Shown: one piece after another, positions 1-62,090 of the stretch
How the letters are laid out: each line of letters begins with the position of its first letter
Position numbering within the stretch: the first letter of the stretch is position 1
IMG/VR virus record: IMGVR_UViG_3300042527_000115
Location: 1-62,090 of that record
Direction: 5' to 3' (one strand)
From: a virus
Lineage: Duplodnaviria > Caudoviricetes
DNA length: 62,090 bases
Made by a program: the position numbers and the translations under genes
Notes under the pieces: generated by a model
The model's input: only the letters and a program-made list of their open reading frames with translations
Database searches by the model: none
What the model was told of the DNA's origin: nothing

Positions 1-221
1 CGAGCCGGCCACGCCTGCTGACCTGAATGAGACCTCCCTTGAGGCGGCTGTTATTCAGATCGCTGCATGGACGGATGAGCGTGGTCTGCTGATTGCTGCC
101 AAGCCCAAGAAGCTGATTGTTCCGCCCGCACTGATGTTCGTGGCGACCCGTCTGCTTGAGACTGAGCTTCGCGTAGCTACGGCTGACAACGACATCAACG
201 CCATCAAGAACAATGGTTCTA
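1..221. repeat. Terminal direct repeat (circular assembly overlap), copy 1
   Basis: Identical to 61870-62090 except T94 vs C61963 (ATT/ATC, both Ile). Confidence 0.97.
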
Positions 222-442
222 TCCCCGAGGGTTACACAGTTAACCACTATCTGACGGATACGAACGCATGGTTCCTGACGACAGACGTTCCCAACGGTAT
301 GAAGCACTTTGTCCGTACCCCGCTGCAAAACAGCATGGACGGTGACTTCGACACCGGTAACGTCCGTTACAAGGCTCGTGAGCGTTACAGCTTCGGCTTT
401 AGTGATCCGCTTGGAATGTTCGGTTCGCCGGGCGCTTCCTAA
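1..442 (+). CDS. Major capsid protein, 3' part (joins 61400..61869 across the origin; 303 aa total)
   Basis: Frame continues from the window end: ...NEPATPADLNETSLEAAVIQ...DGDFDTGNVRYKARERYSFGFSDPLGMFGSPGAS; Mu gpT-like/HK97-type MCP signature; follows the scaffold and decoration genes. Confidence 0.92.
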   Translation, partial: EPATPADLNETSLEAAVIQIAAWTDERGLLIAAKPKKLIVPPALMFVATRLLETELRVATADNDINAIKNNGSIPEGYTVNHYLTDTNAWFLTTDVPNGMKHFVRTPLQNSMDGDFDTGNVRYKARERYSFGFSDPLGMFGSPGAS

Positions 443-450
443 GCGTAAGG

Positions 451-478
451 AAAAGGGGGTTGCAAAACCCCCTTTTTT
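451..478 (+). terminator. Rho-independent terminator after MCP
   Basis: AAAAGGGGGT-TGCAAA-ACCCCCTTTTTT. Confidence 0.85.
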
Positions 479-498
479 CTGTATTCTGTCGTTTAAGT

Positions 499-553
499 CT
501 AGGATTTTTACCTGTACCGACTGGCCTAGCAGACTTAGTAGAGACGGTGCGGG
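499..553 (+). promoter_or_regulatory. Candidate pseudoknotted leader RNA
   Basis: Stem 511-519/545-553 with G-U pairs; CTG/CAG mini-stem whose loop CCTAG (525-529) complements CTAGG (499-503). Confidence 0.5.
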
Positions 554-577
554 GATGTGCTACTACACGAGGACAAC

Positions 578-1174
578 ATGGCTCGTACTACCTTTTCAGG
601 CCCAGTCGCGTCTGACAACGGCTTCATTGGAGGCACCGCCTCTTCCCCCATCACAGTAACCACCGCACAAAACATTTCCAGCTCATACGGATCTACATCT
701 GCGACCACTGGTGATACCCGTCTTTCTTATCAGCGTTTAGCCTTTACCTCGACCGGTTCTGGCGAGACTCTTCGCGCTTTCTCAGTTGTGACCGGTGCTT
801 CGGCTGCTACTGGCGGCACGATCAACGGCGCACACATTTCTACGTCGATCAATACGACCGGCACGATCTCTGGCGCTGCTAACGCAATCCGCGCAACTCT
901 TGGCGGCACTGCAACCACCCCGGGCGGTACGCTGGCTGTTCTTCAGCTGGATACCGACTACGGCACCAACGTAACTCTTGGTTCAGCCTCTTCGTTCATT
1001 CGTGTTACGGACAGCGGAACCCAGACTGGTGAAGTTCAGAACCTGTTCAACATTGAGACTGGCCCAGCTGCCACCATTGTTGCAACCGGTACTGTTGGTG
1101 GCACCGCTAAAGGTATCAAGATCCTGATTGGCGGCGTTGCTCACTACATCACCGTTGGTACAAGCATTTCCTAA
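578..1174 (+). CDS. Virion structural protein (MARTTFSGPV N-terminus)
   Basis: RBS GAGG before ATG 578; Thr/Gly/Ala-rich; directly after MCP. Confidence 0.7.
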   Translation: MARTTFSGPVASDNGFIGGTASSPITVTTAQNISSSYGSTSATTGDTRLSYQRLAFTSTGSGETLRAFSVVTGASAATGGTINGAHISTSINTTGTISGAANAIRATLGGTATTPGGTLAVLQLDTDYGTNVTLGSASSFIRVTDSGTQTGEVQNLFNIETGPAATIVATGTVGGTAKGIKILIGGVAHYITVGTSIS

Positions 1175-1347
1175 TGCAGATAACCAAGGAGTTTTTGGAA
1201 ACTGAGATAGCGGCTCTGGAGCAGGAATTAAATAAGGCGCAAGTCTTTCAGATTCAAGCCCAAGCCACTATCGCGGCGTACAAAATGCTAATAAACCGGT
1301 TAGACGCACCCGAACAGGAGAAGCAAGATGCCATCAATGCAGTATGA
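1174..1347 (+). CDS. Small coiled-coil protein (57 aa, not in ORF track)
   Basis: TAATG coupling; MQITKEFLETEIAALEQELNKAQ...DAINAV fills the gap. Confidence 0.65.
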   Translation: MQITKEFLETEIAALEQELNKAQVFQIQAQATIAAYKMLINRLDAPEQEKQDAINAV

Positions 1348-1819
1348 CGTTAAATCGCAATATGCGACTGCGTCTGGCCTAATCATCCCGTACCGCACCC
1401 GACTCAAAGCATTTCTGTTTGGGTCGGCTACAACCAGTCCTGGTATCGTGGGGATGTATGACGACAATTCGATATCTGGAACGTATACCCGTTCAACAAC
1501 AACCGCCACTGTAACTGCTCAAAACCACGGTCTAGTTGTTGGTGAATACACGTTCATAGATTGGTCAGGCGGTACAAACCCAACAGACAACTTTTATCGA
1601 GTTGTCACAGTGGCCGATGCAAACACATTTACCGTAACGGTAGCAGATGCTGGAGATGGTTCTGGTAATGCGCTGGTCTACAACGATGTAATGGTGATTA
1701 GTAAGGTCACCACGGCAAACGACGTTTTTAATATTATTCCTGGCGAGGGCATCCTTGCACGGAAAGGTATCCGGATTTATCTGGAAAACAGTGTTACCGC
1801 AACCATCTACTACGGATAA
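1328..1819 (+). CDS. Virion structural protein
   Basis: Beta-rich, C-terminal ...IPGEGIL...ATIYYG; AGGAG RBS. Confidence 0.65.
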   Translation: MPSMQYDVKSQYATASGLIIPYRTRLKAFLFGSATTSPGIVGMYDDNSISGTYTRSTTTATVTAQNHGLVVGEYTFIDWSGGTNPTDNFYRVVTVADANTFTVTVADAGDGSGNALVYNDVMVISKVTTANDVFNIIPGEGILARKGIRIYLENSVTATIYYG

Positions 1820-1821
1820 CC

Positions 1822-2562
1822 ATGCACCAAGAACAATCCTACGATCTGGTTGGCAGCAAGGTCTTCATTGGCCTGCCTGCTTATGACTTTAAGATAAGCG
1901 TAAAGCTAGCCATTTCGTTAGCAGAGTTCTGTGTCAAGGCACAGGCACACGGTATAGCGGTCCAGTTAGCAAATATTTCTGGATGCTCCGTGGTGTCTCG
2001 TGTCCGTAATAGCATTGCCAAATTGTTCTTGGAATCCAACTGTGACCACCTGCTTATGGTGGACTCAGATATGGTCATTAACGCTGACGATATCTTCCGG
2101 CTCCTGGCATTTAATAAGACCCGTCCGATTGTGGCCGGTGTTGGATGCGCCAGGAAAAAGGAGAAGGTTTACTTCTCCATGCTGGACCAAGACGAAGACG
2201 GAAACATAATGATGGATTCGATGGGCCTTGTCCGAGCCAAGCGGGTTGGAACCGGGTTCATTATGATCCAGCGGGCTGTATTTGAGACTCTGAAAGAAAA
2301 GCATCCAGAGTGGAAATACTACGATCAGAACCATGAGTGCGACATGTATGCCTACTTTGACTTCCTGTTAAATCAGGAAGAAGGCTACATGGGTGAGGAC
2401 TTTGTGTTCTGTGAGCGGGCAAAACAGGCTGGATTTACCGTCTGGATTGACCCAACAATCAAGCTTGGTCACATGGGAGTGCATGAGTTCGAGGGGAACT
2501 TTGGAGAGGATTATCTCTATCCCCGTCTGCGTCCGATTGATGAGAAAAAAGAGGCAGCTTAA
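1822..2562 (+). CDS. GT-A fold (GT2-like) glycosyltransferase
   Basis: IGLPAY, RNSIAKLFL, LMVDSD (DxD), GTGFIMI, GEDFVFC, IKLGHMG motifs. Confidence 0.75.
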   Translation: MHQEQSYDLVGSKVFIGLPAYDFKISVKLAISLAEFCVKAQAHGIAVQLANISGCSVVSRVRNSIAKLFLESNCDHLLMVDSDMVINADDIFRLLAFNKTRPIVAGVGCARKKEKVYFSMLDQDEDGNIMMDSMGLVRAKRVGTGFIMIQRAVFETLKEKHPEWKYYDQNHECDMYAYFDFLLNQEEGYMGEDFVFCERAKQAGFTVWIDPTIKLGHMGVHEFEGNFGEDYLYPRLRPIDEKKEAA

Positions 2563-2855
2563 TGGCTAAGGCTAAGGGCATGGGCATAGCAACCTCGGTG
2601 AAGTCGGGTAACTTCCGCCCCACCAAGCAGGGTGCTGGCATGACCGCCAAGGGCGTTGCCGCATATCGCCGGGCTAATCCTGGCTCAAAGTTACAAACTG
2701 CTGTTACTGAATCAAGCCCTACCGGCAAACGTGCAGCTCGACGGAAATCGTTTTGCGCAAGGATGGAAGGCATGAAGAAATTAGCCAATCCGGAAACCAA
2801 ACGTGATCCAAACAGCCGGTTAAATCAATCTTTGAAACGATGGAGATGCGGTTAA
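2562..2855 (+). CDS. Small basic phage protein
   Basis: RRKSFCARMEG...DPNSRLNQSLKRWRC motif; coupled start. Confidence 0.7.
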   Translation: MAKAKGMGIATSVKSGNFRPTKQGAGMTAKGVAAYRRANPGSKLQTAVTESSPTGKRAARRKSFCARMEGMKKLANPETKRDPNSRLNQSLKRWRCG

Positions 2856-3104
2856 ATGGACTCGGTAGGTATTATTTGGAATGGTCTTCTTACCCTAGCC
2901 GCAGCTTTTTTTGCTCTGGTTGCATATATGGCACAAGAAAAGTTTAGGAAAATAGACCAGATTGAACAGAAACTTAATGAAACACGTGTGGAGGTAGCCC
3001 GTGATCACGTTACTAAAGAAGAAGTTCAGCGAATTACTGAACACATTGATGCAAGGTTTAACCGCCTTGAAGAAAAAATTGACCGACTTATTGGCAAGGG
3101 GTAA
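2856..3104 (+). CDS. Small membrane/coiled-coil protein
   Basis: N-terminal TM helix; RFNRLEEKID C-terminus. Confidence 0.65.
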   Translation: MDSVGIIWNGLLTLAAAFFALVAYMAQEKFRKIDQIEQKLNETRVEVARDHVTKEEVQRITEHIDARFNRLEEKIDRLIGKG

Positions 3105-3380
3105 GTGATGGCCGAGTCTCAGCAAAATTATTATGTTCTTGGGAAACCTGTTACCAAAGAACAATATGATGCTGCAACTAAAAAAATGCAGCAGGAGTCT
3201 GAAGAATTTGATAAAAAAATGCAATCAAGCCAATCGCAAGAAGAAGATGAATTAAATGAATTTGCTAAAAAAGCAAAGCAAAGAATGAAGGGCATGAAAG
3301 CAGGCGGTAAAGTATCTTCTGCCTCTTCTCGTGCTGATGGCATTGCTCAGCGTGGTAAGACCCGTGGAAGGATGGTTTAA
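3105..3380 (+). CDS. Small protein with RADGIAQRGKTRG C-terminal motif
   Basis: Motif shared with the next gene and 3880..4182. Confidence 0.7.
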   Translation: MMAESQQNYYVLGKPVTKEQYDAATKKMQQESEEFDKKMQSSQSQEEDELNEFAKKAKQRMKGMKAGGKVSSASSRADGIAQRGKTRGRMV

Positions 3381-3641
3381 ATGGCCGAGAAATCAGAAAA
3401 GACCAAGGCAATTGAGTCTGCACCTGTAGCAGACGAGGGCCGGTTTGGTATTCCTGGAATGGTTAAAAAAGCCATGACCGGTGCGGCAACGATAGAGGAT
3501 TACATCCGCGATAAGCTCGGCATGAAGCCTGCTGAGGCGCCTACTACTGTTAAGAAAGCTAAGGGTGGCAAGGTTTCTTCTGCTTCAAAGCGAGCTGATG
3601 GAATCGCTCAGCGCGGCAAGACTCGTGGACGGATGGTCTAA
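3381..3641 (+). CDS. Small protein with RADGIAQRGKTRG C-terminal motif
   Basis: C-terminus nearly identical to that of 3105..3380. Confidence 0.7.
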   Translation: MAEKSEKTKAIESAPVADEGRFGIPGMVKKAMTGAATIEDYIRDKLGMKPAEAPTTVKKAKGGKVSSASKRADGIAQRGKTRGRMV

Positions 3642-3883
3642 TGAACAAGCCAGAATCCAAAGATCTGATCTATCGGCCCCCAAAGCCTCCCGCCAAACCA
3701 AAAGAAGTAATGGTTAAAAAAGGCGGCGCAATTAAAGGCCAGAAGAAGGTAGCCACGGTTATGCGCGAATTTAAGGCGGGGAAGCTTAAGTCTTCCTCGG
3801 GGCAAAAGGTTACCAATCCCAAGCAGGCTATTGCTATTGGCCTGAGTGAGGCTGGTATGTCAAAGAAGCGAGGCAAGAAATGA
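3641..3883 (+). CDS. Basic protein, DUF6496-like
   Basis: KVATVMREFKAGKLKSSSG...KQAIAIGLSEA. Confidence 0.65.
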   Translation: MNKPESKDLIYRPPKPPAKPKEVMVKKGGAIKGQKKVATVMREFKAGKLKSSSGQKVTNPKQAIAIGLSEAGMSKKRGKK

Positions 3884-4182
3884 AATACGGAGTTAAAAAG
3901 GTTCTCCCAACCTCTGAGCAAATGGGCAACATGGGCATGAAAAAAGGTGGCGAAATGAAAGAGTCAAAGAAAATGATGGCTAAGGAAGTTTCCTTTATGA
4001 AGAAAAAAGGCGCTCCCAAGTCAATGATTAAACATGAGATGGCCGAGGCCGGTATGAAGCATGGCGGAAAAGCTAAGAAAATGTCCGCTGGTGGCTATAC
4101 CCGTTCAGCTGATGGCATCGCCAAGAAGGGCAAGACCCGTGGCACGATGGTCAAGATGATGGGCGGCGGCAAGGCTTGCTGA
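3880..4182 (+). CDS. Lys/Met/Gly-rich basic protein
   Basis: Repeated MxxGG; ADGIAKKGKTRG motif. Confidence 0.7.
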   Translation: MKYGVKKVLPTSEQMGNMGMKKGGEMKESKKMMAKEVSFMKKKGAPKSMIKHEMAEAGMKHGGKAKKMSAGGYTRSADGIAKKGKTRGTMVKMMGGGKAC

Positions 4183-4183
4183 T

Positions 4184-4465
4184 ATGAGAGCCAGCCGGGG
4201 TATGGGAGCAATCCTCCCATCTAAGATGCCGAGGGCTAAAATTAAGTCCCGCCGGGATGATACTGACTTTACAGAGTACGCTGAGGGTGGAAAGGTTAGC
4301 AAGGTAAATGAAGCCGGAAACTACACCAAACCAGGAATGCGAAAGCGGCTCTTTGAAAGTATTAAGGCTGGTGGAAAAGGAGGTTCGCCTGGCCAGTGGT
4401 CGGCTAGAAAAGCTCAGTTACTGGCAGCCGAGTACAAGAAGGCTGGAGGCGGATACAAAGATTAG
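4184..4465 (+). CDS. Basic protein, DUF5872-like N-terminal half
   Basis: NYTKPGMRKR...PGQWSARKAQLLAAEYKKAGGGY. Confidence 0.65.
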   Translation: MRASRGMGAILPSKMPRAKIKSRRDDTDFTEYAEGGKVSKVNEAGNYTKPGMRKRLFESIKAGGKGGSPGQWSARKAQLLAAEYKKAGGGYKD

Positions 4466-4563
4466 GCGGCCCGTCTTTAACCAGGAAACTGACGGAAATG
4501 TATTTAAATGGCTGATTGCAACATCAGAAGACTTTAGGAAGATAAAACAGCGAGAGAGATGGA

Positions 4564-4824
4564 ATGAGCTTAAAAAAATCTCAGAGAAGCCTAAAGTCCT
4601 GGACGGAGCAAAAGTGGCGGACTAAGAGTGGCAAACCTTCTACGCAAGGATCGCAGGCGACAGGGGAAAGATACCTCCCTTCCTCCGCCATCAAAGCGCT
4701 CTCCTCGTCCGAATATGCGGCCACTACCCGGGCTAAAAGGGCTGGACGAGCTGCTGGAAAGCAATTCGTCTCCCAACCTAAATCCATCGCTGCCAAAACC
4801 GCCAGACACAGGAAAGTAACATGA
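4564..4824 (+). CDS. Basic protein, DUF5872-like C-terminal half
   Basis: QRSLKSWTEQKWRT...GERYLP. Confidence 0.65.
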   Translation: MSLKKSQRSLKSWTEQKWRTKSGKPSTQGSQATGERYLPSSAIKALSSSEYAATTRAKRAGRAAGKQFVSQPKSIAAKTARHRKVT

Positions 4825-5579
4825 CGACATCCGGCACGAATACCTTTAATCCAGATCTAAACGAGATGGCTGAGGAAGCTTTTGAGCGGGCCGGCCGTGA
4901 GATGCGCTCAGGCTATGATCTCCGTACAGCCCGTCGAAGTATCAACCTTATGCTGGCCGACTGGGGTAACCGTGGGATCAACCTCTGGACCATCGAGCAG
5001 GGGACCATCAATTTGTTGCAGGGCGTCAATACTTACGACCTGCCCGTTGATACCGTGGATCTCTTGGATCATGTGATCCGAACCGGGCAAAGTAACCCAA
5101 CTACACAGTCCGACCTGACCATTACCCGGATCAGCTCCTCTACATACGCCACAATCCCCAATAAATTGACCCAGGCAAGGCCGATTCAAGTCTGGGTACA
5201 GCGCCTTACCGGACAGACCTATCCAGCCACCAGTGACTATGCTCCGGGTGCCGTAGCCTATCCCAGGATTACGGTATGGCCCACCCCAAATCAGGGTACC
5301 TTGGCTAGCCCGTACTACCAGTTTGTTTATTGGAGACTGCGCCGGATGCAGGATGCCGGAAACGGGATTAACACGTTTGATATCCCCTGGCGGTTTCTTA
5401 ACTGTTTTGTCGCTGGACTTGCGTACTACATTGCCATGAAAATACCGGAAGGGACACCAAGGCTGGAAATGCTTAAGGCGTCCTACGACGAGGCTTGGAA
5501 TTTAGCGGCGGGAGAAGACAGGGAGAAAGCAGCGGACCGGTTCGTGCCGAGACAGTACTTCATAGGATCGGCATCGTGA
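4821..5579 (+). CDS. Head-tail adaptor/connector protein
   Basis: EEAFERAG...ARRSINLMLADWGNRGINLW...WPTP...GLAYYIA pattern; position in module. Confidence 0.65.
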   Translation: MTTSGTNTFNPDLNEMAEEAFERAGREMRSGYDLRTARRSINLMLADWGNRGINLWTIEQGTINLLQGVNTYDLPVDTVDLLDHVIRTGQSNPTTQSDLTITRISSSTYATIPNKLTQARPIQVWVQRLTGQTYPATSDYAPGAVAYPRITVWPTPNQGTLASPYYQFVYWRLRRMQDAGNGINTFDIPWRFLNCFVAGLAYYIAMKIPEGTPRLEMLKASYDEAWNLAAGEDREKAADRFVPRQYFIGSAS

Positions 5580-5580
5580 T

Positions 5581-5931
5581 ATGGGTAACAGGTTCGCTAG
5601 TGGTAAATGGGCAATATCGGAATGCGACATTTGTGGCTTCCGGTACAAACTAAAGGAGTTAGCGCAGCTCGTAATTAAGACAAAGAACGTAAATATCCTG
5701 GCCTGCCCGGAGTGTTGGAACCCGGATCAGCCGCAGCTCCAGCTGGGAATGTACCCGGTTGATGACCCCCAGGCGCTGCGCAATCCCCGTCCAGACTTCA
5801 CCGGTTACCCCCAGAGCCGTTCTTTGACCTTACAGTTGCAGATTGGACCGATAGAGCCTGGAGATACTTTTGCAATAGGCCAGGTTATAGGGTTTGGTGG
5901 TGTAGGACAGGTAACGATCAACATTACGTAG
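5581..5931 (+). CDS. Zn-ribbon virion-module protein
   Basis: CDIC...CPEC; DPQALRNPRPD. Confidence 0.65.
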   Translation: MGNRFASGKWAISECDICGFRYKLKELAQLVIKTKNVNILACPECWNPDQPQLQLGMYPVDDPQALRNPRPDFTGYPQSRSLTLQLQIGPIEPGDTFAIGQVIGFGGVGQVTINIT

Positions 5932-5940
5932 GAGTAGGAA

Positions 5941-6126
5941 ATGGATAAATCAGCAATGAAAAAGGTCGCCAAGGCCGAAGTAAAGGGCCATGAAAAGCGC
6001 ATGCACGGTAAAGGTTACCGCGCTGGCGGCAAGACCAATCTGGAAATGAAGAAGCTCGGGCGTGGCTTGGCAAAGGTTGCCAACCAGATGTCGCCTGTCC
6101 GTAAAGTCCGCGCAACGGGGATCTAA
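5941..6126 (+). CDS. Small basic protein
   Basis: RBS; YRAGG motif. Confidence 0.6.
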   Translation: MDKSAMKKVAKAEVKGHEKRMHGKGYRAGGKTNLEMKKLGRGLAKVANQMSPVRKVRATGI

Positions 6127-6127
6127 C

Positions 6128-6325
6128 ATGGATACCGATAAGTTCAACTACTTCTCGCCTGAGACCAAAGATCCTATTGGCAAGTACACCCAGCCAAAGG
6201 ATTATGATCAGGCCGATACTGGCAACAATGGTTACCCCAACGCTATTCCCAGCACCCAGACTCAAAAGACTCGCGGTACTGGAGCAGCAACCAAGGCGAC
6301 CAAGCACAGCACAAAGATGGGCTAA
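6128..6325 (+). CDS. Small protein (RGTGAATK motif)
   Basis: ATG 6128 directly after the previous stop. Confidence 0.6.
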   Translation: MDTDKFNYFSPETKDPIGKYTQPKDYDQADTGNNGYPNAIPSTQTQKTRGTGAATKATKHSTKMG

Positions 6326-6958
6326 ATGAACTACACCCAGTTAAAAGCCAACATAGCCGACTACTGTGAAAACACGTTCACAGAGGACGAGTTTGCTACG
6401 TTTACCCAGTTAGCCGAGCAGCGGATCTACAACAGCTGCCAGCCTCCGGCCATTCGTAAGAATGTGACCGGTCAGACTACGGCTAACAATAAGTATCTGG
6501 AGCAGCCTTCGGATTTCTTGTACACCTATTCACTAGCGGTCATTGATCCGACAACCGGGGCGTATGAGTATCTACTTAACAAAGATGTTAACTACATCCG
6601 CCAGGCGTTTCCTTTTCCGGCTGTAACTGGTAAGCCCACGCATTACGCTTACTTTGACGAAAACACGTTTATTCTTGGCCCAACCCCAAACGCAACGTAC
6701 ACGATGGAGCTGCACTATGGCTATTACCCAGCGAGTATCGTTACGGCTGGGACTTCGTGGCTAGGTGATAACTTTGACTCTGCGCTATTTAACGGCGCTA
6801 TGGTCGAGGCGATCACCTTTATGAAGGGAGAGCCGGACCTGGTCAAACTGTACGAGGATCGGTATATCCAGTCGATTGCCCTGTTGAAGAACATGGCAGA
6901 CGGCAAACTGCGTGAAGATGCCTATCGTGATGGGCAAGTTAAGGTTAGGGTGGCTTAA
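6326..6958 (+). CDS. Phage adaptor / tail tubular protein A-like
   Basis: MNYTQLK..I..Y.E, AEQRIY, GKPTHYA, ILGPTP motifs. Confidence 0.65.
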   Translation: MNYTQLKANIADYCENTFTEDEFATFTQLAEQRIYNSCQPPAIRKNVTGQTTANNKYLEQPSDFLYTYSLAVIDPTTGAYEYLLNKDVNYIRQAFPFPAVTGKPTHYAYFDENTFILGPTPNATYTMELHYGYYPASIVTAGTSWLGDNFDSALFNGAMVEAITFMKGEPDLVKLYEDRYIQSIALLKNMADGKLREDAYRDGQVKVRVA

Positions 6959-7245
6959 TGTTTTCGACATCTGGTGGCGCACTTTTAGGTCAAATCACAG
7001 CTAAGGGGGTCTCCGGTCGGGGATTTACTCCAGAGGAATTGGCCGAAAACGCCGTAGATCGGATTATTTCTATTAGCGCAACCGCAGATCCTGTGATTCG
7101 TCAACAGGCTGAAGCGTTTCGCGATCACATTCGTATGGTGCTGGTGAGCTATGGCAATCAGTGCGTCAGATCAAATCACACCACGATTTCTAACCGTCTC
7201 CGCGATGCGGGACATTCTGAATTAACTAAACTTTTGGAGAACTAA
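6958..7245 (+). CDS. Hypothetical virion-module protein
   Basis: Coupled ORF; GRGFTPEELA...PVIRQQAEAFR. Confidence 0.6.
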   Translation: MFSTSGGALLGQITAKGVSGRGFTPEELAENAVDRIISISATADPVIRQQAEAFRDHIRMVLVSYGNQCVRSNHTTISNRLRDAGHSELTKLLEN

Positions 7246-7246
7246 A

Positions 7247-7708
7247 ATGGCTGGATTTACTACTGCTATGCCGACTTCCTTCAAGGTGGAAATCCTGAAG
7301 GCTGTTCACAACTTTACCGCTTCGACCGGCAATACTTTCAAGATTGCTCTGGGCAAGTCAACTGCTACTGTTACTGGCACATACAACGCTGCCACAACCA
7401 GCTACGACACCCTGTCGTCAAACTCTGACGAGCTGGCCAACGGTAACGGCTACACCACGGGTGGCGCTACGCTGACCTCGGTTACCCCGGTTGCTGATGG
7501 CACTACCGCAGTCTGCGATTTTGATAACTACACTTGGACTTCCGCAACCTTCACAACCTCTGGCGGCATCATTTATAACGACACCGCTACTGGAAATCCG
7601 GCTTGCGCAATTCTGAGCTTCGGTGGCGATCAGCAGGTTTCTTCGGGCGACTTCCAGATTCAGTTCCCCGCAGCAGCTGCCGCTACCGCGATCATTCGTA
7701 TCGCCTAA
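7247..7708 (+). CDS. Tail/tail-fibre associated structural protein
   Basis: GNGYTTGGATL...FGGD...F.IQFP...AIIRIA; GGAG RBS. Confidence 0.65.
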   Translation: MAGFTTAMPTSFKVEILKAVHNFTASTGNTFKIALGKSTATVTGTYNAATTSYDTLSSNSDELANGNGYTTGGATLTSVTPVADGTTAVCDFDNYTWTSATFTTSGGIIYNDTATGNPACAILSFGGDQQVSSGDFQIQFPAAAAATAIIRIA

Positions 7709-7717
7709 GAGTAAGAC

Positions 7718-8785
7718 ATGCCGGTATATGCTGGCTGGGGTGAAGTCCCTTGGGGTGATGGTACCTGGGGACTTGACCTCTATTATTACCAGGTAACCGG
7801 CGTTTCAGGATCCGGGGCCGTAGGCTCCGTGTCCTTCCAAATAACATCTAATGTCACCGGGGTTGCCGGAACAGGTGCGGTTGGTGATGAGACCCCGCTT
7901 GTTTCTTATACTCAGTCCGGTGTCAGCGCAACAGGTGCAGTAAACAATGTTGCAACGCAAATCCTAAAACTTGTCATCCCAACCGGGGTAGAAGGAACCG
8001 GGGCAGTAGCAGCTCCGGCCAACTATCTCTTAACCGAAACTCCAAACGGGGCCAGCGGCACAGGGGCGGTTGGGGATGTACTGATCAAGATTGATGACGC
8101 TCTGATCGTCAATGGCGTCCAGGGTACCGGAGCCGTGGGCGATGCCCAGATGGTTGAGGTGTTTGACCGGACCGTCTACTTCGATGGTTGGGGATCAATC
8201 AACTGGGGTGGCGGAGGCTGGGGTAACGGCTCTATATCGGTGGCCGGAACCGGAGATATTGGATCGGTCACCTTCCAGACCAATGATGCTTACATCCCAG
8301 ACGGCGTCCAAGGTACAGGTGCCATCGGTACGGTTTCCTTCAGCGTTGGGGAAAACATCATTCCGACTGGGGTACAGGGAACTGGTCAGGTAGGAACCAC
8401 CACCCCGGCAATTTCATACACACCGACTGGAGTACAAGGAACCGGTGCGGTATCTGCCGGCATCTTTGTATTTGAGGTAATGGTTACTGGAGTTGGGGCT
8501 ACCGGAGCGGTTGGGACGGTAACACCTCAATTCGACGAGACCGTCATCCCAACCGGGGTTTCTGGAACAGGTGCGGTTAGTGCGGCTACACCAACGCCCA
8601 CGGCCAAGCCTACCGGAGTATCTGGGACTGGGGCTATCGGAACGGTTGAAATTGAGATAGACGATAGTAAACTTGTAACCGGAGTTGCCGGAACCGGCGC
8701 TGTCGGAACAGTTTTGATTAGAGGTTGGACGATTATTAATGACGCTCAGGCAGCAAACTGGGAACAAATCAACACAGCAGCATAA
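7718..8785 (+). CDS. Tail protein with tandem GVxGTGAVG repeats
   Basis: More than a dozen ~20-aa repeats plus GWG..WG..WG motifs. Confidence 0.7.
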   Translation: MPVYAGWGEVPWGDGTWGLDLYYYQVTGVSGSGAVGSVSFQITSNVTGVAGTGAVGDETPLVSYTQSGVSATGAVNNVATQILKLVIPTGVEGTGAVAAPANYLLTETPNGASGTGAVGDVLIKIDDALIVNGVQGTGAVGDAQMVEVFDRTVYFDGWGSINWGGGGWGNGSISVAGTGDIGSVTFQTNDAYIPDGVQGTGAIGTVSFSVGENIIPTGVQGTGQVGTTTPAISYTPTGVQGTGAVSAGIFVFEVMVTGVGATGAVGTVTPQFDETVIPTGVSGTGAVSAATPTPTAKPTGVSGTGAIGTVEIEIDDSKLVTGVAGTGAVGTVLIRGWTIINDAQAANWEQINTAA

Positions 8786-8794
8786 GGATCAAAC

Positions 8795-9772
8795 ATGGCA
8801 ACTAATTACACCACCCTATTAGGGTTTGCCCTACCTACCACCGGGGAGTTATCCGGTACGTGGGGTACCACAGTTAACGACAGTATTACTCAGTTGGTCG
8901 AGGACTCTGTTGCGCAGAGGGCCACAGCCAGCGTAGCTTCTGGTGACTGGACGCTAACAACCACTGGATCTGGATCAGCTAACCAGGCTCGGTGTGCAAT
9001 CTTGATTCCGACTGGATCCCCCGGGGTCAGCCGAAACATTATTGCTCCGTCTTCAAGTAAGGCTTACATCGTCATTAACCAGTCTGACGCAGCCGTAGTG
9101 GTCAAAGGATCGGCCACAACTGGTGTGACGATTGCAGCTGGAAAGAACGCTTGCGTAGCCTGGAACGGATCAGACTTTGTCAAGATTGCTTCTAACGAGG
9201 CAGTTAGCCTGACCACTGGGGTTAGCGGAACTCTGCCGGTAGCAAATGGCGGAACCGGACTGACATCTGGAACTTCCGGCGGTGTGCTGGCCTATACCGC
9301 AACCGGAGTCTTGGCTTCTTCTGGAGCGCTTGCAGCAAATAATTTTGTAATCGGTGGTGGCGCAGGTGTGGCCCCTTCAAGCACAAGTTTGCTGGCCCTG
9401 TCAGCAGCAGTCACGACAGGTAACTTTGTTAAGGCAGTTGGATATGCCGACACGGTTACGGCCCTGGGTAACACCGGTGCGGCCATTAACATAGACGCAA
9501 CAAGTGGCGGAGTTTTTACGGCTACTCTTAACAATAGCTGCACCTTTACGATTCGTTATCCGGTAGCTTCAGGAGCATCATCATTTGTGCTGATTCTTAC
9601 CAATGACGCAACACCAGGTCGGACGGTGACACTTGCCGGTGGTACATTCAAGTATCCTGACGGATCGGTGACCCGGACTACGACCGCAAACGCAACAGAT
9701 ATTTGGTTCTTTATGACACCTGATGGTGGAACCACTTATTACGTTTCAATCCCAATGAAAAACCTTTCTTAA
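8795..9772 (+). CDS. Tail fibre protein
   Basis: GELSGTWGTTVN N-terminus; TLPVANGGTG; TPDGGTTYY C-terminal domain. Confidence 0.7.
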   Translation: MATNYTTLLGFALPTTGELSGTWGTTVNDSITQLVEDSVAQRATASVASGDWTLTTTGSGSANQARCAILIPTGSPGVSRNIIAPSSSKAYIVINQSDAAVVVKGSATTGVTIAAGKNACVAWNGSDFVKIASNEAVSLTTGVSGTLPVANGGTGLTSGTSGGVLAYTATGVLASSGALAANNFVIGGGAGVAPSSTSLLALSAAVTTGNFVKAVGYADTVTALGNTGAAINIDATSGGVFTATLNNSCTFTIRYPVASGASSFVLILTNDATPGRTVTLAGGTFKYPDGSVTRTTTANATDIWFFMTPDGGTTYYVSIPMKNLS

Positions 9773-9787
9773 TTAAGGAGTAACAAA

Positions 9788-9988
9788 ATGGCTCTTACCC
9801 AAGAACAAATTGACACTATTGAGTTTCAAAAAGCACAACAGGCGCTTGGAACCAGAATGGAAACTATTCGTTTGGCCAAAGAAGTTTTAATGGAAAATGA
9901 TCGCAATAAGCCGGTTGGTGATCGTGGCATTACTGCTGCTGACATTACTGCGTTTGCTCAATCTATTGAACAATATGTCAACCAGTGA
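9788..9988 (+). CDS. Hypothetical protein
   Basis: AAGGAG RBS; 66-aa ORF. Confidence 0.6.
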   Translation: MALTQEQIDTIEFQKAQQALGTRMETIRLAKEVLMENDRNKPVGDRGITAADITAFAQSIEQYVNQ

Positions 9989-10584
9989 ATGAGTTTCACT
10001 ATTTTCCATCTGCCGTGTATCGGGAAGAAAAGCCCGAGTGGGTTGATCACGTTTTAAAAAACGTAGAAAGGTATTACGAACAGCAAAAACAAATCAACAA
10101 AGAACAAAACAATATGTGGCCGGTTACTCAAACTAGTCACATGGGAAACGATCCAGAGTTGTTTTTTCTAGCTGATTATTTTGCAAAAACCGCTACAGAT
10201 CTTTTAAAACAACAAGGTTACTTTATTGACCCATTTGAGTTTTACACATCTGGTATGTGGGGGCAGGAAATAGGATATGGAGGAATGCACGAGCCGCACG
10301 TTCATGCTAATACGCAAATGTGTGGCTTGTTCTTTTTAGAAGCTCCAGAAGGCGGATCGTTTCCAATATTTTCAGATCCAAGAACTAGCAAGGCCATGAC
10401 TGATTTAATGATGGCAGACAATGAAGTACGAGTTGGGACGCCAAAGATTTATTTTAACAATATGGTGCCAGGCACATTTATGTTTTTTAATGCTTGGCTA
10501 CCGCATCAGTTTTCTTTTAGTAATGTAGAAGCTCCAACCAAATTTGTTCATTTCACTTTAAATTGCAAAGAAAGACAAAACTAA
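9985..10584 (+). CDS. 2OG-Fe(II) oxygenase (TIGR02466-like)
   Basis: HEPHVH...FSDPR...FNAWLPH. Confidence 0.75.
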   Translation: MNEFHYFPSAVYREEKPEWVDHVLKNVERYYEQQKQINKEQNNMWPVTQTSHMGNDPELFFLADYFAKTATDLLKQQGYFIDPFEFYTSGMWGQEIGYGGMHEPHVHANTQMCGLFFLEAPEGGSFPIFSDPRTSKAMTDLMMADNEVRVGTPKIYFNNMVPGTFMFFNAWLPHQFSFSNVEAPTKFVHFTLNCKERQN

Positions 10585-11178
10585 ATGCAATATGCATTAA
10601 CTCCATATTCGGAGGCGCGCGAACCATTTGCATGGTGGGATGGGGCATTTAACGAACAACAGTTAAATTGGCTTCAACAACAAGCCCGTGATGTAAAAGT
10701 AAAAGCCCAAGTTGGGGGTGGAGGCGTGGGGGTTAATGACCCAGGAATACGTCGATCAGGACTTCATTGGTTACCAAACACACCAGATACACAATGGGTT
10801 TTTGAAACGCTGGCCCATGTTGTGTCAAGTTTAAACGCTCAGTTTTTTAGATTTAACTTAACTGGTTTTGGAGAACAAATTCAGTTAACAAATTATGACG
10901 AATCTGAAAATGGCATGTATGGGTGGCATGTAGATATGGGTCCACATACGAATTCGCCGTGTCGAAAATTATCAATAGTTATGCAGTTGTCTGACCCAGT
11001 TGAATATGAGGGTGGTGTATTAGAGCTACAACCACATGGAAAAGACATAATTAAAATGAGAAAGCAACGTGGTCTTATTGTTGCATTTCCATCTTGGACT
11101 TTGCATCAGGTAACTCCTGTTACGCAAGGGAATCGTCAATCGTTAGTAGCATGGATATCGGGGCCACCATTCAAATGA
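10585..11178 (+). CDS. 2OG-Fe(II) oxygenase (prolyl 4-hydroxylase-like)
   Basis: WHVD...RKLS...YEGG...HQVTPVTQGNRQSLVAW. Confidence 0.85.
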   Translation: MQYALTPYSEAREPFAWWDGAFNEQQLNWLQQQARDVKVKAQVGGGGVGVNDPGIRRSGLHWLPNTPDTQWVFETLAHVVSSLNAQFFRFNLTGFGEQIQLTNYDESENGMYGWHVDMGPHTNSPCRKLSIVMQLSDPVEYEGGVLELQPHGKDIIKMRKQRGLIVAFPSWTLHQVTPVTQGNRQSLVAWISGPPFK

Positions 11179-11777
11179 ACGAAACAGAATACAAAGACTT
11201 TATTGGATTTTATTACAACTTGTATCCAGCAGGATACTGTCAGCATCTTATTAACGAGTTTGATCGTTTGCAAGAAAATGGTGCTGGTGCCAATCGTCAG
11301 CGTTCAGAAAATGCAGACAAACATATAAAAGACGACTATCAAATTAATTTTAATATTCGTAATCATGCGTTAGAAAGATTTCAAGAAAAAGATCCATCTG
11401 ATATGTTTTTTGATGGACTTCAGGCTTGTTATAACGATTACACCGCAACATATTCAGTGCTGCGTAACAACGGCATGGTTCGTGCAACAGTTATGAAAAT
11501 GCAAAAAACCGGCCCTGGTGGTGGTTATCATGTTTGGCATGGAGAACAAGGTTCTGGAACGCATGCAAACAGAGTGATTACTTATATGGTTTATTTAAAT
11601 TCACTTGAAGATGGTGACGGAGGAGAGACAGAATTTTTGTATCAAAGAACCAGAGTTAAGCCAAAAGAAAATTTGATGTTGTTATGGCCTGCGGCGTACA
11701 CACATGCGCATCGCGGTAACCCTGTGTTAACAGATAAATACAAATATATTGTTACGGGATGGTTTTACTATGACTAG
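11175..11777 (+). CDS. 2OG-Fe(II) oxygenase
   Basis: YHVWHGE...YLN...GGETEF...THAHRGNP...KYIVTGW; ATGA-coupled start 11175. Confidence 0.85.
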   Translation: MNETEYKDFIGFYYNLYPAGYCQHLINEFDRLQENGAGANRQRSENADKHIKDDYQINFNIRNHALERFQEKDPSDMFFDGLQACYNDYTATYSVLRNNGMVRATVMKMQKTGPGGGYHVWHGEQGSGTHANRVITYMVYLNSLEDGDGGETEFLYQRTRVKPKENLMLLWPAAYTHAHRGNPVLTDKYKYIVTGWFYYD

Positions 11778-12345
11778 AACTGAAGAGTTTCAAAACAAAG
11801 GTTACACAATTGTCCGTGGGTTTATTGATCCACAATCGGTGTCAACTATTTCCCGTTACCTTGAAAATTCATTAAAACGCTATCCAGAAAACAATCAAGG
11901 TGGTCGAGTTGGAGATAGCAGTAAAATTTCTTGGTACGCAGATCCGCTAATTGAAACGGTTTTGGTTAACTCTCTTCCTGAGATGGAAGAAATTACTGGG
12001 TATAAGCTATTTCCGTCATATTCATTTACCAGGGTCTATACCAAGGGCGACGAGCTTAAACCGCATACTGACCGACCGGCATGTGAAATATCAGTCACTT
12101 GCCATATAGCAACCGTTGGCAAACCCTGGCCTATCTGGATGCAAGCTCCTGGTTCGGAGCCATCAGAACATTTTCTTGAGCCTGGCGATGCTTGTATTTA
12201 TCATGGGTGCCAAGTTAAGCACTGGCGCACACCGGCTGTAGAAACAGATGTAAATGTGCAGTTTATGTTGCATTACGTTAAACAGGACGGCCCTAATGCC
12301 GACCATAAATTTGATAAGCGCCCAAGCTTGGGGCTTAAAAAGTAG
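11770..12345 (+). CDS. 2OG-Fe(II) oxygenase
   Basis: LKPHTDRPACEIS...HWR...QFMLHY. Confidence 0.8.
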   Translation: MTRTEEFQNKGYTIVRGFIDPQSVSTISRYLENSLKRYPENNQGGRVGDSSKISWYADPLIETVLVNSLPEMEEITGYKLFPSYSFTRVYTKGDELKPHTDRPACEISVTCHIATVGKPWPIWMQAPGSEPSEHFLEPGDACIYHGCQVKHWRTPAVETDVNVQFMLHYVKQDGPNADHKFDKRPSLGLKK

Positions 12346-12354
12346 GGGGTAAAA

Positions 12355-13809
12355 ATGCCTATAGGATCAGCAAAAATTGGTGTTCTTGGGGCCGGATTGG
12401 TTCCTGGAGGCACGGAAACATTTAACGCTTCTGGAACATTTACTGTTCCTCCTGGCGTTAAAAAAGTAAATATCACTGGAAAAGGTGGAACCGGAAATCC
12501 TGGCAACGCTGGGAATCCTGGAAACGCAGGAAATTTGGGATCTGGTGGATCTGGTGGTCAAGGCGGCGGAACACTCAGAACTCCGGCTGTGCCGCCTTCA
12601 ATAGAACAGTACGCTGGCGGTGCTGGCGGTGCTGCTTACAGGGCAAAAAATTGTTCTAGTCAAGCTCCATACGCTGGTCCACCCAGAAATATAAGTGCGC
12701 CTCCTTCGTTTCCGTGGCCAACAGCACCAGGGCAATGTTTGCTATCGCCAACGGCTAATAATCCGGGTGGGCCAGGTAATTCAGGACTAAGTGGATTTTC
12801 TGGAGATGTAGGAACAGCTGGAAACGCCGGAAATTCTGGTAACGCAGGGACTACTGGAAATTCTTCAACAGCAATATGTAAAACATTTACTGGTGGAGCT
12901 GGTGGTAATGCTGGCGCGGGAGGGGCAGCTGGAAATGCTGGAAATGGAGGAACCGGGGGAGGTGGTGGCACCGTAGGAAGTCATGGATGTTCAAATAATC
13001 CAGTCCCTGGTGGTAGTGGTGGAAATGGAGCTGGCAATGCTGGATCGGGATTAAGCAGAAACCAAAATACAATAACTGGTCCATCAACTCCTGCTGCCAC
13101 TTGGGCAAAAATAGGTGGATGGGGTGGAGGTGGTGCTGGAATAAATTCCGGAGGTAGCGGCCAGTGTGGTCAAGCTGGTAAGGGAGATTATTTTTCTCCA
13201 TATAATAATTTAGCAAAAGCAGTTGGTGGTACAGATCCAGCAAATTTGTTTCAACAAAATAACCCAACATTTAACAACAATGTTTATGCTAATACTGTAA
13301 CTCGTAATATGACTGGTGGCGCTGGTGGTTATACAATTGGCGTTGTTGGAAGTGCTGGATTGACTGCAATATCTCAGTTCGCCAATGATAATTTTAATAT
13401 TTCAAATCCAGGTCCAATACCTTGCAGTGCGGTATGGTCTGGAAGAACTTGTGCTTCCGGTAACCACAATATCATAGGTTTGCCAAATAGTTGTGGCGGT
13501 CCGCTTAGTACAACTAATAATGCATTTAGAGCTGGTGGAGGTGGAGGGTCTGGTGGTTCTGGACGGTATCCTGGATGTTATAATTTAATACCATCTACAA
13601 ACAGACTTCCTTGTCTAGCTTCAGCTGGAGGTGGGGGAGGTGGTGGTAGAGGGAATGCAGGGGGTTCTGGTGGAACTTCAACTGGTGGCGCAGGATCAGC
13701 AGCTACACCAGCAACATTTAATTGCGTTCCAGTAACACCAGGAAGTCCGTATCCTGTAACTGTTGCAGCTCCAGGTGGTCAAGTCGTTATTTCATGGAAT
13801 CCACAATGA
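12355..13809 (+). CDS. Glycine-rich tail fibre / receptor-binding protein
   Basis: FTVPPGV N-terminus, GNxGNx collagen-like runs, VTPGSPYPVTV...VVISW C-terminus. Confidence 0.7.
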   Translation: MPIGSAKIGVLGAGLVPGGTETFNASGTFTVPPGVKKVNITGKGGTGNPGNAGNPGNAGNLGSGGSGGQGGGTLRTPAVPPSIEQYAGGAGGAAYRAKNCSSQAPYAGPPRNISAPPSFPWPTAPGQCLLSPTANNPGGPGNSGLSGFSGDVGTAGNAGNSGNAGTTGNSSTAICKTFTGGAGGNAGAGGAAGNAGNGGTGGGGGTVGSHGCSNNPVPGGSGGNGAGNAGSGLSRNQNTITGPSTPAATWAKIGGWGGGGAGINSGGSGQCGQAGKGDYFSPYNNLAKAVGGTDPANLFQQNNPTFNNNVYANTVTRNMTGGAGGYTIGVVGSAGLTAISQFANDNFNISNPGPIPCSAVWSGRTCASGNHNIIGLPNSCGGPLSTTNNAFRAGGGGGSGGSGRYPGCYNLIPSTNRLPCLASAGGGGGGGRGNAGGSGGTSTGGAGSAATPATFNCVPVTPGSPYPVTVAAPGGQVVISWNPQ

Positions 13810-14501
13810 AACGCAAAGAAGCTATTCAAAAAGTCAAAGAACATGAAAATGCGGTTGAGGTTGAACGCATTAAAAAACTTCGTGAACTTGAAGCTAAGCT
13901 GGATTTAGAAAACCGAGAGAGCAATTATAACCGAGCTAGATCTATTACAGTTGGAACATCTTTTGGCGGCACTACAGAAATCATGATGCGTGGTGATGGA
14001 GGTCGCCATCTTTGGTGTGTAATGCAACCAGTAGAGGTTATTGAACTTATTTATCAATTAGCCGCAAATGTTGGTTGCAATGCACAACTTACTCCGCGCA
14101 AAGATTTTGCAAGCTGGAGAGATTGGCGAGTTTCAGAAGCAGAAAAAAAACATTTAAATGGTCACGCACCCTTTGTAAATGATATGGCGTTGGTTCAAAA
14201 TCTAGGACGATCTGGGTACGATGATAAGCATGTACAAAAAATACTTGATGATTTAGCAAAGATGAAAGATTTTGCTAATGAAACTGACGATGCAAAAATT
14301 TTAGGCCAAGAATCAAAAGACGATGGAGCGCCAAGTTTGATGATTGGCGAAGAGGATGGATTGCTTCACAATAAATTAGCAATAAAAAATGGAGAACTTC
14401 TTCAAATGTCTGGTGGAACAGGGGGAGATCCAACCATACAACTTAGAGACTTAGAGGAACAAAATGAAACTGTGGCAACTAAAAAATCCGCAAACCGGTG
14501 A
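13806..14501 (+). CDS. Hypothetical protein
   Basis: ATGA-coupled start 13806. Confidence 0.6.
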   Translation: MKRKEAIQKVKEHENAVEVERIKKLRELEAKLDLENRESNYNRARSITVGTSFGGTTEIMMRGDGGRHLWCVMQPVEVIELIYQLAANVGCNAQLTPRKDFASWRDWRVSEAEKKHLNGHAPFVNDMALVQNLGRSGYDDKHVQKILDDLAKMKDFANETDDAKILGQESKDDGAPSLMIGEEDGLLHNKLAIKNGELLQMSGGTGGDPTIQLRDLEEQNETVATKKSANR

Positions 14502-14832
14502 AAATATTGGTGGCCTACAACCACTGCCGGAAAACTGGGGTCCAATATTTGGCATGGAAGGTGTCAAAGATCGTTTGGGAGATTTGTCATGGCTGGGTAT
14601 TACGGATCGCTGTTGGGTTGAAGTCGAGGCAGATGATCCAGTTAACCCTGTAAAGCAAGACATTGATGATCGAATAGCAATTTTTTATGAAGAAGCAAAT
14701 CAAAAACTTGCAAATCAAACACTGACTAAAGGTCAGTGGCAATCATGGATTGATTATCAACAAAAATTACAAAACGTACCATTGCAGCCTGGATACCCTA
14801 ATGAAGTGAGATGGCCTGATAAACCTGAATGA
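14464..14832 (+). CDS. Tail fibre assembly chaperone-like
   Basis: W.DYQQKLQNVPLQPGYPNEVRWPDKP C-terminus. Confidence 0.7.
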   Translation: MKLWQLKNPQTGENIGGLQPLPENWGPIFGMEGVKDRLGDLSWLGITDRCWVEVEADDPVNPVKQDIDDRIAIFYEEANQKLANQTLTKGQWQSWIDYQQKLQNVPLQPGYPNEVRWPDKPE

Positions 14833-15068
14833 ATAAATACTTAATCCGGTTTAATAAATCAAAAGGCGAGCCGGGCCGAGGAAGTGAAGAACATGTGTGG
14901 CGAGTTTTTGAAAACGGTAACGAGATATTAGCCAGGCATGTGAGGATTAATGTTCCAAGTTGGAGTGAGCAGACCGAGCCAGACTGGAACATTGCATGTA
15001 TTGGTCAAATGACGTTTCATCCCGGTGTAGACATTGTTGAAATTAATAGAGTGGAAGGATGGGGTTAG
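14829..15068 (+). CDS. Hypothetical protein
   Basis: Coupled ORF; YLIRFNKS.G...HVWRVFENG. Confidence 0.6.
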   Translation: MNKYLIRFNKSKGEPGRGSEEHVWRVFENGNEILARHVRINVPSWSEQTEPDWNIACIGQMTFHPGVDIVEINRVEGWG

Positions 15069-15509
15069 ATGCACAGTCCAGAGGTTCAAATAGTTGCAAT
15101 TAGTAATGTATTTACTAGATTAATGCACTTTGTTAATCGCGGAGATTGTGAATCCGGACATACCCATACATACGATCATGCAACGATGGTTAGTGCAGGA
15201 TCGGTGCTTTATGAGGTTCTTGATGGACCCGATGGAAATGTTGTAAAAGCTAAAGAGTTCAAAGCTCCTGGCTATGTGTTTGTTGAAAAAGATAAGTATC
15301 ACCGAATTACAGCACTAGAGGACAATACGGTGTGTGTATGTATTCATGCTTTACGCACTATTGATGAAACAATAATTTCACCAGATTCTTTTATTGAACC
15401 TTTATATTCAACAAACAACGGTGAAATTAAAAATGCCGTACAACAACTAACAGGAATTAGCTGGAACGAAATAACTCGATATGAACCAGTAGGAGGCCAT
15501 CATGGCTAA
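15069..15509 (+). CDS. Cupin-fold protein
   Basis: GHTHTYDH...H.ITALED..VCVCIHALR. Confidence 0.7.
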   Translation: MHSPEVQIVAISNVFTRLMHFVNRGDCESGHTHTYDHATMVSAGSVLYEVLDGPDGNVVKAKEFKAPGYVFVEKDKYHRITALEDNTVCVCIHALRTIDETIISPDSFIEPLYSTNNGEIKNAVQQLTGISWNEITRYEPVGGHHG

Positions 15510-15771
15510 AGACTTTCCAGATTTAACAGGCGACGGCCAAGTGACCAAAGCTGATGTGCTTAAGGGTCGTGGCGTCATTGCAAAAAAGGGTGGCAAGGTA
15601 GGTGAGAAATGGATTCAGTCGGCCATCAAAAAGCCAGGCGCTTTACGAAGCTCGCTTGGTGTAAAGAAAGGGGAAAAGATCCCCGCAAAAAAGCTCGCAG
15701 CCGCAGCCAAGAAACCAGGCAAATTAGGACAAAGAGCGCGGCTAGCTCAGACCCTGTCAAAGCTCAAATAG
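15502..15771 (+). CDS. Small basic protein
   Basis: FPDLTGDGQVTKAD + WIQSAIKKPGALR...RARLAQTL; AGGAGG RBS. Confidence 0.7.
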   Translation: MAKDFPDLTGDGQVTKADVLKGRGVIAKKGGKVGEKWIQSAIKKPGALRSSLGVKKGEKIPAKKLAAAAKKPGKLGQRARLAQTLSKLK

Positions 15772-15845
15772 CCCCAACCTTCGGGCTATTGCTTTTTGGG
15801 GTGTCTCTGGTATGTTCCTTGCTAATAGTCGCATGGGGGCAGTAG

Positions 15846-16301
15846 ATGTCATTGCCAGATCCAGCCGACCCATCCAAGGTCGTTCAAACCGCTTTAGGTG
15901 GAATCCGCGAGGCGATCAAAGCCGGACGGGACATCAAAGAGACAGCCAAAGAAGTCAATGCTTTTCTGGACGAAGAAGCTCGCGCCCGTGTGGCGTGGCG
16001 CAGGAAACAACAGGAAGTTCAACGCCGGGGCGACATGATGTACGTGGACGCCATCAACGAGTATCGGGTGCTGTACAACCTGCGGCGCAACAAAGAGGAT
16101 GCGTTTAAACAGATTGAGAAAGAGTTTGGTAAGCGGGCGATAGATGAGGTTCAGGCATTAGAAGTCAAGCTTCGGAAGGAGCGCAAGGAGTTGCAAAAGG
16201 AGTACGACTCTGACCGACAGGCAACACGGAACGAATGGCTGGTGCTGGGGGTTTTGTCTTTAATTATTTATGCGGTGCTTAAAGTGACGAAGGTATGGTG
16301 A
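15846..16301 (+). CDS. Coiled-coil protein with C-terminal TM helix
   Basis: Translation. Confidence 0.6.
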   Translation: MSLPDPADPSKVVQTALGGIREAIKAGRDIKETAKEVNAFLDEEARARVAWRRKQQEVQRRGDMMYVDAINEYRVLYNLRRNKEDAFKQIEKEFGKRAIDEVQALEVKLRKERKELQKEYDSDRQATRNEWLVLGVLSLIIYAVLKVTKVW

Positions 16302-16825
16302 TGTTTGATGTTGGACTTAATTTGGTGACTGTAATTGACAATTTTATATCTGACGAAGATTGCAATCAGCTTACGCAATGGACATTGGCAAATTACATGA
16401 GTCCTTATTTTCAACCAGCTTGCGGAAGAATATCAACACGCCACACTAGGGTTGGAGTCCCGTTTCCAAACAAAGCATACAGTGTTCAAGAAAAAATTAT
16501 TTCTACTCTAAATCTTCATGAAGCACTTCTGGCCCCATTTTGTGACGGTATGTATTCGGGTCTTGCACGAAACAAAGACGAAGTTTTTTACGAGATGCAC
16601 AGAGATCCGGTTTATGTAGACGGAACATACACTTTGCACTGCAATATAGTGACAACAAACTCAGCAGATGGTGATGTGTATATTGAAGAGAACGGCGTTA
16701 TTGCAATGAAAAAGGGGCGACTTGTAGCGTATCCAGTTTCAGAGCTAAATCACGAGGTAAAGCCATCTTTGGCAGATGGAATACGTAATTTGTGGGTGTT
16801 TGGTTTTTGTGTAACTAAACAATAA
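16295..16825 (+). CDS. 2OG-Fe(II) oxygenase-like
   Basis: VIDNFIS...HRD...HEV...RNLWVFGF. Confidence 0.65.
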   Translation: MVMFDVGLNLVTVIDNFISDEDCNQLTQWTLANYMSPYFQPACGRISTRHTRVGVPFPNKAYSVQEKIISTLNLHEALLAPFCDGMYSGLARNKDEVFYEMHRDPVYVDGTYTLHCNIVTTNSADGDVYIEENGVIAMKKGRLVAYPVSELNHEVKPSLADGIRNLWVFGFCVTKQ

Positions 16826-16829
16826 AGGT

Positions 16830-17096
16830 GTGGTGATGGACTGGACAAAAGTAATTCAAATGGCGTTTCCGGTGATTGTGGCTGCAATTACTTGGATGAT
16901 CAGCGCCGTAACTAACATCCAACACGACCTGGTAGACATCAAGTCTAAGATGCCAGCCCTGATTACCCCCAGCGGCACCCCAACCGATTCTCCAATTTCA
17001 GCCGAAGCACGGCACAAGCTTAAAGAAGAAATCTACAAAGATATTCACGACCTTCAGGTCCGTCTAAAACTCCTTGAAGAAAGGTCTAAGCGATGA
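16830..17096 (+). CDS. Membrane protein (lysis region)
   Basis: N-terminal TM helix. Confidence 0.55.
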   Translation: MVMDWTKVIQMAFPVIVAAITWMISAVTNIQHDLVDIKSKMPALITPSGTPTDSPISAEARHKLKEEIYKDIHDLQVRLKLLEERSKR

Positions 17097-17575
17097 TTAC
17101 CCTGCTTTCTACCCTTGTTTCCTTCTTAATGGGCGGTCTGCCCAAGGTCTTGGACTTCTTCCAGGATCGGTCGGATAAAGCCCATGAGCTGGAGCTTGCC
17201 AAGATGCAGACGGAGCGGGAGCTTCAGATGCTGGAGAAAGGCTTTGCCGCCCAGGCCCGGGTTGAGGAGATCCGGACTGACCAAGTGGCCATGCAGACAG
17301 CCGTTCAGGAGCGCCAGGCACTCTATGCCCACGACATCGAGATCGGCAAGGGAGCGTCCCAGTGGGTGATCAATATGAGGGCTTCTGTCCGTCCGGTCAT
17401 TACCTACGGCATGTTCTGCATGCTGCTCTTTGTAAACATTTTCGGGTTCTTCTACGCATGGAAGACCGGTGTGCCGTTTGACCAGGCTATGGCAATCCTC
17501 TGGGATGAGGACTCGGCCATCATCTTTTCAAGCGTGATCGCGTTTTGGTTCGGAAGTCAGTCTTTTAAGAAATGA
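17093..17575 (+). CDS. Holin-like (3TM holin type)
   Basis: QDRSDKAHEL...RASVRPVITY...IAFWFGS; upstream of the lysozyme. Confidence 0.65.
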   Translation: MITLLSTLVSFLMGGLPKVLDFFQDRSDKAHELELAKMQTERELQMLEKGFAAQARVEEIRTDQVAMQTAVQERQALYAHDIEIGKGASQWVINMRASVRPVITYGMFCMLLFVNIFGFFYAWKTGVPFDQAMAILWDEDSAIIFSSVIAFWFGSQSFKK

Positions 17576-18129
17576 ATCAAGAATCTTACGCCGTTTACCA
17601 CATCTGCCTAAATCCAGGCAGAGGAATTCTTTTAAATGAAGGATATGTTGGTATTACAAAAAACTCTGAGTTACGGTTTGCACAGCACGGGTGGAAAAGA
17701 AAGAAATCAAACGCCCACCTTAAAAATGCTTTAGCCAAATACAAAGATCAAGTTAAGTTTGTTGTCTTGGCTGAAAACTTAGATTATGAGGCGGCGTGTT
17801 TATTGGAAGAAATGTTGCGTCCAACAGTAAATATTGGTTGGAACATAGCTAAGGGTGGATCTATTCCGCCAAATCCAAAAGGAAAAGTTAGATCAGAAGA
17901 GTATTGTAAAAATATAGCCAAAGCTAAACTTGGAAACAAAAATCCCATGTTTGGCAAAAAAGTTATATTTTCTGAGGATCATAAGGCTAAAATTTCAAAG
18001 GCTTTAAAAGGCAAAAAAAGTAGCCTAATAAATGTTAAACGACCAACAATTGAATGCCCACATTGCGGGAAAATAGGCGGTGTTGGTGCAATAAATCGTT
18101 GGCACTTTGACAATTGCAGGGACAAATGA
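17572..18129 (+). mobile_element. Free-standing GIY-YIG/NUMOD3 homing endonuclease gene
   Basis: AVYHI...YVGIT...RFAQH, GWNIAKGG, NPMFGKK..SEDHKAKIS, CPHC...RWHFDNC; AT-rich relative to flanks. Confidence 0.8.
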
Positions 18130-18602
18130 AAATAACTGAACAAGTTATTGAACTTGTAAAACACCACGAGGGCGTCCGGGTGCGGCCATACCGTTGCCCG
18201 GCTCTGCTCTGGACAATCGGTGTAGGCCATGTCATTGACCCCAAACATATTGGAGTGAAGCTTGAAGACCGCAAAAACCTACCCATCCCGGACGGCTGGG
18301 ACCGGACCCTCAGTATGGATGAAGTCAATAAGATTCTGTCTGAGGATCTGGGGCGGTTTGAGGCAGGGGTACGCCGACTATGTCCTGATGGGCTTACTCC
18401 TGGTCGCTTTGGCGCACTCGTCAGCTTCGCTTTCAATGTTGGTCTCGGCAACCTCCAGCGGTCCTCTATAAGGATGAAGCACAACCGGGGGGAGTATGAA
18501 GAAGCCGCCGAGGCATTTATGATGTGGACTAAGGCCGGGGGGAAGGAATTACCGGGACTGGTTAAACGCCGTAAGGACGAACGCAACCTATATTTGAGCT
18601 GA
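18126..18602 (+). CDS. Lysozyme (GH24) endolysin
   Basis: HEGVRVRPYRCPALLWTIGVGH (E-x8-C-x5-T), ALVSFAFNVG, LPGLVKRR. Confidence 0.9.
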   Translation: MKITEQVIELVKHHEGVRVRPYRCPALLWTIGVGHVIDPKHIGVKLEDRKNLPIPDGWDRTLSMDEVNKILSEDLGRFEAGVRRLCPDGLTPGRFGALVSFAFNVGLGNLQRSSIRMKHNRGEYEEAAEAFMMWTKAGGKELPGLVKRRKDERNLYLS

Positions 18603-18604
18603 TC

Positions 18605-20509
18605 ATGCCACTCAAGAAGATACTGTTTAAACCAGGTGTGAACAAAGAAAACACCCGGTATACCACCGAAGGCGGCTGGTACGAATGCGACAAAGTCCGT
18701 TTCCGTCAGGGTAGCCCTGAGAAGATTGGTGGGTGGGCGCAGATCTCTAGTAGCCGATTCTTGGGGGTGTGCCGGTCGCTGTGGAACTGGGTGACCCTGG
18801 GAGGGGCAAACCTGATCGGAGTGGGTACTAACCTTAAGTTCTACATAGAGCAAGGCGCTGCCTACTATGACATCACCCCCATCCGAGCCACAACGGCGGC
18901 TGGCGAGGTGACCTTTGCAGCCTCTAATGGCAGCTCGACCATCACCGTTACGGACAACAACCACGGAGCCTATACGGGCGATTTTGTGACCTTCTCTGGG
19001 GTAGATGCCAACGGCCTTGGGGTCGGGGGAAATATCACCGAGGCAGTCCTTGAGCAGAACTACCAGATCGCCCAGGTTTTGACTGCCAATACCTACACCA
19101 TCGTAGCCAAGAACCCAACAACAGGAGCGGCTGTAACTGCGAATGCGAATGACTCCGGAAATGGTGGGGCATCTGTGGTTGGTGCTTATGAAATCCATGT
19201 GGGCGCTGCAACACAAGTTCCGTTTACAGGGTGGGGCGCAGGCTCATGGGGCGAAGGAAACTGGGGCCAAGGCGGTACAACACCCGAACTGATTCGGCTT
19301 TGGAGTCAGGCTAACTTTGGTGAGGATTTGCTTTTTGCTAACCGTGGAAGCCCGATCTATTACTGGGATTCCTCTGCCGGGACCAGCAATCGGGGTGTGC
19401 TTTTGTCCAGTCTTGGAGGGGCTTCTGGGGTTCCGACTACGGTAAATAAGGTATTCGTGTCCGACGTTTACCGATTTGCTATGGCTTTTGGAGCAAACGA
19501 CATCGGCTCTGGAACCTTAGACCCAATGCTGATTCGGTGGTCAGATCAGGAGTCGGCGGTAAATTGGACACCTAGTGCTACCAATCAGGCTGGCAGTCTG
19601 AGGCTTTCCAGTGGATCAACAATTGTTGCCGTAATCCAGTCCCGGCAAGAGATTATCGTATTTACAGACTCGGCCATTTATTCTCTCCAGTATCTTGGCC
19701 CACAAGGCGGCGTCTGGGGAGCTACGCTTTTGGCAGATAACATCTCCATCCAAAGCCCAAATGCCGTGGCGTTTGCCTCCGGTATCGTGTACTGGATGGG
19801 TATCGACAAGTTCTACTATTACGATGGCCGGGTACAAACGCTGCCCTGCGATCTGCGCCGGTTCATCTTCAACGACATCAATCTTCAGCAGACCGACCAG
19901 ATCTTTGCTGGGACAAGCGAGGGATTTACAGAGGTCTGGTGGTTCTACCCCACCGCTGGATCTAGCACCATTGACCGGTATGTGATCTATAACTACCTTG
20001 AAAAAGCCTGGTACTACGGGACTCTGGCCAGGACGGCATGGTTAGATAGCGGACTACAGGACTACCCGATAGCAGCCACTTACACTAATAACCTGGTCTA
20101 TCACGAGTTTGGTATCAATGACAACGAGACCGGGACTCCGGCGGCTATCGAGGCGTATATCTCCTCCTCAGAGTTTGACATTGACGATGGCCATAACTTT
20201 GGCTTTATCTGGAGGATGCTGCCGGACATCACCTTTGAAGGGTCTAGTGCCTCCAACCCACAGGCGGTATTCACGCTCCAACCCATGAAGGGTTCAGGAT
20301 CAGGGTTTACTACCCCAGCGTCCACCGGAGGCACTAACTTTGCTACGGTAACCAGAACGGCTACGGTGCCAATTGAAGCGTTCACTAACATTATCTACAC
20401 CCGGGTCCGCGCCCGGCAGATGATCTTCAAAGTATCTTCCAGTGATCTGAATACCACCTGGCAGCTTGGCGCACCCCGTATTGACATCAGGCCAGACGGG
20501 CGCAGATGA
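18605..20509 (+). CDS. Tail nozzle / packaged-DNA stabilisation protein
   Basis: 634 aa; KVRFRQG.PEKIGGW, IRWSDQE, EVWWFYP, RARQ motifs typical of short-tail nozzle proteins. Confidence 0.65.
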   Translation: MPLKKILFKPGVNKENTRYTTEGGWYECDKVRFRQGSPEKIGGWAQISSSRFLGVCRSLWNWVTLGGANLIGVGTNLKFYIEQGAAYYDITPIRATTAAGEVTFAASNGSSTITVTDNNHGAYTGDFVTFSGVDANGLGVGGNITEAVLEQNYQIAQVLTANTYTIVAKNPTTGAAVTANANDSGNGGASVVGAYEIHVGAATQVPFTGWGAGSWGEGNWGQGGTTPELIRLWSQANFGEDLLFANRGSPIYYWDSSAGTSNRGVLLSSLGGASGVPTTVNKVFVSDVYRFAMAFGANDIGSGTLDPMLIRWSDQESAVNWTPSATNQAGSLRLSSGSTIVAVIQSRQEIIVFTDSAIYSLQYLGPQGGVWGATLLADNISIQSPNAVAFASGIVYWMGIDKFYYYDGRVQTLPCDLRRFIFNDINLQQTDQIFAGTSEGFTEVWWFYPTAGSSTIDRYVIYNYLEKAWYYGTLARTAWLDSGLQDYPIAATYTNNLVYHEFGINDNETGTPAAIEAYISSSEFDIDDGHNFGFIWRMLPDITFEGSSASNPQAVFTLQPMKGSGSGFTTPASTGGTNFATVTRTATVPIEAFTNIIYTRVRARQMIFKVSSSDLNTTWQLGAPRIDIRPDGRR

Positions 20510-21462
20510 CAATCGAGAAGACCTATGTTGCACCAGCGCTACCGTATGCACCAGTTACGGAGTTCAATGCCACATTCATGGACGGGTACAGCCGTATCCT
20601 GCGCCTGTACTTCAACCTCAATGACAACCTAATCGACCAGATTCTGGAGCTGCTCAATAACGGCGGCTACTTCCCAGAGCTTAACGCCGGGGAGTTCAAT
20701 GGGGGTAACTTTAACGGTGATACGGCCAACCTAGACCTGGTCAATGCCGGGCAAGTAGTGGCGGCTCTTGCCTACCTGCAAACCTTGTACGCCGGGGGAG
20801 TCCAGGCTCAAGACGTATTGGCTAACAATGTGACCGGCTCAAACGTAAACGGCAGCTTGTTTACCGGATCTGGCAGACAGCTAAATTTCCCCCATATTGG
20901 CGCTAGCGGCAACGCTGATCAGTACGCCACAGCAAACGACACGCCAACCATCGTTCAGTGGGATACCGCAGACGAAATATTAGGGTTTACCCTTAACAAT
21001 GACTATACAGCCACCCCTACTTACAACGGGGTGTACAAGATTACTTACGGTCTTCAGTTTGCTAATACTGACAACGCTGCTCACGATGTAGTTATTTGGA
21101 TAAGAGTTAATGGAACGGATGTAGTCAAGTCGGCGGTCAAGTACACCTTGCCAGCTAGAAAAAGCGCAGGAGTTCCGTCTTATCTCTTGGCGGGATCAAC
21201 AATTGTTTTTGATATTCAGGCTGGGCAGTCGGTGGGGTTGTGGTGGGCAACCGATAAGGCATACAGCACGACTGGCCCGGTAGATGGGGTCTACATAGAA
21301 TATCTCCCAGCTCAAACCACTCCATACGCACATCCAGCTGTTCCGGCTTCAATTGGAGATATTTCCTATGTATCTGCACCATTCCCGCCGAAAACTCAGG
21401 TGGCCCTGGTAGGGGTAGCTGGAGTCGGTGCTGTCGGTTCTGTGTCCATATTGGTCTATTGA
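20506..21462 (+). CDS. Tail-associated structural protein
   Basis: RILRLYFN N-terminus; C-terminal beta-sandwich (GVYKITYGLQ...WIRVNG). Confidence 0.6.
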   Translation: MTIEKTYVAPALPYAPVTEFNATFMDGYSRILRLYFNLNDNLIDQILELLNNGGYFPELNAGEFNGGNFNGDTANLDLVNAGQVVAALAYLQTLYAGGVQAQDVLANNVTGSNVNGSLFTGSGRQLNFPHIGASGNADQYATANDTPTIVQWDTADEILGFTLNNDYTATPTYNGVYKITYGLQFANTDNAAHDVVIWIRVNGTDVVKSAVKYTLPARKSAGVPSYLLAGSTIVFDIQAGQSVGLWWATDKAYSTTGPVDGVYIEYLPAQTTPYAHPAVPASIGDISYVSAPFPPKTQVALVGVAGVGAVGSVSILVY

Positions 21463-21487
21463 CTCGTACATGACACAGAGCTATAAT
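21459..21487 (+). promoter_or_regulatory. Sigma70-type promoter
   Basis: TTGACT-17 nt-TATAAT. Confidence 0.7.
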
Positions 21488-21566
21488 CCCGACCAATTTC
21501 TAGGGTTAATTCCGGCCTCCCCTAGCCGTGCGCATTCCGTAGTGAAACCAATCTTTGGGATTGAGC

Positions 21567-23951
21567 ATGGCGTCATTTGAAGAAGCGTTGCCGGGGTTAC
21601 AAGCGCAGTATCCAAATATCATGGATGCCTTGGCTGCGTACAACCAATCGCAGCAACAAGCTTACTTCGCGCCAGCCACAACTCCAGCAGCACCAGCCAC
21701 AACCCCTGCCGGTATTGCCGCATTACCATCTGCAACCCCTTTAAACATCGCAGTACCAACAAATCTTCCAACTGATGTTGCTGGTTTGTACACATCGGTG
21801 CTTGGCCGTGACCCGTTAGCCGGACAACAACCAGATACGACTGGGTTTAATTACTGGCAAAAAGAAATTGGATCAGATGGCATAACCGCAGACGAATACA
21901 AAAGATTTTATGAAGCTGGCATACCGGAACTGATTAGCTCGGCATACAAGACCGTGCTTGGTCGGGACATCCCCGCAACGGACACTGGCCCGTCTTATTA
22001 CACTGAACAACTTCGCTCTGGGGCATTGACTCCGCAAACTTTACGATCTGCTTTGGTATCTGGAGCGACCGGCACAGATATCCTGCCCGCTCAGGCTTAT
22101 GACATTTTAGGTAGCTCAGGGATTTATCAAGCATTAGAGAACCCACGATATGCAACAGCTTTAGAGCAAAAGCTTGGTCTTGATCCGGGAACATTAGCGC
22201 CAACAGTTAAGTCTTCCGATCTAGCAACCAAAAACTTGCAAGAACTCCAAAGCATCTTGCAAACATCAGGATTTAATAAATACCAAGAAGCAGATCGTGT
22301 TAGTGGGATTGCTAAAAACCTTTACGGTTTAACTGATGAGCAAACAATCAAGTTAGAAAAAGATTTAATTAGCGGTAAATCAACAGATCCATTGTTGAAA
22401 GAAATTTATCAATCTTATTTAACTGGCAAGCCAAACGAAGAGTTACAACAAAAGCTAGTTCAAGATGCTGCTACTAAAGCACCGGATTCTCCTTTCTTCC
22501 AAGCCAATCCATTCCAAAAAGTTATCAACACCCCTATTGGTGAAATAAAACGGGGTGAAGAAACATCCAACACTTACGGTGTTGATCCTCGCACGAACCT
22601 ACCAATTCTCCACAAGAAAGCATTTGACGACATTCTTGACAAAGACGGTGAAGTCTTTATTGGTGGAATGCAGGATATGACGGACAACATTCGTCATCAA
22701 TATGTTGGAGCAGACCCACACAGTAAATGGCAGGGTGCTTTAGCCAGAGGAACCGGTGTTTTTGGTGTAACCGCTGACAAAAAAGATATATCTGACTTTG
22801 CACGAATTGAAAAAGAACTAAACAGGCTTGGTGGTGTTCAAAAGCAGATTGACCCAGAAACTGGGTCTGAGATGGATGTTGTTTATGTAGAACGACAAGA
22901 TCCGGAAAATCAGAATCGCACTTATAAGATACCGGTTACAGCCGAACAATTCTTTGCTATGCAGTTGGCTGGAGATCAGTATTACGGTGCCGAAGATCCA
23001 GCAAGCGTAGCCAGATACACCAGAAACTTTGAGTCAACATCGGCATACGACTATTACAAAAACACCAAAGCCAGGCTTGATGAAATTGCTAAGGATACAT
23101 ACAAAGACCCATCCAAAGCACCGCAATACAAAGACATTAAAGATGTTTATGACGATCTAAACAACAAGTACAAAGATCTTTATCTTTGGCAGGGCCGTAC
23201 CGATACCCTAGATCCAGCAGCAGCCAAGACGCTAGGCATTGACGACGTTAAAGAAAACTCCAAACACGCATCAATTTTGTACACATCAGCTAACGATAAG
23301 CTGGTACCGGTCAAAGTTCAGCGTGTGTATGACTTTGAAGATCCCAATACAAGTAGCGGATTCTTTGGTGATCTCTTTAACAACATCATGGAGATCCTTT
23401 CTGTACCGCCAATTGCTATGGCGCTTGGTGCGTATTTAACTACCCCTGGAATTGATGCAATAACTGGAGCCGCAACACCTGCGCCGTTGTCAACTGCAAC
23501 TAGTTCAGTGGCAAACTTATTACCAAGCGGGTTAACAAGTATTCTTCCAGCATCTATTACTCCGGAAATGATTGCAAGGTCAATTATTAGTTCTGGCATT
23601 GGAGCGTTACCTGCTGGTACTCGTGGTCTTGATGATTATTTAAAAGCGTTTGGAACTAACTTAGCAGGTCAAGCTGTACAACTCGGTGGTCAAGGCATTG
23701 GTCTGCCATCAGTAGTTTCTAGAGGACTTGGCACAGCAACGACCGCTGCGCTCTCAGATCGTGACGTAGGGGATGCGCTTACACGATTAACAACATCTGA
23801 GGGGATTGGTGCATTGTTACAAAATGCCACAACCGGTGATTTTGATAAAAATTTACTCGCAGCTTTTGCACCTTCAATTTTGAGCGGAAGACTTACTCCA
23901 GCAGATTTAATGCGTATTGCTCAAGTAACAAATCCGTCACCGAAGAAATGA
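21567..23951 (+). CDS. Internal virion/ejection-type protein
   Basis: Long ORF with Y..VLGR repeats; position before the ejection genes; start uncertain (21555 or 21567). Confidence 0.55.
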   Translation: MASFEEALPGLQAQYPNIMDALAAYNQSQQQAYFAPATTPAAPATTPAGIAALPSATPLNIAVPTNLPTDVAGLYTSVLGRDPLAGQQPDTTGFNYWQKEIGSDGITADEYKRFYEAGIPELISSAYKTVLGRDIPATDTGPSYYTEQLRSGALTPQTLRSALVSGATGTDILPAQAYDILGSSGIYQALENPRYATALEQKLGLDPGTLAPTVKSSDLATKNLQELQSILQTSGFNKYQEADRVSGIAKNLYGLTDEQTIKLEKDLISGKSTDPLLKEIYQSYLTGKPNEELQQKLVQDAATKAPDSPFFQANPFQKVINTPIGEIKRGEETSNTYGVDPRTNLPILHKKAFDDILDKDGEVFIGGMQDMTDNIRHQYVGADPHSKWQGALARGTGVFGVTADKKDISDFARIEKELNRLGGVQKQIDPETGSEMDVVYVERQDPENQNRTYKIPVTAEQFFAMQLAGDQYYGAEDPASVARYTRNFESTSAYDYYKNTKARLDEIAKDTYKDPSKAPQYKDIKDVYDDLNNKYKDLYLWQGRTDTLDPAAAKTLGIDDVKENSKHASILYTSANDKLVPVKVQRVYDFEDPNTSSGFFGDLFNNIMEILSVPPIAMALGAYLTTPGIDAITGAATPAPLSTATSSVANLLPSGLTSILPASITPEMIARSIISSGIGALPAGTRGLDDYLKAFGTNLAGQAVQLGGQGIGLPSVVSRGLGTATTAALSDRDVGDALTRLTTSEGIGALLQNATTGDFDKNLLAAFAPSILSGRLTPADLMRIAQVTNPSPKK

Positions 23952-23958
23952 GATAACT

Positions 23959-25044
23959 ATGGCCGATTACAGTTTTTTCGATGAAAACTACGACTCGTAT
24001 CTCCCTGGAGGTGGGTTCGAAGGATTCCCATCTAGCTTTGATATTCCTAGTATTGACTTAGGTAACCTTGATTTGTCAAGCATAGATTTGGGTGGAGACT
24101 CTTATGGCGGGTTTGGGATTGATCTAAGCAGTCTAGGAGACAGTTTTGGTTTTGATCTGTCCGGCATAACTCCAGATATGAGTTTGTACGGACTTGACTT
24201 AGGCGATCTAAGTGGAATGCTTCCAGATGTGGAATCAGATCCATATGCCGGTCTTGGTTACTCAGCACAGGATATAAAAGAATTACAAGAAGGAACATAC
24301 TCAGGTCCAGAGCAAAGCGATGAGTATGTAAAACAACAGCTCGGGGAAGACTTATACAAAGAGTTGTATCCGTACGGTACAGGAGGCCGAGGTGGCGATG
24401 CTGAGGCTCAAGAGGGTGGTTTCTACGGAAACACTAAAAATGCTACCTATGACCCCAAGACAAACACAACGACAATTCGCAATCCAGATGGAAGCACTCG
24501 TACTATTCAAGGGCCACCAACTCCTGGCGGAACCAACACCATCACTCAAAAAATAACAGATGTTATTAATCGACTTACCACCACCGGACCCAACAAACAA
24601 GATGCGCTACTAGCAGCACTGCTTGGCGGTCTAATGGGATTACTTGGCAAAGGTTCTGCTGCTAAAGGTCCGGTTGGCTACAAGGGAGAGATTCCTAAAT
24701 TCACAGCAGTCCGTGGTAAACCCGGCGAGGGTACCAAGTTTATTCAAGCAGCAGGCGGTGGTTTGATGGATCTTGCCCAGGGTGGTCGTGCAGCTCGTTA
24801 TCTCCGTGGCGGCACGGACGGAATGGCCGACAAGATTAAGACCGACATTGATGGCAAACAGCCCGCCCGTCTATCGCACGGAGAGTTTGTAATTCCGGCA
24901 GATGTGGTGTCTCATTTAGGTAATGGCAACTCAGATGCTGGAGCCGATGTGTTGTATGAAATGATGGACAAAATTCGCACAGCTCGGACAGGCACAAAGA
25001 AACAAGGCAAACAGATTAACCCCCGGAAATACATCCCGGCATAA
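23959..25044 (+). CDS. Internal virion protein
   Basis: Acidic low-complexity N-terminus; DGMADKI...ARLSHGEFVIPADVV motif. Confidence 0.6.
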   Translation: MADYSFFDENYDSYLPGGGFEGFPSSFDIPSIDLGNLDLSSIDLGGDSYGGFGIDLSSLGDSFGFDLSGITPDMSLYGLDLGDLSGMLPDVESDPYAGLGYSAQDIKELQEGTYSGPEQSDEYVKQQLGEDLYKELYPYGTGGRGGDAEAQEGGFYGNTKNATYDPKTNTTTIRNPDGSTRTIQGPPTPGGTNTITQKITDVINRLTTTGPNKQDALLAALLGGLMGLLGKGSAAKGPVGYKGEIPKFTAVRGKPGEGTKFIQAAGGGLMDLAQGGRAARYLRGGTDGMADKIKTDIDGKQPARLSHGEFVIPADVVSHLGNGNSDAGADVLYEMMDKIRTARTGTKKQGKQINPRKYIPA

Positions 25045-25047
25045 GGA

Positions 25048-26001
25048 ATGATCATGGCAACAGGAATGGAAACCACAGGCGGTACCGAATCAAGCTTATC
25101 CCCATACGTTGGTCCGTATGTCACGAGGATGCTGGGTCAGGCCGAGGCTCTTGGCCCGTATGGCGTTACTGCGGAGGGGCAAGAGTTTGGACGAAAGTTC
25201 CAACCTTATGGGGCTGAGCAATACACAGCCGCTACAGATATTGCCGGACGACTGGTTGCTCCTGAGTCAAACTTACAAACCAAAGCATTCACAGGGATTG
25301 GCTCATTAACCGTACCAACTGCATTGACTACCGCCGGGACACAGGCAGTCGGCACTTACGGTGCATCCCAACAATATATGCCTACGGTCGGCACGGTTCA
25401 GTCCTACATGAATCCGTACCTTGAGGCAGTCCTTGAGCCACAGCGTCGGGAGGCTAGTCGTCAGGCTGATATTGCCCGTAACGAAATGCAAAGCCGTCTG
25501 GCTAAAGCCGGCGCTTATGGCGGCTCCCGTCAGGCAATCATGGAAGCTGAATCTCAGCGTAATCTCCAGACTCTTTTGGGAGATATCACTGGCAAGGGAT
25601 ACGCTGGTGCATTTGAAGCAGCTCAAAGACAACGTCAGGCAGATATTGATGCGGGGCTTCGTGGGCTTGCCGCTCAGACTGCCGCGACCCAAGCTTTGAC
25701 TCAGGCCGGAAGTCAGCAGGGCGAGTATGGATTACGTAATCTCCAGCAGATGTTGTCAGCAGGTCAGACGGAGCGTGACATCGAGCAGGCTGGACTGACT
25801 GCCGCATACAACCAGTTCTTGCGTGAGGAGCAGTATCCGCAACAGCAGCTTGAGTTCCAGCGTTCAATGCTGTCTGGCTTACCAATCGCCGCAGCCAGCT
25901 TCTATCAGCCTGCACCAAGCGCATTCCAGTCTGCCGCAGGCGGTGCTGGAACCACTTTAGAACTTCTCAGAATTCTTGGACAGATCGGAAAACAGTCATG
26001 A
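25048..26001 (+). CDS. DNA ejection/pilot-type protein
   Basis: YMNPY, GAYGGSRQAI motifs; Gln/Ala-rich. Confidence 0.6.
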   Translation: MIMATGMETTGGTESSLSPYVGPYVTRMLGQAEALGPYGVTAEGQEFGRKFQPYGAEQYTAATDIAGRLVAPESNLQTKAFTGIGSLTVPTALTTAGTQAVGTYGASQQYMPTVGTVQSYMNPYLEAVLEPQRREASRQADIARNEMQSRLAKAGAYGGSRQAIMEAESQRNLQTLLGDITGKGYAGAFEAAQRQRQADIDAGLRGLAAQTAATQALTQAGSQQGEYGLRNLQQMLSAGQTERDIEQAGLTAAYNQFLREEQYPQQQLEFQRSMLSGLPIAAASFYQPAPSAFQSAAGGAGTTLELLRILGQIGKQS

Positions 26002-27686
26002 TGAATCTTGTTCAACTTCAAGAACGTCTTAAAGACGTTCCGATGCAGGCACTAATGCAGTACGCCAACGGGGCTAATCCACAGGTTCCCCCGTTCCTTG
26101 CCTTGGGCGAACTGAACCGCCGCAAGAAGATGCAAGAGTCAGCCGCTGCCGATCAAGCCCAAGAGATGGAAGGTGCGCCCACGGTTAAGCAGCAGATCGA
26201 GCAAGCCGCTGGTCTCATGGCGCTTCAGGGTAGCCGTCAGCGTCAAGCCGCTCAACAGCAACAAGGCATTCAGGCAAATATGCCTATGGCCGCACCTAAT
26301 ACGACAACCTCTGAGCCAGCTCAGTTAGCGGGCGGTGGATTCATTGATGACATTGTGGTTCCTCGGGACTACCAGGCTGGCGGTCAGGTTAATCCTGAGA
26401 TGATGAAGAAGTTGATGATGATGAAGATGATGCAAAAGCGTCGTCCAGGAGTCGCCGGTATTCCAATACAAAACATGTTTAAACGCAGCGACTACGCAGG
26501 CGGCGGAATCGTAGCGTTCAATGGTACGTTTGATTCTTTTGTGCAAGAAACAAGCCCCAGGGGAGATACCAAAGAGCGTGAAGCAACTCCTGAAGAAAAA
26601 GAACTTATGACTCTTTCTGAACTTCAAGAGTACAACCGATCCGGTAAAATTCCTGATCGGGTTAAAGCACAACCCACTCCTGCTCCTCGTCAAGTATCGC
26701 CAACGGAACCACCGCCATCGGCAGCTACTCCTGCCGCAGCTGCACCGGGTGTCGCTTCAAGAACCGGTATTGGGTCACTTCCCACAACTCCCAGAGCGCT
26801 TTCACAAGCAGTAGTCAGTGCGCTTGGTATGAGCGCGGATGAAATGTTTCCCGATACGCCAGCTCGCAGTTTTGATGAAATCATTAATGAACAGCGACGT
26901 CGTCAGAAAGCTATGGGAATTAGTGAAGCATACCTTGATGAACGCGAAAAAAGACTTGGTGATATTCAACGTCGTCGTGAAGCGGAGAGAGCTGATCAAC
27001 CTATGACGGAACTTACTAAGTTTCTCCAGGGCGCTGCAACCGGTCCTCGTGGCGGTACCTTTGGTACGCAAGGTGCGTCCGGTGTAGCTGCTTCGTCTAA
27101 GTATCGTGAGGAGCAACGCGCTCTCCGTGATAAGCAGGACATGGAGATGGAGGATCTGAAATTTACTGTTGCTGCCAAGCGTGATGCTATCCGTCGTGGT
27201 GATATGACTGCTGCTGAGGCTTTCGAAGCTCAGGAGAAGAAATTGCGTCAAGATCTTGCCAAGATTCGTTCTGATATCAAACTTAAACAGGGTGAGCTTG
27301 GTAGCTTAGAAGAGTATCGTCGTCGTTCAGGTGACATCGAATCAGCAAAACTTGTTGAAAGTCGAGACCTAAATAACTTCAATCGTGCAATGACCGCGGC
27401 GAATCTTGAGGCAGAACGGGTTCGTAGTGATCTTCGTAAGCGGGCCGAAGGTATGATGGATAAGGGATTGAACGAAAAAATCAAAGCCAATCCAAACTAC
27501 ATTGAAGAGCAAGTAGAGGCGGCACGTAATCGCATACTGCGTGGATATGGCGTTGGTTCATTACCTGCGGCGGATACCCAAGCGGCCGGAGGCAACGTAG
27601 AGGTTAAGTTGCCAAATGGCAGATCAATGTATTTCCCAAATCAACAGGCAGCAGATCAATTTAAACGTGAAGCCGGAATCAGGTAA
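25998..27686 (+). CDS. Internal virion protein
   Basis: Helical Gln-rich; YAGGGIVAF motif. Confidence 0.55.
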   Translation: MMNLVQLQERLKDVPMQALMQYANGANPQVPPFLALGELNRRKKMQESAAADQAQEMEGAPTVKQQIEQAAGLMALQGSRQRQAAQQQQGIQANMPMAAPNTTTSEPAQLAGGGFIDDIVVPRDYQAGGQVNPEMMKKLMMMKMMQKRRPGVAGIPIQNMFKRSDYAGGGIVAFNGTFDSFVQETSPRGDTKEREATPEEKELMTLSELQEYNRSGKIPDRVKAQPTPAPRQVSPTEPPPSAATPAAAAPGVASRTGIGSLPTTPRALSQAVVSALGMSADEMFPDTPARSFDEIINEQRRRQKAMGISEAYLDEREKRLGDIQRRREAERADQPMTELTKFLQGAATGPRGGTFGTQGASGVAASSKYREEQRALRDKQDMEMEDLKFTVAAKRDAIRRGDMTAAEAFEAQEKKLRQDLAKIRSDIKLKQGELGSLEEYRRRSGDIESAKLVESRDLNNFNRAMTAANLEAERVRSDLRKRAEGMMDKGLNEKIKANPNYIEEQVEAARNRILRGYGVGSLPAADTQAAGGNVEVKLPNGRSMYFPNQQAADQFKREAGIR

Positions 27687-30600
27687 TGGATTACGAAGCC
27701 CTGGCAAGGAAGTATGGCGGTAGTCCTGCGCCATTAGCTGCCGATCCTCTTGAGGATTTGGCTCGCAAATACGGTGGATCACCAACGCCGCTAGCATCCC
27801 CCGCGGCTGCTCCGAAAGAACCGGAAAGCGGTGTTCTACGTCAGATAGCAGACGTTCCGCTAGGTGTAGCCAAAGGCGTTACATCCGGCATTCGGATGTT
27901 GTCCGACATCTTTGGTGCAGATAACCCCGTTAGCCAGGCACTCAAGGGAACCGAAGGATATCTCAATGATCTGATGTCAGCTCAGGCCCGCAACGATCAG
28001 AAAGAGATCGCGCGGATTATGAAAGAGGCTGAGGACAAGGGCGTCTTAGATCAGGTGATAGCTGGTGTCAAAGCCTTTGCCACAGCCCCGGTCGATATGC
28101 TTTCTCAAGCAGCAGGCACAGCTATTCCAACCATTGCTGGTGGCCTAGCAGGAACAATTCTTAAAGTAGCTCCAAAGGTTACCGCTGGATTGACCGGTGT
28201 TGGCATGGGTACCGGCGTGGTCAAGGGAACAATCTATGAAGAGACCAAGCAAGCTCTTAAAGATGCCGGCGTATCTGAAGATCAGGCGGAAGCAAGGGCG
28301 CAGCTAGCTCAATCCTACGGCGGCAAAAATCTAGATCAGATCCTACTAGGATCAGCATTGGGTGGATTGACTGCGGTAGTTGGTGTCGAACCTGCTGCGA
28401 TAGGTGCTTTAACCAAACGTATATTGGCCAAAGAGGCAACTGAGAAAGCTGCTGAGGCAACTGCTAAAGAAGCCTCAAAATCTGTCGCCAGACGGGCTGT
28501 TACTACCGGCGCTACTGAGGCTGGCCCAGAATTTCTACAAGCCTTCCAAGAGCAAGTTGCATCGAACATTGCCCAGCAGCGTGAGGGTCTAGATGTAGAT
28601 GCCATTCGCGGAGCTGTAGCTGCTGGTACTTTGGAAGGATTAGCTGGTGCTGGTCTTGGTGCTGGAGTTGGCGCAATCACTGGGCCACGGGTAGCGGCTG
28701 AGAAGAGGACGCCTGAGGAGATTGCGGCCGAACAGAAACCGGCTGAACCAACCATTACCAAATACTCCACAGTTAATCGCCGCGGTCAGGCTATCACTGT
28801 AGATGTCAGTGAAAACCCAGATGGAACCATTACGGCCAAGAGTAGCGATGGTACTGACTTCGACCTTGATCCTTTCTTGAACCGCGGCATGTCTGTGCCT
28901 GAGGCGGTCAACGCAGCTTTTGCCCGTAAGAATGCCAAGATGGCCACGCCTGTGACCGAAGAGGTTGAGGAAGAGGCTAAGGTTGAAGAGCCTGCAAAAG
29001 TAGTCCCTCCGGTGGCAGCTGAGACAGCTCCTGAAGTAATTAAGGCTGCTGAGCCTGAGACTGAGGCTCCTCCAAAACTAACCGCTCCTGAAGGATTCAA
29101 GCTTAAAGAAGGGCGTAACGAGCAAGTAGTTCTTGCTGCCCGTCAACTTGAAGAAAAACTAGCCGCTGCTAAAACAGAGGAAGAAAAAGCTACAGCTAAA
29201 GCTGAATACGACAGATATGTAAATTATTACACACCGGTTCCAGCTTTAAAGTCAGATGCTATTGAGAGTCCCTTGTCTTCCGAGGAACTTCAAAAGGTTT
29301 TAACTCTTCCAAAGGTTCAAAAAGACCAGGCCAAAATCGATGCACCGATAGAGGATGGCACTCGGGTTGGTTTGCGCATGGATATTCCGGCCCTGAAAGA
29401 GTCTAAAAAGGTTGGTCTTCGGGGTAGCGTTGTATCTGTTCACAAGGGTGCAGACCCTGAAAAGAAAAGCACTGGTGATAACATAAGCTACAAGAGTGCT
29501 GGCCACATTACCGATGCCAAAATGGCTATCCGTAGTGAAGAGGCAGCATTTGATGTAGCAAAGTCTGAAGAGGGTCGAGCTGGGCAAAAGAAGCCGCAGC
29601 AAACCATTGAGGGTAAATGGGTCAATACCCCTCCAGAAGAAATTTATTCTCGGGTACAGCAGTTAATGGAGGATCCTGAGTGGACTCAGGTCAGCCTAGA
29701 TCCTAATCGTCATTCATTCTTTTACGATCGTAAGACTCTACGCCCAGTCGTTGCTGCTGATGAGGTGTACCAGATCGGCCGATTTGTTTTGGCTAAAAAT
29801 GCAAAGTTTGGCAATCGTAATAACTTTTTGTATGCACAAACTAAACCCGGAACTAAAGGCAATCCTAAAGCTGCGGTTCAAGCTCTGATTAATAAGGTCA
29901 AAGAGGGTTGGGTTAACGCACCTAACACAGAGGTTGTCCAATCAATCAGCGAGTTACCACGCGACTTACAGAACCAGATTGAAGAAGACGGTGTCAATCC
30001 CCGCGGTGCGTATCACCCGCCGACCAATACCGTTTACATCATCTCGGACAATATTGCTGGATATCGAGACGCATTTGTTACCCTGACTCACGAGGCGCTC
30101 GGCCACTTTGGTCTGCGGTCTATTCTTGGCAATAGATACAAATCAGTCATGGAAAACTTCTATGAAACCAATTCAGAGGTTAAGAAGTTAGCTGATAAGA
30201 AGATCAAGGAAGGTCTAGACAAAGCTACCGCTGTTGAAGAGGTGCTGGCTGAAGCTATTGAGGATCGCATACCGCAGGACACGACTCTTGGTAAAGCTAT
30301 CCAAATGCTCAAAAACATCATCCGTCAGTTTGCCAAGATGCTTGGCGTCAAGACGTTGAATGATGCAGAAGTACAAAGTCTCCTCGATTCTGCCCGTGAC
30401 TACGTGATTGAGGGTAGATCTAAGGGGGCTTCTCCACCAGCTGAGGGTCGGGCCGTATTCGCTAAAGCCAAGAAGCCTGCCGCCAAGCGTAGCGTTGCTG
30501 GCGAAGCAGCCATGCAAACAGTCAAGGATCTAGGCAGGGAACAAGAGGTTCCGCCTAGCACCATGGAAAAAGCCTTGAGCGTTTTAAGAGACGCCAAGGA

Positions 30601-33223
30601 GAACCCATCCCTGTCCAAGGAAGAGGCTAAGAAGGCCTTGACCAGATTTATGGACATGATTGAAACCAAAATCTTTGCTACTGATGCTGCATTAAACAAT
30701 GCTATTCGCCGAGTCATTAACGACGCGACAATGGAAGACAAAGACAAGATTGGTCTCTTGTTAAGCATCAGCTCTAATCAGGCGGTCCACGCTGACGCTA
30801 TTGCTAGCCTGGCGATTCAATACGGCTCTGTGCAATACAACCCCGAACTGTACAAATATGAGGCGGTTGAAGATCCTAATAACTTTATTGCTTTATCCAA
30901 AGCCATAGACGACATAGTCAAGAAACACGGATTGACGAAGCAAGAGGCAGAACGAGTTGCACATACGTACTTTGAAGCGCGTCGTTTAAATGGTGTGATG
31001 GAGTACAACGAACGAGTTGATGCTGAACGATTTGATGCAATAGATCGGATTCAAAAAGCAATTGACGCAGATGATGCCAACGCCGAAAAGGTAGCTGAAC
31101 AAGATTTACGTCGGGCAGTTGAAAAATATAAATATGTTCACATGAGCCGTGAACATATTGATGAGGGTTTAGAGTTAGTTAAGACAATCCCAGAGTTAGA
31201 GCAAGTCGCTGATATCTGGTATGGAATTCGCCAGAACACCGCAAAGATATTGGTTGATAGCGGTCTTTGGTCAGCAGAGGAAGCTGATCTTCTCCTATCA
31301 AATATTGACTATGTTCCGTTCTATCGAGAAGATCAGTTAGAAAAGGGCAAAGGTCCAAAAGAGTTCTTGCGTGGTATTCAGGTTCCTGCCAAAGAAAAGA
31401 AATTTAAGGGATCAGATCTTCCGGTAGCTGATGTCTTTGACAACATGGTTCGCTGGACGCAATACGCGGTCAAGCGGTCTGTGATGAATAAGCTTGGTCA
31501 GGCAAAGGTAGACGCAGCAGTACAGTTTGATTTGGCCACCCCGGTGGGAGAATCTAAAAAGGGTCCAAATTCGGTTCGTATATGGAGAAACGGTGAGGCT
31601 GAGTTTTATGACATGGCAGACCCGCTATTCATGGAATCCTTTGCTGGACTGGAGAGCGTTGCGCTTCCAATTTGGAAAGTGTTCGCCTCGATGTCTAACT
31701 TCCTGCGTCAGTCCGTGGTTTTGTATCCGCTGTTCTCGGTATCTCAGGTTCCGCAGGACGCCTTTGCAGCCATGTTCTCATCTGGTCTAAAGACTAGATT
31801 CGCATTGAGTATCCCGGCTCGGGCAGTCAAAGAATTTATTCAAACGCTAACCAAGTCAAGCAAGACACATGAAGAGTTGCGACGTATTGGTGCCGTTGGT
31901 ATTCGTGACTTTTCCTCTGCTGTGGCTCGTAACGATGCTGAAGTAGCAGCTGGACTGAAGAAGACCCCGGGCATATGGAACAAAGTTAAAGGTATGCTTG
32001 AGCATATCTCCATGGCATCTGACAATGCTGTTCGTCAGGCTGTCTATAGCGCATCGATTGCTCAGGGACTGTCTACTGCTGAAGCGATGGAAAAGGCATT
32101 TGCCATCATCAACTTCCGTAACCGCGGTAGCAGCCCGACCATTCGGATGCTTGGCCAGGTGGTGCCGTTCTTTAACGCCTACCTTGCAGCTCAGCATGTG
32201 GCCATCAAGACTATCTCTGGGGTTGGCATCTCTCCATCTGCACGGGAAGATGCATTGAAGACCTTGGCTGCTACGACCGGCACAGTTATGGCGCTGTCAT
32301 TGATCTACGCCATGGCCATGGATGACGATGAGGACTACATCGATAAGCCCTCTGTAATGCGCGATCGCCTGTTCATCATCCCAGGCACGGGCATGACGAT
32401 CCCGATCCGTACTGACATCTTCTCGATGCCAAAGATCCTGACCGAGCATATGTACATGCTGATGACGGATCAGGGCATGGCCGATGGACGCAAATTCCGG
32501 GATTCGATGAAGGCAGCTCTGGGCAATATCCTGCTTGGTCCTACCCCTGTTCCCCAGGCAATCAAGCCCGCGGTCGAGGTGGCTGTGAACTACAACTTCT
32601 TCCAGGGCCGGCCGCTGATTGGTACGTTCCAAAAAGGTCTGGAGTTAGAGCGGCAGTTCAACGATTCAACCTCGGAGCTGGCCAAGCTATTTGGTCAGAC
32701 TGGTCTGATCTCCCCGATCGCAGCTGATCACCTATTCCGCGGCATGCTGGGATCTCTGGGCGGGTTGATCGTTTACGCAACCAACCCAATCCTGCATAAC
32801 GCTGTTGGAGTTCCGCGGCCGGAGCTGTCGTTTACGGAGGCCATGGCAGCTTTACCTGGCACCAGTGGATTCATCTCCCGGCCCTTTGAGACTGGGCTTA
32901 AGAATGACTTCTACGTCCTTCGGGATGAGGTGGCCAAAGCGGCTAATACCTTCAACGATATCAAGCGCCGTAGCCCAGCCGACATCGAGGAGTTCCTGGC
33001 CAATGAGGACAAGGCAACCAGGGTCGGGATGCAGAAGGCGGTTAATAACATTACCGAAGCGCTCAGCAATATCCGTCGCCGTATATCAGTGATTACTAAC
33101 TTACCAGCTTCTGAGATGTCTGCCTCCGAAAAGCGGACGGAGATCAATCAGCTGCGTGAGATGGAGCGGGATATGCTCCGGAACATTGATATCAAAGAAC
33201 TGCGCCGGATGGCTAACCTGTAA
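27686..33223 (+). CDS. Large polyvalent protein (1845 aa)
   Basis: HEALGHFGLR zincin-like motif; YVPFYR; C-terminal LPD38-like region (VPFFNAY...PQAIKPAVEV..NYNFF.GRP). Confidence 0.75.
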   Translation: MDYEALARKYGGSPAPLAADPLEDLARKYGGSPTPLASPAAAPKEPESGVLRQIADVPLGVAKGVTSGIRMLSDIFGADNPVSQALKGTEGYLNDLMSAQARNDQKEIARIMKEAEDKGVLDQVIAGVKAFATAPVDMLSQAAGTAIPTIAGGLAGTILKVAPKVTAGLTGVGMGTGVVKGTIYEETKQALKDAGVSEDQAEARAQLAQSYGGKNLDQILLGSALGGLTAVVGVEPAAIGALTKRILAKEATEKAAEATAKEASKSVARRAVTTGATEAGPEFLQAFQEQVASNIAQQREGLDVDAIRGAVAAGTLEGLAGAGLGAGVGAITGPRVAAEKRTPEEIAAEQKPAEPTITKYSTVNRRGQAITVDVSENPDGTITAKSSDGTDFDLDPFLNRGMSVPEAVNAAFARKNAKMATPVTEEVEEEAKVEEPAKVVPPVAAETAPEVIKAAEPETEAPPKLTAPEGFKLKEGRNEQVVLAARQLEEKLAAAKTEEEKATAKAEYDRYVNYYTPVPALKSDAIESPLSSEELQKVLTLPKVQKDQAKIDAPIEDGTRVGLRMDIPALKESKKVGLRGSVVSVHKGADPEKKSTGDNISYKSAGHITDAKMAIRSEEAAFDVAKSEEGRAGQKKPQQTIEGKWVNTPPEEIYSRVQQLMEDPEWTQVSLDPNRHSFFYDRKTLRPVVAADEVYQIGRFVLAKNAKFGNRNNFLYAQTKPGTKGNPKAAVQALINKVKEGWVNAPNTEVVQSISELPRDLQNQIEEDGVNPRGAYHPPTNTVYIISDNIAGYRDAFVTLTHEALGHFGLRSILGNRYKSVMENFYETNSEVKKLADKKIKEGLDKATAVEEVLAEAIEDRIPQDTTLGKAIQMLKNIIRQFAKMLGVKTLNDAEVQSLLDSARDYVIEGRSKGASPPAEGRAVFAKAKKPAAKRSVAGEAAMQTVKDLGREQEVPPSTMEKALSVLRDAKENPSLSKEEAKKALTRFMDMIETKIFATDAALNNAIRRVINDATMEDKDKIGLLLSISSNQAVHADAIASLAIQYGSVQYNPELYKYEAVEDPNNFIALSKAIDDIVKKHGLTKQEAERVAHTYFEARRLNGVMEYNERVDAERFDAIDRIQKAIDADDANAEKVAEQDLRRAVEKYKYVHMSREHIDEGLELVKTIPELEQVADIWYGIRQNTAKILVDSGLWSAEEADLLLSNIDYVPFYREDQLEKGKGPKEFLRGIQVPAKEKKFKGSDLPVADVFDNMVRWTQYAVKRSVMNKLGQAKVDAAVQFDLATPVGESKKGPNSVRIWRNGEAEFYDMADPLFMESFAGLESVALPIWKVFASMSNFLRQSVVLYPLFSVSQVPQDAFAAMFSSGLKTRFALSIPARAVKEFIQTLTKSSKTHEELRRIGAVGIRDFSSAVARNDAEVAAGLKKTPGIWNKVKGMLEHISMASDNAVRQAVYSASIAQGLSTAEAMEKAFAIINFRNRGSSPTIRMLGQVVPFFNAYLAAQHVAIKTISGVGISPSAREDALKTLAATTGTVMALSLIYAMAMDDDEDYIDKPSVMRDRLFIIPGTGMTIPIRTDIFSMPKILTEHMYMLMTDQGMADGRKFRDSMKAALGNILLGPTPVPQAIKPAVEVAVNYNFFQGRPLIGTFQKGLELERQFNDSTSELAKLFGQTGLISPIAADHLFRGMLGSLGGLIVYATNPILHNAVGVPRPELSFTEAMAALPGTSGFISRPFETGLKNDFYVLRDEVAKAANTFNDIKRRSPADIEEFLANEDKATRVGMQKAVNNITEALSNIRRRISVITNLPASEMSASEKRTEINQLREMERDMLRNIDIKELRRMANL

Positions 33224-33566
33224 TCGGCAGGATCACAACGGTACAGCCCCCGCCAATTTTGACCCCCTGGCGGGTCACATGCAGCTCATCGACCTGCTCG
33301 TCATCATGGAAGCAGCCAGCGTGTTCTAGGGCATCTAAGAGGCTTTTGATGCGATTGTCTATATCGAACCTTATGCGATTGGCTGGGAACAGCGCTATGT
33401 GTACAGAAAGCCTCCCATCGAGGGGCTGGACGTTTGCATCCAGGCAGGCTTCAGCCACGGAAACACGAAACTCTTTTCCCTTTTTTCCCAAAAATCTTTG
33501 CTTTCCATTGACTCCCCAGTAGTGGTTAACACTAGGTGGCATCGGTAATTCAAGCTGGATGTGCAT
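33213..33566 (-). CDS. rusA: RusA-family Holliday junction resolvase
   Basis: LPMPPSVNHYW...DIDNRIKSLLDAL...DDEQV. Confidence 0.85.
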   Translation of the reverse strand: MHIQLELPMPPSVNHYWGVNGKQRFLGKKGKEFRVSVAEACLDANVQPLDGRLSVHIALFPANRIRFDIDNRIKSLLDALEHAGCFHDDEQVDELHVTRQGVKIGGGCTVVILPITG

Positions 33567-33604
33567 GGTCGTTTAGCCTAAGTTATTGATTTTATTGATG
33601 AATG

Positions 33605-33627
33605 TCAGTGTAACAGTGTTACACTGA
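33605..33627. promoter_or_regulatory. Perfect palindromic operator-like site
   Basis: TCAGTGTAACA-G-TGTTACACTGA in a divergent intergenic region; near-copy at 54212-54233. Confidence 0.65.
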
Positions 33628-33666
33628 GAATTTATATATTACATGATTCAACATGGGTATGACCTA

Positions 33667-33695
33667 TTGACATGATATTTCTTTGGGTCCAAAAT
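33667..33695 (+). promoter_or_regulatory. Sigma70-type promoter of the recombination operon
   Basis: TTGACA-17 nt-CAAAAT. Confidence 0.5.
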
Positions 33696-33721
33696 TCAAT
33701 TGTCTACTGCTAGGAGTAAAA

Positions 33722-34594
33722 ATGAAATTAACCAACAAGTTCAATATCCCCCAGACATTTATCAATGTACTGGAGCGCCCGACTTATTCCAAGGGAAAGG
33801 CGAATCTCTCTGTTACCCAGCTGATCAACAGCCCCAAGATCGTAGCCCTGACCAAGAAGTTTGAGGACGAGCTGGAGCAGGACGTCTCGGACATGGTCTG
33901 GTCGATCTTTGGCTCGGCCGTCCACAAGGTCTTAGAGCATGGCCAAGATGACAACCATATCGTTGAGGAGCGCCTGTCTACCGAGATCGATGGCTGGAAG
34001 ATCTCCGGGGCTATCGACCTCCAGATCAAGGGGGATAACTTCATCGAGATCCGGGACTACAAGACAGTCTCAGCATGGGCCGTGATGAACGAAAAGATTG
34101 AGTGGGAGCAGCAGCTAAACCTGTATGCCTACCTAGTAGAGAGAGTAAAAAAGATTCCGGTCATATCCCTTGGGATCGTGGCCATCATCCGGGACTGGAG
34201 CCGCCGCGATGCCGCCACCCGGGAGGGCTACCCAGAAGCTCCGGTCAAAGAGATCCCTATAAAGCTATGGCCGTTTGAGCAGCGGGAGGCGTTCATTAAA
34301 GAGCGTATCCATGCTCACTCTTCTTGCGAGTTTGAGTTAGAGACCGATGGCAACCTGCCGGCCTGTACCCCGGAGGAGATGTGGGAGAAACCGACCATGT
34401 GGGCGGTGAAGAAAGTCGGTGGTGCGAGGGCTAGGTCGGTTCACACAACCAACCAAGAAGCCTTAGAGACGATCGCCAAATTAGGAAAAGCTTACGAGAT
34501 CGAAGTGCGTCCGGGCAGTCGCACCCGATGTGAATCTTTCTGCCCAGTTTCCAACTATTGCCAGCAATGGCGTGATTATCAGGAGAGTAAATGA
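33722..34594 (+). CDS. PD-(D/E)XK exonuclease (Cas4/AddB-like Cys cluster)
   Basis: FGSAVH, ISGAID...IRDYK, QLNLY, C-terminal C..FC....C; AGGAG RBS. Confidence 0.8.
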   Translation: MKLTNKFNIPQTFINVLERPTYSKGKANLSVTQLINSPKIVALTKKFEDELEQDVSDMVWSIFGSAVHKVLEHGQDDNHIVEERLSTEIDGWKISGAIDLQIKGDNFIEIRDYKTVSAWAVMNEKIEWEQQLNLYAYLVERVKKIPVISLGIVAIIRDWSRRDAATREGYPEAPVKEIPIKLWPFEQREAFIKERIHAHSSCEFELETDGNLPACTPEEMWEKPTMWAVKKVGGARARSVHTTNQEALETIAKLGKAYEIEVRPGSRTRCESFCPVSNYCQQWRDYQESK

Positions 34595-34857
34595 CAGCCA
34601 ATGAGGAGCAGGTGGGTGGGCGGCATTACATTGAAAAGCCCATCCAGCCCTGGGATTACATCATTGCCAACAAGCTGGGATACCTTGAGGGCAACATCGT
34701 GAAGTATGTATCCCGTTACAAAGAGAAAGGCGGCGTTGAGGATTTAATCAAAGCTTCCCATTACTTAGAAAAACTTATTGAGGTGACCTTAAATGACACA
34801 GAACGTGTATCAAAAGCTGCAATTAGCGAGACTACTGCTTCAGGAAAAAAAGCTTAA
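34591..34857 (+). CDS. DUF3310 (SaV-like) protein
   Basis: QVGGRHY...GNIVKYVSRY..KGGVEDL.KA..YL. Confidence 0.85.
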   Translation: MTANEEQVGGRHYIEKPIQPWDYIIANKLGYLEGNIVKYVSRYKEKGGVEDLIKASHYLEKLIEVTLNDTERVSKAAISETTASGKKA

Positions 34858-35497
34858 TAAATCAGGAAAGAACAAGTTTGCAGGCTATGAATATTTCGAG
34901 CTTCAAGATTTTCTACCGGCTGTTCAAACCATCTTTGCTGATACTGGCCTTTGCCCTGTGTTTAGGTGTGGTGTTAACGATGCTACTTTGACGGTATATA
35001 ACGTAGAGAAGCCGGAGGACTACGTCTTGTTCACGGCCCCGATGGCCGCGGCAGAACTCAAGGGATGTCACCCTGTGCAGAACCTGGGTGCATCGATCTC
35101 GTATCTTCGACGCTATCTGTACGTCAATGCCCTAGAGATCGTGGAGCATGACGCCCTCGATGCCACAACGGGGAAAGAAGCATTGGCACCAAAGCCTGTA
35201 CCCAAAGCTGTAGCTGCTGAGCCAAAGCCGGCCCCCAAGAAAGAAACGATCGAAGGAAAGTCTGGCGATTGGCAGATGGTTGTGACAGGTACCCCGGGCG
35301 ATGCTGATTGGATGGAGCTGGTCGAAGAAGCGGCAAACAAACTTCTAGACTTTGCCAATAGCGAAGAAGATGTCATGGCCATCTACAAGAAAAACAAGCA
35401 GTTATTCGAAGAGGTAAAGGCTCAGGACGCTGTGTTCTTTAAAGATCTGATGGATAAGTTTTCTACGGCCCGCGCCAAATTTAAGGAGGCAGCATGA
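34793..35497 (+). CDS. ERF-family ssDNA annealing protein
   Basis: KSGKNKFAGYEYFELQDF...QNLGASISYLRRY. Confidence 0.85.
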   Translation: MTQNVYQKLQLARLLLQEKKLNKSGKNKFAGYEYFELQDFLPAVQTIFADTGLCPVFRCGVNDATLTVYNVEKPEDYVLFTAPMAAAELKGCHPVQNLGASISYLRRYLYVNALEIVEHDALDATTGKEALAPKPVPKAVAAEPKPAPKKETIEGKSGDWQMVVTGTPGDADWMELVEEAANKLLDFANSEEDVMAIYKKNKQLFEEVKAQDAVFFKDLMDKFSTARAKFKEAA

Positions 35498-35793
35498 CCT
35501 TTATACCCAAACCAAATACCGGGTCTCTTTGGAAGAACGATAAGAAGACCGATGACAAGCACCCCGATATGCGTGGCGATGCGGTGATTGATAAGCGTCT
35601 GCTATTGGATCTGATTTCCAAGGGAGAAGATCCGGTCAAGATAGCTGTAGCCGCATGGAATCGGACCACCAATACCGGCCGGGATTACACCTTCATTACC
35701 TTTTCTGAGCCGTTCATTCCTCAGAAGAAGGCTGAGCCAGCTCCCAAGCAACAAGCGCTAGACCAGGAGGATGACGAAGATGTCCCTTTCTGA
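35494..35793 (+). CDS. ssDNA-binding protein-like
   Basis: GSLWKNDKK..HPD.RG; acidic DDEDVPF tail. Confidence 0.7.
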   Translation: MTFIPKPNTGSLWKNDKKTDDKHPDMRGDAVIDKRLLLDLISKGEDPVKIAVAAWNRTTNTGRDYTFITFSEPFIPQKKAEPAPKQQALDQEDDEDVPF

Positions 35794-36217
35794 GATACCT
35801 ACGCTTCAATTTGAGGCAATCAAGGTCGCTCTGAAGCAGGACAAGACAGGGTTCGTGCTGACCCTGTGCATCCACCCGGATGACATCCCGAATGAACTGA
35901 TGCGGGATTTTGTTGGCTCGCACTATCAGGTGGTCATGGTTCGGTTGAACCAAGACCATCAGCCCATGGAGCGCGATCAAGAGTTTGAAGGAGATCGGGC
36001 CATACGGTTGGCTGGAGTTCTGTGCCGAGAAAAAGAATTCTGGGAATACCTGCACGACGATAGTCAGATCTTTGATGCCAATGAAGAAGAAGCTACGAAC
36101 TGGGTACGTGAGTATCTCGGCGTCCAGTCCCGGTCGGAATTAAAGACCAATCAAGAGGCCCGACTTAGGCTGAAGAAGGTTAATGAGGATTACAAAAAAT
36201 GGAAGGCAAAAAACTAG
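35771..36217 (+). CDS. Hypothetical protein
   Basis: LGVQSRSEL motif; ORF in operon. Confidence 0.6.
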   Translation: MTKMSLSEIPTLQFEAIKVALKQDKTGFVLTLCIHPDDIPNELMRDFVGSHYQVVMVRLNQDHQPMERDQEFEGDRAIRLAGVLCREKEFWEYLHDDSQIFDANEEEATNWVREYLGVQSRSELKTNQEARLRLKKVNEDYKKWKAKN

Positions 36218-36480
36218 TTCCGTATTCGGTTTATATACCGATCGAACAGCATGATCAGCTTAAGCAGCTGGCCAAAAGCCGTAAAGCCGCGGCGCTCGTG
36301 CGGGATGCCATCAACATCATCCTGAATGGTAATGACCAATACAAATCTGGATACAACAACGCAATCAAGGATGCGGCTCAGATCGTTTACGAATGCAAGG
36401 AAGCTCAGATGGTGGCGGTAAACGGTCGGGATGTGGGTGCGCTCTTGTCAGATCAAATAAAGGAGCTTGCAATCAAATGA
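36199..36480 (+). CDS. Ribbon-helix-helix-like DNA-binding protein
   Basis: YSVYIP...LKQLAK...AALVRDAI. Confidence 0.5.
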   Translation: MEGKKLVPYSVYIPIEQHDQLKQLAKSRKAAALVRDAINIILNGNDQYKSGYNNAIKDAAQIVYECKEAQMVAVNGRDVGALLSDQIKELAIK

Positions 36481-36679
36481 ACGGACATCCATTAATCGAA
36501 TGGAGAAAGATTAAGCAGTGGGTCAGGGCAGCTTGGGCAGAGTCTTTTGGAATAGTTGTGGCGTTTGTGTTGGGAATCTTGCTTGGAATTGTTTACAAAC
36601 AGGAGGACATCATGGAAGACTGCAAGTACTCCGGGACGTTCCGGGTTCACAGCCAAGCTTATAACTGCCAGAGGAAGAT

Positions 36680-36967
36680 ATGAGAAAGCTACTGATTGCG
36701 TTATTAATGGCCCCGTCTATGGCGATGAGTCAAGTATTCGTGGTGCCAAATAAAGGTGGCGGAGAGATCACGATTACTACTCGGCCATGTATTGTCAAGG
36801 GCCAGAATCACTCCGAGCTTAGGGAGGCATACACCTGGTCACCGTCATCTCCATACGAGAAGGGGTGCTGGACGATCATTGATGGGATGGTTCACATCCT
36901 GTTCCTAGACACCAACAGTCGTCGTGTTTACCCGATTGAAGAGTTTCAAAAGAAAGAAACGCGATGA
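36680..36967 (+). CDS. Secreted hypothetical protein
   Basis: Signal-peptide-like N-terminus; NKGGGEITIT...GCW. Confidence 0.6.
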   Translation: MRKLLIALLMAPSMAMSQVFVVPNKGGGEITITTRPCIVKGQNHSELREAYTWSPSSPYEKGCWTIIDGMVHILFLDTNSRRVYPIEEFQKKETR

Positions 36968-37527
36968 GCTACGAGTTCACCAATGACTGGTTCAAGCGTA
37001 CCGCTCACGGCTGGTCCCAGTTCCCCAAAGCTGGCAGAGTCCTGGAAATTGGATCGTATGAGGGTCAGTCAGCTGTGTGGATCATTGAGAACATGCTGAC
37101 CGATGATGGGATCTTGTACTGCGTGGATACATGGATCGGCGGCGAGGATCACCAGGGCATAGACTTTGAGCAGGTTGAGACTAGGTTTGAAGCCAACATA
37201 AAAAAGGCCAAGCGCGGTGAGCAAAAAATTTACAAGTTAAAAGATGAGTCTTACCGGGCGCTTGCCACCATTATTACAGGCGCTCCGGAGATGGATTTCA
37301 TCTACATCGACGGCTCTCATGTGGCGAAGGATGTTTTGACCGATGCTTGTATGGCGTGGCCGCTGCTGCGTCAAGGTGGTCTGATGGTCTTTGATGACTA
37401 TATCTGGGGTGATTCCCGGGACATTCTGCACCGCCCCAAGATGGCCATTGATGCTTTTGTCAACATCTTCGCAGAGGAAGCCCAGCTAGTCGGCTGGGGA
37501 GCGCAAACCATTGTGAGGAAAAGATGA
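36964..37527 (+). CDS. Class I SAM-dependent methyltransferase (Methyltransf_24-like)
   Basis: LEIGSYEGQS, CVDTW, DFIYIDGSH, GGLMVFDDY. Confidence 0.85.
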   Translation: MSYEFTNDWFKRTAHGWSQFPKAGRVLEIGSYEGQSAVWIIENMLTDDGILYCVDTWIGGEDHQGIDFEQVETRFEANIKKAKRGEQKIYKLKDESYRALATIITGAPEMDFIYIDGSHVAKDVLTDACMAWPLLRQGGLMVFDDYIWGDSRDILHRPKMAIDAFVNIFAEEAQLVGWGAQTIVRKR

Positions 37528-38240
37528 AAGGTACCAAACTGTTTGTAGCTACACCGATGTACGGCGGGATGTGTTATTCACCCTATGCCCTGGCTCTGTC
37601 CGATCTGTCTGTGGCCTGCCGGAATTACAACGTTCCGCTTAAGATCCGGGTGGTCAACAACGATGCCCTGATTGTGAACGCCCGTAACCTACTGGCCCAT
37701 TACTTCCTGGCCGAGACGGACTGCACCCACATGATGTTCATTGATGCGGATGTGTCGTTTAAGCCGGAGCATGTGTTCAGCCTGATCGAGGAGAACAAGG
37801 ATCTGATCGCGGGGAACTATCCCAAGAAGATGATTGACTGGGAGGAGGTTCAGAAGGCGGTCAAGGCAGGCGTCCCAGTGGATCAGTTGAAATACCACAC
37901 TGGTCGTCCGACGTTTGCCATCATCCCCGGTACAGAGGGAGAGCATAAGTTTGAGAACCCCTTGGAGGTGGAGACCGTAGCCACCGGGTTCATGCTGATC
38001 AAGCGCCGGGTATTTGAGGAGTTAGCCCCTTTGGTTGATGAGTATTGGCACCCAGACCACAAGGACCGTCCGATCAAGAACTTCTTCAGACTCTTGGTAG
38101 AAAACACCAAGCTGTACTCAGAGGACAACTCATTTTGCAAGCTGTGGCGGCAGCACGGTGGCAAGGTATACCTAGCCCCATGGGTAATGTTGAATCACAC
38201 CGGAACATACACATTTGAAGGAAGGCTAACGGGGCTATGA
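37524..38240 (+). CDS. GT-A fold glycosyltransferase (related to 1822..2562)
   Basis: VATPMYGG, ARN, MFIDAD, ATGFMLIKR, SEDNSFC, LNHTG. Confidence 0.75.
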   Translation: MKGTKLFVATPMYGGMCYSPYALALSDLSVACRNYNVPLKIRVVNNDALIVNARNLLAHYFLAETDCTHMMFIDADVSFKPEHVFSLIEENKDLIAGNYPKKMIDWEEVQKAVKAGVPVDQLKYHTGRPTFAIIPGTEGEHKFENPLEVETVATGFMLIKRRVFEELAPLVDEYWHPDHKDRPIKNFFRLLVENTKLYSEDNSFCKLWRQHGGKVYLAPWVMLNHTGTYTFEGRLTGL

Positions 38241-38312
38241 AAAAACGCAAACTTATTAAAGATTGCTTAAATATAAAAATTCTTATTAAAGAAAACTTAA
38301 AGGAGAAGAACA

Positions 38313-39275
38313 ATGCCCAAAGGACTATTTGATGACATTCCGCTAAAAAACATAGACCGAGACAAATCTTGGGAGGCGTTTATTAAACGCAAAGATGTTA
38401 AGTCTTTGTTTGAAATGCACAACGATCCAGAGTTTGAGTTTCCTCTCGGTGGTGGCTATTACGATCTGTGGTGTCTTTGCTGGCAGAGGGCCTGGACCAA
38501 GGGGTTTGAGGCTGGTGCAAAGTGTGATCTTGAGGAGGAATCAGATTGAACTACATCATTGGTGCGTTTTTAGCTGTCATTCTTGGCATACTAATTTCTA
38601 CCCGCCCCGCCCCCAAGGAATACTGGGACGATGGTTACAAGGCCGGCATGAAGGCGGCATTGAAGACCAATCCCCCATCAGACGAGCTGGAGATGACCTG
38701 TGCTGGTCTGTGGCTGGGAGAACAACAGAAGAAGAAAGGTAAGTGATGAACGGATTCTGTAGTGAGTGCAGAAAGCCATGCCGGGAGGTAAAGCGGGACT
38801 TCGGGTATGGTCGCACGGAATACTGGGGCGCTGTGTCTAGCCATGAGAATTGGCATGTAGTCTCAGAGTGTTGTGATGGAGATGTTCTAACCCAAGAACA
38901 GATGGAGGAGATCAATGAACTTAACAGTCCTGGTTGTGGAGTGGAATAGCTTGGGGCCGGCTAAGTTTTACATAGCCATGATGGCGTACATAACAATTTT
39001 GCTATGGTGGGGGGCTAAGCATGAATGAGCCACATAGATTAGCGGCGTGGCTTAAGGCCAATGCCAAACACATGAAGTTTGAAGACGAGCGGATTGAGAT
39101 GATCAAGGCAGCGCAGATGTTGCAGATGCTTGAAGATGATCGAGTCGCAAGCCTGGAGGCTTTATACAAAGCCCGCCAGACACTGTCCGAAGTCAGGGGA
39201 ATGATCAATGAATTACCGAAACAAGAAGCTCTTGGAGATAGTCCGGGAGTCTCCATGTCAGCTCTGTGGCGCTAG
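38313..39275 (+). other. Run of small hypothetical ORFs (38313-38549, 38546-38746, 38743-38949, 39021-39275)
   Basis: Overlapping stop/start coupling, same strand. Confidence 0.55.
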
Positions 39276-39498
39276 CGACGGGACTGTGGTGGCCGCCCAT
39301 TCCAATCAGCTGCGGGATGGGAAGGGCCGCTCGATCAAGGCACATGACTATCGGATCGCAGCTCTGTGCTATCGGTGCCATTTTGACTTAGACCAAGGGT
39401 CCAAGATGAGCAAAGAAGACCGGGTTGATATTTGGGAGATGGCCCACCGTAAGACTGTTGGGTGGCTCTTTGATAACGAACACTTGGAGGTGAAATGA
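39208..39498 (+). CDS. DUF1364/YbcO-like Zn-binding nuclease-family protein
   Basis: CQLC...VVAAHSN...KAHD..IAALCYRCH. Confidence 0.75.
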   Translation: MNYRNKKLLEIVRESPCQLCGASDGTVVAAHSNQLRDGKGRSIKAHDYRIAALCYRCHFDLDQGSKMSKEDRVDIWEMAHRKTVGWLFDNEHLEVK

Positions 39499-39887
39499 CA
39501 GACCGTGAACTAATGCAGATGGTATTAAAAAAGCTAGATCATATTTGGGAACTTGGCGTGGAAGTAGAAAGTTATAGACTTAGTGATGATCTTTTGCCGG
39601 AAATGAAAGCCCTGCGTGACCGATTAGCGCAGCCTGAACCGAAGCCTATTGCATGGGTGCATCACGCTGAAGGTTACAAAATGCAGGTGACTCAACACTC
39701 ACCAGAACCCCCTTGCAAATTGCCGGATGGGTTTAAAACAATCCCGGTTTATTCAAATCCACCAAAGCGTGAATGGGTTGGGCTGACGGATGAGGAAATA
39801 GATGTCGCTGTGAAGTCATGCAATACGGTAAATACCTACAAGTATTTTCGTGCCATCGAAGCCAAACTAAAGGAGAAGAACAGTTGA
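39495..39887 (+). CDS. Hypothetical phage protein
   Basis: EWVGLTDEEI...RAIEAKLKEKN module. Confidence 0.6.
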   Translation: MTDRELMQMVLKKLDHIWELGVEVESYRLSDDLLPEMKALRDRLAQPEPKPIAWVHHAEGYKMQVTQHSPEPPCKLPDGFKTIPVYSNPPKREWVGLTDEEIDVAVKSCNTVNTYKYFRAIEAKLKEKNS

Positions 39888-40519
39888 ACTTTGTATGCCC
39901 ACTCCCCCCGGTCAAGGTCTGGGTTCGGCCTGAGTATCTCTATGACTTTACCTGCCCATTCGATACGCCGCTGGTCAAGGGCATCTGGGTTAGCGTCAAG
40001 GCTATCCGTGGCGAGGCGTTCAGGTTTGAGACCTATCTCCCTGATTACGGCGCTCTGTACGACAAGCTACCGATCCACGCCTTTTGCTGGGCGCCGATCC
40101 ATGATGAGCTGCCGCTCGATGTCCTCCAGATCTGGGATGCGCTGAGCTATTACGTTACCGTGGTGGAGAAGCCTTTCCTCAAAGGTCTTCGGGCTGAGTT
40201 CTTTGGCAAGGACCGCCAGACCCATGATGGTGAGTACATGTTTACCCTGGATACATGTAACCCAGACCCCAGGATTCCAGACTTCACCCTGTCTGAGACC
40301 ATTGATGAGCATAAGAGCTACAACCTTTTGAAGCTGGACAATGGCCAGTTTGCCCTCCAGCCCAATAACCGCTGCCGGTTCTTTGACCCAGCCTTTAATC
40401 CAGATGTTATGAAGAAACCGGACTTCAGGGTGGCTACCAAGAAATACCGGGTCGAGCAGTTTGCCAAGTGGCGCCTGGGAGATACTGAGACTTTTGATTA
40501 CGATGGGAGGGGAGAATGA
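39884..40519 (+). CDS. Conserved hypothetical phage protein
   Basis: TTG start with AAGGAG RBS; GALYDKLP, EHKS, NGQFALQPNNR motifs. Confidence 0.6.
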   Translation: MNFVCPLPPVKVWVRPEYLYDFTCPFDTPLVKGIWVSVKAIRGEAFRFETYLPDYGALYDKLPIHAFCWAPIHDELPLDVLQIWDALSYYVTVVEKPFLKGLRAEFFGKDRQTHDGEYMFTLDTCNPDPRIPDFTLSETIDEHKSYNLLKLDNGQFALQPNNRCRFFDPAFNPDVMKKPDFRVATKKYRVEQFAKWRLGDTETFDYDGRGE

Positions 40520-40734
40520 ACTATCAAGATAGGCTGGCCAAGGGTGTGGCTGAGCTACAGAAATACCAAAGCACCGCCGGGGAGGTGGTGCAGGTCGAGG
40601 TCGGCCATGACGATGACTGCGGGGTCTTTGATAAGCGGGACTGCACCTGCATCCCGGATATTTACCTGAAGGCCGGGGACAGGACTTGGAAGATCGACCA
40701 GGAGGGCGCCCCTATTTTGTTGACAGTTAACTAG
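40516..40734 (+). CDS. Small Cys-containing protein
   Basis: HDDDC...CTCIPD. Confidence 0.55.
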   Translation: MNYQDRLAKGVAELQKYQSTAGEVVQVEVGHDDDCGVFDKRDCTCIPDIYLKAGDRTWKIDQEGAPILLTVN

Positions 40735-40857
40735 GCAGGGTGTATAACCCGCCTAGATTGCGACTCTCCTCGCGGTCACCATGAAACCTCCTAGCAGTGG
40801 TCCATTCATGGCACCTTCAGTGGTAACCCCCGGCCTAGACACCCGGGGGTTTTTTTA
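40720..40857 (+). ncRNA. Candidate ~100-nt antisense sRNA with promoter and terminator
   Basis: TTGACA-17-TATAAC (40720-40748); two hairpins carrying CTCTCC and ACCTCCT; terminator ACCCCCGG..CCGGGGGT-T6 (40826-40857). Confidence 0.6.
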
Positions 40858-40991
40858 TGGCCGGCCGGGTGTAGGATGGAATCGGAGGGGGTAACAACAG
40901 GATTTGAGGCAACGTGGGTTCGGTTGTTGTACACACCCCCCTCCACCCCTTGCGGAACTTTCCTGGACTGTGATAGTCTTCTACTTGTCGG

Positions 40992-41117
40992 TTGACACCC
41001 GGCGTTTGGCGGTTACTAGGTAGCAACAGAACCCTTTAGTGGGGGCTTGTAGTCATCGTTTGGTAACCGCCCGATGCTGGCCTGTCAAGCCCAAGTCTCC
41101 ACTAAAGGGTTTTTTTA
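40992..41117 (+). promoter_or_regulatory. Interleaved long-stem RNA element (pseudoknot or switch) ending in a U-tract
   Basis: 41030-41049 pairs with 41092-41111 (20 bp, 2 G-U); 40992-41018 pairs with 41061-41088. Confidence 0.6.
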
Positions 41118-41177
41118 TGGGCGCTTGGGATCTGACCCGTAGGTGGGCGGTTCCTGCTGAATCATCGGAGCCTAGTC

Positions 41178-41408
41178 ATGCCGATTGTTTATTCCCGCAA
41201 ATACCTGCCAATGAATGGCCGGTTCTACTGCGTGACTAACCAAGAGCAACATGACCTGGCTAAAAAATTCCCCGGATGTGAGGTGGAATGGTGTCTGAAG
41301 GAGCTGGAGTCTTATCTGGTAGCCAACCCAGAGTCCCAGCAAAGATCAGCCACTAAGACCAAGAATCTCATTCGGATGTGGTTTTCCGGTGCGTCCGCGA
41401 CACGGTAG
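41178..41408 (+). CDS. Small protein resembling the C-terminal domain of phage replication initiators
   Basis: LP.NG..Y.VT......L...FP...V...L......L.ANP...........I..W pattern; GGAG RBS. Confidence 0.45.
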   Translation: MPIVYSRKYLPMNGRFYCVTNQEQHDLAKKFPGCEVEWCLKELESYLVANPESQQRSATKTKNLIRMWFSGASATR

Positions 41409-41668
41409 TTGATGGCTTGAATCGGCTGAATCGCAAGAAAGACACCTAGCGGTTACACCCCCCGTTTAGGTACCAGCCTGTCAGCGAGGGACTGGTGTAG
41501 CCAGGAGGTAAGTGGTGGGACAAGACTCCTGGTGAATGAATCGCTGCCCCCTGGGTTTGCTGGGTTGGCCCCTTGAGTGGCCCTCCGGGCAGGGTAAGAG
41601 CTTCGGCTTCCACCCCTTGGGGATAGAGTAATCTGCACGTATTACATGATTGGAAAGGTAGTCATCTG

Positions 41669-42454
41669 ATGAGAGACCCGTACAGGATTACAGAACCTAC
41701 GGTGATATCGTTCTCGGGAGGAAGAACGTCGGCATACATGCTGCACAGGGTTATGCAATCTAATGACGGACTACCAGAGGACGCAATAGTTTGTTTCGCT
41801 AACACTGGCAAGGAAGAACAAGCAACCTTAGACTTCGTGCATGAGTGTGAAACAAAGTGGAATGCACACATTGTGTGGCTGGAATATCGGTCAGACAAAC
41901 CAAGATTTGAGGTGGTCACATACGAGACAGCTTCTCGGAATGGAGAACCATTTGAGATGCTTATTGAAAAGAAGAACTACCTACCAAACATGGTGGCGAG
42001 GTTCTGCACTCAGGAGCTAAAGGTGCTGGCTATCGATCGGTATTTAAAATCGATTGGATTAGATGAGTACATTACTTTCGTGGGAGTCAGAGCCGATGAG
42101 CCTAGGCGGGTTGCAAAGATCCGTACTCAGGGGGATAAGTTTTGCCCATTAGCTGATGATGGAATAACCGAGAAAATTGTTTGGGATTTCTGGAACAAGA
42201 ATGAGTTTGACCTGAAACTTCCAAAGGTATCAGGAGCTTCAAATTGTGATTTGTGTTTTTTAAAGGGCGCTGGAATTATCGGAGGTTTAATTTCAGAGAA
42301 GCCTGAGAGGGCGGTTTGGTGGGCGAAGATGGAAGAAAAGATTGGTGCCACCTTCAGACCAGACAGACCGTCGTATAAAGAGATGGCAAAGTTTCATGCC
42401 AACCAGGGAAGCTTGTTTGGTGATGAATCTGTTGCTTGCTTTTGTGGGGACTAA
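41669..42454 (+). CDS. PAPS reductase-family protein
   Basis: ISFSGGRTS PP-loop, FANTGKE, RFCTQELK, GVRADE, NCDLCFLK. Confidence 0.85.
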   Translation: MRDPYRITEPTVISFSGGRTSAYMLHRVMQSNDGLPEDAIVCFANTGKEEQATLDFVHECETKWNAHIVWLEYRSDKPRFEVVTYETASRNGEPFEMLIEKKNYLPNMVARFCTQELKVLAIDRYLKSIGLDEYITFVGVRADEPRRVAKIRTQGDKFCPLADDGITEKIVWDFWNKNEFDLKLPKVSGASNCDLCFLKGAGIIGGLISEKPERAVWWAKMEEKIGATFRPDRPSYKEMAKFHANQGSLFGDESVACFCGD

Positions 42455-42658
42455 ATGCCAGCAATACTTACAAACTTACAAGAAAAAGTTTTAATATATT
42501 TGAAGGACCATAAGACACCAGTACTTGCCAAGACTCTAGCAAAAAGGTTTATAGTTAGCGACAGTGCAGTGTCTAGCGCTTTAAAGTATTTACACGAAAA
42601 ACAATTAGCAGACGTAATCAAGGTAGGCAATCAAAAGTTTTATAAACTGAAGGACTAA
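42455..42658 (+). CDS. Winged-helix DNA-binding protein
   Basis: AKTLAKRFIVSDSAVSSALKYL HTH. Confidence 0.65.
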   Translation: MPAILTNLQEKVLIYLKDHKTPVLAKTLAKRFIVSDSAVSSALKYLHEKQLADVIKVGNQKFYKLKD

Positions 42659-42667
42659 GGAGAGAAA

Positions 42668-43537
42668 ATGAAGAAGTTAAATCTTCTCGTCATCCGTATT
42701 GATGGCGGGACACAGGCCCGTGTCGCTCTTGATCAGGCCGTAGTCACAGAATATGCGGAACATATGAAGGATGGGGATCAGTTCCCCCCGATCACAGTGT
42801 TCTATGACGGCAGCGAATATTGGTTGGCTGACGGATTCCACAGATACTTTGCGACCAAAGCCAATGGCATGGTCAGCATCGAGGCAGACGTCAAAGAAGG
42901 TACCCAAAGAGATGCGTTGCTCTATTCGTTCGGAGCCAACGGTCGCCGCGGCCTATCAATGAACTTCGAAGATCGACGCAGCGTTATCAAGCGGATGCTG
43001 GAAGATCAAGAGTGGAGCCAATGGACCAACGCTCAAATCGCCAAGCACATTGGCGTATCCAAGATGACGGTGGGCCGTATCAAGGCGCAGCTGGAGGCAG
43101 AGAAGGGCGCAGAAGAGGCACCTACCACCAAGAAATATATTGACAAGCACGGCAACGAATCCACGATCAATACCAAGAATCTTGGTAAAAAATTCTCTAA
43201 GAACCAAGAAGAACCAACTCTAGATAGAAAGTTAATAGAGGCCGAAAAGTTGGAAGAGGATGACAGGCTTAAAGAACTAGCCGACACCATCCGGGAACTT
43301 GAGGAAGAAAATACCCTATTGAAAGACAAGATGGCGATCGGTCAATGGGACGCCTCGGAGATTGAGAAGATCGATGCCGAGGAGCTGATCAAGGATTTAC
43401 GCAGCCAGATCAAAGTGCTGGAGCTGGACAACAAGGCACTTAGGGATAGTCGGGATATGTTCCAGAATCGTAATGCGGAATTATTGAAGACCGTCAAGAC
43501 ATTAATGTCTAAACTGAAGAAGGCAGGAATTGAATGA
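42668..43537 (+). CDS. ParB-like N-terminal domain + HTH + coiled coil
   Basis: TQAR...FPPITVF...LADGFHR; WTNAQIAKHIGVSKMTV. Confidence 0.8.
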   Translation: MKKLNLLVIRIDGGTQARVALDQAVVTEYAEHMKDGDQFPPITVFYDGSEYWLADGFHRYFATKANGMVSIEADVKEGTQRDALLYSFGANGRRGLSMNFEDRRSVIKRMLEDQEWSQWTNAQIAKHIGVSKMTVGRIKAQLEAEKGAEEAPTTKKYIDKHGNESTINTKNLGKKFSKNQEEPTLDRKLIEAEKLEEDDRLKELADTIRELEEENTLLKDKMAIGQWDASEIEKIDAEELIKDLRSQIKVLELDNKALRDSRDMFQNRNAELLKTVKTLMSKLKKAGIE

Positions 43538-43761
43538 AGCGGGTGGAAATGGCAAGAGATTATTCAGAGTTTTTGATTCGCGCCAAGATGACATTAAGAA
43601 ACATTGAAAAAGCGATGAATGATGGGAATTTAGATGTGGCGATGTTCATGTCTAATGAGTTAAAAATTACAGCAATACTGATGCATGACTCGATAAGTCA
43701 AAAGGAGTTGGCTAAGTCATAGCCCTAGCTGCGGGGGAATCGCAGCGGTTAAGGAGAGAAA

Positions 43762-45237
43762 ATGGATTTACAGCTTTGGGATCACCAGATGCAGGTGATC
43801 GACAAGCTGCGTGAGGGCTTCCGTCAGGGCCATCGGGCGCAGCTTTTATACGCACCAACAGGATTTGGTAAGACAGAGGTGGCGATCTATCTGATGAAGG
43901 CCACCGCGGATAAGTACAACAGCGCAGCGATCATCCTAGATCGCTTGGTACTGGTAGATCAGACCAGCAACCGACTGACAAAGTACAAGCTTGACCATGG
44001 CGTATTCCAATCAGGCCATTGGAAATACGATCGGCATAAGCGGTTACAGGTTACATCAGCCCAGACCATGGAGCGCAGGGATACATTCCCAGAGGTGGAC
44101 ATGGTGATTGTCGATGAGTGCCATATCACCAGGAAACAGACGACCGAGTTCATCAAGAACAATCCTGATGTCAAGATCGTAGGTCTTACAGCCACGCCAT
44201 TTACCAAGGGACTCGGATCGATCTACACCAATGTGGTCAACGGAGCCACGACCGACTGGCTGGTCAGAAACAAATATCTCACCCCGTTGCGCGTGTACAT
44301 CGCTAAAGAGATTGACATGACCGGGGCCAAGAAGGTGGCCGGCGAGTGGTCCCCCGATGTGGTGACCGAGCGCGGGATCAAGCTGACCGGAGACATCGTT
44401 CAAGAGTGGATTCGCAAGACGCATGAGATCTTCGGACGGCCACGTAAGACGATCGTGTTCTGTGCAGGCGTAGCCCATGGTGCGGATCTTGTAGAGCAGT
44501 TTGCCCGGGAGGGATTCAACTTTGTGTCGATCAGCTACAAAGATAACGATGACTTCAAACGAGCAGCCATCGAGGACTTTGCCAAGCCAGACACAGAGAT
44601 CCACGGCCTGATAGCTACGGACATCTTGACCAGGGGATTCGATGTCCCGGATGTGATGATTGGCGTATCGGCCCGGCCGTTCTCAAAGAGCCTGGCATCC
44701 CACGTTCAGCAGATGGGACGGGTAATGCGTGGCCATCCAGAGAAAGAGTTTGCGGTATGGCTAGATCACTCAGGTAACTACCTCCGATTCCGGGATGATT
44801 GGGACGAGGTGTACGAGGAAGGCATTCAGAAGCTGGACGAGAAGATCGAGAAGGCAAAGCGAGAGCCGACCGAGAAGACCAAGAAAGAATCCAAGTGTTC
44901 AAACTGCGGGCATCTATGGCCACGCAACGCAGACATCTGCCCATCATGTGGTCATGTGAGACAGAAGCGTAACCACGTTGAAGCGGTGGCGGGAGAGCTG
45001 CAAGAGCTGGTTCAAAACGGGCGGGCAATCAGGGATGAAAAACAAAAGTTCTACTCCGAGCTGATCTACATAGCGAACGAGAGGAACTACAAATCAGGAT
45101 GGGTTAGTCACAAGTATCGGGAGAAGTTTGGCGTCTGGCCGAAGAATCTGATGGAGGTTCCAATCCTCCCAAGCAACAAGACCAGAAGCTGGATCAGGCA
45201 TAAGAACATCGTTTGGTCCAAGCGGGTGACGCCATGA
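43762..45237 (+). CDS. SF2 DEAD/DEAH-box helicase with Zn ribbon
   Basis: APTGFGKT, DECH, GLTATP, GFD, QQMGR, CxxC...CxxC. Confidence 0.9.
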   Translation: MDLQLWDHQMQVIDKLREGFRQGHRAQLLYAPTGFGKTEVAIYLMKATADKYNSAAIILDRLVLVDQTSNRLTKYKLDHGVFQSGHWKYDRHKRLQVTSAQTMERRDTFPEVDMVIVDECHITRKQTTEFIKNNPDVKIVGLTATPFTKGLGSIYTNVVNGATTDWLVRNKYLTPLRVYIAKEIDMTGAKKVAGEWSPDVVTERGIKLTGDIVQEWIRKTHEIFGRPRKTIVFCAGVAHGADLVEQFAREGFNFVSISYKDNDDFKRAAIEDFAKPDTEIHGLIATDILTRGFDVPDVMIGVSARPFSKSLASHVQQMGRVMRGHPEKEFAVWLDHSGNYLRFRDDWDEVYEEGIQKLDEKIEKAKREPTEKTKKESKCSNCGHLWPRNADICPSCGHVRQKRNHVEAVAGELQELVQNGRAIRDEKQKFYSELIYIANERNYKSGWVSHKYREKFGVWPKNLMEVPILPSNKTRSWIRHKNIVWSKRVTP

Positions 45238-45521
45238 GAGATCTTTTAGACAGAGTCGAGCGGTTAGGTTGGCAAATGGAGCAGTTCCGTCAGCTACGGG
45301 GCGCCTGCTCATGTGGAGATTCCACAATCCTGGGCGTGATCCATTCGGACACCAAGCCGTGCAGTCTGCCGACCGTTCACTTGCCTTTGACAGATCATCA
45401 GATCCAGGACATCGGGGTGAACTACGCAGACCTGGGTGGGGACATTGGGTGCAAGAACTGGGAACAATTTGCAAGGGCCATAGAAAAGGCTCATGGGATC
45501 GGGGGGATCAATGAGGTTTGA
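45234..45521 (+). CDS. Hypothetical phage protein
   Basis: PLTD..I...FARAIEKAHGI module. Confidence 0.55.
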   Translation: MRDLLDRVERLGWQMEQFRQLRGACSCGDSTILGVIHSDTKPCSLPTVHLPLTDHQIQDIGVNYADLGGDIGCKNWEQFARAIEKAHGIGGINEV

Positions 45522-46341
45522 AGACTTTGCCCGCAGCCACGGGCTGATTATCAACGGCGTCATTCCAGGCAAATGGATCGCCACGCCAACCGAAGATCAC
45601 CCAAGGAAAAGGAACGGACGCTATAAGTACATGGGAGACCATGGCTGGGTTCAGAACTGGGCAACCATGCAGAAGGCTGTGCTGTGGAAATCTGACCGTC
45701 CACAAAGGCTCTCACCGTCTATCTATCAAGCCGTGCGTAACTCTGACAAAGAGCGGGAAGACATGGCCAAGAAAGCCGCGGCTCGGGCTGGCTGGATCTT
45801 GCATAACTCATTTAACGCCCCGCATCCATACATGGACAAGAAGGGATTCCCGGAGGAGCCGACCAAGGTTTGGACAGATGACGACGGCAAGCGCCTGTTA
45901 GTTGTGCCGATGCGGATCAACAACGTGCTGGTTGGCGCTCAACTCATCGATGAAGAGGGGGGTAAGAAGTTCCTGAAGGGACAGCGTTCCAAAGGCGCAT
46001 CCTTCACCATGGACGCAAAAGGACTGCCGATCTTCTGCGAGGGGTACGCCACGGGCCTCAGTATCAGAGCCGTAATGAAGCTCGTAAATATCCGCTATCA
46101 GATCCATGTGTGCTTTAGCGCAGGAAACATACAGGAGATATCTCGGAGCATCCCCGGCGGGATAATCGTCGCTGACAACGATGCAAGCGGAACGGGAGAA
46201 AAGGCCGCGCTTGAAACAGGCAAGCCTTACTGGATCTCCCCCACAACTGGGGAGGATTTCAACGATTTTCATCAGCGCGTTGGTGACTTCAAAGCCAGCC
46301 AATCCCTTAAATCATTAATCATTAAAGCTCAGTCTCAGTAG
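45511..46341 (+). CDS. TOPRIM-domain primase
   Basis: CEGYATG, FSAGN, IVADND, DFND. Confidence 0.85.
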   Translation: MRFEDFARSHGLIINGVIPGKWIATPTEDHPRKRNGRYKYMGDHGWVQNWATMQKAVLWKSDRPQRLSPSIYQAVRNSDKEREDMAKKAAARAGWILHNSFNAPHPYMDKKGFPEEPTKVWTDDDGKRLLVVPMRINNVLVGAQLIDEEGGKKFLKGQRSKGASFTMDAKGLPIFCEGYATGLSIRAVMKLVNIRYQIHVCFSAGNIQEISRSIPGGIIVADNDASGTGEKAALETGKPYWISPTTGEDFNDFHQRVGDFKASQSLKSLIIKAQSQ

Positions 46342-46590
46342 CCTGATGAACTTAGCTTCCATCTGACGGACCCTTTCCTTGGACAGGCCGTAAAGATTGC
46401 CTGCCTCGGAGAGGGTGCCGCCTTCTGCCCGCTTCTTCAAGATAGCCCAATACTTTTCCCGATTGTCTGGTGCCACCTTCTTAAGCAGCTTATCGAAGTC
46501 TTCCCGCGAGGGAAAGTCCACCAGTCTATACGGCATATTGGGATCACCCGTTTGAATCGGGACTCGCCCGCCTGCATCTTTCAAATTCAC
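46315..46590 (-). CDS. Sigma70 region-4-like HTH protein
   Basis: TLSEAGNLYGLSKERVRQME; AAGGAG RBS right after the last array anchor. Confidence 0.7.
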   Translation of the reverse strand: MNLKDAGGRVPIQTGDPNMPYRLVDFPSREDFDKLLKKVAPDNREKYWAILKKRAEGGTLSEAGNLYGLSKERVRQMEAKFIRLLRLSFND

Positions 46591-46610
46591 TTTGTTACTC
46601 CTTTATCCTT

Positions 46611-47329
46611 AACTGCCTTACCTCACCGAACCGAACCAAACTCTAAATCACCGTGCCTTGACTGCCTTGCCGCACCATTCCGCGCGTAGCCACGCCCCGC
46701 GTAACCAGTCGACACCACGACTGCCATACCGCATCAGACCTCGCCTCGCCTCTGGCTCCGGACCATAGCTGCCTAACCGATCCCGACCAAATCAGACCGT
46801 TGCACACCGCTTCGCAACTAGCCAAGCCCAGCCGCACACAGCCTAGACTGCCCAACCACACCATTCCTTGCCCCACCTTGTCATACCGCGCCGGATCGCA
46901 CACCACCCAGCCTGAACTGCCTTACCAAACCCAACCTGACTAGTCCCAGCCTGATTACGCAAAACTACGCCCTGCCGAACTGCACCTAGACTGCCCAACC
47001 AAACCACTCACTACCGCGCCATGCGCTAGATGTCCCGACCTATCCACGACTGCCAGACCATATCTCGCTGGACCCAACCAAATAACTCGCTACGCAACCA
47101 TGACTGCCATGCTCCACCAAATCTCGCCTGACCTGTCGCTGTGTAACCTCGACAGACCTAGACTGCCTAACCCCACCTTACACCACCTATCGCCGCCGGT
47201 CCTCAACTCTCCATGGCTGCCAAATCTTTCCGCTTGCTACCGTGTCTAAACTATCCAAGCGCCACCAAGACTGCCCTGCCCAACCCAACTCTACGAGACC
47301 AGTCCTAACATATCCAATCCCCGACTGCC
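46611..47329 (-). repeat. 12-unit pentamer-periodic array (GGCAG-YY-[NN-GGH]n), candidate guide-RNA array
   Basis: 13 CTGCC anchors on + at 46613, 46662, 46721, 46769, 46848, 46917, 46991, 47050, 47104, 47163, 47217, 47271, 47325; spacings 49,59,48,79,69,74,59,54,59,54,54,54. Confidence 0.9.
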
Positions 47330-47334
47330 GTGCG

Positions 47335-47352
47335 GGGGGACCGAAGTCCCCC
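47335..47352 (-). promoter_or_regulatory. cUUCGg tetraloop hairpin at the 5' end of the array
   Basis: GGGGGAC-TTCG-GTCCCCC on - strand; no U-tract follows. Confidence 0.8.
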
Positions 47353-47358
47353 ACCAAG

Positions 47359-47838
47359 TTACATCTTTACCGCTTCTTTTACTCGACCTAAGTCTTCTAA
47401 AAGATCATCGATCTGGCCGTTCATACCAAGAGCTTCAGCGTGTAGCTTGGCTCTTTGCAAGTGTGATTCAGCCCGAGCAAACTCCATGACGATCGACTCC
47501 CTTGCTAAATCAGAACTGGTCTTGAGTTTATCGATCGATACGTAGCCCTGCTCCATCGAAGCAGCCTCCGGGTCTCGCACGTAGTAAACCGTGGAAATCT
47601 TTCGGTTTTCCGTAGTGATCACCACCCGAACCGAGGTGATGATCTGACGGGCTTGGAACAGTCGATGCTGATGTGCAGCTAGTCCATCATCCCACTCAAA
47701 CAAACCATGCAGGATCGAATTAGGATCTTTCGCTGCATCTAACACTAGGTCAGGAGTGAGCCGACCGCCGTTTAGATCAGCAATCTCTGCAAGCTTTTCA
47801 GCAACTAATTCTCTGTCTTTGATGATTGCGGTACTCAT
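47359..47838 (-). CDS. Conserved accessory protein coupled to the RAMP-like gene
   Basis: LTP..V.DAA.DP.S.LH..FEWDD..AA...RL.QAR motif; ATGA overlap with the upstream gene. Confidence 0.75.
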   Translation of the reverse strand: MSTAIIKDRELVAEKLAEIADLNGGRLTPDLVLDAAKDPNSILHGLFEWDDGLAAHQHRLFQARQIITSVRVVITTENRKISTVYYVRDPEAASMEQGYVSIDKLKTSSDLARESIVMEFARAESHLQRAKLHAEALGMNGQIDDLLEDLGRVKEAVKM

Positions 47839-48608
47839 GCTGCCACCTTAAATCCGCGGCGCTTGGTCTCAGCCTCAAACCATGACAACAACTCTTCGGT
47901 CTCGGCATCGAAACACTCAGGCTCGGCCATAGCTTTGACTTGCGCCTTGCGTCCCATGGTCTTGATGATCCGCTGGAAATCTTTGTCGTCCTCACTCACC
48001 AACTTGAAGCAACCATAGTTTCCGGAACCTTTCTCCTGACGCCAATCACCCACACCAGACACCATCCCGCCAGAGGCCAACAGGTTAGCGACCGATTGCT
48101 CTTTGAGCAGAGGCTTTGTGAACTCAATCGTCAGACGGCAGGCCCACTCAGGCATGACTGCCCGGGTGCGAACGTCCGGTGTGCGATTGATATCGGCCGA
48201 TCGGGTAGTGGCCATGAGAACCTGGGGGATACCGTAGATCTCGATCGCCTGACCTTCGACATAGATATGCTTCTTGATCTGTGTACGGGCTACTCCGGGC
48301 ATATCGAGTGCCGCGGTCATCATCGTTCCCTTAAATGCGCTGGGCAGCAGGGAGATCAGAGTATTAGCATCTTCCTCCTTGATGATGTAAGGCGAATCGC
48401 GGAACTCTTGCAGCGGATTGTGCTTCAGGCTGATCGCCTTCTCAGCTGCGTTCTTCTTGCCCTTTGGGAATAGCAACTCTTGCAGGGCTTTTTGGCTCAT
48501 GCGATTGTGGATCAGCGGGGTGGTTCCCAAGACGCAGAACTCCATTTTGCCGCGGGTTTGCTCATAAATAACGATCTCACCTGTAGAGGTGGTTGAAGCT
48601 TTTGCCAT
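47835..48608 (-). CDS. Stand-alone Cas7/RAMP-like RNA-binding protein
   Basis: N-terminal strand + GTTPLIHN, LPSAFKG (cf. RAMP IPGSSLKG), RTRA...W, C-terminal Gly-rich loop GVGDWRQEKGSGNYGCF. Confidence 0.75.
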   Translation of the reverse strand: MAKASTTSTGEIVIYEQTRGKMEFCVLGTTPLIHNRMSQKALQELLFPKGKKNAAEKAISLKHNPLQEFRDSPYIIKEEDANTLISLLPSAFKGTMMTAALDMPGVARTQIKKHIYVEGQAIEIYGIPQVLMATTRSADINRTPDVRTRAVMPEWACRLTIEFTKPLLKEQSVANLLASGGMVSGVGDWRQEKGSGNYGCFKLVSEDDKDFQRIIKTMGRKAQVKAMAEPECFDAETEELLSWFEAETKRRGFKVAA

Positions 48609-48630
48609 GATTTTCTCCTTGATTTAGGCA

Positions 48631-48671
48631 GGTCAACATTGACCACATAGCCCGCTCATCGAACGGGCTAT
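48631..48671 (-). promoter_or_regulatory. Leader hairpin and palindrome upstream of the RAMP-like gene
   Basis: ATAGCCCGTTC-GAT-GAGCGGGCTAT (11 bp, one G-U on - strand); GGTCAA-TG-TTGACC. Confidence 0.5.
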
Positions 48672-48684
48672 AGGGAAATGCTGG

Positions 48685-49755
48685 CTAAACGTGTCCGCTC
48701 TTTGATTCCAAGAAAGAACTCACCGCGTCATAGATGCGGCTTAATTCGTCCTCGTTGATCTCCATAGAATCCAAGACCACCCCGTACATATCCCGGTTCT
48801 CAAGTGCCATTTGCGCAATGGTCAGCGCAATGATCATGTCCGGGCCGGTGAGCAGGGTGCGCACTATAGCCATCCCGCGTATTTCTTAAATGCTTTTTTG
48901 TATTCCGCATAGGTCTTAAACCCCTGCGGCTTACGCATCACGCAGTACAGGGCAAAGTCTTCTGACATGAAATGCCCCTGCGCCAACTCATCGTGCGACT
49001 TTCCGACCTGATCGTAGGTCTCACCGTTGTAGTGGGCTTTGAGAACAAACTTAAGCTTTTCCCACAGATCATGGTCATATCCATCAGGGCAGATGTCCTG
49101 CCCATCGACGCGCCCATATCCATCGTAGACGCCCTCGAGCTTTCGGCCATCCGGATACAGGACCACGATGTCGAATAGCTGCGGATACTTCCTATGCCAA
49201 TCGTTCCCGTAGCCATGATGGATCACGGGGTGGTGTGATTTCGCGCAAGTCTTTGAAAAGAATCCCATGCTTTCTCTCCTTAAAGTGTGGGAAATACTTC
49301 GTCTTGATCCATGAACAGGGCGCCTCCGTTGTTGCCCTCATCATCAGCTGAAGCAAACATATAGCTGCCGTTATCGAACACAATCACCAGCGGGCGCTTC
49401 GACCAATACATCTCATCCGCTTCGTCTTTGGTCATGTATCTGACCTCTTTGATGCGCCGGCCGACAAGCTTTTTTTCTGCAATCTGCGTGGCCCGACCTT
49501 CGATAATCAACTCGTTTGATTTCACGGGAAGATCCACGCTGATCGTGGGGGTGAGGGTAACTTTCATGCTGCCTCCCTGATGCGGGATAGCGTTCCGCAG
49601 ACAAGGCAGCACCCGTCTTCATGCGGTGTGCGGTCTTCGCATGGCAAGCAATCGCGCCATGAATCACAGGTTAGAGTGCCGTCCTCAACCGCTTTGTAGA
49701 CGGCAGACTGACCACCTTTTTCGTAGATCTGAACCGCCTTTTCGTAATTAGACAT
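48685..49755 (-). other. Early-region hypothetical ORFs (48685-48873, 48864-49268, 49280-49567, 49564-49755)
   Basis: Closely packed - strand ORFs with RBSs; GVYDGYGRV and DDEGNNGGALF motifs. Confidence 0.6.
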
Positions 49756-50071
49756 GGCTCACCTCCAACTCTTCGGGCAATTCAATCTCATCGCCAAGCT
49801 TGCTGGCCACATAGCATCGCATCGCGGCGATTAGGGGTGTTGGCCCAGAATAATGAGATTCTTCGGAAAACTCTGCGTCATATGGCAAGGCTACCCATTC
49901 TTCAATGTGTTGTTTTACTTGTATGCCTTCCCGTTCAATGATCGGGCCACCTTGCGCCCAATTTTTTGAGTATTCAGGGCAAGAATCATCGAATCCATAA
50001 CGAACATTTGCATATTCGCATTGGGCTACTGCCCAATCTAATGCGGCTCCTGATAATTCATTTGTTTTCAT
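49748..50071 (-). CDS. NinX/DUF2591-family phage protein
   Basis: LSGAALDWAVA...YS.NWAQGGPIIERE...GPTPLIAAMRCYV. Confidence 0.8.
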   Translation of the reverse strand: MKTNELSGAALDWAVAQCEYANVRYGFDDSCPEYSKNWAQGGPIIEREGIQVKQHIEEWVALPYDAEFSEESHYSGPTPLIAAMRCYVASKLGDEIELPEELEVSHV

Positions 50072-50244
50072 GCTGCCTCCCTTACTTTCAGATCCCAAGC
50101 TTGTTGCAGCCCTTTATCTGAAAATTGATCGTATCCACCACCAGCAAAAAACATGGTTACCTGATGTAGCTGATCAGGGTTATCTAACAAAAAGCGCAAC
50201 TCTAATTCGGTCAATTCCTTGACCATCTGCTCTCTTGTTTTCAT
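50068..50244 (-). CDS. Hypothetical protein
   Basis: ATG 50244 with GGAGAG RBS. Confidence 0.6.
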   Translation of the reverse strand: MKTREQMVKELTELELRFLLDNPDQLHQVTMFFAGGGYDQFSDKGLQQAWDLKVREAA

Positions 50245-50405
50245 GCTTTCTCTCCTTCGGTGTAAAAGAAAAAAGTTTTTTGACAACGCGGGCAAACACC
50301 GCTCTCACCCTCACCCACTAGCGGCGTAGTGAAAATGCGAACGCCATCACGCGGACAAGACGGAAGATCGTCTGCCTCAAGTGCATAAAAAACTGGGTTA
50401 TCCAT
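50241..50405 (-). CDS. Small Zn-ribbon-like protein (54 aa, not in ORF track), first gene of the leftward operon
   Basis: AGGAGG RBS; MDNPVFY...CPRD...CPRC...GEKA; stop overlaps the next ATG. Confidence 0.65.
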   Translation of the reverse strand: MDNPVFYALEADDLPSCPRDGVRIFTTPLVGEGESGVCPRCQKTFFFYTEGEKA

Positions 50406-50429
50406 TTTTAAAACCTCCTAGCAATTGAA

Positions 50430-50459
50430 AGGATATTGAAAGTCAATATTGTTTGTCAA
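50430..50459 (-). promoter_or_regulatory. Sigma70-type promoter overlapped by TTGA-N3-TCAA sites
   Basis: TTGACA-18 nt-TATCCT on - strand. Confidence 0.6.
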
Positions 50460-50908
50460 GCCTCACCAACCAGCCTCACCTTCTCAGGCCTCACCCATTC
50501 GGACTCACCCACCAGCCCTCACCTACCAGCACGAGGGTAGCGACGAGTGCGACCGCCAGCGCGACCGCGACCGCAACGCGAAGCGCGACCGGGTCCGGAT
50601 CGGACCCAGCCGGCCGCGGATCGATATCGGCGCCCATGATCAGCTGCGATCGATGCAGCTGGAAGGGATCAGCCCGATCAGCTTTCCCGCTAGCGTTTCC
50701 GCGTATACCCACGGCGCCCACGGTGTCCGCAGGCGAATCCGCAGGCCATAGGGCAGGCCCGCGAGATGTGGCAGCTGCGCGGCCGTGGCCGAGGGCTTAT
50801 AAATAAAAACCGGTTTAGATTTCCGCATAATTTCCCCTAAGTGATCCCCGAGACAATTCCCGGGCCGGTATCCCCTCAGCTGCGGCCGAAGGGATATAAG
50901 CCCGGAAA

Positions 50909-51586
50909 CTATGCCCGGGCGATCGGGATCACTCGACGGGCGCGGGCTTCGGTTATCTTTTCCCGGAATCCATGGGCGCGGAATCCGACGATCACGGACC
51001 GATCAGGGACCGCGCAAAGCTTGCAAGACTCGCACGTTACCCCGTCTCGGGATTGCGCAGGGCAGATCACGATCGGCCGGCCGGCTGGCGTGTAGGTTTT
51101 TTCCGGGGTATCCGCGGGCACTATCGCGACGACCGGACCGGCTTTTAATTCGGCCAGCTGATCAGCTTCGCCCGCATCATCCGCGGATAAATTGATCGTG
51201 AAACCCCACGCGTTAGCGTGTCGAATCCAGCCGACCGCCTGCGGGCTTTTTTTGTGCGTGTACGTGTAACCCCTGCGCCCGGTATTGGCCGCGACTAGGT
51301 GGCCGAGGGCGACCGGATCGACCGCTTCCCCGTCTCCGGGAAGATCCCCGGCCACGTTATGACGCCAAAGCTGGCCGGCCGGTAAAGCTGCGACACGTTC
51401 GCAAAGCTTCGACCATTCCAGCCCGGCCGCTGCGCGATTCCACGCGAGACGCGTATGAAAAGCTTCGGCATAGCAATCCAGCCCGTAATGAGGGCAGGAA
51501 GGCGGGCAGCTTTCCCGCTGCGTATACGTTACCGGGATCGGGCCGGTTTTAACGTTCGCGGATCTCTCGACAAAAAGCGCTTTCAT
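50909..51586 (-). CDS. GP88-like Cys-cluster (radical-SAM-like) phage protein
   Basis: S.N.KTG...CPPSCP.....CYA, RHNVAGD, YTYTH, CPAQ....TC..C.LC. Confidence 0.6.
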   Translation of the reverse strand: MKALFVERSANVKTGPIPVTYTQRESCPPSCPHYGLDCYAEAFHTRLAWNRAAAGLEWSKLCERVAALPAGQLWRHNVAGDLPGDGEAVDPVALGHLVAANTGRRGYTYTHKKSPQAVGWIRHANAWGFTINLSADDAGEADQLAELKAGPVVAIVPADTPEKTYTPAGRPIVICPAQSRDGVTCESCKLCAVPDRSVIVGFRAHGFREKITEARARRVIPIARA

Positions 51587-53190
51587 TATTTGCCCCCTTT
51601 AGTGATTTCAAAAACAACGGATCGCATTAGGTCCAGCGCATCGGGCCACGCGTGGCCGTTCGCCTTTAATCGATCGAAGTACGGCCGCGCAGCTGATTCC
51701 ATCGCGCGGGCGTCCAGCTTTCCCGCGGCCAGTACCGGCGCGACCGCATCGCGGAATTGCATCAGGATCACCGCGTCGGAATTTTCAAGTTTGCTCATAA
51801 TTTCCCCTCGACGGATTCCCATGCATCGATTAAAGCCCGCGAGACCTTGTGATAATTGGAATCTTCCAAAGCTGCGAGACAGATTAAAAAAACGTCTCGC
51901 CCGTCCCAGTCGGTAGACGCGGCAAGCGATAGCCCTAAATTTAAGATTTTCTGATCGTCCATCATTGCGCCCCCGAATAAGTGTCATATCCGCGGACCTT
52001 TGACCGCCGTTCACGGGCTACGCGCTCGCGATACTTTGGGGGGAATCCGAAACATTCTAAAAAAGCTTTTTGAAATTTCGACGCGTCGCAATCTTCTTCG
52101 AGATATGCGAAACCGTCGCGCTCATATGAGTAGCGCGAAATTTCTCGCGAGATCAGAAGATCAGCCAAAAGGCGCTTTGGTACTTTGACCCAGCCGTGGC
52201 CGGGATCGGAAATAAAATCGAACGTTTTTTGCATTGTGTAACCCCTTGAAAAAACCCCGGGGAAATCCCCCGGGGAATTGATTAATCGAGACGGGATCCC
52301 GCGAAGGCGTCGATTCCCGCAGCCCGCAGGGTTTCCGCGTACGCGGCCGCGAAGGCGCTTTTCCGTTCGACGGATTGTCCGAATTCGGAAACCCAGTATT
52401 GGATCCCGCCACCATAAGCTGACCGCATCAGGCCCGTTTTTTTCGCCCATATCCCGAAGCTGGAATTCGCAGGCTTTACCGTGACCCACGCGAACCCGCA
52501 GGCTCCATCGTCGACGCGCCAAAGCTGGCCGCGTAATTCGTCGATTACGTGCATCGGGACGGGCGAAGCTTCAATTCCCGCCTGAATCCCGGCTTCGCGG
52601 GCGCGATCCGCTAAAGCTTGAAATTCCGCGTAACGGCTAGCGCGGGCGTTTTTTTCAGCGCTGATTTTTTCTTTAAGTGTCGCGTATTGCATGATTCGAT
52701 TCCCTTTCATGTATTTAATGATTCGCAAAGCTTCGGACGGAAAGCCCGAAGGATTCCAGCCCCTGAGATTTCACGTCGATCGAGTAACCTAGGGCTTCGA
52801 TTTCGCGCAGGCTGGCCGGGGTTAGCGTTTTCGTCCCTGCGATCCGGGCAAAGCTTTTTGAAGCTTCGCAGGCGGGATACACGACCCGCGAACCGTAGAC
52901 GTCTTTTATTTCGACAATGATTGTTTTCATTATTCCCCCCGGGCTTTATTGATTGCAGCTTGAACGATCGCGGCCGTTTCCGCGGGCATTTCGACGTTAC
53001 CGTCGAAGGCGACGAATTCGAGGGCTGCGAGTAGATCCGGCGCAGCTGCGATAAGGCGGGCGTCAGCTGGCCGGCGCGTTTCCGAGTAGACAATTTCCCC
53101 GACTGCATCGCGGCCGGAATTGATCAGATAGACGCGTGGGCTTATACCGTCTGCGATATTCCACGGTCCGGGCGTGTAATTAGATTTCAT
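51586..53190 (-). other. Small early ORFs (51586-51798, 51795-51965, 51962-52234, 52282-52692, 52715-52930, 52930-53190)
   Basis: Coupled starts/stops; DPGHGW, CGFAWV, TPGPW...ARLIAAAPDLL, AALEDSNYH phage motifs. Confidence 0.6.
52249..52276 (-). terminator. Rho-independent terminator
   Basis: CCCCGGGG-GATTT-CCCCGGGG-TTTTTT on - strand. Confidence 0.65.
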
Positions 53191-53428
53191 ATTGAACCCT
53201 TTTTGATATTCCCGGGATCGTCCCGGTCCGTGTCGATAAAAACGAATCGACAAATGCAATCGTTGACTTTCAAGACTTGATTGTCAACACTTTATCTCTA
53301 TCGATCAAGGGGAATTGATAGCGGGAAACAATCGCGGGAGATCCGCGGCCAGCCCGAAGGGCGAAGGCTTGCATTTTGCCCGATTAGGATTAGACTATCG
53401 ATTCTAAGAAATACCCATATAAAACACT

Positions 53429-54202
53429 ATGACGAAAAGACTGACCCGGCGGGAGATATCCGAAGGATTAAAGACAGTACCAATCGAATCGCTATTGATC
53501 GGGGTAAACAATCCCGCGGGAATAAAGCTTACAGCAAAGCAAAAAAGATTCGCCGAGGAAATAGTGAAGGGGAACACGAAGGCGGGAGCGTATAGGGCAG
53601 CTTATCCCGACAGTAAAGCTAAGCCAGCCGTCCAAAGCGTAGAGGGTCATAGATTAATGGCGAATCCTAAAGTGTCCCTTCAAATAGACGCGATGAGGCT
53701 GGCGCTGGAGCGGCAGAAATATACTACCCCTGCAGCTTTGAGGGCTCTCGTAATCGATCAGCTGGTGGAAAAGGTCCTAGACCCCGAAGTAAAGCCCGCG
53801 CAGCAGCTGAAAGCGCTGCACCTGCTGGGGACCGTTACCGAGGTCGCAGCCTTTACCGAACGGAAAACAATCGAACACACGGGGACCGATTCGGAATCTA
53901 TCCGCGGCCGGCTACTTGAGACAATCCGGGCCGCTTTGAAGGTGGACGCGATCGACGTCGAGACAATCGAAGGCGATGATCTGCTGGCCGAGATCAAAAG
54001 CGCCCGCGCGGAACCCCCGGCCGATGCGGATTCGACGCCCGCGGACCCCACCCGGACGCCACCCCCCGCGGACGATTCGACGGACCCACAGTCCACTATG
54101 CATACTATTCCACACTCTCAATCCCCTCTTGAATCTAAGCCTCACCTACCAGTAGAAACGGGTGCGGTTCTAGCGGAGAAAGAGGACAATGAAACTACTT
54201 GA
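53429..54202 (+). CDS. terS: Terminase small subunit
   Basis: LTAKQKRFAEEI......AYRAAY...L..NPKV; ALHLLG...FTER; upstream of TerL. Confidence 0.75.
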   Translation: MTKRLTRREISEGLKTVPIESLLIGVNNPAGIKLTAKQKRFAEEIVKGNTKAGAYRAAYPDSKAKPAVQSVEGHRLMANPKVSLQIDAMRLALERQKYTTPAALRALVIDQLVEKVLDPEVKPAQQLKALHLLGTVTEVAAFTERKTIEHTGTDSESIRGRLLETIRAALKVDAIDVETIEGDDLLAEIKSARAEPPADADSTPADPTRTPPPADDSTDPQSTMHTIPHSQSPLESKPHLPVETGAVLAEKEDNETT

Positions 54203-54335
54203 CTGTCAACCTCAGTGTAACAGGTGTTACACTTAACTTGACTTTCAAGGGGGTGGGGGTAGTAACAAAGTTATGGATGTGAGGGTAGGGGTGATTTATA
54301 GGAAAGCCCCCCTTTGTGTTTTGAAATGAGAGTGG

Positions 54336-54602
54336 GTGGGGGGGTATATTTTTTTGGGAAGGCGAAAGGTTAGAGAAGTGACTCCGGCTCAGAAGGAAGT
54401 ATTTTTGATAATTGATGAGTTTTGGAAGAGGTATGGATTTGCGCCCTCGATAGATGATGTTATGTATCTAACGGGCGAAAAGGGTCGTGGGAATGTGGCG
54501 AGGAAGATGAGAAGGTTAGTGGAGTTGGGGTTGTGTAAGGGGATTCCTGGGAGAGCCAGGACGATTAGACCTGCGAACGTAAGGGCGCGGGACATTGAGT
54601 AA
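54336..54602 (+). CDS. LexA-type DNA-binding domain only (start possibly GTG 54378)
   Basis: TPAQKEVF..I..F....GFAPSI.D........V......L...G......RARTI; no peptidase domain. Confidence 0.7.
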   Translation: MGGYIFLGRRKVREVTPAQKEVFLIIDEFWKRYGFAPSIDDVMYLTGEKGRGNVARKMRRLVELGLCKGIPGRARTIRPANVRARDIE

Positions 54603-56094
54603 AGTAATAGATTTAATTAATCAACTTCCCGAAGGTGAAAGGGAAGAACTATTGGTCATGGCGCAGGAGTATCAGGATGCGCTTATGAGGGAAAAGGCTC
54701 AGAAGTCGTTTATGACCTTTGTGAAGTCAATGTGGCCGGCCTTTATTCATGGAAGGCATCATGCGGTCATGGCTAAGAAGTTTGAGGAAATCGCCGAGGG
54801 GAAGCTAAAGAGGCTGATTATTAATATGCCCCCGCGGCACACGAAGTCGGAGTTTGCTTCTTACTTATTGCCGGCCTGGTACTTAGGGCGGTTTCCCCAC
54901 AAAAAGATTATTCAAAGCTCCAATACAGCGGAGTTAGCGGTGGGATTTGGACGTAAAGTTCGAAATCTGGTGGATGGAGATATGTATGCAAAAGTCTTTC
55001 CGAACGTATCCCTGCGACACGACTCTAAGGCTGCTGGGCGGTGGTCTACTAATGCTAATGGTGAGTATTTTGCTATTGGCGTTGGCGGTACCGTCACTGG
55101 TAAGGGAGCTGACCTCCTTATTATCGACGACCCTCACTCGGAACAAGAAGCAGCCCTAGCCGGCCAAGACCCAAGTGTCTACGATAAGGTCTATGAGTGG
55201 TACTCCTCTGGGCCGCGGCAGCGTCTTCAGCCTGGTGGAGCGATCGTAATTGTGATGACGCGCTGGGGAAAGCGCGATTTAACGGGGCAAGTTATCAAAG
55301 CCAGCGCTCAAAGGGGCGGCGATGAGTGGGATGTCATTGAATTTCCAGCGATTTTGCCCTCTGGAAAGCCTTTGTGGCCTGAATTTTGGAGCCTAAAAGA
55401 GCTTTCCGCTCTAAAAGAAGAGCTTCCGAACCCAAAATGGCAGGCTCAGTACCAGCAAGATCCGACTTCTGAGTCCTCAGCAATCGTAAAACGGGAGTGG
55501 TGGCAGGTCTGGGAGGAAGATAGCCCCCCATCTGTGAGCATGATCATCCAAGCCTGGGATACTGCGTTTGAAAAAAACAACCGCGCCGACTATTCGGCCT
55601 GCACAACCTGGGGAGTTTTTGATCATCCGGATAATAATGGCGTTTATCAGGCGAATTTGATTTTATTAAATGCCTTTCGCGATCGGCTTGAGTTTCCGGA
55701 ACTGAAAAAACGCGTGTTGGAACAATATAAAGAGTGGAGTCCAGACGGTCTGATGATTGAAAAGAAGGCCTCTGGAGCGCCATTGATTTATGAGCTGCGA
55801 AGCATGGGGGTTCCGGTACAAGAATTCACCCCAACCCGCGGCAATGACAAGATCACCAGACTAAACGCCGTGGCCGATTTGTTTGCCTCCGGCCGAGTCT
55901 GGATTCCAAACACAAACTGGGCCGAGGAAGTCGTGGACGAGGTTGCATCTTTCCCCTCCGGAGAGCATGATGACTACGTTGACTCCGTATCCCTGGCTCT
56001 AATGAGATTTAGGCAGGGTGGTTACGTTCGTACCATCCTGGATGAAGAGGACGAACCTACTTACTTTAAGCAGCGAAGAGCTGCCTATTACTAA
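54595..56094 (+). CDS. terL: Terminase large subunit
   Basis: NMPPRHTKS (Walker A), LLIIDDP, VMTRW, WDTAF, HDDYVD. Confidence 0.95.
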   Translation: MSKVIDLINQLPEGEREELLVMAQEYQDALMREKAQKSFMTFVKSMWPAFIHGRHHAVMAKKFEEIAEGKLKRLIINMPPRHTKSEFASYLLPAWYLGRFPHKKIIQSSNTAELAVGFGRKVRNLVDGDMYAKVFPNVSLRHDSKAAGRWSTNANGEYFAIGVGGTVTGKGADLLIIDDPHSEQEAALAGQDPSVYDKVYEWYSSGPRQRLQPGGAIVIVMTRWGKRDLTGQVIKASAQRGGDEWDVIEFPAILPSGKPLWPEFWSLKELSALKEELPNPKWQAQYQQDPTSESSAIVKREWWQVWEEDSPPSVSMIIQAWDTAFEKNNRADYSACTTWGVFDHPDNNGVYQANLILLNAFRDRLEFPELKKRVLEQYKEWSPDGLMIEKKASGAPLIYELRSMGVPVQEFTPTRGNDKITRLNAVADLFASGRVWIPNTNWAEEVVDEVASFPSGEHDDYVDSVSLALMRFRQGGYVRTILDEEDEPTYFKQRRAAYY

Positions 56095-56099
56095 GAACC

Positions 56100-56321
56100 A
56101 TGATAATTAAATATTTGGCCGGTAAGTTGTGGTTTTACAAAATTGAAGGCATGGATACTTTCAACGGTATCAACGTATATAGAAAAAATAATGAAAACAA
56201 TGCCGGATTTGTTTTAAGACTTGGCCAATTAATTTTTAAGTGCCGCTATTCCAAACGAATCAATAAATGGTTTTTAGGATTTCGGTGGCACAAACCGACT
56301 TATATGGAATACAAAAATTAA
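56100..56321 (+). CDS. AT-rich hypothetical protein
   Basis: Fills the TerL-portal gap; low GC. Confidence 0.45.
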   Translation: MIIKYLAGKLWFYKIEGMDTFNGINVYRKNNENNAGFVLRLGQLIFKCRYSKRINKWFLGFRWHKPTYMEYKN

Positions 56322-56330
56322 GGACTGAAC

Positions 56331-58709
56331 ATGGCTATTGAAAAGGCTTTATATCAAGCTCCAGTAGGGATCGAAGAGGAACCAGCCGAGGCGATTGAAA
56401 TTGAAGTCGTTGATCCGGAGTCAATGTCTATCAAGATGGATGGGGTAGAGATTGATATTGAACCCCGCGAGCTTGGTGAGACGGACTTTGATGCCAACCT
56501 AGCCGAGTTTATGAATGAGTCAGAGTTAACTCAGTTCGGATCTGAGTTAACTTCAGACGTAGAGAATGATGAGAACTCCAGAAAAGACTGGGCCGACATG
56601 TTGGTTAAAGGTCTGGAGGTCTTAGGAATTAAATATGAAGAAAGAACCGAACCCTGGAACGGAGCCTGTGGAATCTTCTCCACTTTGCTTTCAGAGGCCG
56701 CGATCAGATTCCAGTCCGAGACGATCATGGAGACCTTCCCGGCCAAGGGACCGGTCAAAACGAAAATCATAGGTCAGCCTAACAAGTTTAAGGAAGAGGC
56801 ATCCGAGCGGGTTCAGCAAGATATGAACTATCAGCTCACCGAGGTGATGGTTGAGTACCGCCCCGAGCATGAGCGACTTCTCTACTCTCTGGGTCTTCAG
56901 GGTTCAGCATTTAAAAAGGTTTACTACGATCCGAGTCTTGGCCGTCAGGTTTCTTTATTTGTGACCGCAGAAGATGTGATCGTTCCTTACGGCGCATCTA
57001 ATTTAGAAACAGCGCCTCGTATTACTCATGTAATGCGTAAAACTCGCAACGAACTAAAGCGTTTACAGGTTGCTGGCTTTTATCGTGATGTAGATCTTGG
57101 AGATCCGGTCTTTATTCAGACCGATATTGAAAGGAAGAAGGCGGAAGAGGCAGGCTTCACGCTAACTTCGGATGACAGATATACATTGCTTGAGATTCAA
57201 GCTGACCTTGACCTGCCAGGATACGAGGATAAAGATGGAATCGCACTCCCGTACATCGTTACGATTGATAAAGGGACCTCAACAGTCCTCGCCATTCGTA
57301 GAAACTGGAATCCCGATGACCCCCTTAAGCTTAAACGGACCCATTTTGTCCACTATGGCTATATTCCCGGCTTTGGCTTTTACAACCTTGGCCTCATTCA
57401 TATTATCGGTGGGTATGCTCGCGGAGGCACGACGCTTATACGTCAACTTATTGACGCAGGATCCCTGGCTAACCTTCCAGGAGGGCTTAAAGCCCGAGGT
57501 CTCCGAGTAAAAGGAGACGACACGCCGATTGCTCCGGGTGAATTTAGAGATGTAGACATTCCGGGCGGGGCAATTAAAGACAACATAATGACTCTGCCCT
57601 ATAAAGAGCCGAGTCAGACCCTTCTTGCACTGCTTAATCAAGTAAACGACGAAGCCCGTCGATTAGCCTCAGTTGCAGACATGAAAGTGTCTGACATGAG
57701 CGCACAGGCGCCGGTCGGTACCACGCTGGCTTTGCTTGAAAGACAGCTGAAGACCATGAGTGCCGTGCAGGCGAGGGTCCATCACGCGATGAAGCAGGAG
57801 TTCAAACTCCTAAAGAACATCATCCGTGACTATACGGAGGACGCTTATGCTTACGAACCGCAGAACGCACCACCCCGCGCAAAGAAAAGTGATTACGACC
57901 TTGTTGAAGTCATCCCAGTCTCTGATCCAAACGCCGCCACTATGGCGCAGCGAGTTGTCCAGTATCAGGCGGTTATTCAACTGGCTCAATCCGCGCCTCA
58001 GATTTACGACCTTCCTGCTTTACACCGCCAGATGCTTGACGTACTTGGCATTAAGGATGCAGCAAAGCTCGTACCGACCATCGACGATCAAAAGCCTGTA
58101 GATCCGGTCTCGGAAAACATGAATGCTCTGAAGGGCAAACCTCTCAAGGCATTTATCTACCAGGACCACGACGCACACATCGCAGTTCACCAGACGATGA
58201 TGCAAGATCCCAAGATCATGGGAGCGATTGGTCAAAACCCGATGGCTCAACAGATCCAGGCTTCGCTCATGGCCCACATTGCAGAACACCTTGGCTTTAA
58301 ATATCGCCGCGATATTGAGAATACGCTGGGTGTTCCGCTGCCCCCGCCGGACAAGAATCTGCCGGAGGATGTGGAAGTCAACCTGTCTCAGCTGGTGGCT
58401 CAAGCCTCGGCCCAGCTTCTCCAGAAGAACCAGGCAGAAGCAGCTCAAGCTCAAGCTCAGGCCCAGGCACAAGATCCTGTTATTCAAATGCAGCAACAGG
58501 AACTCCAGCTCCAGGCTCAGAAACTTCAGATGCAGGCCCAGAAGGATCAGGCCGAACTTACTCTCAAGGCTCAGCAGCAGGAGATCGAGCGCGAGCGGAT
58601 CATGTCCGAGAACAAACGCGAGGCTATGAGACTGGCAGCAAAAGAGCGCGGCGAAGACAAGAAAGCCCAAACCGCAATATTGAAAGAGACACTCAAACCA
58701 AAAGGATAA
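56331..58709 (+). CDS. Portal protein
   Basis: 792 aa after TerL; GSAFKKVYYD, RQLIDAG..ANLPGG, LPYKEPS; Gln-rich C-terminal barrel. Confidence 0.85.
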   Translation: MAIEKALYQAPVGIEEEPAEAIEIEVVDPESMSIKMDGVEIDIEPRELGETDFDANLAEFMNESELTQFGSELTSDVENDENSRKDWADMLVKGLEVLGIKYEERTEPWNGACGIFSTLLSEAAIRFQSETIMETFPAKGPVKTKIIGQPNKFKEEASERVQQDMNYQLTEVMVEYRPEHERLLYSLGLQGSAFKKVYYDPSLGRQVSLFVTAEDVIVPYGASNLETAPRITHVMRKTRNELKRLQVAGFYRDVDLGDPVFIQTDIERKKAEEAGFTLTSDDRYTLLEIQADLDLPGYEDKDGIALPYIVTIDKGTSTVLAIRRNWNPDDPLKLKRTHFVHYGYIPGFGFYNLGLIHIIGGYARGGTTLIRQLIDAGSLANLPGGLKARGLRVKGDDTPIAPGEFRDVDIPGGAIKDNIMTLPYKEPSQTLLALLNQVNDEARRLASVADMKVSDMSAQAPVGTTLALLERQLKTMSAVQARVHHAMKQEFKLLKNIIRDYTEDAYAYEPQNAPPRAKKSDYDLVEVIPVSDPNAATMAQRVVQYQAVIQLAQSAPQIYDLPALHRQMLDVLGIKDAAKLVPTIDDQKPVDPVSENMNALKGKPLKAFIYQDHDAHIAVHQTMMQDPKIMGAIGQNPMAQQIQASLMAHIAEHLGFKYRRDIENTLGVPLPPPDKNLPEDVEVNLSQLVAQASAQLLQKNQAEAAQAQAQAQAQDPVIQMQQQELQLQAQKLQMQAQKDQAELTLKAQQQEIERERIMSENKREAMRLAAKERGEDKKAQTAILKETLKPKG

Positions 58710-58712
58710 TGA

Positions 58713-58907
58713 ATGAATACGAGAGTGCTAGAAGTACTTTCCTCTCAGTTAGACGACCAAATTGCACAGACACAAGAATTTCTAGGTAGCGGCCAGCCGA
58801 AAGACTACGCCGAGTACCGAGAAAGTTGCGGCAAGATCCGAGGGCTGCTCGCCGCAAAACAACTAGTAGAAGACCTCGTGCGCAATTTGGAGAACTCTGA
58901 TGAGTGA
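58713..58907 (+). CDS. Small head-module protein
   Basis: DYAEYRE.CG.IRGL motif. Confidence 0.65.
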   Translation: MNTRVLEVLSSQLDDQIAQTQEFLGSGQPKDYAEYRESCGKIRGLLAAKQLVEDLVRNLENSDE

Positions 58908-59310
58908 ACTTTTAATAGGGGTAAACCCTGATGCACCGGAGGAGGCGACGGTTTTACCCGAGACTCCCGAGGAAAAGGCAAGGCAGCTGCCTAAGCCTAT
59001 GGGATACAAAATCCTTGTTTGTATCCCTGAGATCGAGGAAAAGTACGAAAGCGGCATTCTCAAAGCCGAGCAGATTATGCGGTATGAAGAACTGCTTACC
59101 AATGTCCTTTTCGTAGTTGAGCTTGGTCCGGACTGTTACAAAGATAAAGACCGTTTCCCCCACGGCCCGTGGTGTAAGAAGGGTGATTTCGTGCTGGTCA
59201 GGGCTAACACTGGTACCCGAGTCAAGATTCATGGCCGGGAATTTAGGCTGATAAATGACGATTCTGTCGAGGCCGTGGTTGAAGATCCCCGGGGAATTTC
59301 CCGTGCTTAA
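58900..59310 (+). CDS. groES: GroES-like co-chaperonin
   Basis: LPKPMGYKILV...SGI...VVELGPD...WCKKGDFV...RLINDDSV. Confidence 0.85.
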   Translation: MSELLIGVNPDAPEEATVLPETPEEKARQLPKPMGYKILVCIPEIEEKYESGILKAEQIMRYEELLTNVLFVVELGPDCYKDKDRFPHGPWCKKGDFVLVRANTGTRVKIHGREFRLINDDSVEAVVEDPRGISRA

Positions 59311-59320
59311 GGAGTAGAAA

Positions 59321-60295
59321 ATGGCTGAAGAAAAAGTAGAGTTTGAATTTCCGGACGAAAAAGAGGCTAAGGAGTCTCCCCAGAAAGAGCTTCCTCTAGA
59401 GAAAGAATCTAAGGCTAACGATTCTGATATCGAGGTTGTAGACGACACCCCGGAACAAGACCGTGGCCGAAAGCCATTGGAAGCTGCACCGGAAGATCCG
59501 TCTGAGGACGAGCTTGCCCAGTACTCGGAAAACGTCCGCAAGCGGATTGAGAAATTTACCAAGGGCTACCACGACGAGCGCCGGGCTAAAGAAGCCGCCA
59601 TGCGCGAGAAAGAGGAAGCCATTCGGCTAGCCCAAGCCATTATTGAGGAGAACAAGAAGCTTAAAGGTTCCCTGAATAAAGGCCAGGAAGCTCTAATCAA
59701 TCAGGCCAAAGCGGCCACTGAGCTAGAGCTAGAAAAGGCTAAAAAGAAATTCAAGGAAGCGTACGACGCCGGTGATTCTGAGGCGCTGGTTGAGGCACAA
59801 GATGCCCTGACCGCGGCCAAGATGAAAGCCGAGCGGATTGCTTCTTTTAAACCTACCCCTTTACAGGAGGAAGAAAAGGGAGTAGAAACGCAACAAATCG
59901 TTCAAGCGCCTCAAGCTGACACCAAAGCACTTGCCTGGCAACAAGAAAATCGGTGGTTTGGACAGGACGAGGAAATGACTAGTTTTGCGCTTGGATTGCA
60001 CCAGAAGCTAGTCAAGTCGGGCATCGACCCGAGAAGTGAAGAGTACTACGAGCGCATTGACTCTCGTATGCGACAAGTTTTTCCGGATGCCTTTGATTCT
60101 CCGGAAGATGTTACCGAGAAGGTTGAAAAGCCTGCTCGTGCCACAAAAAGCGTGGTAGCGCCTGCGACCCGCAGCACGGCCTCTAAGAAGATCGTGTTAA
60201 CACAAACGCAGGTTAACATCGCCAAGCGGCTTGGCGTTCCTTTGGAACTCTATGCCAAAAAGGTTGCAGAAGAAGCGAGGAAACAAAATGGCTGA
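59321..60295 (+). CDS. Scaffolding protein (putative)
   Basis: Acidic N-terminus, coiled coil, W...N.WF, IAKRLGVPLE.YA tail. Confidence 0.65.
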   Translation: MAEEKVEFEFPDEKEAKESPQKELPLEKESKANDSDIEVVDDTPEQDRGRKPLEAAPEDPSEDELAQYSENVRKRIEKFTKGYHDERRAKEAAMREKEEAIRLAQAIIEENKKLKGSLNKGQEALINQAKAATELELEKAKKKFKEAYDAGDSEALVEAQDALTAAKMKAERIASFKPTPLQEEEKGVETQQIVQAPQADTKALAWQQENRWFGQDEEMTSFALGLHQKLVKSGIDPRSEEYYERIDSRMRQVFPDAFDSPEDVTEKVEKPARATKSVVAPATRSTASKKIVLTQTQVNIAKRLGVPLELYAKKVAEEARKQNG

Positions 60296-60740
60296 GAACA
60301 GAAATAGTCGTGAGATAGAAAAACGTGAAACCACCGAGCGTGTAAAGAGCTGGACACCTCCTACTCTTTTACCCGAGCCAACCCCACAGGAAGGCTATGC
60401 GTTTCGTTGGATTCGTTTATCAACTCTGAATCAAGCTGATCCAACCAACTTGTCTGCCAAACTTCGCGAGGGATGGGAACCCGTCAGGGCGTCCGACCAC
60501 CCAGAACTGATGTTGCATGGGACTGACATTAATGAAAAGTTCAAAGACAACGTAGTTATTGGTGGACTGATTCTCTGCAAGACCCCGACAGAATTAGTCG
60601 AGCAACGGAATGCTCATTTTCAAAAGATCACCGAAAGCCAGACTGAATCTGTTGATAACAACTTCATGCGCGAATCTGACCCACGGATGCCGCTTTATAG
60701 AGAGCGGAAATCGTCGGTTAGCTTCGGTAAAGGCTCTTAA
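60288..60740 (+). CDS. Conserved head-module protein
   Basis: FRWIR...REGWEPV...GGLILCK. Confidence 0.65.
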   Translation: MAENRNSREIEKRETTERVKSWTPPTLLPEPTPQEGYAFRWIRLSTLNQADPTNLSAKLREGWEPVRASDHPELMLHGTDINEKFKDNVVIGGLILCKTPTELVEQRNAHFQKITESQTESVDNNFMRESDPRMPLYRERKSSVSFGKGS

Positions 60741-60760
60741 CTTTTTGAACGAGGTTTAAC

Positions 60761-61387
60761 ATGGCATATCCTGCTGTTTCAAGCCCCTACGGGCTACGTC
60801 CGATCAATTTGATCGGCGGACAGGTGTTTGCTGGCTCGACCCGTCTGCTGCCCATTGCTTCTAGCTCCGGCACCGCCATTTATTATGGTGATGTTGTGGT
60901 TCTGAACAGTGGCGGTACGATTACTAAAGTCGCAGCAACAGCGTCCGGTGTTTCCGTCGTTGGTGTTTTCCTGGGCTGCCAGTACACCAACCCCACAACC
61001 AAGCAATTGCTCCAGCAACAGTACTATCCTGGTGGCGTGACTGCAACTGACATCAAGGCTTTCGTCCTGGATGATCCGGATGCACTTATGAAAGTTGCAG
61101 TCGTTACCGCTGGTACTACCACGGTATCGTTTGTGACCCAGGCTGCTGTTGGTCAGAACACCGCTTATGTGCCGAACGCTGCTGATGGTTCGACCACGAC
61201 CGGTGATTCTGCTGCTGCCGTTTCTGCTACTACCGATACTGAGACGCCTCTGCCGTTTAAGATCGTTGATGTAGTGCCTGACACAGCAATCGCTGGTTTC
61301 CCCGGTTCTTATACCGAGGTAATCGTTAAGTTCAACTTTGGTATTCACCAGTACTACAATGCTGGCGGATCCCAGGTGTCGGCATAA
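60761..61387 (+). CDS. Capsid decoration/minor capsid protein (putative)
   Basis: PYGLRP, IYYGDVV, GVFLGCQY, DDPD; immediately upstream of MCP. Confidence 0.6.
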   Translation: MAYPAVSSPYGLRPINLIGGQVFAGSTRLLPIASSSGTAIYYGDVVVLNSGGTITKVAATASGVSVVGVFLGCQYTNPTTKQLLQQQYYPGGVTATDIKAFVLDDPDALMKVAVVTAGTTTVSFVTQAAVGQNTAYVPNAADGSTTTGDSAAAVSATTDTETPLPFKIVDVVPDTAIAGFPGSYTEVIVKFNFGIHQYYNAGGSQVSA

Positions 61388-61399
61388 GGAGCTAATTAA

Positions 61400-62090
61400 A
61401 TGGCTATTTCACGCGCACAACTACTGAAAGAGTTGCTCCCGGGCCTGAACGCACTGTTTGGTCTGCAATACGCAACCTACGGGGAAGAGCATAAAGAGAT
61501 CTATGAGACTGAGACCTCTGAGCGTTCTTTCGAAGAAGAAACCAAGCTGTCCGGATTCTCCGCCGCTCCGGTGAAGAACGAGGGCGCTGCCATTGCTTAT
61601 GACAATGCGCAGGAAGCTTTCACTGCACGTTACAACCACGAAACCATCGCCCTGGGTTTCTCGATCACCGAAGAGGCAATCGAGGACAACCTGTACGACA
61701 GCCTGTCGTCCCGGTACACCAAGGCACTGGCCCGTGCTATGGCTTATACCAAACAAGTTAAAGCCGCCAACGTGCTTAACAATGGTTTCTCCGCTAACTT
61801 CCCGGGCGGTGATGGCAAACCTCTGTTTGCTACCGATCACCCCCTGGTGTCTGGTGGAGTTAACTCAAACGAGCCGGCCACGCCTGCTGACCTGAATGAG
61901 ACCTCCCTTGAGGCGGCTGTTATTCAGATCGCTGCATGGACGGATGAGCGTGGTCTGCTGATCGCTGCCAAGCCCAAGAAGCTGATTGTTCCGCCCGCAC
62001 TGATGTTCGTGGCGACCCGTCTGCTTGAGACTGAGCTTCGCGTAGCTACGGCTGACAACGACATCAACGCCATCAAGAACAATGGTTCTA
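61400..62090 (+). CDS. Major capsid protein, 5' part
   Basis: AAGGAG RBS; MAISRAQLLKELLPGLNALFG...; open to the window end and continues at position 1. Confidence 0.92.
   Translation, partial: MAISRAQLLKELLPGLNALFGLQYATYGEEHKEIYETETSERSFEEETKLSGFSAAPVKNEGAAIAYDNAQEAFTARYNHETIALGFSITEEAIEDNLYDSLSSRYTKALARAMAYTKQVKAANVLNNGFSANFPGGDGKPLFATDHPLVSGGVNSNEPATPADLNETSLEAAVIQIAAWTDERGLLIAAKPKKLIVPPALMFVATRLLETELRVATADNDINAIKNNGS
61870..62090. repeat. Terminal direct repeat, copy 2
   Basis: Matches 1-221. Confidence 0.97.

Follow-up and report, generated by a model that had tools for sequence, protein, structure and literature searches.

A candidate trans-encoded phage sRNA whose predicted seed co-varies with the ribosome-binding sites of early genes

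Introduction

The CI RNA of satellite phage P4 is related to the c4 antisense RNA of P1 and P7, which is processed out of the leader of its own target operon, and the RegA protein of T4 occupies the ribosome-binding regions of early mRNAs. According to the sections covered of a 2025 review of phage sRNAs, c4 is a phage RNA of ~70-100 nt whose loops block translation at ribosome-binding sites (RBSs) and which can replace a protein repressor, sar of P22 blocks initiation at the ant RBS, VpdS of VP882 acts in trans on both phage and host mRNAs, and the phage sRNAs treated there are mostly single-target cis-antisense RNAs or host-directed ones (PMC12197685). A protein precedent is given by RegA of T4, a single phage product that represses the translation of several early mRNAs (PMC3014915, in the part drawn on here). 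The bacterial sRNA alpha-r14/NfeR1 has three hairpins, each of which carries an identical CCUCCUCCC motif in an unpaired region (PMC10746234, in the part drawn on here).

Here we describe a locus that was found from sequence alone, in phages without a cultured relative, and that would encode an RNA of a different arrangement, namely a trans-encoded phage sRNA whose regulon consists of the phage's own early genes and which recognises them through a short tag adjacent to the Shine-Dalgarno (SD) sequence. A full-text literature search returned no description of this sRNA family, and the main-text sections covered of the 2025 review (PMC12197685) contain no trans-encoded phage sRNA with a tagged regulon of own early genes.

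Results

The window, that is, the whole stretch of 62,090 bp that was analysed, is a complete-looking IMG/VR virus record, and the sequencing runs in which it occurs carry the label of lake water metagenomes. Among these runs none of RNA was seen to contain the sRNA locus; the one that was guessed to be RNA covers 41050-41294 only and is probably DNA. Scanning of the 84 ORFs with PHROG and Pfam recovered structural and packaging genes together with a rightward recombination operon and a leftward operon (Table 1); a non-coding stretch of ~930 nt separates the recombination operon from a PAPS-reductase-like gene and from genes for a small HTH protein, a ParB-like protein, a helicase and a primase. 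The PHROG scans of these 84 ORFs found no integrase and no CI-like repressor, in agreement with the remark in the initial annotation that neither was evident, and a tRNA/tmRNA scan returned none. The closest exonuclease among 50,697 phage records shares 38% identity, leaving the phage without a close cultured relative, and blastn of positions 40300-41700 against those 50,697 records gave no match. A host search by a scan of genome contigs yielded five MAG contigs only, with conflicting labels.

The initial annotation had proposed a promoter, about 100 nt without a long ORF and an intrinsic terminator, as well as two hairpins, the first with a CUCUCC loop; all of these elements are present at the positions in Table 1, the hairpins and the loop being reproduced by folding. 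The unit adjoins the final ORF of the recombination operon. The -35 box overlaps the final codons of a 72-aa ORF upstream, and transcription would likely start at A40755, yielding a predicted sRNA laid out as three hairpins with an intrinsic terminator, in which the C/U-rich motifs of the three hairpins are CUCUCC, CCUCCUAGC and CACCUUC. The 105-nt fold has a minimum free energy of -39 kcal/mol (z -3.3), which was equalled by 1 of 200 shuffles. In the predicted ensemble the seed is considerably more accessible than the RNA as a whole (mean unpaired probability 0.80 vs 0.43), and its unpaired probability is at least 0.66 in 8 of the 11 family members where the motif was located. The RNA carries no conserved ORF: the sole ORF on its strand (40781-40894) lacks an SD and reads on past the terminator; indels disrupt its frame in the relative L046, and its ATG is missing in another (L051). 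A generic scanner missed both the promoter and the terminator because its fixed rules demand a T at position 6 of the -10 box and a loop of at most 8 nt.

Table 1. Positions in the window of the predicted sRNA, its parts, its predicted targets and the operons concerned
Feature	Position	Strand	Details and basis
sRNA promoter, sigma-70-type	40720-40748	+	TTGACA 40720-40725, 17-nt spacer, TATAAC 40743-40748
Predicted sRNA, ~100 nt	40755-40856	+	Fold, covariance-model homologues, stem covariation
Hairpin 1	40756-40777	+	Fold; C/U-rich loop CUCUCC at 40764-40769
Hairpin 2, predicted seed carrier	40779-40811	+	Fold; centroid loop UCCUAGCAGU at 40789-40798; pairs covary
Predicted seed AAACCUCCUAGCAGU	40784-40798	+	Conserved core CCUAGCAG, mostly unpaired; antisense matches
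Rho-independent terminator	40825-40856	+	9-bp stem and 9-nt loop (40825-40851), T7 at 40850-40856; kept in relatives
Recombination operon promoter-like site	33667-33695	+	TTGACA-17-CAAAAT
Leftward operon promoter-like site	50430-50459	-	TTGACA-18-TATCCT
Predicted target 1	33704-33716	+	Leader and SD of PD-(D/E)XK exonuclease gene, ATG 33722, first in recombination operon
Predicted target 2	50409-50425	-	Leader and SD of 54-aa ORF, ATG 50405, first in leftward operon
Recombination operon, rightward	ends 40734	+	PD-(D/E)XK exonuclease at 33722, Erf, many small genes; PHROG/Pfam
Leftward operon	50405 down to 46315-46590	-	Ends with small Sigma70_r4-like protein at 46315-46590; PHROG/Pfam

No Rfam family reached its gathering score in the whole window, and a search of 40500-41800 at E <= 10 returned sub-threshold look-alikes only. 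One of these, anti-hemB (RF02837, 23.9 bits vs a threshold of 49.5, E 0.0055), was driven by the anti-SD loop and the terminator and was rejected, as was the Betaproteobacteria toxic sRNA (RF02278, 16.7 bits vs a threshold of 50). C4 antisense RNA gave no match at E <= 10 in the same interval, so the RNA falls outside the C4 family, and no sequence or structure relation to sar, OOP or VpdS was found in these Rfam searches of the window and of 40500-41800.

We scanned the whole 62-kb genome for promoters of the form TTGAC(A/G/T)-16..18-(T/C)ANNN(T/C), requiring the -10 box to agree at 4 or more of its 6 positions. Of the four sites obtained, three have a perfect TTGACA, namely the promoter of the sRNA and the promoter-like sites of its two predicted targets. 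On the leftward transcript the target site starts at about +1 and on the recombination transcript at about +3 to +5, so that the RNA would cover nearly the whole of their 18-25-nt leaders.

Positions 40788-40798 are perfectly antisense to 33706-33716 (ACTGCTAGGAG) over 11 nt (13 with one G:U), and positions 40784-40796 to 50411-50423 on the minus strand (TGCTAGGAGGTTT) over 13 nt (17 with two G:U), confirming the coordinates of both RBS matches claimed in the initial annotation. Each site lies 5 nt upstream of its ATG, the two being 7 and 9.6 kb away from the sRNA and one of them on the opposite strand, and the site before the exonuclease co-varies with the seed in relatives. The 9-mer TGCTAGGAG occurs three times in the window (0.38 expected), and the three copies are the seed and its two targets. 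When the RNA body was dinucleotide-shuffled and compared with 120 start regions, a match of at least 13 nt arose in 1 of 1000 shuffles and the combination of a 13-nt and an 11-nt match in none of 1000; with CCTCCT held fixed and the flanks randomised, a match of at least 13 nt arose in 1 of 3000. A complementarity scan over the phage start sites, which had been suggested earlier, placed 50405 and 33722 at the top of the 120: by loop-2 duplex energy they rank first and second (-27.2 and -23.8), ahead of a third at -20.5 and a mean of -11.2. These two operon-leading genes are the only convincing targets in the window, where CTAG is under-represented (O/E 0.48). The AGGAGAG sites that had been assigned to loop 1 are indeed present (34581, 42658, 43752, 49274 and 50250), but the motif is not enriched in the window (8 copies vs 7.35 expected) and its pairing with loop 1 amounts to a 7-nt SD core.

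When 80 loci surrounding exonuclease homologues were searched with a covariance model built from this single sequence (R1), 15 matches were obtained, every one of them ~3-10.6 kb downstream and on the same strand as the exonuclease. A second model built from eight members (R2) gave 20 matches at E <= 5 in 95 sources; the 15 in exonuclease-oriented loci all lie on the exonuclease strand, 3.3-10.6 kb downstream, while two weak ones (L012 and L013, 15 bits) lie on the other strand of differently oriented loci and are terminator-like. The frequency of R2 was assessed in those 24 of 60 distinct exonuclease loci that have at least 9 kb of downstream sequence: 11 matched at E < 0.05 and 15 at E < 5, leaving 9 of these 24 well-covered relatives without a match. 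Further members came from a terminator pattern search (L124 and L125), from a MAG contig (L128, 55.9 bits) and from positions upstream of elements of the 41416-41650 type described below (L156 with 65.9 bits, L154 with 51.6 bits, and others). A second R2 match in the window itself (52246-52343, minus strand, 23.5 bits) was considered as a paralogue and rejected, being the end of an ORF and a terminator. Relatives found through the PAPS-reductase-like gene or the phrog_3704 gene do not keep the neighbourhood, and R1 detected nothing convincing in them (best 10.8 bits).

Every family member has a terminator and a promoter, of the form TTGACA-15..18-TATAAC/TATAGT/TATATT/TATAAT or, in a second subfamily, TGCTATATT, and most have two or three C/U-rich stretches together with the word CCUAGCAG or a variant of it. 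In a 17-sequence alignment, which was fitted to the model and leans to it and which includes the probable false positive at 52246-52343, stem positions pair in 91.6% of cells, compared to 67.5% after shuffling and 36-51% with slid partners, and 22 of 26 stem pairs have changed on both sides; in hairpin 1, compensatory changes occur at all 8 pairs of the family alignment. When six sRNAs were simply aligned with MAFFT, the hairpins were mis-aligned and RNAalifold recovered the terminator alone. Between the window and L046, whose exonucleases are 97% identical, a 26-nt block around the seed is identical, whereas substitutions and indels distinguish the two sequences in hairpin 1 and in the third region. 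By this comparison, the RNA forms a conserved structured family.

Between the sRNA and the replication genes lies a structured element of ~230 nt (41416-41650) with 72-92% identity in at least 12 relatives, made up of invariant blocks and covarying helices; 23 of its 35 predicted pairs show compensatory changes. It has no Rfam match at E <= 10 (40500-41800), copies of its 21-nt core are present in at least 118 viral contigs, and an R2 match lies upstream on the same strand in 15 of 78 element-core loci, among the matches listed. As judged from these sequence comparisons, the element is widespread and undescribed. A block that spans most of it (40949-41623) is 99.6% identical to that of a phage whose exonuclease is only 81% identical, and a second promoter-hairpin-T7 unit at 40993-41118, inside this block, is absent from the closest relatives.

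In the whole records of five relatives, GCTAGGAG occurs 27 times, compared to 3 for the reversed control, and the tagged sites lie 5-9 nt before start codons, including those of internal genes distant from promoters. In one relative (G002), five consecutive small genes of an opposite-strand operon each carry (C)CGCTAGGAGA 5-9 nt before the ATG, in another (G005) four genes carry (C)CGCTAGGAGA before the ATG, and some relatives have 5-7 tagged RBSs, relative to which the predicted regulon of the window is reduced to two operon-leading genes. Where the exonuclease is not first in its operon, the first gene bears the site instead (L083, L096, L107, L089 and L047). The initial annotation had read the locus as an RNA repressor of early and replication translation; predicted pairing with the RBSs of two operon-leading early genes is strongly supported by the comparison with relatives, but the link to replication that it had drawn through loop 1 is not above chance in the window. 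A link of another kind exists in the relatives, in which the start of the ParB-like gene is a true seed-complementary site in 7 of 13.

Where a promoter stands immediately before the exonuclease gene, the RBS of that gene is nearly always GCTAGGAG or a close variant, while the surrounding leader differs. We then compared each sRNA with its own and with permuted partners, a check on sRNA-target covariation that had been proposed at the outset. Across 11 loci, the longest perfect match between an sRNA and its own exonuclease start averaged 9.73 nt, compared to 7.49 nt for permuted pairs (0/20000 permutations), and the mean duplex energy in the 11 phages was -25.5 for own and -21.9 for permuted pairs (1/20000). 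The individual changes run in parallel. Where the sRNA has A after CCUAGC, the base before GCUAGGA in the targets is U in 19 cases, C in 1 and A in 2; where it has G, the base is C in 9 cases and U, which is wobble-compatible, in 2. For the base adjoining GCUAGGAG, the association of sRNA type with target base over all tagged start regions gave P = 2.5e-5 (Fisher), a table whose sites are phylogenetically non-independent and in which only 2 of 11 phages are of the G type, so that perhaps 4-5 independent events are represented in all. Accordingly spelled pairs recur: sRNAs with ...CCUAGCGG pair with targets CGCUAGGAG (L051 and L047), those with ...CCUAGCAG with targets UGCUAGGAG (the window, L046, L069, L073, L088, L099 and L107), UGGCAGUGG with CCACUGCCA at two start regions of L095, and CCUCACAGU with ACUGUGAGG in L098. 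Matches reach 14 nt in L099 and 18 nt in L088, where the match runs over the start codon, and they are bipartite in L096 and L097 (10+12 and 9+12 nt), whose 12-nt second blocks are mutually unrelated and each complementary to its own sRNA. An excess of G:U over A:C around the duplex cores was not significant (45 vs 33). Collectively, the comparison shows seed and targets co-evolving, and it strongly supports base pairing of the predicted sRNA with early-gene RBSs.

Discussion

We consider it probable that the sRNA is a trans-acting translational repressor of early genes, serving as a timed shut-off or as feedback. Coincidence, with two RBSs matched fortuitously by an SD-like complement within an intergenic hairpin, is extremely improbable: any CCUCC-bearing RNA will match many RBS cores, and the loop-1 matches are at chance level, but the shuffle controls, the three-copy word shared by the seed and its targets, and conservation and co-variation in relatives all speak against it. 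It is also very unlikely that the shared word functions as an element of the DNA, for instance an operator or a promoter-proximal protein site, with copies that evolve in concert and of which the sRNA copy is merely one inverted instance. Such an element would fit the position of both window targets directly downstream of -10 boxes (+1 to +15), the fact that all copies in a genome change together, as concerted operator evolution would yield, and the lack of significance in the G:U versus A:C comparison. In the relatives, however, most copies lie at internal genes far from promoters and always 5-9 nt before a start, and the sole inverted copy per genome sits in the unpaired loop of a promoter-hairpin-terminator unit whose stems covary as RNA. 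Moreover, the word has no dyad symmetry beyond CTAG, and the complementary stretches (up to 18 nt, or 10+12 nt) take in flanks that are particular to a given target and differ between sister phages.

Other readings accept an active RNA but give it a different role. Host mRNAs could be the main targets, in a multi-anti-SD takeover of the host with the phage sites secondary, or the unit could chiefly be the terminator and 3' end of the upstream operon, and we regard these as quite unlikely. The former draws on the two or three C/U-rich anti-SD-like stretches of the family (e.g., CCUCCU, CACCUCCU and CUCUCUCCUCC), on the likeness to bacterial multi-anti-SD sRNAs (PMC10746234, in the part drawn on here) and on the weak Rfam matches, which are to such RNAs, and the latter on the location of the unit directly behind the operon. 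Yet conservation and co-variation are strongest not in the SD complement but in the CUAG flank that matches the phage's own leaders, in a window where CTAG is scarce, and a conserved promoter and two covarying upstream hairpins would be needless for a plain terminator. Finally, the RNA might pair as described but protect or reserve the mRNAs through stabilisation or delayed activation. Sequence does not reveal the sign of the effect, and pairing begins at or near +1 of both transcripts, where 5'-end-dependent decay starts; we nevertheless judge this unlikely, given that the whole of the SD is taken up in the duplex, with 5 nt left before the start, which is the occlusion geometry of NfeR1 (PMC10746234) and c4 (PMC12197685) in the parts of these sources covered, and that no alternative structure is evident for the RNA to open.

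Translational repression by RBS occlusion could proceed as follows. An RNA of ~100 nt would be transcribed from a host-type sigma-70 promoter of its own, with the intrinsic terminator defining its 3' end. The exposed loop of hairpin 2 would nucleate pairing at the 5' leaders, which are very short, of the two other TTGACA transcripts, and pairing would extend into the flanking stem, the resulting duplex reaching 13-17 bp; for some portions of the longer duplexes the stem of hairpin 2 would have to open. This duplex would cover the SD and end a few bases before the start codon, so that the 30S subunit would be excluded and translation of the first gene turned off; loss of translation may also lower operon stability or downstream expression. 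In this scheme, CUAG directly 5' of the SD would act as an address that marks phage early mRNAs for the sRNA. The seed in a loop, the duplex across the SD and the short leaders together give a predicted geometry that fits canonical occlusion, a mechanism that NfeR1 (PMC10746234) and c4 RNA (PMC12197685) share in the parts of those sources covered. From this occlusion of the SD in the model we infer the direction of the effect, and from the locus and its relatives we infer that the sRNA is transcribed, that it represses and that it provides shut-off or feedback.

More tentatively, and with the odds in our view slightly against it, an uncultured freshwater phage clade may run its early programme by a self-contained RNA circuit, with a CUAG-SD address tag on up to seven early genes and with the sRNA gene in a conserved non-coding module that also holds the ~230-nt structured element before the replication genes. 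As tag and seed drift together, the circuit of each lineage would be private. If so, it would be a possible basis of heteroimmunity among co-infecting relatives. The locus also suggests that many environmental phages without recognisable repressors may use RNA-based circuits for timing or immunity. The natural variants of seed and target would also constitute a ready compensatory-mutation series for reporter tests, and the tag-seed pair could serve as an orthogonal translational switch.

With respect to described systems, the locus has the features of the generic class of trans-encoded base-pairing sRNAs: its own promoter and Rho-independent terminator, no conserved ORF, and a conserved accessible seed with co-varying targets. 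The comparison with P1 C4 and P4 CI RNA that the initial annotation had drawn holds for the logic, in that a loop (here loop 2, over 13 and 11 nt) is complementary to the RBS region of phage genes, but not for family membership, as there is no Rfam match and the RNA has its own promoter and terminator and distant targets. Unlike c4, the sRNA is not leader-encoded but has its own TTGACA-17-TATAAC promoter and terminator, it is separated by 7 and 9.6 kb from its predicted targets, which occupy both strands and several operons, and no antirepressor or immunity context surrounds the locus. Whereas sar of P22 and OOP of lambda are antisense RNAs encoded in cis, each fully complementary to a single target, the sRNA here would act in trans. 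It resembles alpha-r14/NfeR1, as described in the part of PMC10746234 drawn on here, in its three hairpins with C/U-rich unpaired anti-SD stretches and freely varying stems and in a predicted regulon of many mRNAs controlled by RBS occlusion; the likeness is one of architecture only, as the CCUCCUCCC motif is absent, specificity would come from the CUAG flank, and the RNA is phage-encoded and apparently aimed at the phage's own early genes. With T4 RegA it would be alike in purpose, RegA being an RNA-recognising protein whereas here the repressor would be an RNA and recognition would occur by base pairing, and the proposed circuit, if true, would thus be an RNA counterpart of RegA.

Non-coding elements surrounding the sRNA

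Downstream of the sRNA (the predicted ~100-nt RNA at 40755-40856) lies a non-coding structured element that retains 72-92% identity across at least 12 relatives and contains invariant blocks (e.g., CCAGCCTGTCAGCGAGGGACTGG and GAATGAATCGCTGCC). Its helices covary, with compensatory changes in 23 of the 35 predicted pairs, and its 21-nt core was present in at least 118 viral contigs, while no match to the element was found in Rfam. The element precedes the replication genes and probably represents either a structured RNA that has not been described before or an element linked to an origin. A second unit with its own hairpin (z = -5.65) was missing in the two closest relatives, and many other contigs carried similar units, composed of a long hairpin and a T-run, approximately 100 nt upstream of the structured element. 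The inverted repeat was kept at 89-95% in two related phage loci, L046 (a close relative) and L010. Despite an identity of only 81% between their exonucleases, the window (40949-41623) and another related locus, L047 (18070-18744), were 99.6% identical over 675 nt, which points to a recent exchange of a non-coding module together with the 76-aa ORF (41178-41408).

Features identified in the window and in related uncultured phages (L, locus handle; G, record handle)
Feature	Location	Strand	Basis or context
Inverted repeat, G/C-rich, GGAGGGGGT...ACCCCCCTCC	window 40858-40990	+	directly 3' of sRNA terminator
Second unit: TTGACA, then long near-perfect hairpin, T7 end	window 40993-41118	+	sequence, fold
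Non-coding structured element, ~230 nt	window 41416-41650	+	conservation, invariant blocks, covarying helices
91-aa protein, Sigma-70 region 4 domain	window 46315-46590	-	last gene of leftward operon
Promoter-like site TTGACT-17-TATAAT	window 21459-21487	+	fourth strong site of this kind in the genome
Runs of small early genes with tagged starts	L133 (G002:C1:7239-9529); L135 (G005:C1:17188-20429)		
Putative transcript complementary to sRNA	L097 16636-16690; L096 13202-13250; L083 8882-8930; L107 16254-16300		second subfamily
Short units	L140, L148, L150, L151, L158, L166, L180, L197		right after gene end, upstream of structured element

Putative partners and distant relatives of the sRNA

In the second subfamily, whose members have a promoter type other than TTGACA, the complementary transcript begins 40-140 nt past the sRNA terminator, and its first 20-25 nt, complementary to the sRNA, are followed by a hairpin with covarying stems and the conserved loop CUGAAACAA(U/C). 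Because no start codon lies close by, the partner of the sRNA may here be another non-coding RNA. The eight short units combine AGCAGTTGC and TCTCC words with a subsequent terminator, and the covariance model of the family (R2, built from eight members) matched them weakly or not at all; they may represent shorter, more distant sRNA relatives. Within the window, a weak R2 match (23.5 bits) at 52246-52343 (-) was rejected as a second sRNA, as it consists of the 3' end of an ORF and a CCCCGGGG terminator.

Tagged gene runs and candidate transcriptional control

Ahead of each small early gene in the two tagged runs stands a G/C-rich hairpin, followed by (C)CGCTAGGAGA or CTGCTAGGAG at 5-9 nt from the ATG, and judged by these motifs, the runs are a predicted multi-gene regulon marked by the seed-complementary tag. 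The additional promoter-like site falls within a short gap of the structural gene block. The 91-aa protein matched Sigma-70 region 4 with 27.4 bits (cut-off, 24.1), which makes it a candidate for a phage-encoded factor that directs transcription of later genes.

What the first reader, a model, noticed from the sequence alone, without database searches (positions are those of the whole stretch)
46611..47329. Strict grammar of the array: 5n+4 units and a triplet position that is never G
Seen (hand parse, - strand): each unit is GGCAG-YY-NN-(triplet-NN)n with n = 9,9,9,10,9,10,13,12,14,8,10,8. Example, unit 8: GGCAG TT CA GGC TG GGT GG TGT GC GAT CC GGC GC GGT AT GAC AA GGT GG GGC AA GGA AT GGT GT GGT TG. 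Of 121 triplet slots, 77 are GGH, and none of the 120 complete triplets ends in G. The first triplet after every anchor is GGH and YY is always pyrimidine (TC in 9 of 13). Eleven of 12 spacings are 5n+4; one unit (48 nt, near 46751) is 1 nt short. NN positions vary freely. Inference: register is under selection while NN carries information, and the out-of-phase GGCAG-YY anchor is a processing site or filament boundary yielding ~49-79-nt RNAs.
Basis: seen in the sequence. Interest (0 to 1): 0.9.

Follow-up and report, generated by a model that had tools for sequence, protein, structure and literature searches.

The report
Phage VIPR guide-RNA array
This G-rich stretch is a lake phage's array of about a dozen VIPR guide RNAs, a CRISPR-like system first described in 2026 preprints that phages use to silence rival phages, so it is real and functional-looking but belongs to a kind already described.

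Summary
There are 13 GGCAG anchors, and 11 of 12 spacings are 5n+4. G occurs at pentamer position 3 in 0 of 135 cases. The period-5 signal lies far outside shuffled controls.

The element is a VIPR (Viral Interference Programmable Repeat) locus, as described in bioRxiv 10.64898/2026.04.26.720920. The gene two upstream (47835-48608, - strand) is a Vipr/Cas7-like RAMP. It matches the solved SUSP1 Vipr and keeps its R...D-W-R RNA-reading residues. The next gene (47359-47838) is a conserved accessory partner.

The array is the tail-less "staggered" type. Each unit is a run of G-N-Y-N-N pentamers that shares one G with the next unit at GGCA|G, which gives 5n+4.

- The same gene pair occurs in 138 of 146 related loci, and an array in 135 of 141.
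- GGCAG spacings in those arrays are ≡4 mod 5 in 447 of 712 cases.
- Whole units are swapped exactly at the anchors between 99%-identical phages.
- Read by the published 1-nt-skip rule, unit 3 matches at least 120 viral contigs perfectly, all in the IE[DE]PGYGKGY motif of Sak4-like AAA_24 genes. The backwards control gives 0.

RNA ends were not testable. This is a new member of a known kind.

The parts
47835..48608 (-). vipr: 257-aa Cas7-like RAMP protein that should polymerise on the vrRNA pentamers
   Evidence: A profile of 17 homologues hits PDB 36pp_D 'SUSP1 Vipr protein' at E 8.5e-10. hhalign against SUSP1 Vipr gives probability 97.5%, E 6e-12, over 54 columns. The AF2 model (pLDDT 83) hits Csm3/Cas7 RAMPs in Foldseek at E 7e-6, probability 1.00. 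The G-loop GVGDWR and the thumb Arg align with SUSP1 R138, D177, W178 and R179. Those are the residues that read G1, G2 and Y3 according to bioRxiv 10.64898/2026.04.26.720927, section 5.
47359..47838 (-). vap-like accessory gene (159 aa, phrog_15946, function unknown)
   Evidence: It lies next to the vipr homologue in 138 of 146 loci, and 296 homologues were found. There is no Pfam hit and no PDB sequence or fold hit. BFVD and the Atlas give only uncharacterised viral proteins. It shows no similarity to SUSP1 Vap1 (hhalign probability 0.2%).
47335..47352 (-). GC-rich hairpin with a UUCG loop between the vap stop codon and the first anchor
   Evidence: Read from the sequence. A contig of run X19 carries a different GC stem with the same loop directly before anchor 3. 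That rests on a single contig at depth 2.5.
46613..47329 (-). staggered vrRNA array of 12 units. Units v1-v12 run (high to low coordinate) 47325-47271, 47271-47217, 47217-47163, 47163-47104, 47104-47050, 47050-46991, 46991-46917, 46917-46848, 46848-46769, 46769-46721, 46721-46662 and 46662-46613, each sharing its last G with the next.
   Evidence: Searches give the grammar and the controls. One search shows cassette exchange at the junctions. One search shows the same grammar in related loci.
47163..47217 (-). vrRNA unit 3, whose NN dinucleotides match the IE[DE]PGYGKGY motif of Sak4-like AAA_24 genes of other phages
   Evidence: All 120 lie in coding sense with the skipped base at the wobble position. 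The targets are PF13479 / phrog_124. The window's own genome has no PF13479.
46751..46759 (-). second, decayed 4-nt phase step inside the 48-nt unit (GGAGC-CAGA)
   Evidence: Read from the parse. In related arrays, spacings ≡3 mod 5 (two steps between perfect anchors) make up 75 of 712.
48607..48636 (-). sigma-70-like promoter match just upstream of vipr (weak)
   Evidence: It is the only promoter-like match in 46000-48800, and shuffles give 1.9 on average, so it is not significant on its own.
46315..46590 (-). 91-aa Sigma70_r4-like HTH gene whose ribosome-binding site follows the last anchor directly; membership in the system is uncertain
   Evidence: PF04545 at E 2.4e-6. It is found only in the near-identical copies, 3 of 146 loci.

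Best explanation
The array is the guide-RNA array of a VIPR (Viral Interference Programmable Repeat) system carried by a complete 62-kb phage from lake water.

Inferred from gene order and strand: the vipr gene, the accessory gene and the array are transcribed together on the - strand.

Taken from the solved SUSP1 structures and from conservation of the contact residues here: Vipr, a Cas7-like RAMP, binds one protomer per pentamer. It buries each G-G-Y triplet, with a pocket that excludes a purine at position 3. That fits G being absent there, although A fills 21 of 135 position-3 slots here. The two following bases (NN) are left exposed.

Taken from the literature, with one natural example found here: the exposed NN pair with double-stranded DNA while skipping every third target base, and binding silences transcription of rival mobile elements.

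Inferred: in this clade the units have no 3' tail and no ribozyme. They abut with a one-base overlap, GGC-A-G|YC, so the pentamer register slips by -1 at each junction, which gives the 5n+4 rule. I infer that this slip ends one Vipr filament and starts the next, and so defines 50-80-nt guides. The final AG of each unit is a constant handle and is not read.

Shown here by sequence matching: unit 3 is aimed at the conserved IE[DE]PGYGKGY motif of Sak4-like recombination genes, which this phage itself lacks.
For: The protein is a Vipr:
- The profile hits solved SUSP1 Vipr at E 8.5e-10, and hhalign gives 97.5% probability.
- The model has a Cas7/Csm3 fold, Foldseek E 7e-6, probability 1.00.
- Window R149, D188, W189 and R190 align with SUSP1 R138, D177, W178 and R179 (their roles are described).

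The locus architecture matches. The order vipr, accessory gene, array on one strand is the same as in SUSP1. The pair is conserved in 138 of 146 loci.

The array grammar matches GGY/NN:
- Positions 1-2 are G in 106 and 105 of 135 pentamers.
- Position 3 is never G and is 84% pyrimidine.
- Positions 4-5 carry about 1.95 bits of entropy.

There is no stable RNA fold (z = -0.77 against 20 shuffles), as expected for a protein-bound single strand.

The same grammar sits next to the gene pair in 135 of 141 loci from Actinomycetota, Pseudomonadota, Bacillota, Planctomycetota and others. GGCAG spacing is ≡4 mod 5 in 447 of 712 cases.

Units behave as cassettes. Unit 3 and units 9-11 are replaced exactly at the junctions in phages with 99%-identical flanks.

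The guide function is supported:
- Unit 3 read with a 1-nt skip gives at least 120 perfect 20/20 matches, and the backwards control gives 0.
- All 120 are in frame in PF13479 / phrog_124 genes.
- The targets are 76 distinct DNA sites in proteins sharing a median 38% identity.
- There is no self-target above shuffles, and the phage has no AAA_24 gene.
- The terminal AG is matched in 0 of 120 targets.
- A second example from the clade: a guide of L138 matches L130 at 20 of 20, in an ORF beside its vipr.
Against: No RNA evidence exists for this phage, so transcription, unit ends and Vipr binding are all inferred.

Only 1 of 5 window guides that I searched gave a convincing target. v11, v6 and the first 11 NN of v8 gave 0 exact matches in IMG/VR. 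The 48 metagenome matches of v12 look like chance. Exact-match searching is insensitive, and 7 guides were never searched in public collections.

About 37% of internal triplets are not GGH (42 of 113), so some units may be decayed.

Position 3 is A in 21 of 135 pentamers, whereas the SUSP1 pocket is said to exclude purines.

Similarity to SUSP1 Vipr is confined to about 55 C-terminal residues.

The accessory protein has no detectable relation to SUSP1 Vap1.

The v3 site was not found in 401 sampled bacterial genomes of one class, nor in 5 genomes that hold VIPR prophages.
Confidence: 0.92

Rival explanations
1. It is a protein-titration or regulatory RNA platform like the TRAP-binding trp leader. 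A ring or filament protein would bind the triplets and the NN would have no meaning. The array would act as a 5' UTR switch or a sponge.
For: Triplet plus 2-nt spacer repeats with 9-15 repeats per unit resemble TRAP sites; that description is my recollection, not a call. The array sits directly before the ribosome-binding site of the next gene. In L003 and L004 it sits before the accessory gene. The RNA is not more structured than shuffles.
Against: The neighbouring conserved protein is a Cas7-like RAMP with the Vipr G-loop, not a TRAP-like protein. The NN of unit 3 match a foreign gene at 20 of 20 in at least 120 contigs, against 0 for the control, which meaningless spacers would not do. Units are exchanged as cassettes.
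Confidence: 0.03
2. It is a DNA-level element: a replication origin, primase or initiator iterons, a G-quadruplex tract or a packaging signal. This was suggested by the nearby helicase and primase genes.
For: Helicase and primase genes end within 300 bp of the array. GG runs every 5 nt could form two-tetrad quadruplexes (inference).
Against: In every related locus the G-rich strand is the coding strand of the gene pair, which points to a transcript. L007 keeps the grammar with GTC/GTT triplets that cannot form G-quartets. The helicase and primase are not conserved neighbours, occurring in 4 and 3 of 146 loci.
Confidence: 0.02
3. It is a VIPR-type array that acts as a decoy or anti-VIPR weapon: guides aimed at redirecting or disabling another element's Vipr rather than serving the phage's own Vipr.
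For: bioRxiv 10.64898/2026.10.15.759431 reports solo vrRNAs on satellites that redirect the helper phage's VIPR (passages read).
Against: This array lies beside an intact vipr and accessory gene on the same strand. The one target found is a recombination gene, not a vipr or a vrRNA.
Confidence: 0.02
4. It is a decaying pentanucleotide microsatellite with no function.
For: Tandem Repeats Finder sees no repeat family, and 42 of 113 internal triplets are degenerate.
Against: Position 3 is never G in 135 pentamers, while positions 4-5 are free. The grammar is conserved with the gene pair across phyla. There is a perfect gapped match to a foreign conserved motif.
Confidence: 0.01

Closest known systems
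VIPR 'staggered' vrRNA arrays (bioRxiv 10.64898/2026.04.26.720920, main text and the legend of fig. S18; I read Results, Methods sections 20, 26 and 27, and the legends)
   Same: A Vipr RAMP gene plus an accessory gene in a phage, with GGY/NN pentamers. Adjacent vrRNAs derive from positions that overlap by 1 nt, so the end of one marks the start of the next. That is exactly the 5n+4 rule here.
   Different: I could not see the figure or the data tables because supplements are closed. So I cannot say whether this clade, its GGCAG junction or its accessory protein is among the 667 systems classified there. The preprint states that the ribozyme and single-vrRNA architectures were confirmed by small-RNA sequencing, not the staggered one.
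Type II VIPR of Escherichia phage SUSP1 (KT454805; PDB 36pp)
   Same: Gene order vipr, accessory gene, array on one strand. The Vipr C-terminal region with the GVGDWR G-loop and the thumb Arg is conserved. Pentamers follow GGY/NN. The skip base lies at the codon wobble position of targets.
   Different: SUSP1 vrRNAs are separate units, each followed by a tail of about 40 nt with a pseudoknot and a T-run. Here 12 units abut with no tail. SUSP1 Vap1 and this accessory protein are unrelated. tblastn with the window's Vipr does not reach SUSP1. SUSP1 targets a satellite, whereas the one target found here is a Sak4-like gene of many phages.
CRISPR arrays with Cas7 backbone filaments (types I, III, VII)
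   Same: A RAMP protein polymerises on a guide RNA and flips out bases at a fixed period. The fold matches Csm3/Cas7.
   Different: The period is 5 rather than 6. The invariant and guide bases are interleaved within each repeat rather than laid out as repeat-spacer-repeat. No cas genes or CRISPR repeats are present.
TRAP-binding sites of Bacillus trp leader RNAs (recalled, not from a call)
   Same: Runs of conserved triplets separated by 2-nt spacers on an unstructured RNA, bound by an oligomeric protein.
   Different: There the spacers carry no information and the protein is an 11-mer ring of a different fold. Here the spacers are the message and the protein is a RAMP.

Membership tests
VIPR system | A Vipr protein (minimal RAMP: RRM core, G-loop, thumb) encoded at the locus | tested here: met
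   Profile versus PDB 36pp_D at E 8.5e-10. hhalign versus SUSP1 Vipr at 97.5% probability. Foldseek hits to Csm3/Cas7 at probability 1.00.
VIPR system | Residues that read G1, G2 and Y3 (SUSP1 R138, D177, W178, R179) | tested here: met
   They align with window R149, D188, W189 and R190. R149 and R190 are invariant in 17 homologues. H17 of SUSP1 lies outside the aligned stretch and was not assessed.
VIPR system | At least four tandem YNNGG (GGY/NN) repeats in flanking intergenic DNA (the preprint's search criterion) | tested here: met
   135 pentamers in 11 in-phase units. GG at positions 1-2 in about 78%. Position 3 is pyrimidine in 114 of 135, A in 21 and G in 0.
VIPR system | NN hypervariable while the triplet is conserved | tested here: met
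   Entropy is 1.94 and 1.95 bits at positions 4-5, against 1.09, 1.07 and 1.46 at positions 1-3. Units differ between 99%-identical phages.
VIPR system | A conserved accessory (vap) gene beside vipr | tested here: inconclusive
   A conserved partner is present in 138 of 146 loci. It is unrelated to Vap1. Whether it equals one of vap2-6 cannot be checked because supplements are closed.
VIPR system | Natural DNA targets that match the NN under the 1-nt-skip rule, with no self-target | tested here: met
   Unit 3 has at least 120 perfect matches, against 0 for the backwards control. No self hit rises above shuffles. It was met for 1 of the 5 guides searched; 3 gave nothing and 1 gave chance-like hits.
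VIPR system | vrRNAs are expressed and co-purify with Vipr | not testable with these tools
   No RNA run holds the sequence.
VIPR type II architecture (SUSP1-like) | Each repeat tract is followed by a conserved tail of about 40 nt with a pseudoknot | tested here: not met
   Units abut directly. Only GGCAG plus two pyrimidines is shared between units. Compare the SUSP1 array.
VIPR hammerhead-interspersed arrays | Hammerhead ribozymes between vrRNAs | tested here: not met
   An Rfam scan at E up to 10 found no ribozyme in 45800-48200.
VIPR staggered arrays | Adjacent vrRNAs overlap by 1 nt | tested here: met
   With a shared G, 11 of 12 units are whole multiples of 5 nt. Related loci show spacing ≡4 mod 5 in 447 of 712 cases. 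That RNA ends lie there is not shown.
CRISPR array | Near-identical direct repeats of 20 nt or more separated by unique spacers, with cas genes | tested here: not met
   No tandem or direct repeat family, no CRISPR family in Rfam, and no cas genes other than the RAMP-like vipr.

The most novel reading that the evidence does not exclude
In this widespread clade the one-base register slip GGCA|G is itself the unit delimiter. That would be a way to make a dozen guides from one transcript with no tail, ribozyme or Cas6-like nuclease: the slip breaks the Vipr filament, and the constant terminal AG is never read. In addition, guides are aimed at protein-level conserved motifs, so one guide reaches many unrelated rivals. 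Unit 3 covers 76 distinct DNA versions of IE[DE]PGYGKGY in Sak4-like proteins that share a median of only 38% identity.
Probability: 0.45. Interest if true: 0.6.

Novelty: new member of a known kind. Interest (0 to 1): 0.5.

Why it matters
VIPR was described only in 2026 preprints, and its experiments rest on the E. coli phage SUSP1 and a Pseudomonas prophage.

This locus shows the tail-less, staggered architecture in a complete environmental phage with 12 units. That architecture was reported there but not confirmed by RNA sequencing.

The same junction and gene pair occur in at least 135 loci across several phyla. Cultured Mycobacterium smegmatis and Gordonia phages carry them too, and there the genes are still annotated as hypothetical.

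It also gives a natural target for this clade: a conserved motif of Sak4-like recombination genes that the phage itself lacks. The published idea is that skipping the wobble base defeats synonymous escape. Here one guide fits 76 different DNA sequences.

For annotation, ORFs called over such arrays are probably spurious. Examples are window 46643-46906 and 'gene 40' of Gordonia phage UmaThurman.

Tried and rejected
My first working idea was a TRAP-like triplet-binding platform or a replication or primase element. I dropped it once the neighbouring protein proved to be a Vipr RAMP and unit 3 matched a foreign gene.

Tools that found nothing at the array:
- Tandem Repeats Finder found no repeat there; its one low-scoring row lies outside it, at 46310-46325.
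- Rfam at E up to 10 gave only two chance-level hits outside the array.
- blastn against 50,697 phage records found no match.
- The RNA fold is no more stable than shuffles (z -0.77).
- The promoter and terminator scans were no better than shuffles.

Accessory protein: no Pfam family, no PDB fold or sequence match, only uncharacterised viral proteins in BFVD and unnamed viral clusters in the Atlas, and no relation to SUSP1 Vap1.

Guide searches:
- v11, v6 and the first 11 NN of v8 gave 0 exact matches in IMG/VR.
- v12 gave 48 metagenome matches with unrelated flanks and frames, which I read as chance for 18 specified bases.
- Guides v1, v2, v4, v5, v7, v9 and v10 were scanned only against my local loci, with nothing above shuffles.
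- No other fetched VIPR array carries a v3-like guide (best 15 of 20, against a shuffle maximum of 16).
- The v3 site is not found in 5 genomes that hold VIPR prophages (up to 2 mismatches allowed).
- It is also not found in 401 sampled genomes of the class of G001.

RNA evidence: no RNA holder is listed. Read laying returned DNA contigs only, with one low-depth contig variant joining at an anchor.

Supplementary figures and tables of the preprints could not be opened. They may already list this clade, its type and its accessory gene.

Rows left out of counts:
- One search used 141 loci (L003-L007, L017-L152). It left out L001, L002, L008, L015 and L016 (near-identical copies) and L009-L014 (pieces of the window).
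- One search drew its guides from L003-L007, L016-L152, L273 and L274, and 89 loci yielded guides.
- Its search database left out L001, L002, L008-L015 and L275 onward.
Full report
**What is there.** The window is a whole IMG/VR virus record of 62,090 bp that CheckV rates complete. From about 53.1 kb down to 46.3 kb a block of small genes runs on the - strand. Its last members are a 257-aa gene (47835-48608), a 159-aa gene (47359-47838), a 770-nt gap that holds the finding, and a 91-aa Sigma70_r4-like gene (46315-46590). The gap is 42% G on the - strand.

**The observation.**
- There are 13 GGCAG anchors, with spacings 54, 54, 54, 59, 54, 59, 74, 69, 79, 48, 59, 49.
- Two pyrimidines follow every anchor (TC in 9 of 13).
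- A GGH triplet comes first in every unit.
- In the 11 in-phase units, pentamer position 3 is never G (0 of 135).
- Positions 1 and 2 are G in 106 and 105 of 135, and positions 4-5 are nearly random.

The period-5 signal is not a by-product of G-richness. Lag-5 autocorrelation is 0.30, against a maximum of 0.11 in 1000 dinucleotide-preserving shuffles. No phase of 2000 shuffled sets had fewer than 40 G, where the real array has 0.

A simpler statement of the grammar is GGCA followed by in-phase G-N-H-N-N pentamers. If neighbouring units share the last G of GGCAG, 11 of 12 units are whole multiples of five. The 48-nt unit holds a second, decayed 4-nt step (GGAGC-CAGA), so it is better read as two short units than as one unit missing a base.

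**How I found what it is.** Rfam, Tandem Repeats Finder and blastn against phage records gave nothing at the array, and the RNA is no more structured than shuffles. Searching for relatives of the 159-aa protein brought loci with only 27-43% identity. Every one of them had a G-rich period-5 tract with GGCAG on the same strand beside the gene.

With an alignment as query I collected 138 more loci from viral contigs and from bacterial genomes of many phyla. The 257-aa gene is next to the 159-aa gene in 138 of 146 loci. An array by my thresholds is present on the gene strand in 135 of 141.

A profile of the 257-aa family hit one solved structure, 36pp 'SUSP1 Vipr protein', at E 8.5e-10. That led to three 2026 preprints on VIPR systems.

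**What the literature says.** I read the Results, the Methods sections 20, 26 and 27, and the figure legends of bioRxiv 10.64898/2026.04.26.720920. I read section 5 of 10.64898/2026.04.26.720927 and passages of 10.64898/2026.10.15.759431. Their account is as follows.
- VIPR loci hold a vipr gene (a minimal RAMP related to Cas5/6/7), an accessory vap gene and vrRNAs made of 9-16 GGY/NN pentamers.
- One Vipr protomer binds each pentamer in a helical filament. The GGY bases are buried, with a pocket that excludes purines at Y.
- The NN pair with double-stranded DNA while one target base in three is skipped.
- Binding silences transcription of rival phages and satellites.
- Seven types are defined. 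Besides SUSP1-like units with a tail of about 40 nt, there are hammerhead-interspersed arrays, single vrRNAs and 'staggered arrays with overlapping vrRNAs'.
- In staggered arrays, per the legend of fig. S18, vrRNAs derive from positions overlapping by 1 nt. The staggered type was not among those confirmed by small-RNA sequencing.

**Membership tests.**
- The window's 257-aa protein models confidently (pLDDT 83). It matches Csm3/Cas7 backbones at Foldseek probability 1.00.
- Its GVGDWR loop and a thumb arginine align with SUSP1 D177, W178, R179 and R138, the residues that hold G1, G2 and Y3.
- hhalign against the SUSP1 protein gives 97.5% probability.
- Gene order and strand are as in SUSP1.

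The array differs from SUSP1's, where each unit has its own upstream region, tail and T-run. Here the units abut with no tail, and no ribozyme is detectable. That fits the staggered architecture.

The 159-aa partner is conserved but has no named family or fold match. It is unrelated to SUSP1 Vap1. Whether it is one of the published vap2-6 I cannot tell, because the supplements are closed.

**The junction.** Across the 141 related loci, GGCAG-to-GGCAG spacings fall at 4 mod 5 in 447 of 712 cases. They fall at 0 in 157 (in-phase copies), at 3 in 75 (one decayed junction in between), and at 1 or 2 in only 33. Other GGNNN pentamers split almost evenly between 0 and 4 (1398 and 1597 of 4346).

Most relatives read GGCAG-GC where this phage reads GGCAG-TC.

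Two phages whose flanking proteins are 99% identical to the window's carry a different unit in place of unit 3. They carry two different units in place of units 9-11. The breakpoints lie exactly at the junctions, and the other units are almost unchanged. A low-depth contig from another water sample starts its array at anchor 3, after a different hairpin. Units therefore behave as exchangeable cassettes bounded by GGCA|G.

**Do the NN carry a message?** I turned each unit into the published query (NN, one wildcard, NN, and so on). Nothing in the phage's own genome or in the VIPR loci scored above shuffled-order guides. This agrees with the absence of self-targeting reported in the preprint.

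The same pattern read backwards gave 0.
- All 120 sites lie in coding sense in the motif IEDPGYGKGY (73) or IEEPGYGKGY (47), with the skipped base at the wobble position.
- The genes are AAA_24 / Sak4-like single-strand annealing proteins (PF13479 at E 1e-35 to 1e-58; phrog_124).
- The 117 longer target proteins share a median of 38% identity (range 22% to at least 71%).
- The sites comprise 76 distinct DNA sequences, so one guide spans a very diverse set of phages.
- The window's phage has no AAA_24 gene.
- The position that would pair with the constant terminal AG is never AG (0 of 120). I therefore read the last pentamer as a handle and not as guide.

The results against are these. Three other guides gave no exact match. 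One gave 48 metagenome matches that look like chance. Seven were not searched in public collections. The v3 site is absent from 401 sampled bacterial genomes of one class.

As a check on the clade, I scanned 327 guides parsed from 89 other loci against 3.8 Mb of fetched phage DNA. Three had hits at 90% NN or better, against one for shuffled guides. One of the three was a perfect 20 of 20 match: a guide from prophage locus L138 against an ORF just upstream of vipr in L130.

**Mechanism, with its status.**
- Shown here: the grammar, its conservation with a Vipr-like RAMP and a partner gene, cassette behaviour at the junctions, and a natural gapped target.
- Taken from the SUSP1 work: one protomer per pentamer, buried GGY, exposed NN, the 1-nt-skip pairing with double-stranded DNA, and transcriptional silencing.
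- Inferred: co-transcription with vipr and the accessory gene, production of separate 50-80-nt RNAs, and the idea that the -1 register slip (only one base between the triplets GGC and GYC) stops one filament and starts the next. Exposed RNA would then be trimmed by host nucleases.
- Unknown: the role of the 159-aa protein, whether units rich in degenerate triplets still work, and why A is tolerated at position 3 (21 of 135) if the pocket excludes purines.

**Novelty.** The kind is in print, in preprints from April to October 2026, including the staggered layout. The finding is therefore a new member of a known kind. In full-text searches, only those three preprints treat vrRNAs. A fourth 2026 preprint uses the word once, and the other papers that hold the term appear unrelated by title. 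None of the three VIPR preprints mentions Sak4, GGCAG or Cheoctovirus together with vrRNA. The supplements, which I could not open, may still cover them.

What this analysis adds:
- The junction consensus and its statistics across 141 loci.
- Cassette exchange between near-identical phages.
- A natural target for this clade.
- Cultured carriers (Mycobacterium phages such as Saal, and Gordonia phages such as UmaThurman) whose genes are still annotated as hypothetical.

Noticed in passing
L273 (Mycobacterium phage Saal, NC_023580) locus 924-1173 = record 36573-36822: The 250-bp gap upstream of gene 51 (the vipr homologue) is a clean GGCNN array with GGCAGGC junctions. Genes 51 and 52 (vipr-like and accessory-like) are annotated as hypothetical. 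27 Mycobacterium and 5 Gordonia phage records carry the pair.
   Followed up: partly
L274 (Gordonia phage UmaThurman, NC_031249) locus 1617-1940: The annotated CDS 'gene 40' lies over the strongest period-5 G tract, between the vipr-like gene 39 and the accessory-like gene 41. It is probably a vrRNA array called as an ORF. The window's ORFs 46643-46906, 46843-47007 and 47187-47357 are likewise artefacts of the array.
   Followed up: partly
L007 4535-5300: A distant relative keeps the GGCAG junction and the 5-nt register, but its triplets are GTC/GTT/GAT rather than GGY. This fits the preprint's remark on alternative YNNNG-type repeats.
   Followed up: no
L138 about 3498 and L130 2259-2288: A guide in one alphaproteobacterial VIPR prophage matches a related prophage at 20 of 20 NN, in an ORF (MHWNDFEEAV...) immediately upstream of that prophage's vipr. 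The skip base falls at the wobble position.
   Followed up: partly
window 47330-47352 (- strand): A GGGGGAC-UUCG-GUCCCCC hairpin and the bases CGCAC precede the first anchor. A contig of run X19 has a different GC stem with the same loop and GCAC directly before anchor 3. This suggests a conserved structured lead-in to the array (a 5' end, a stabiliser or an attenuator).
   Followed up: no
window 46315-46341: The 3' ends of the convergent primase gene (45493-46341, +) and the Sigma70_r4-like gene (46315-46590, -) overlap by 27 bp. No terminator-like site lies there.
   Followed up: no
L032, L071, L124, L132, L133: Some loci have two to five separate period-5 tracts, on both sides of the gene pair, as SUSP1 has one vrRNA upstream and three downstream.
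   Followed up: no
L126, L127 (contigs binned as Methanosarcinales MAGs): Partial homologues of the accessory protein, with period-5 tracts, occur on contigs assigned to archaeal bins. They may be archaeal viruses or binning errors.
   Followed up: no
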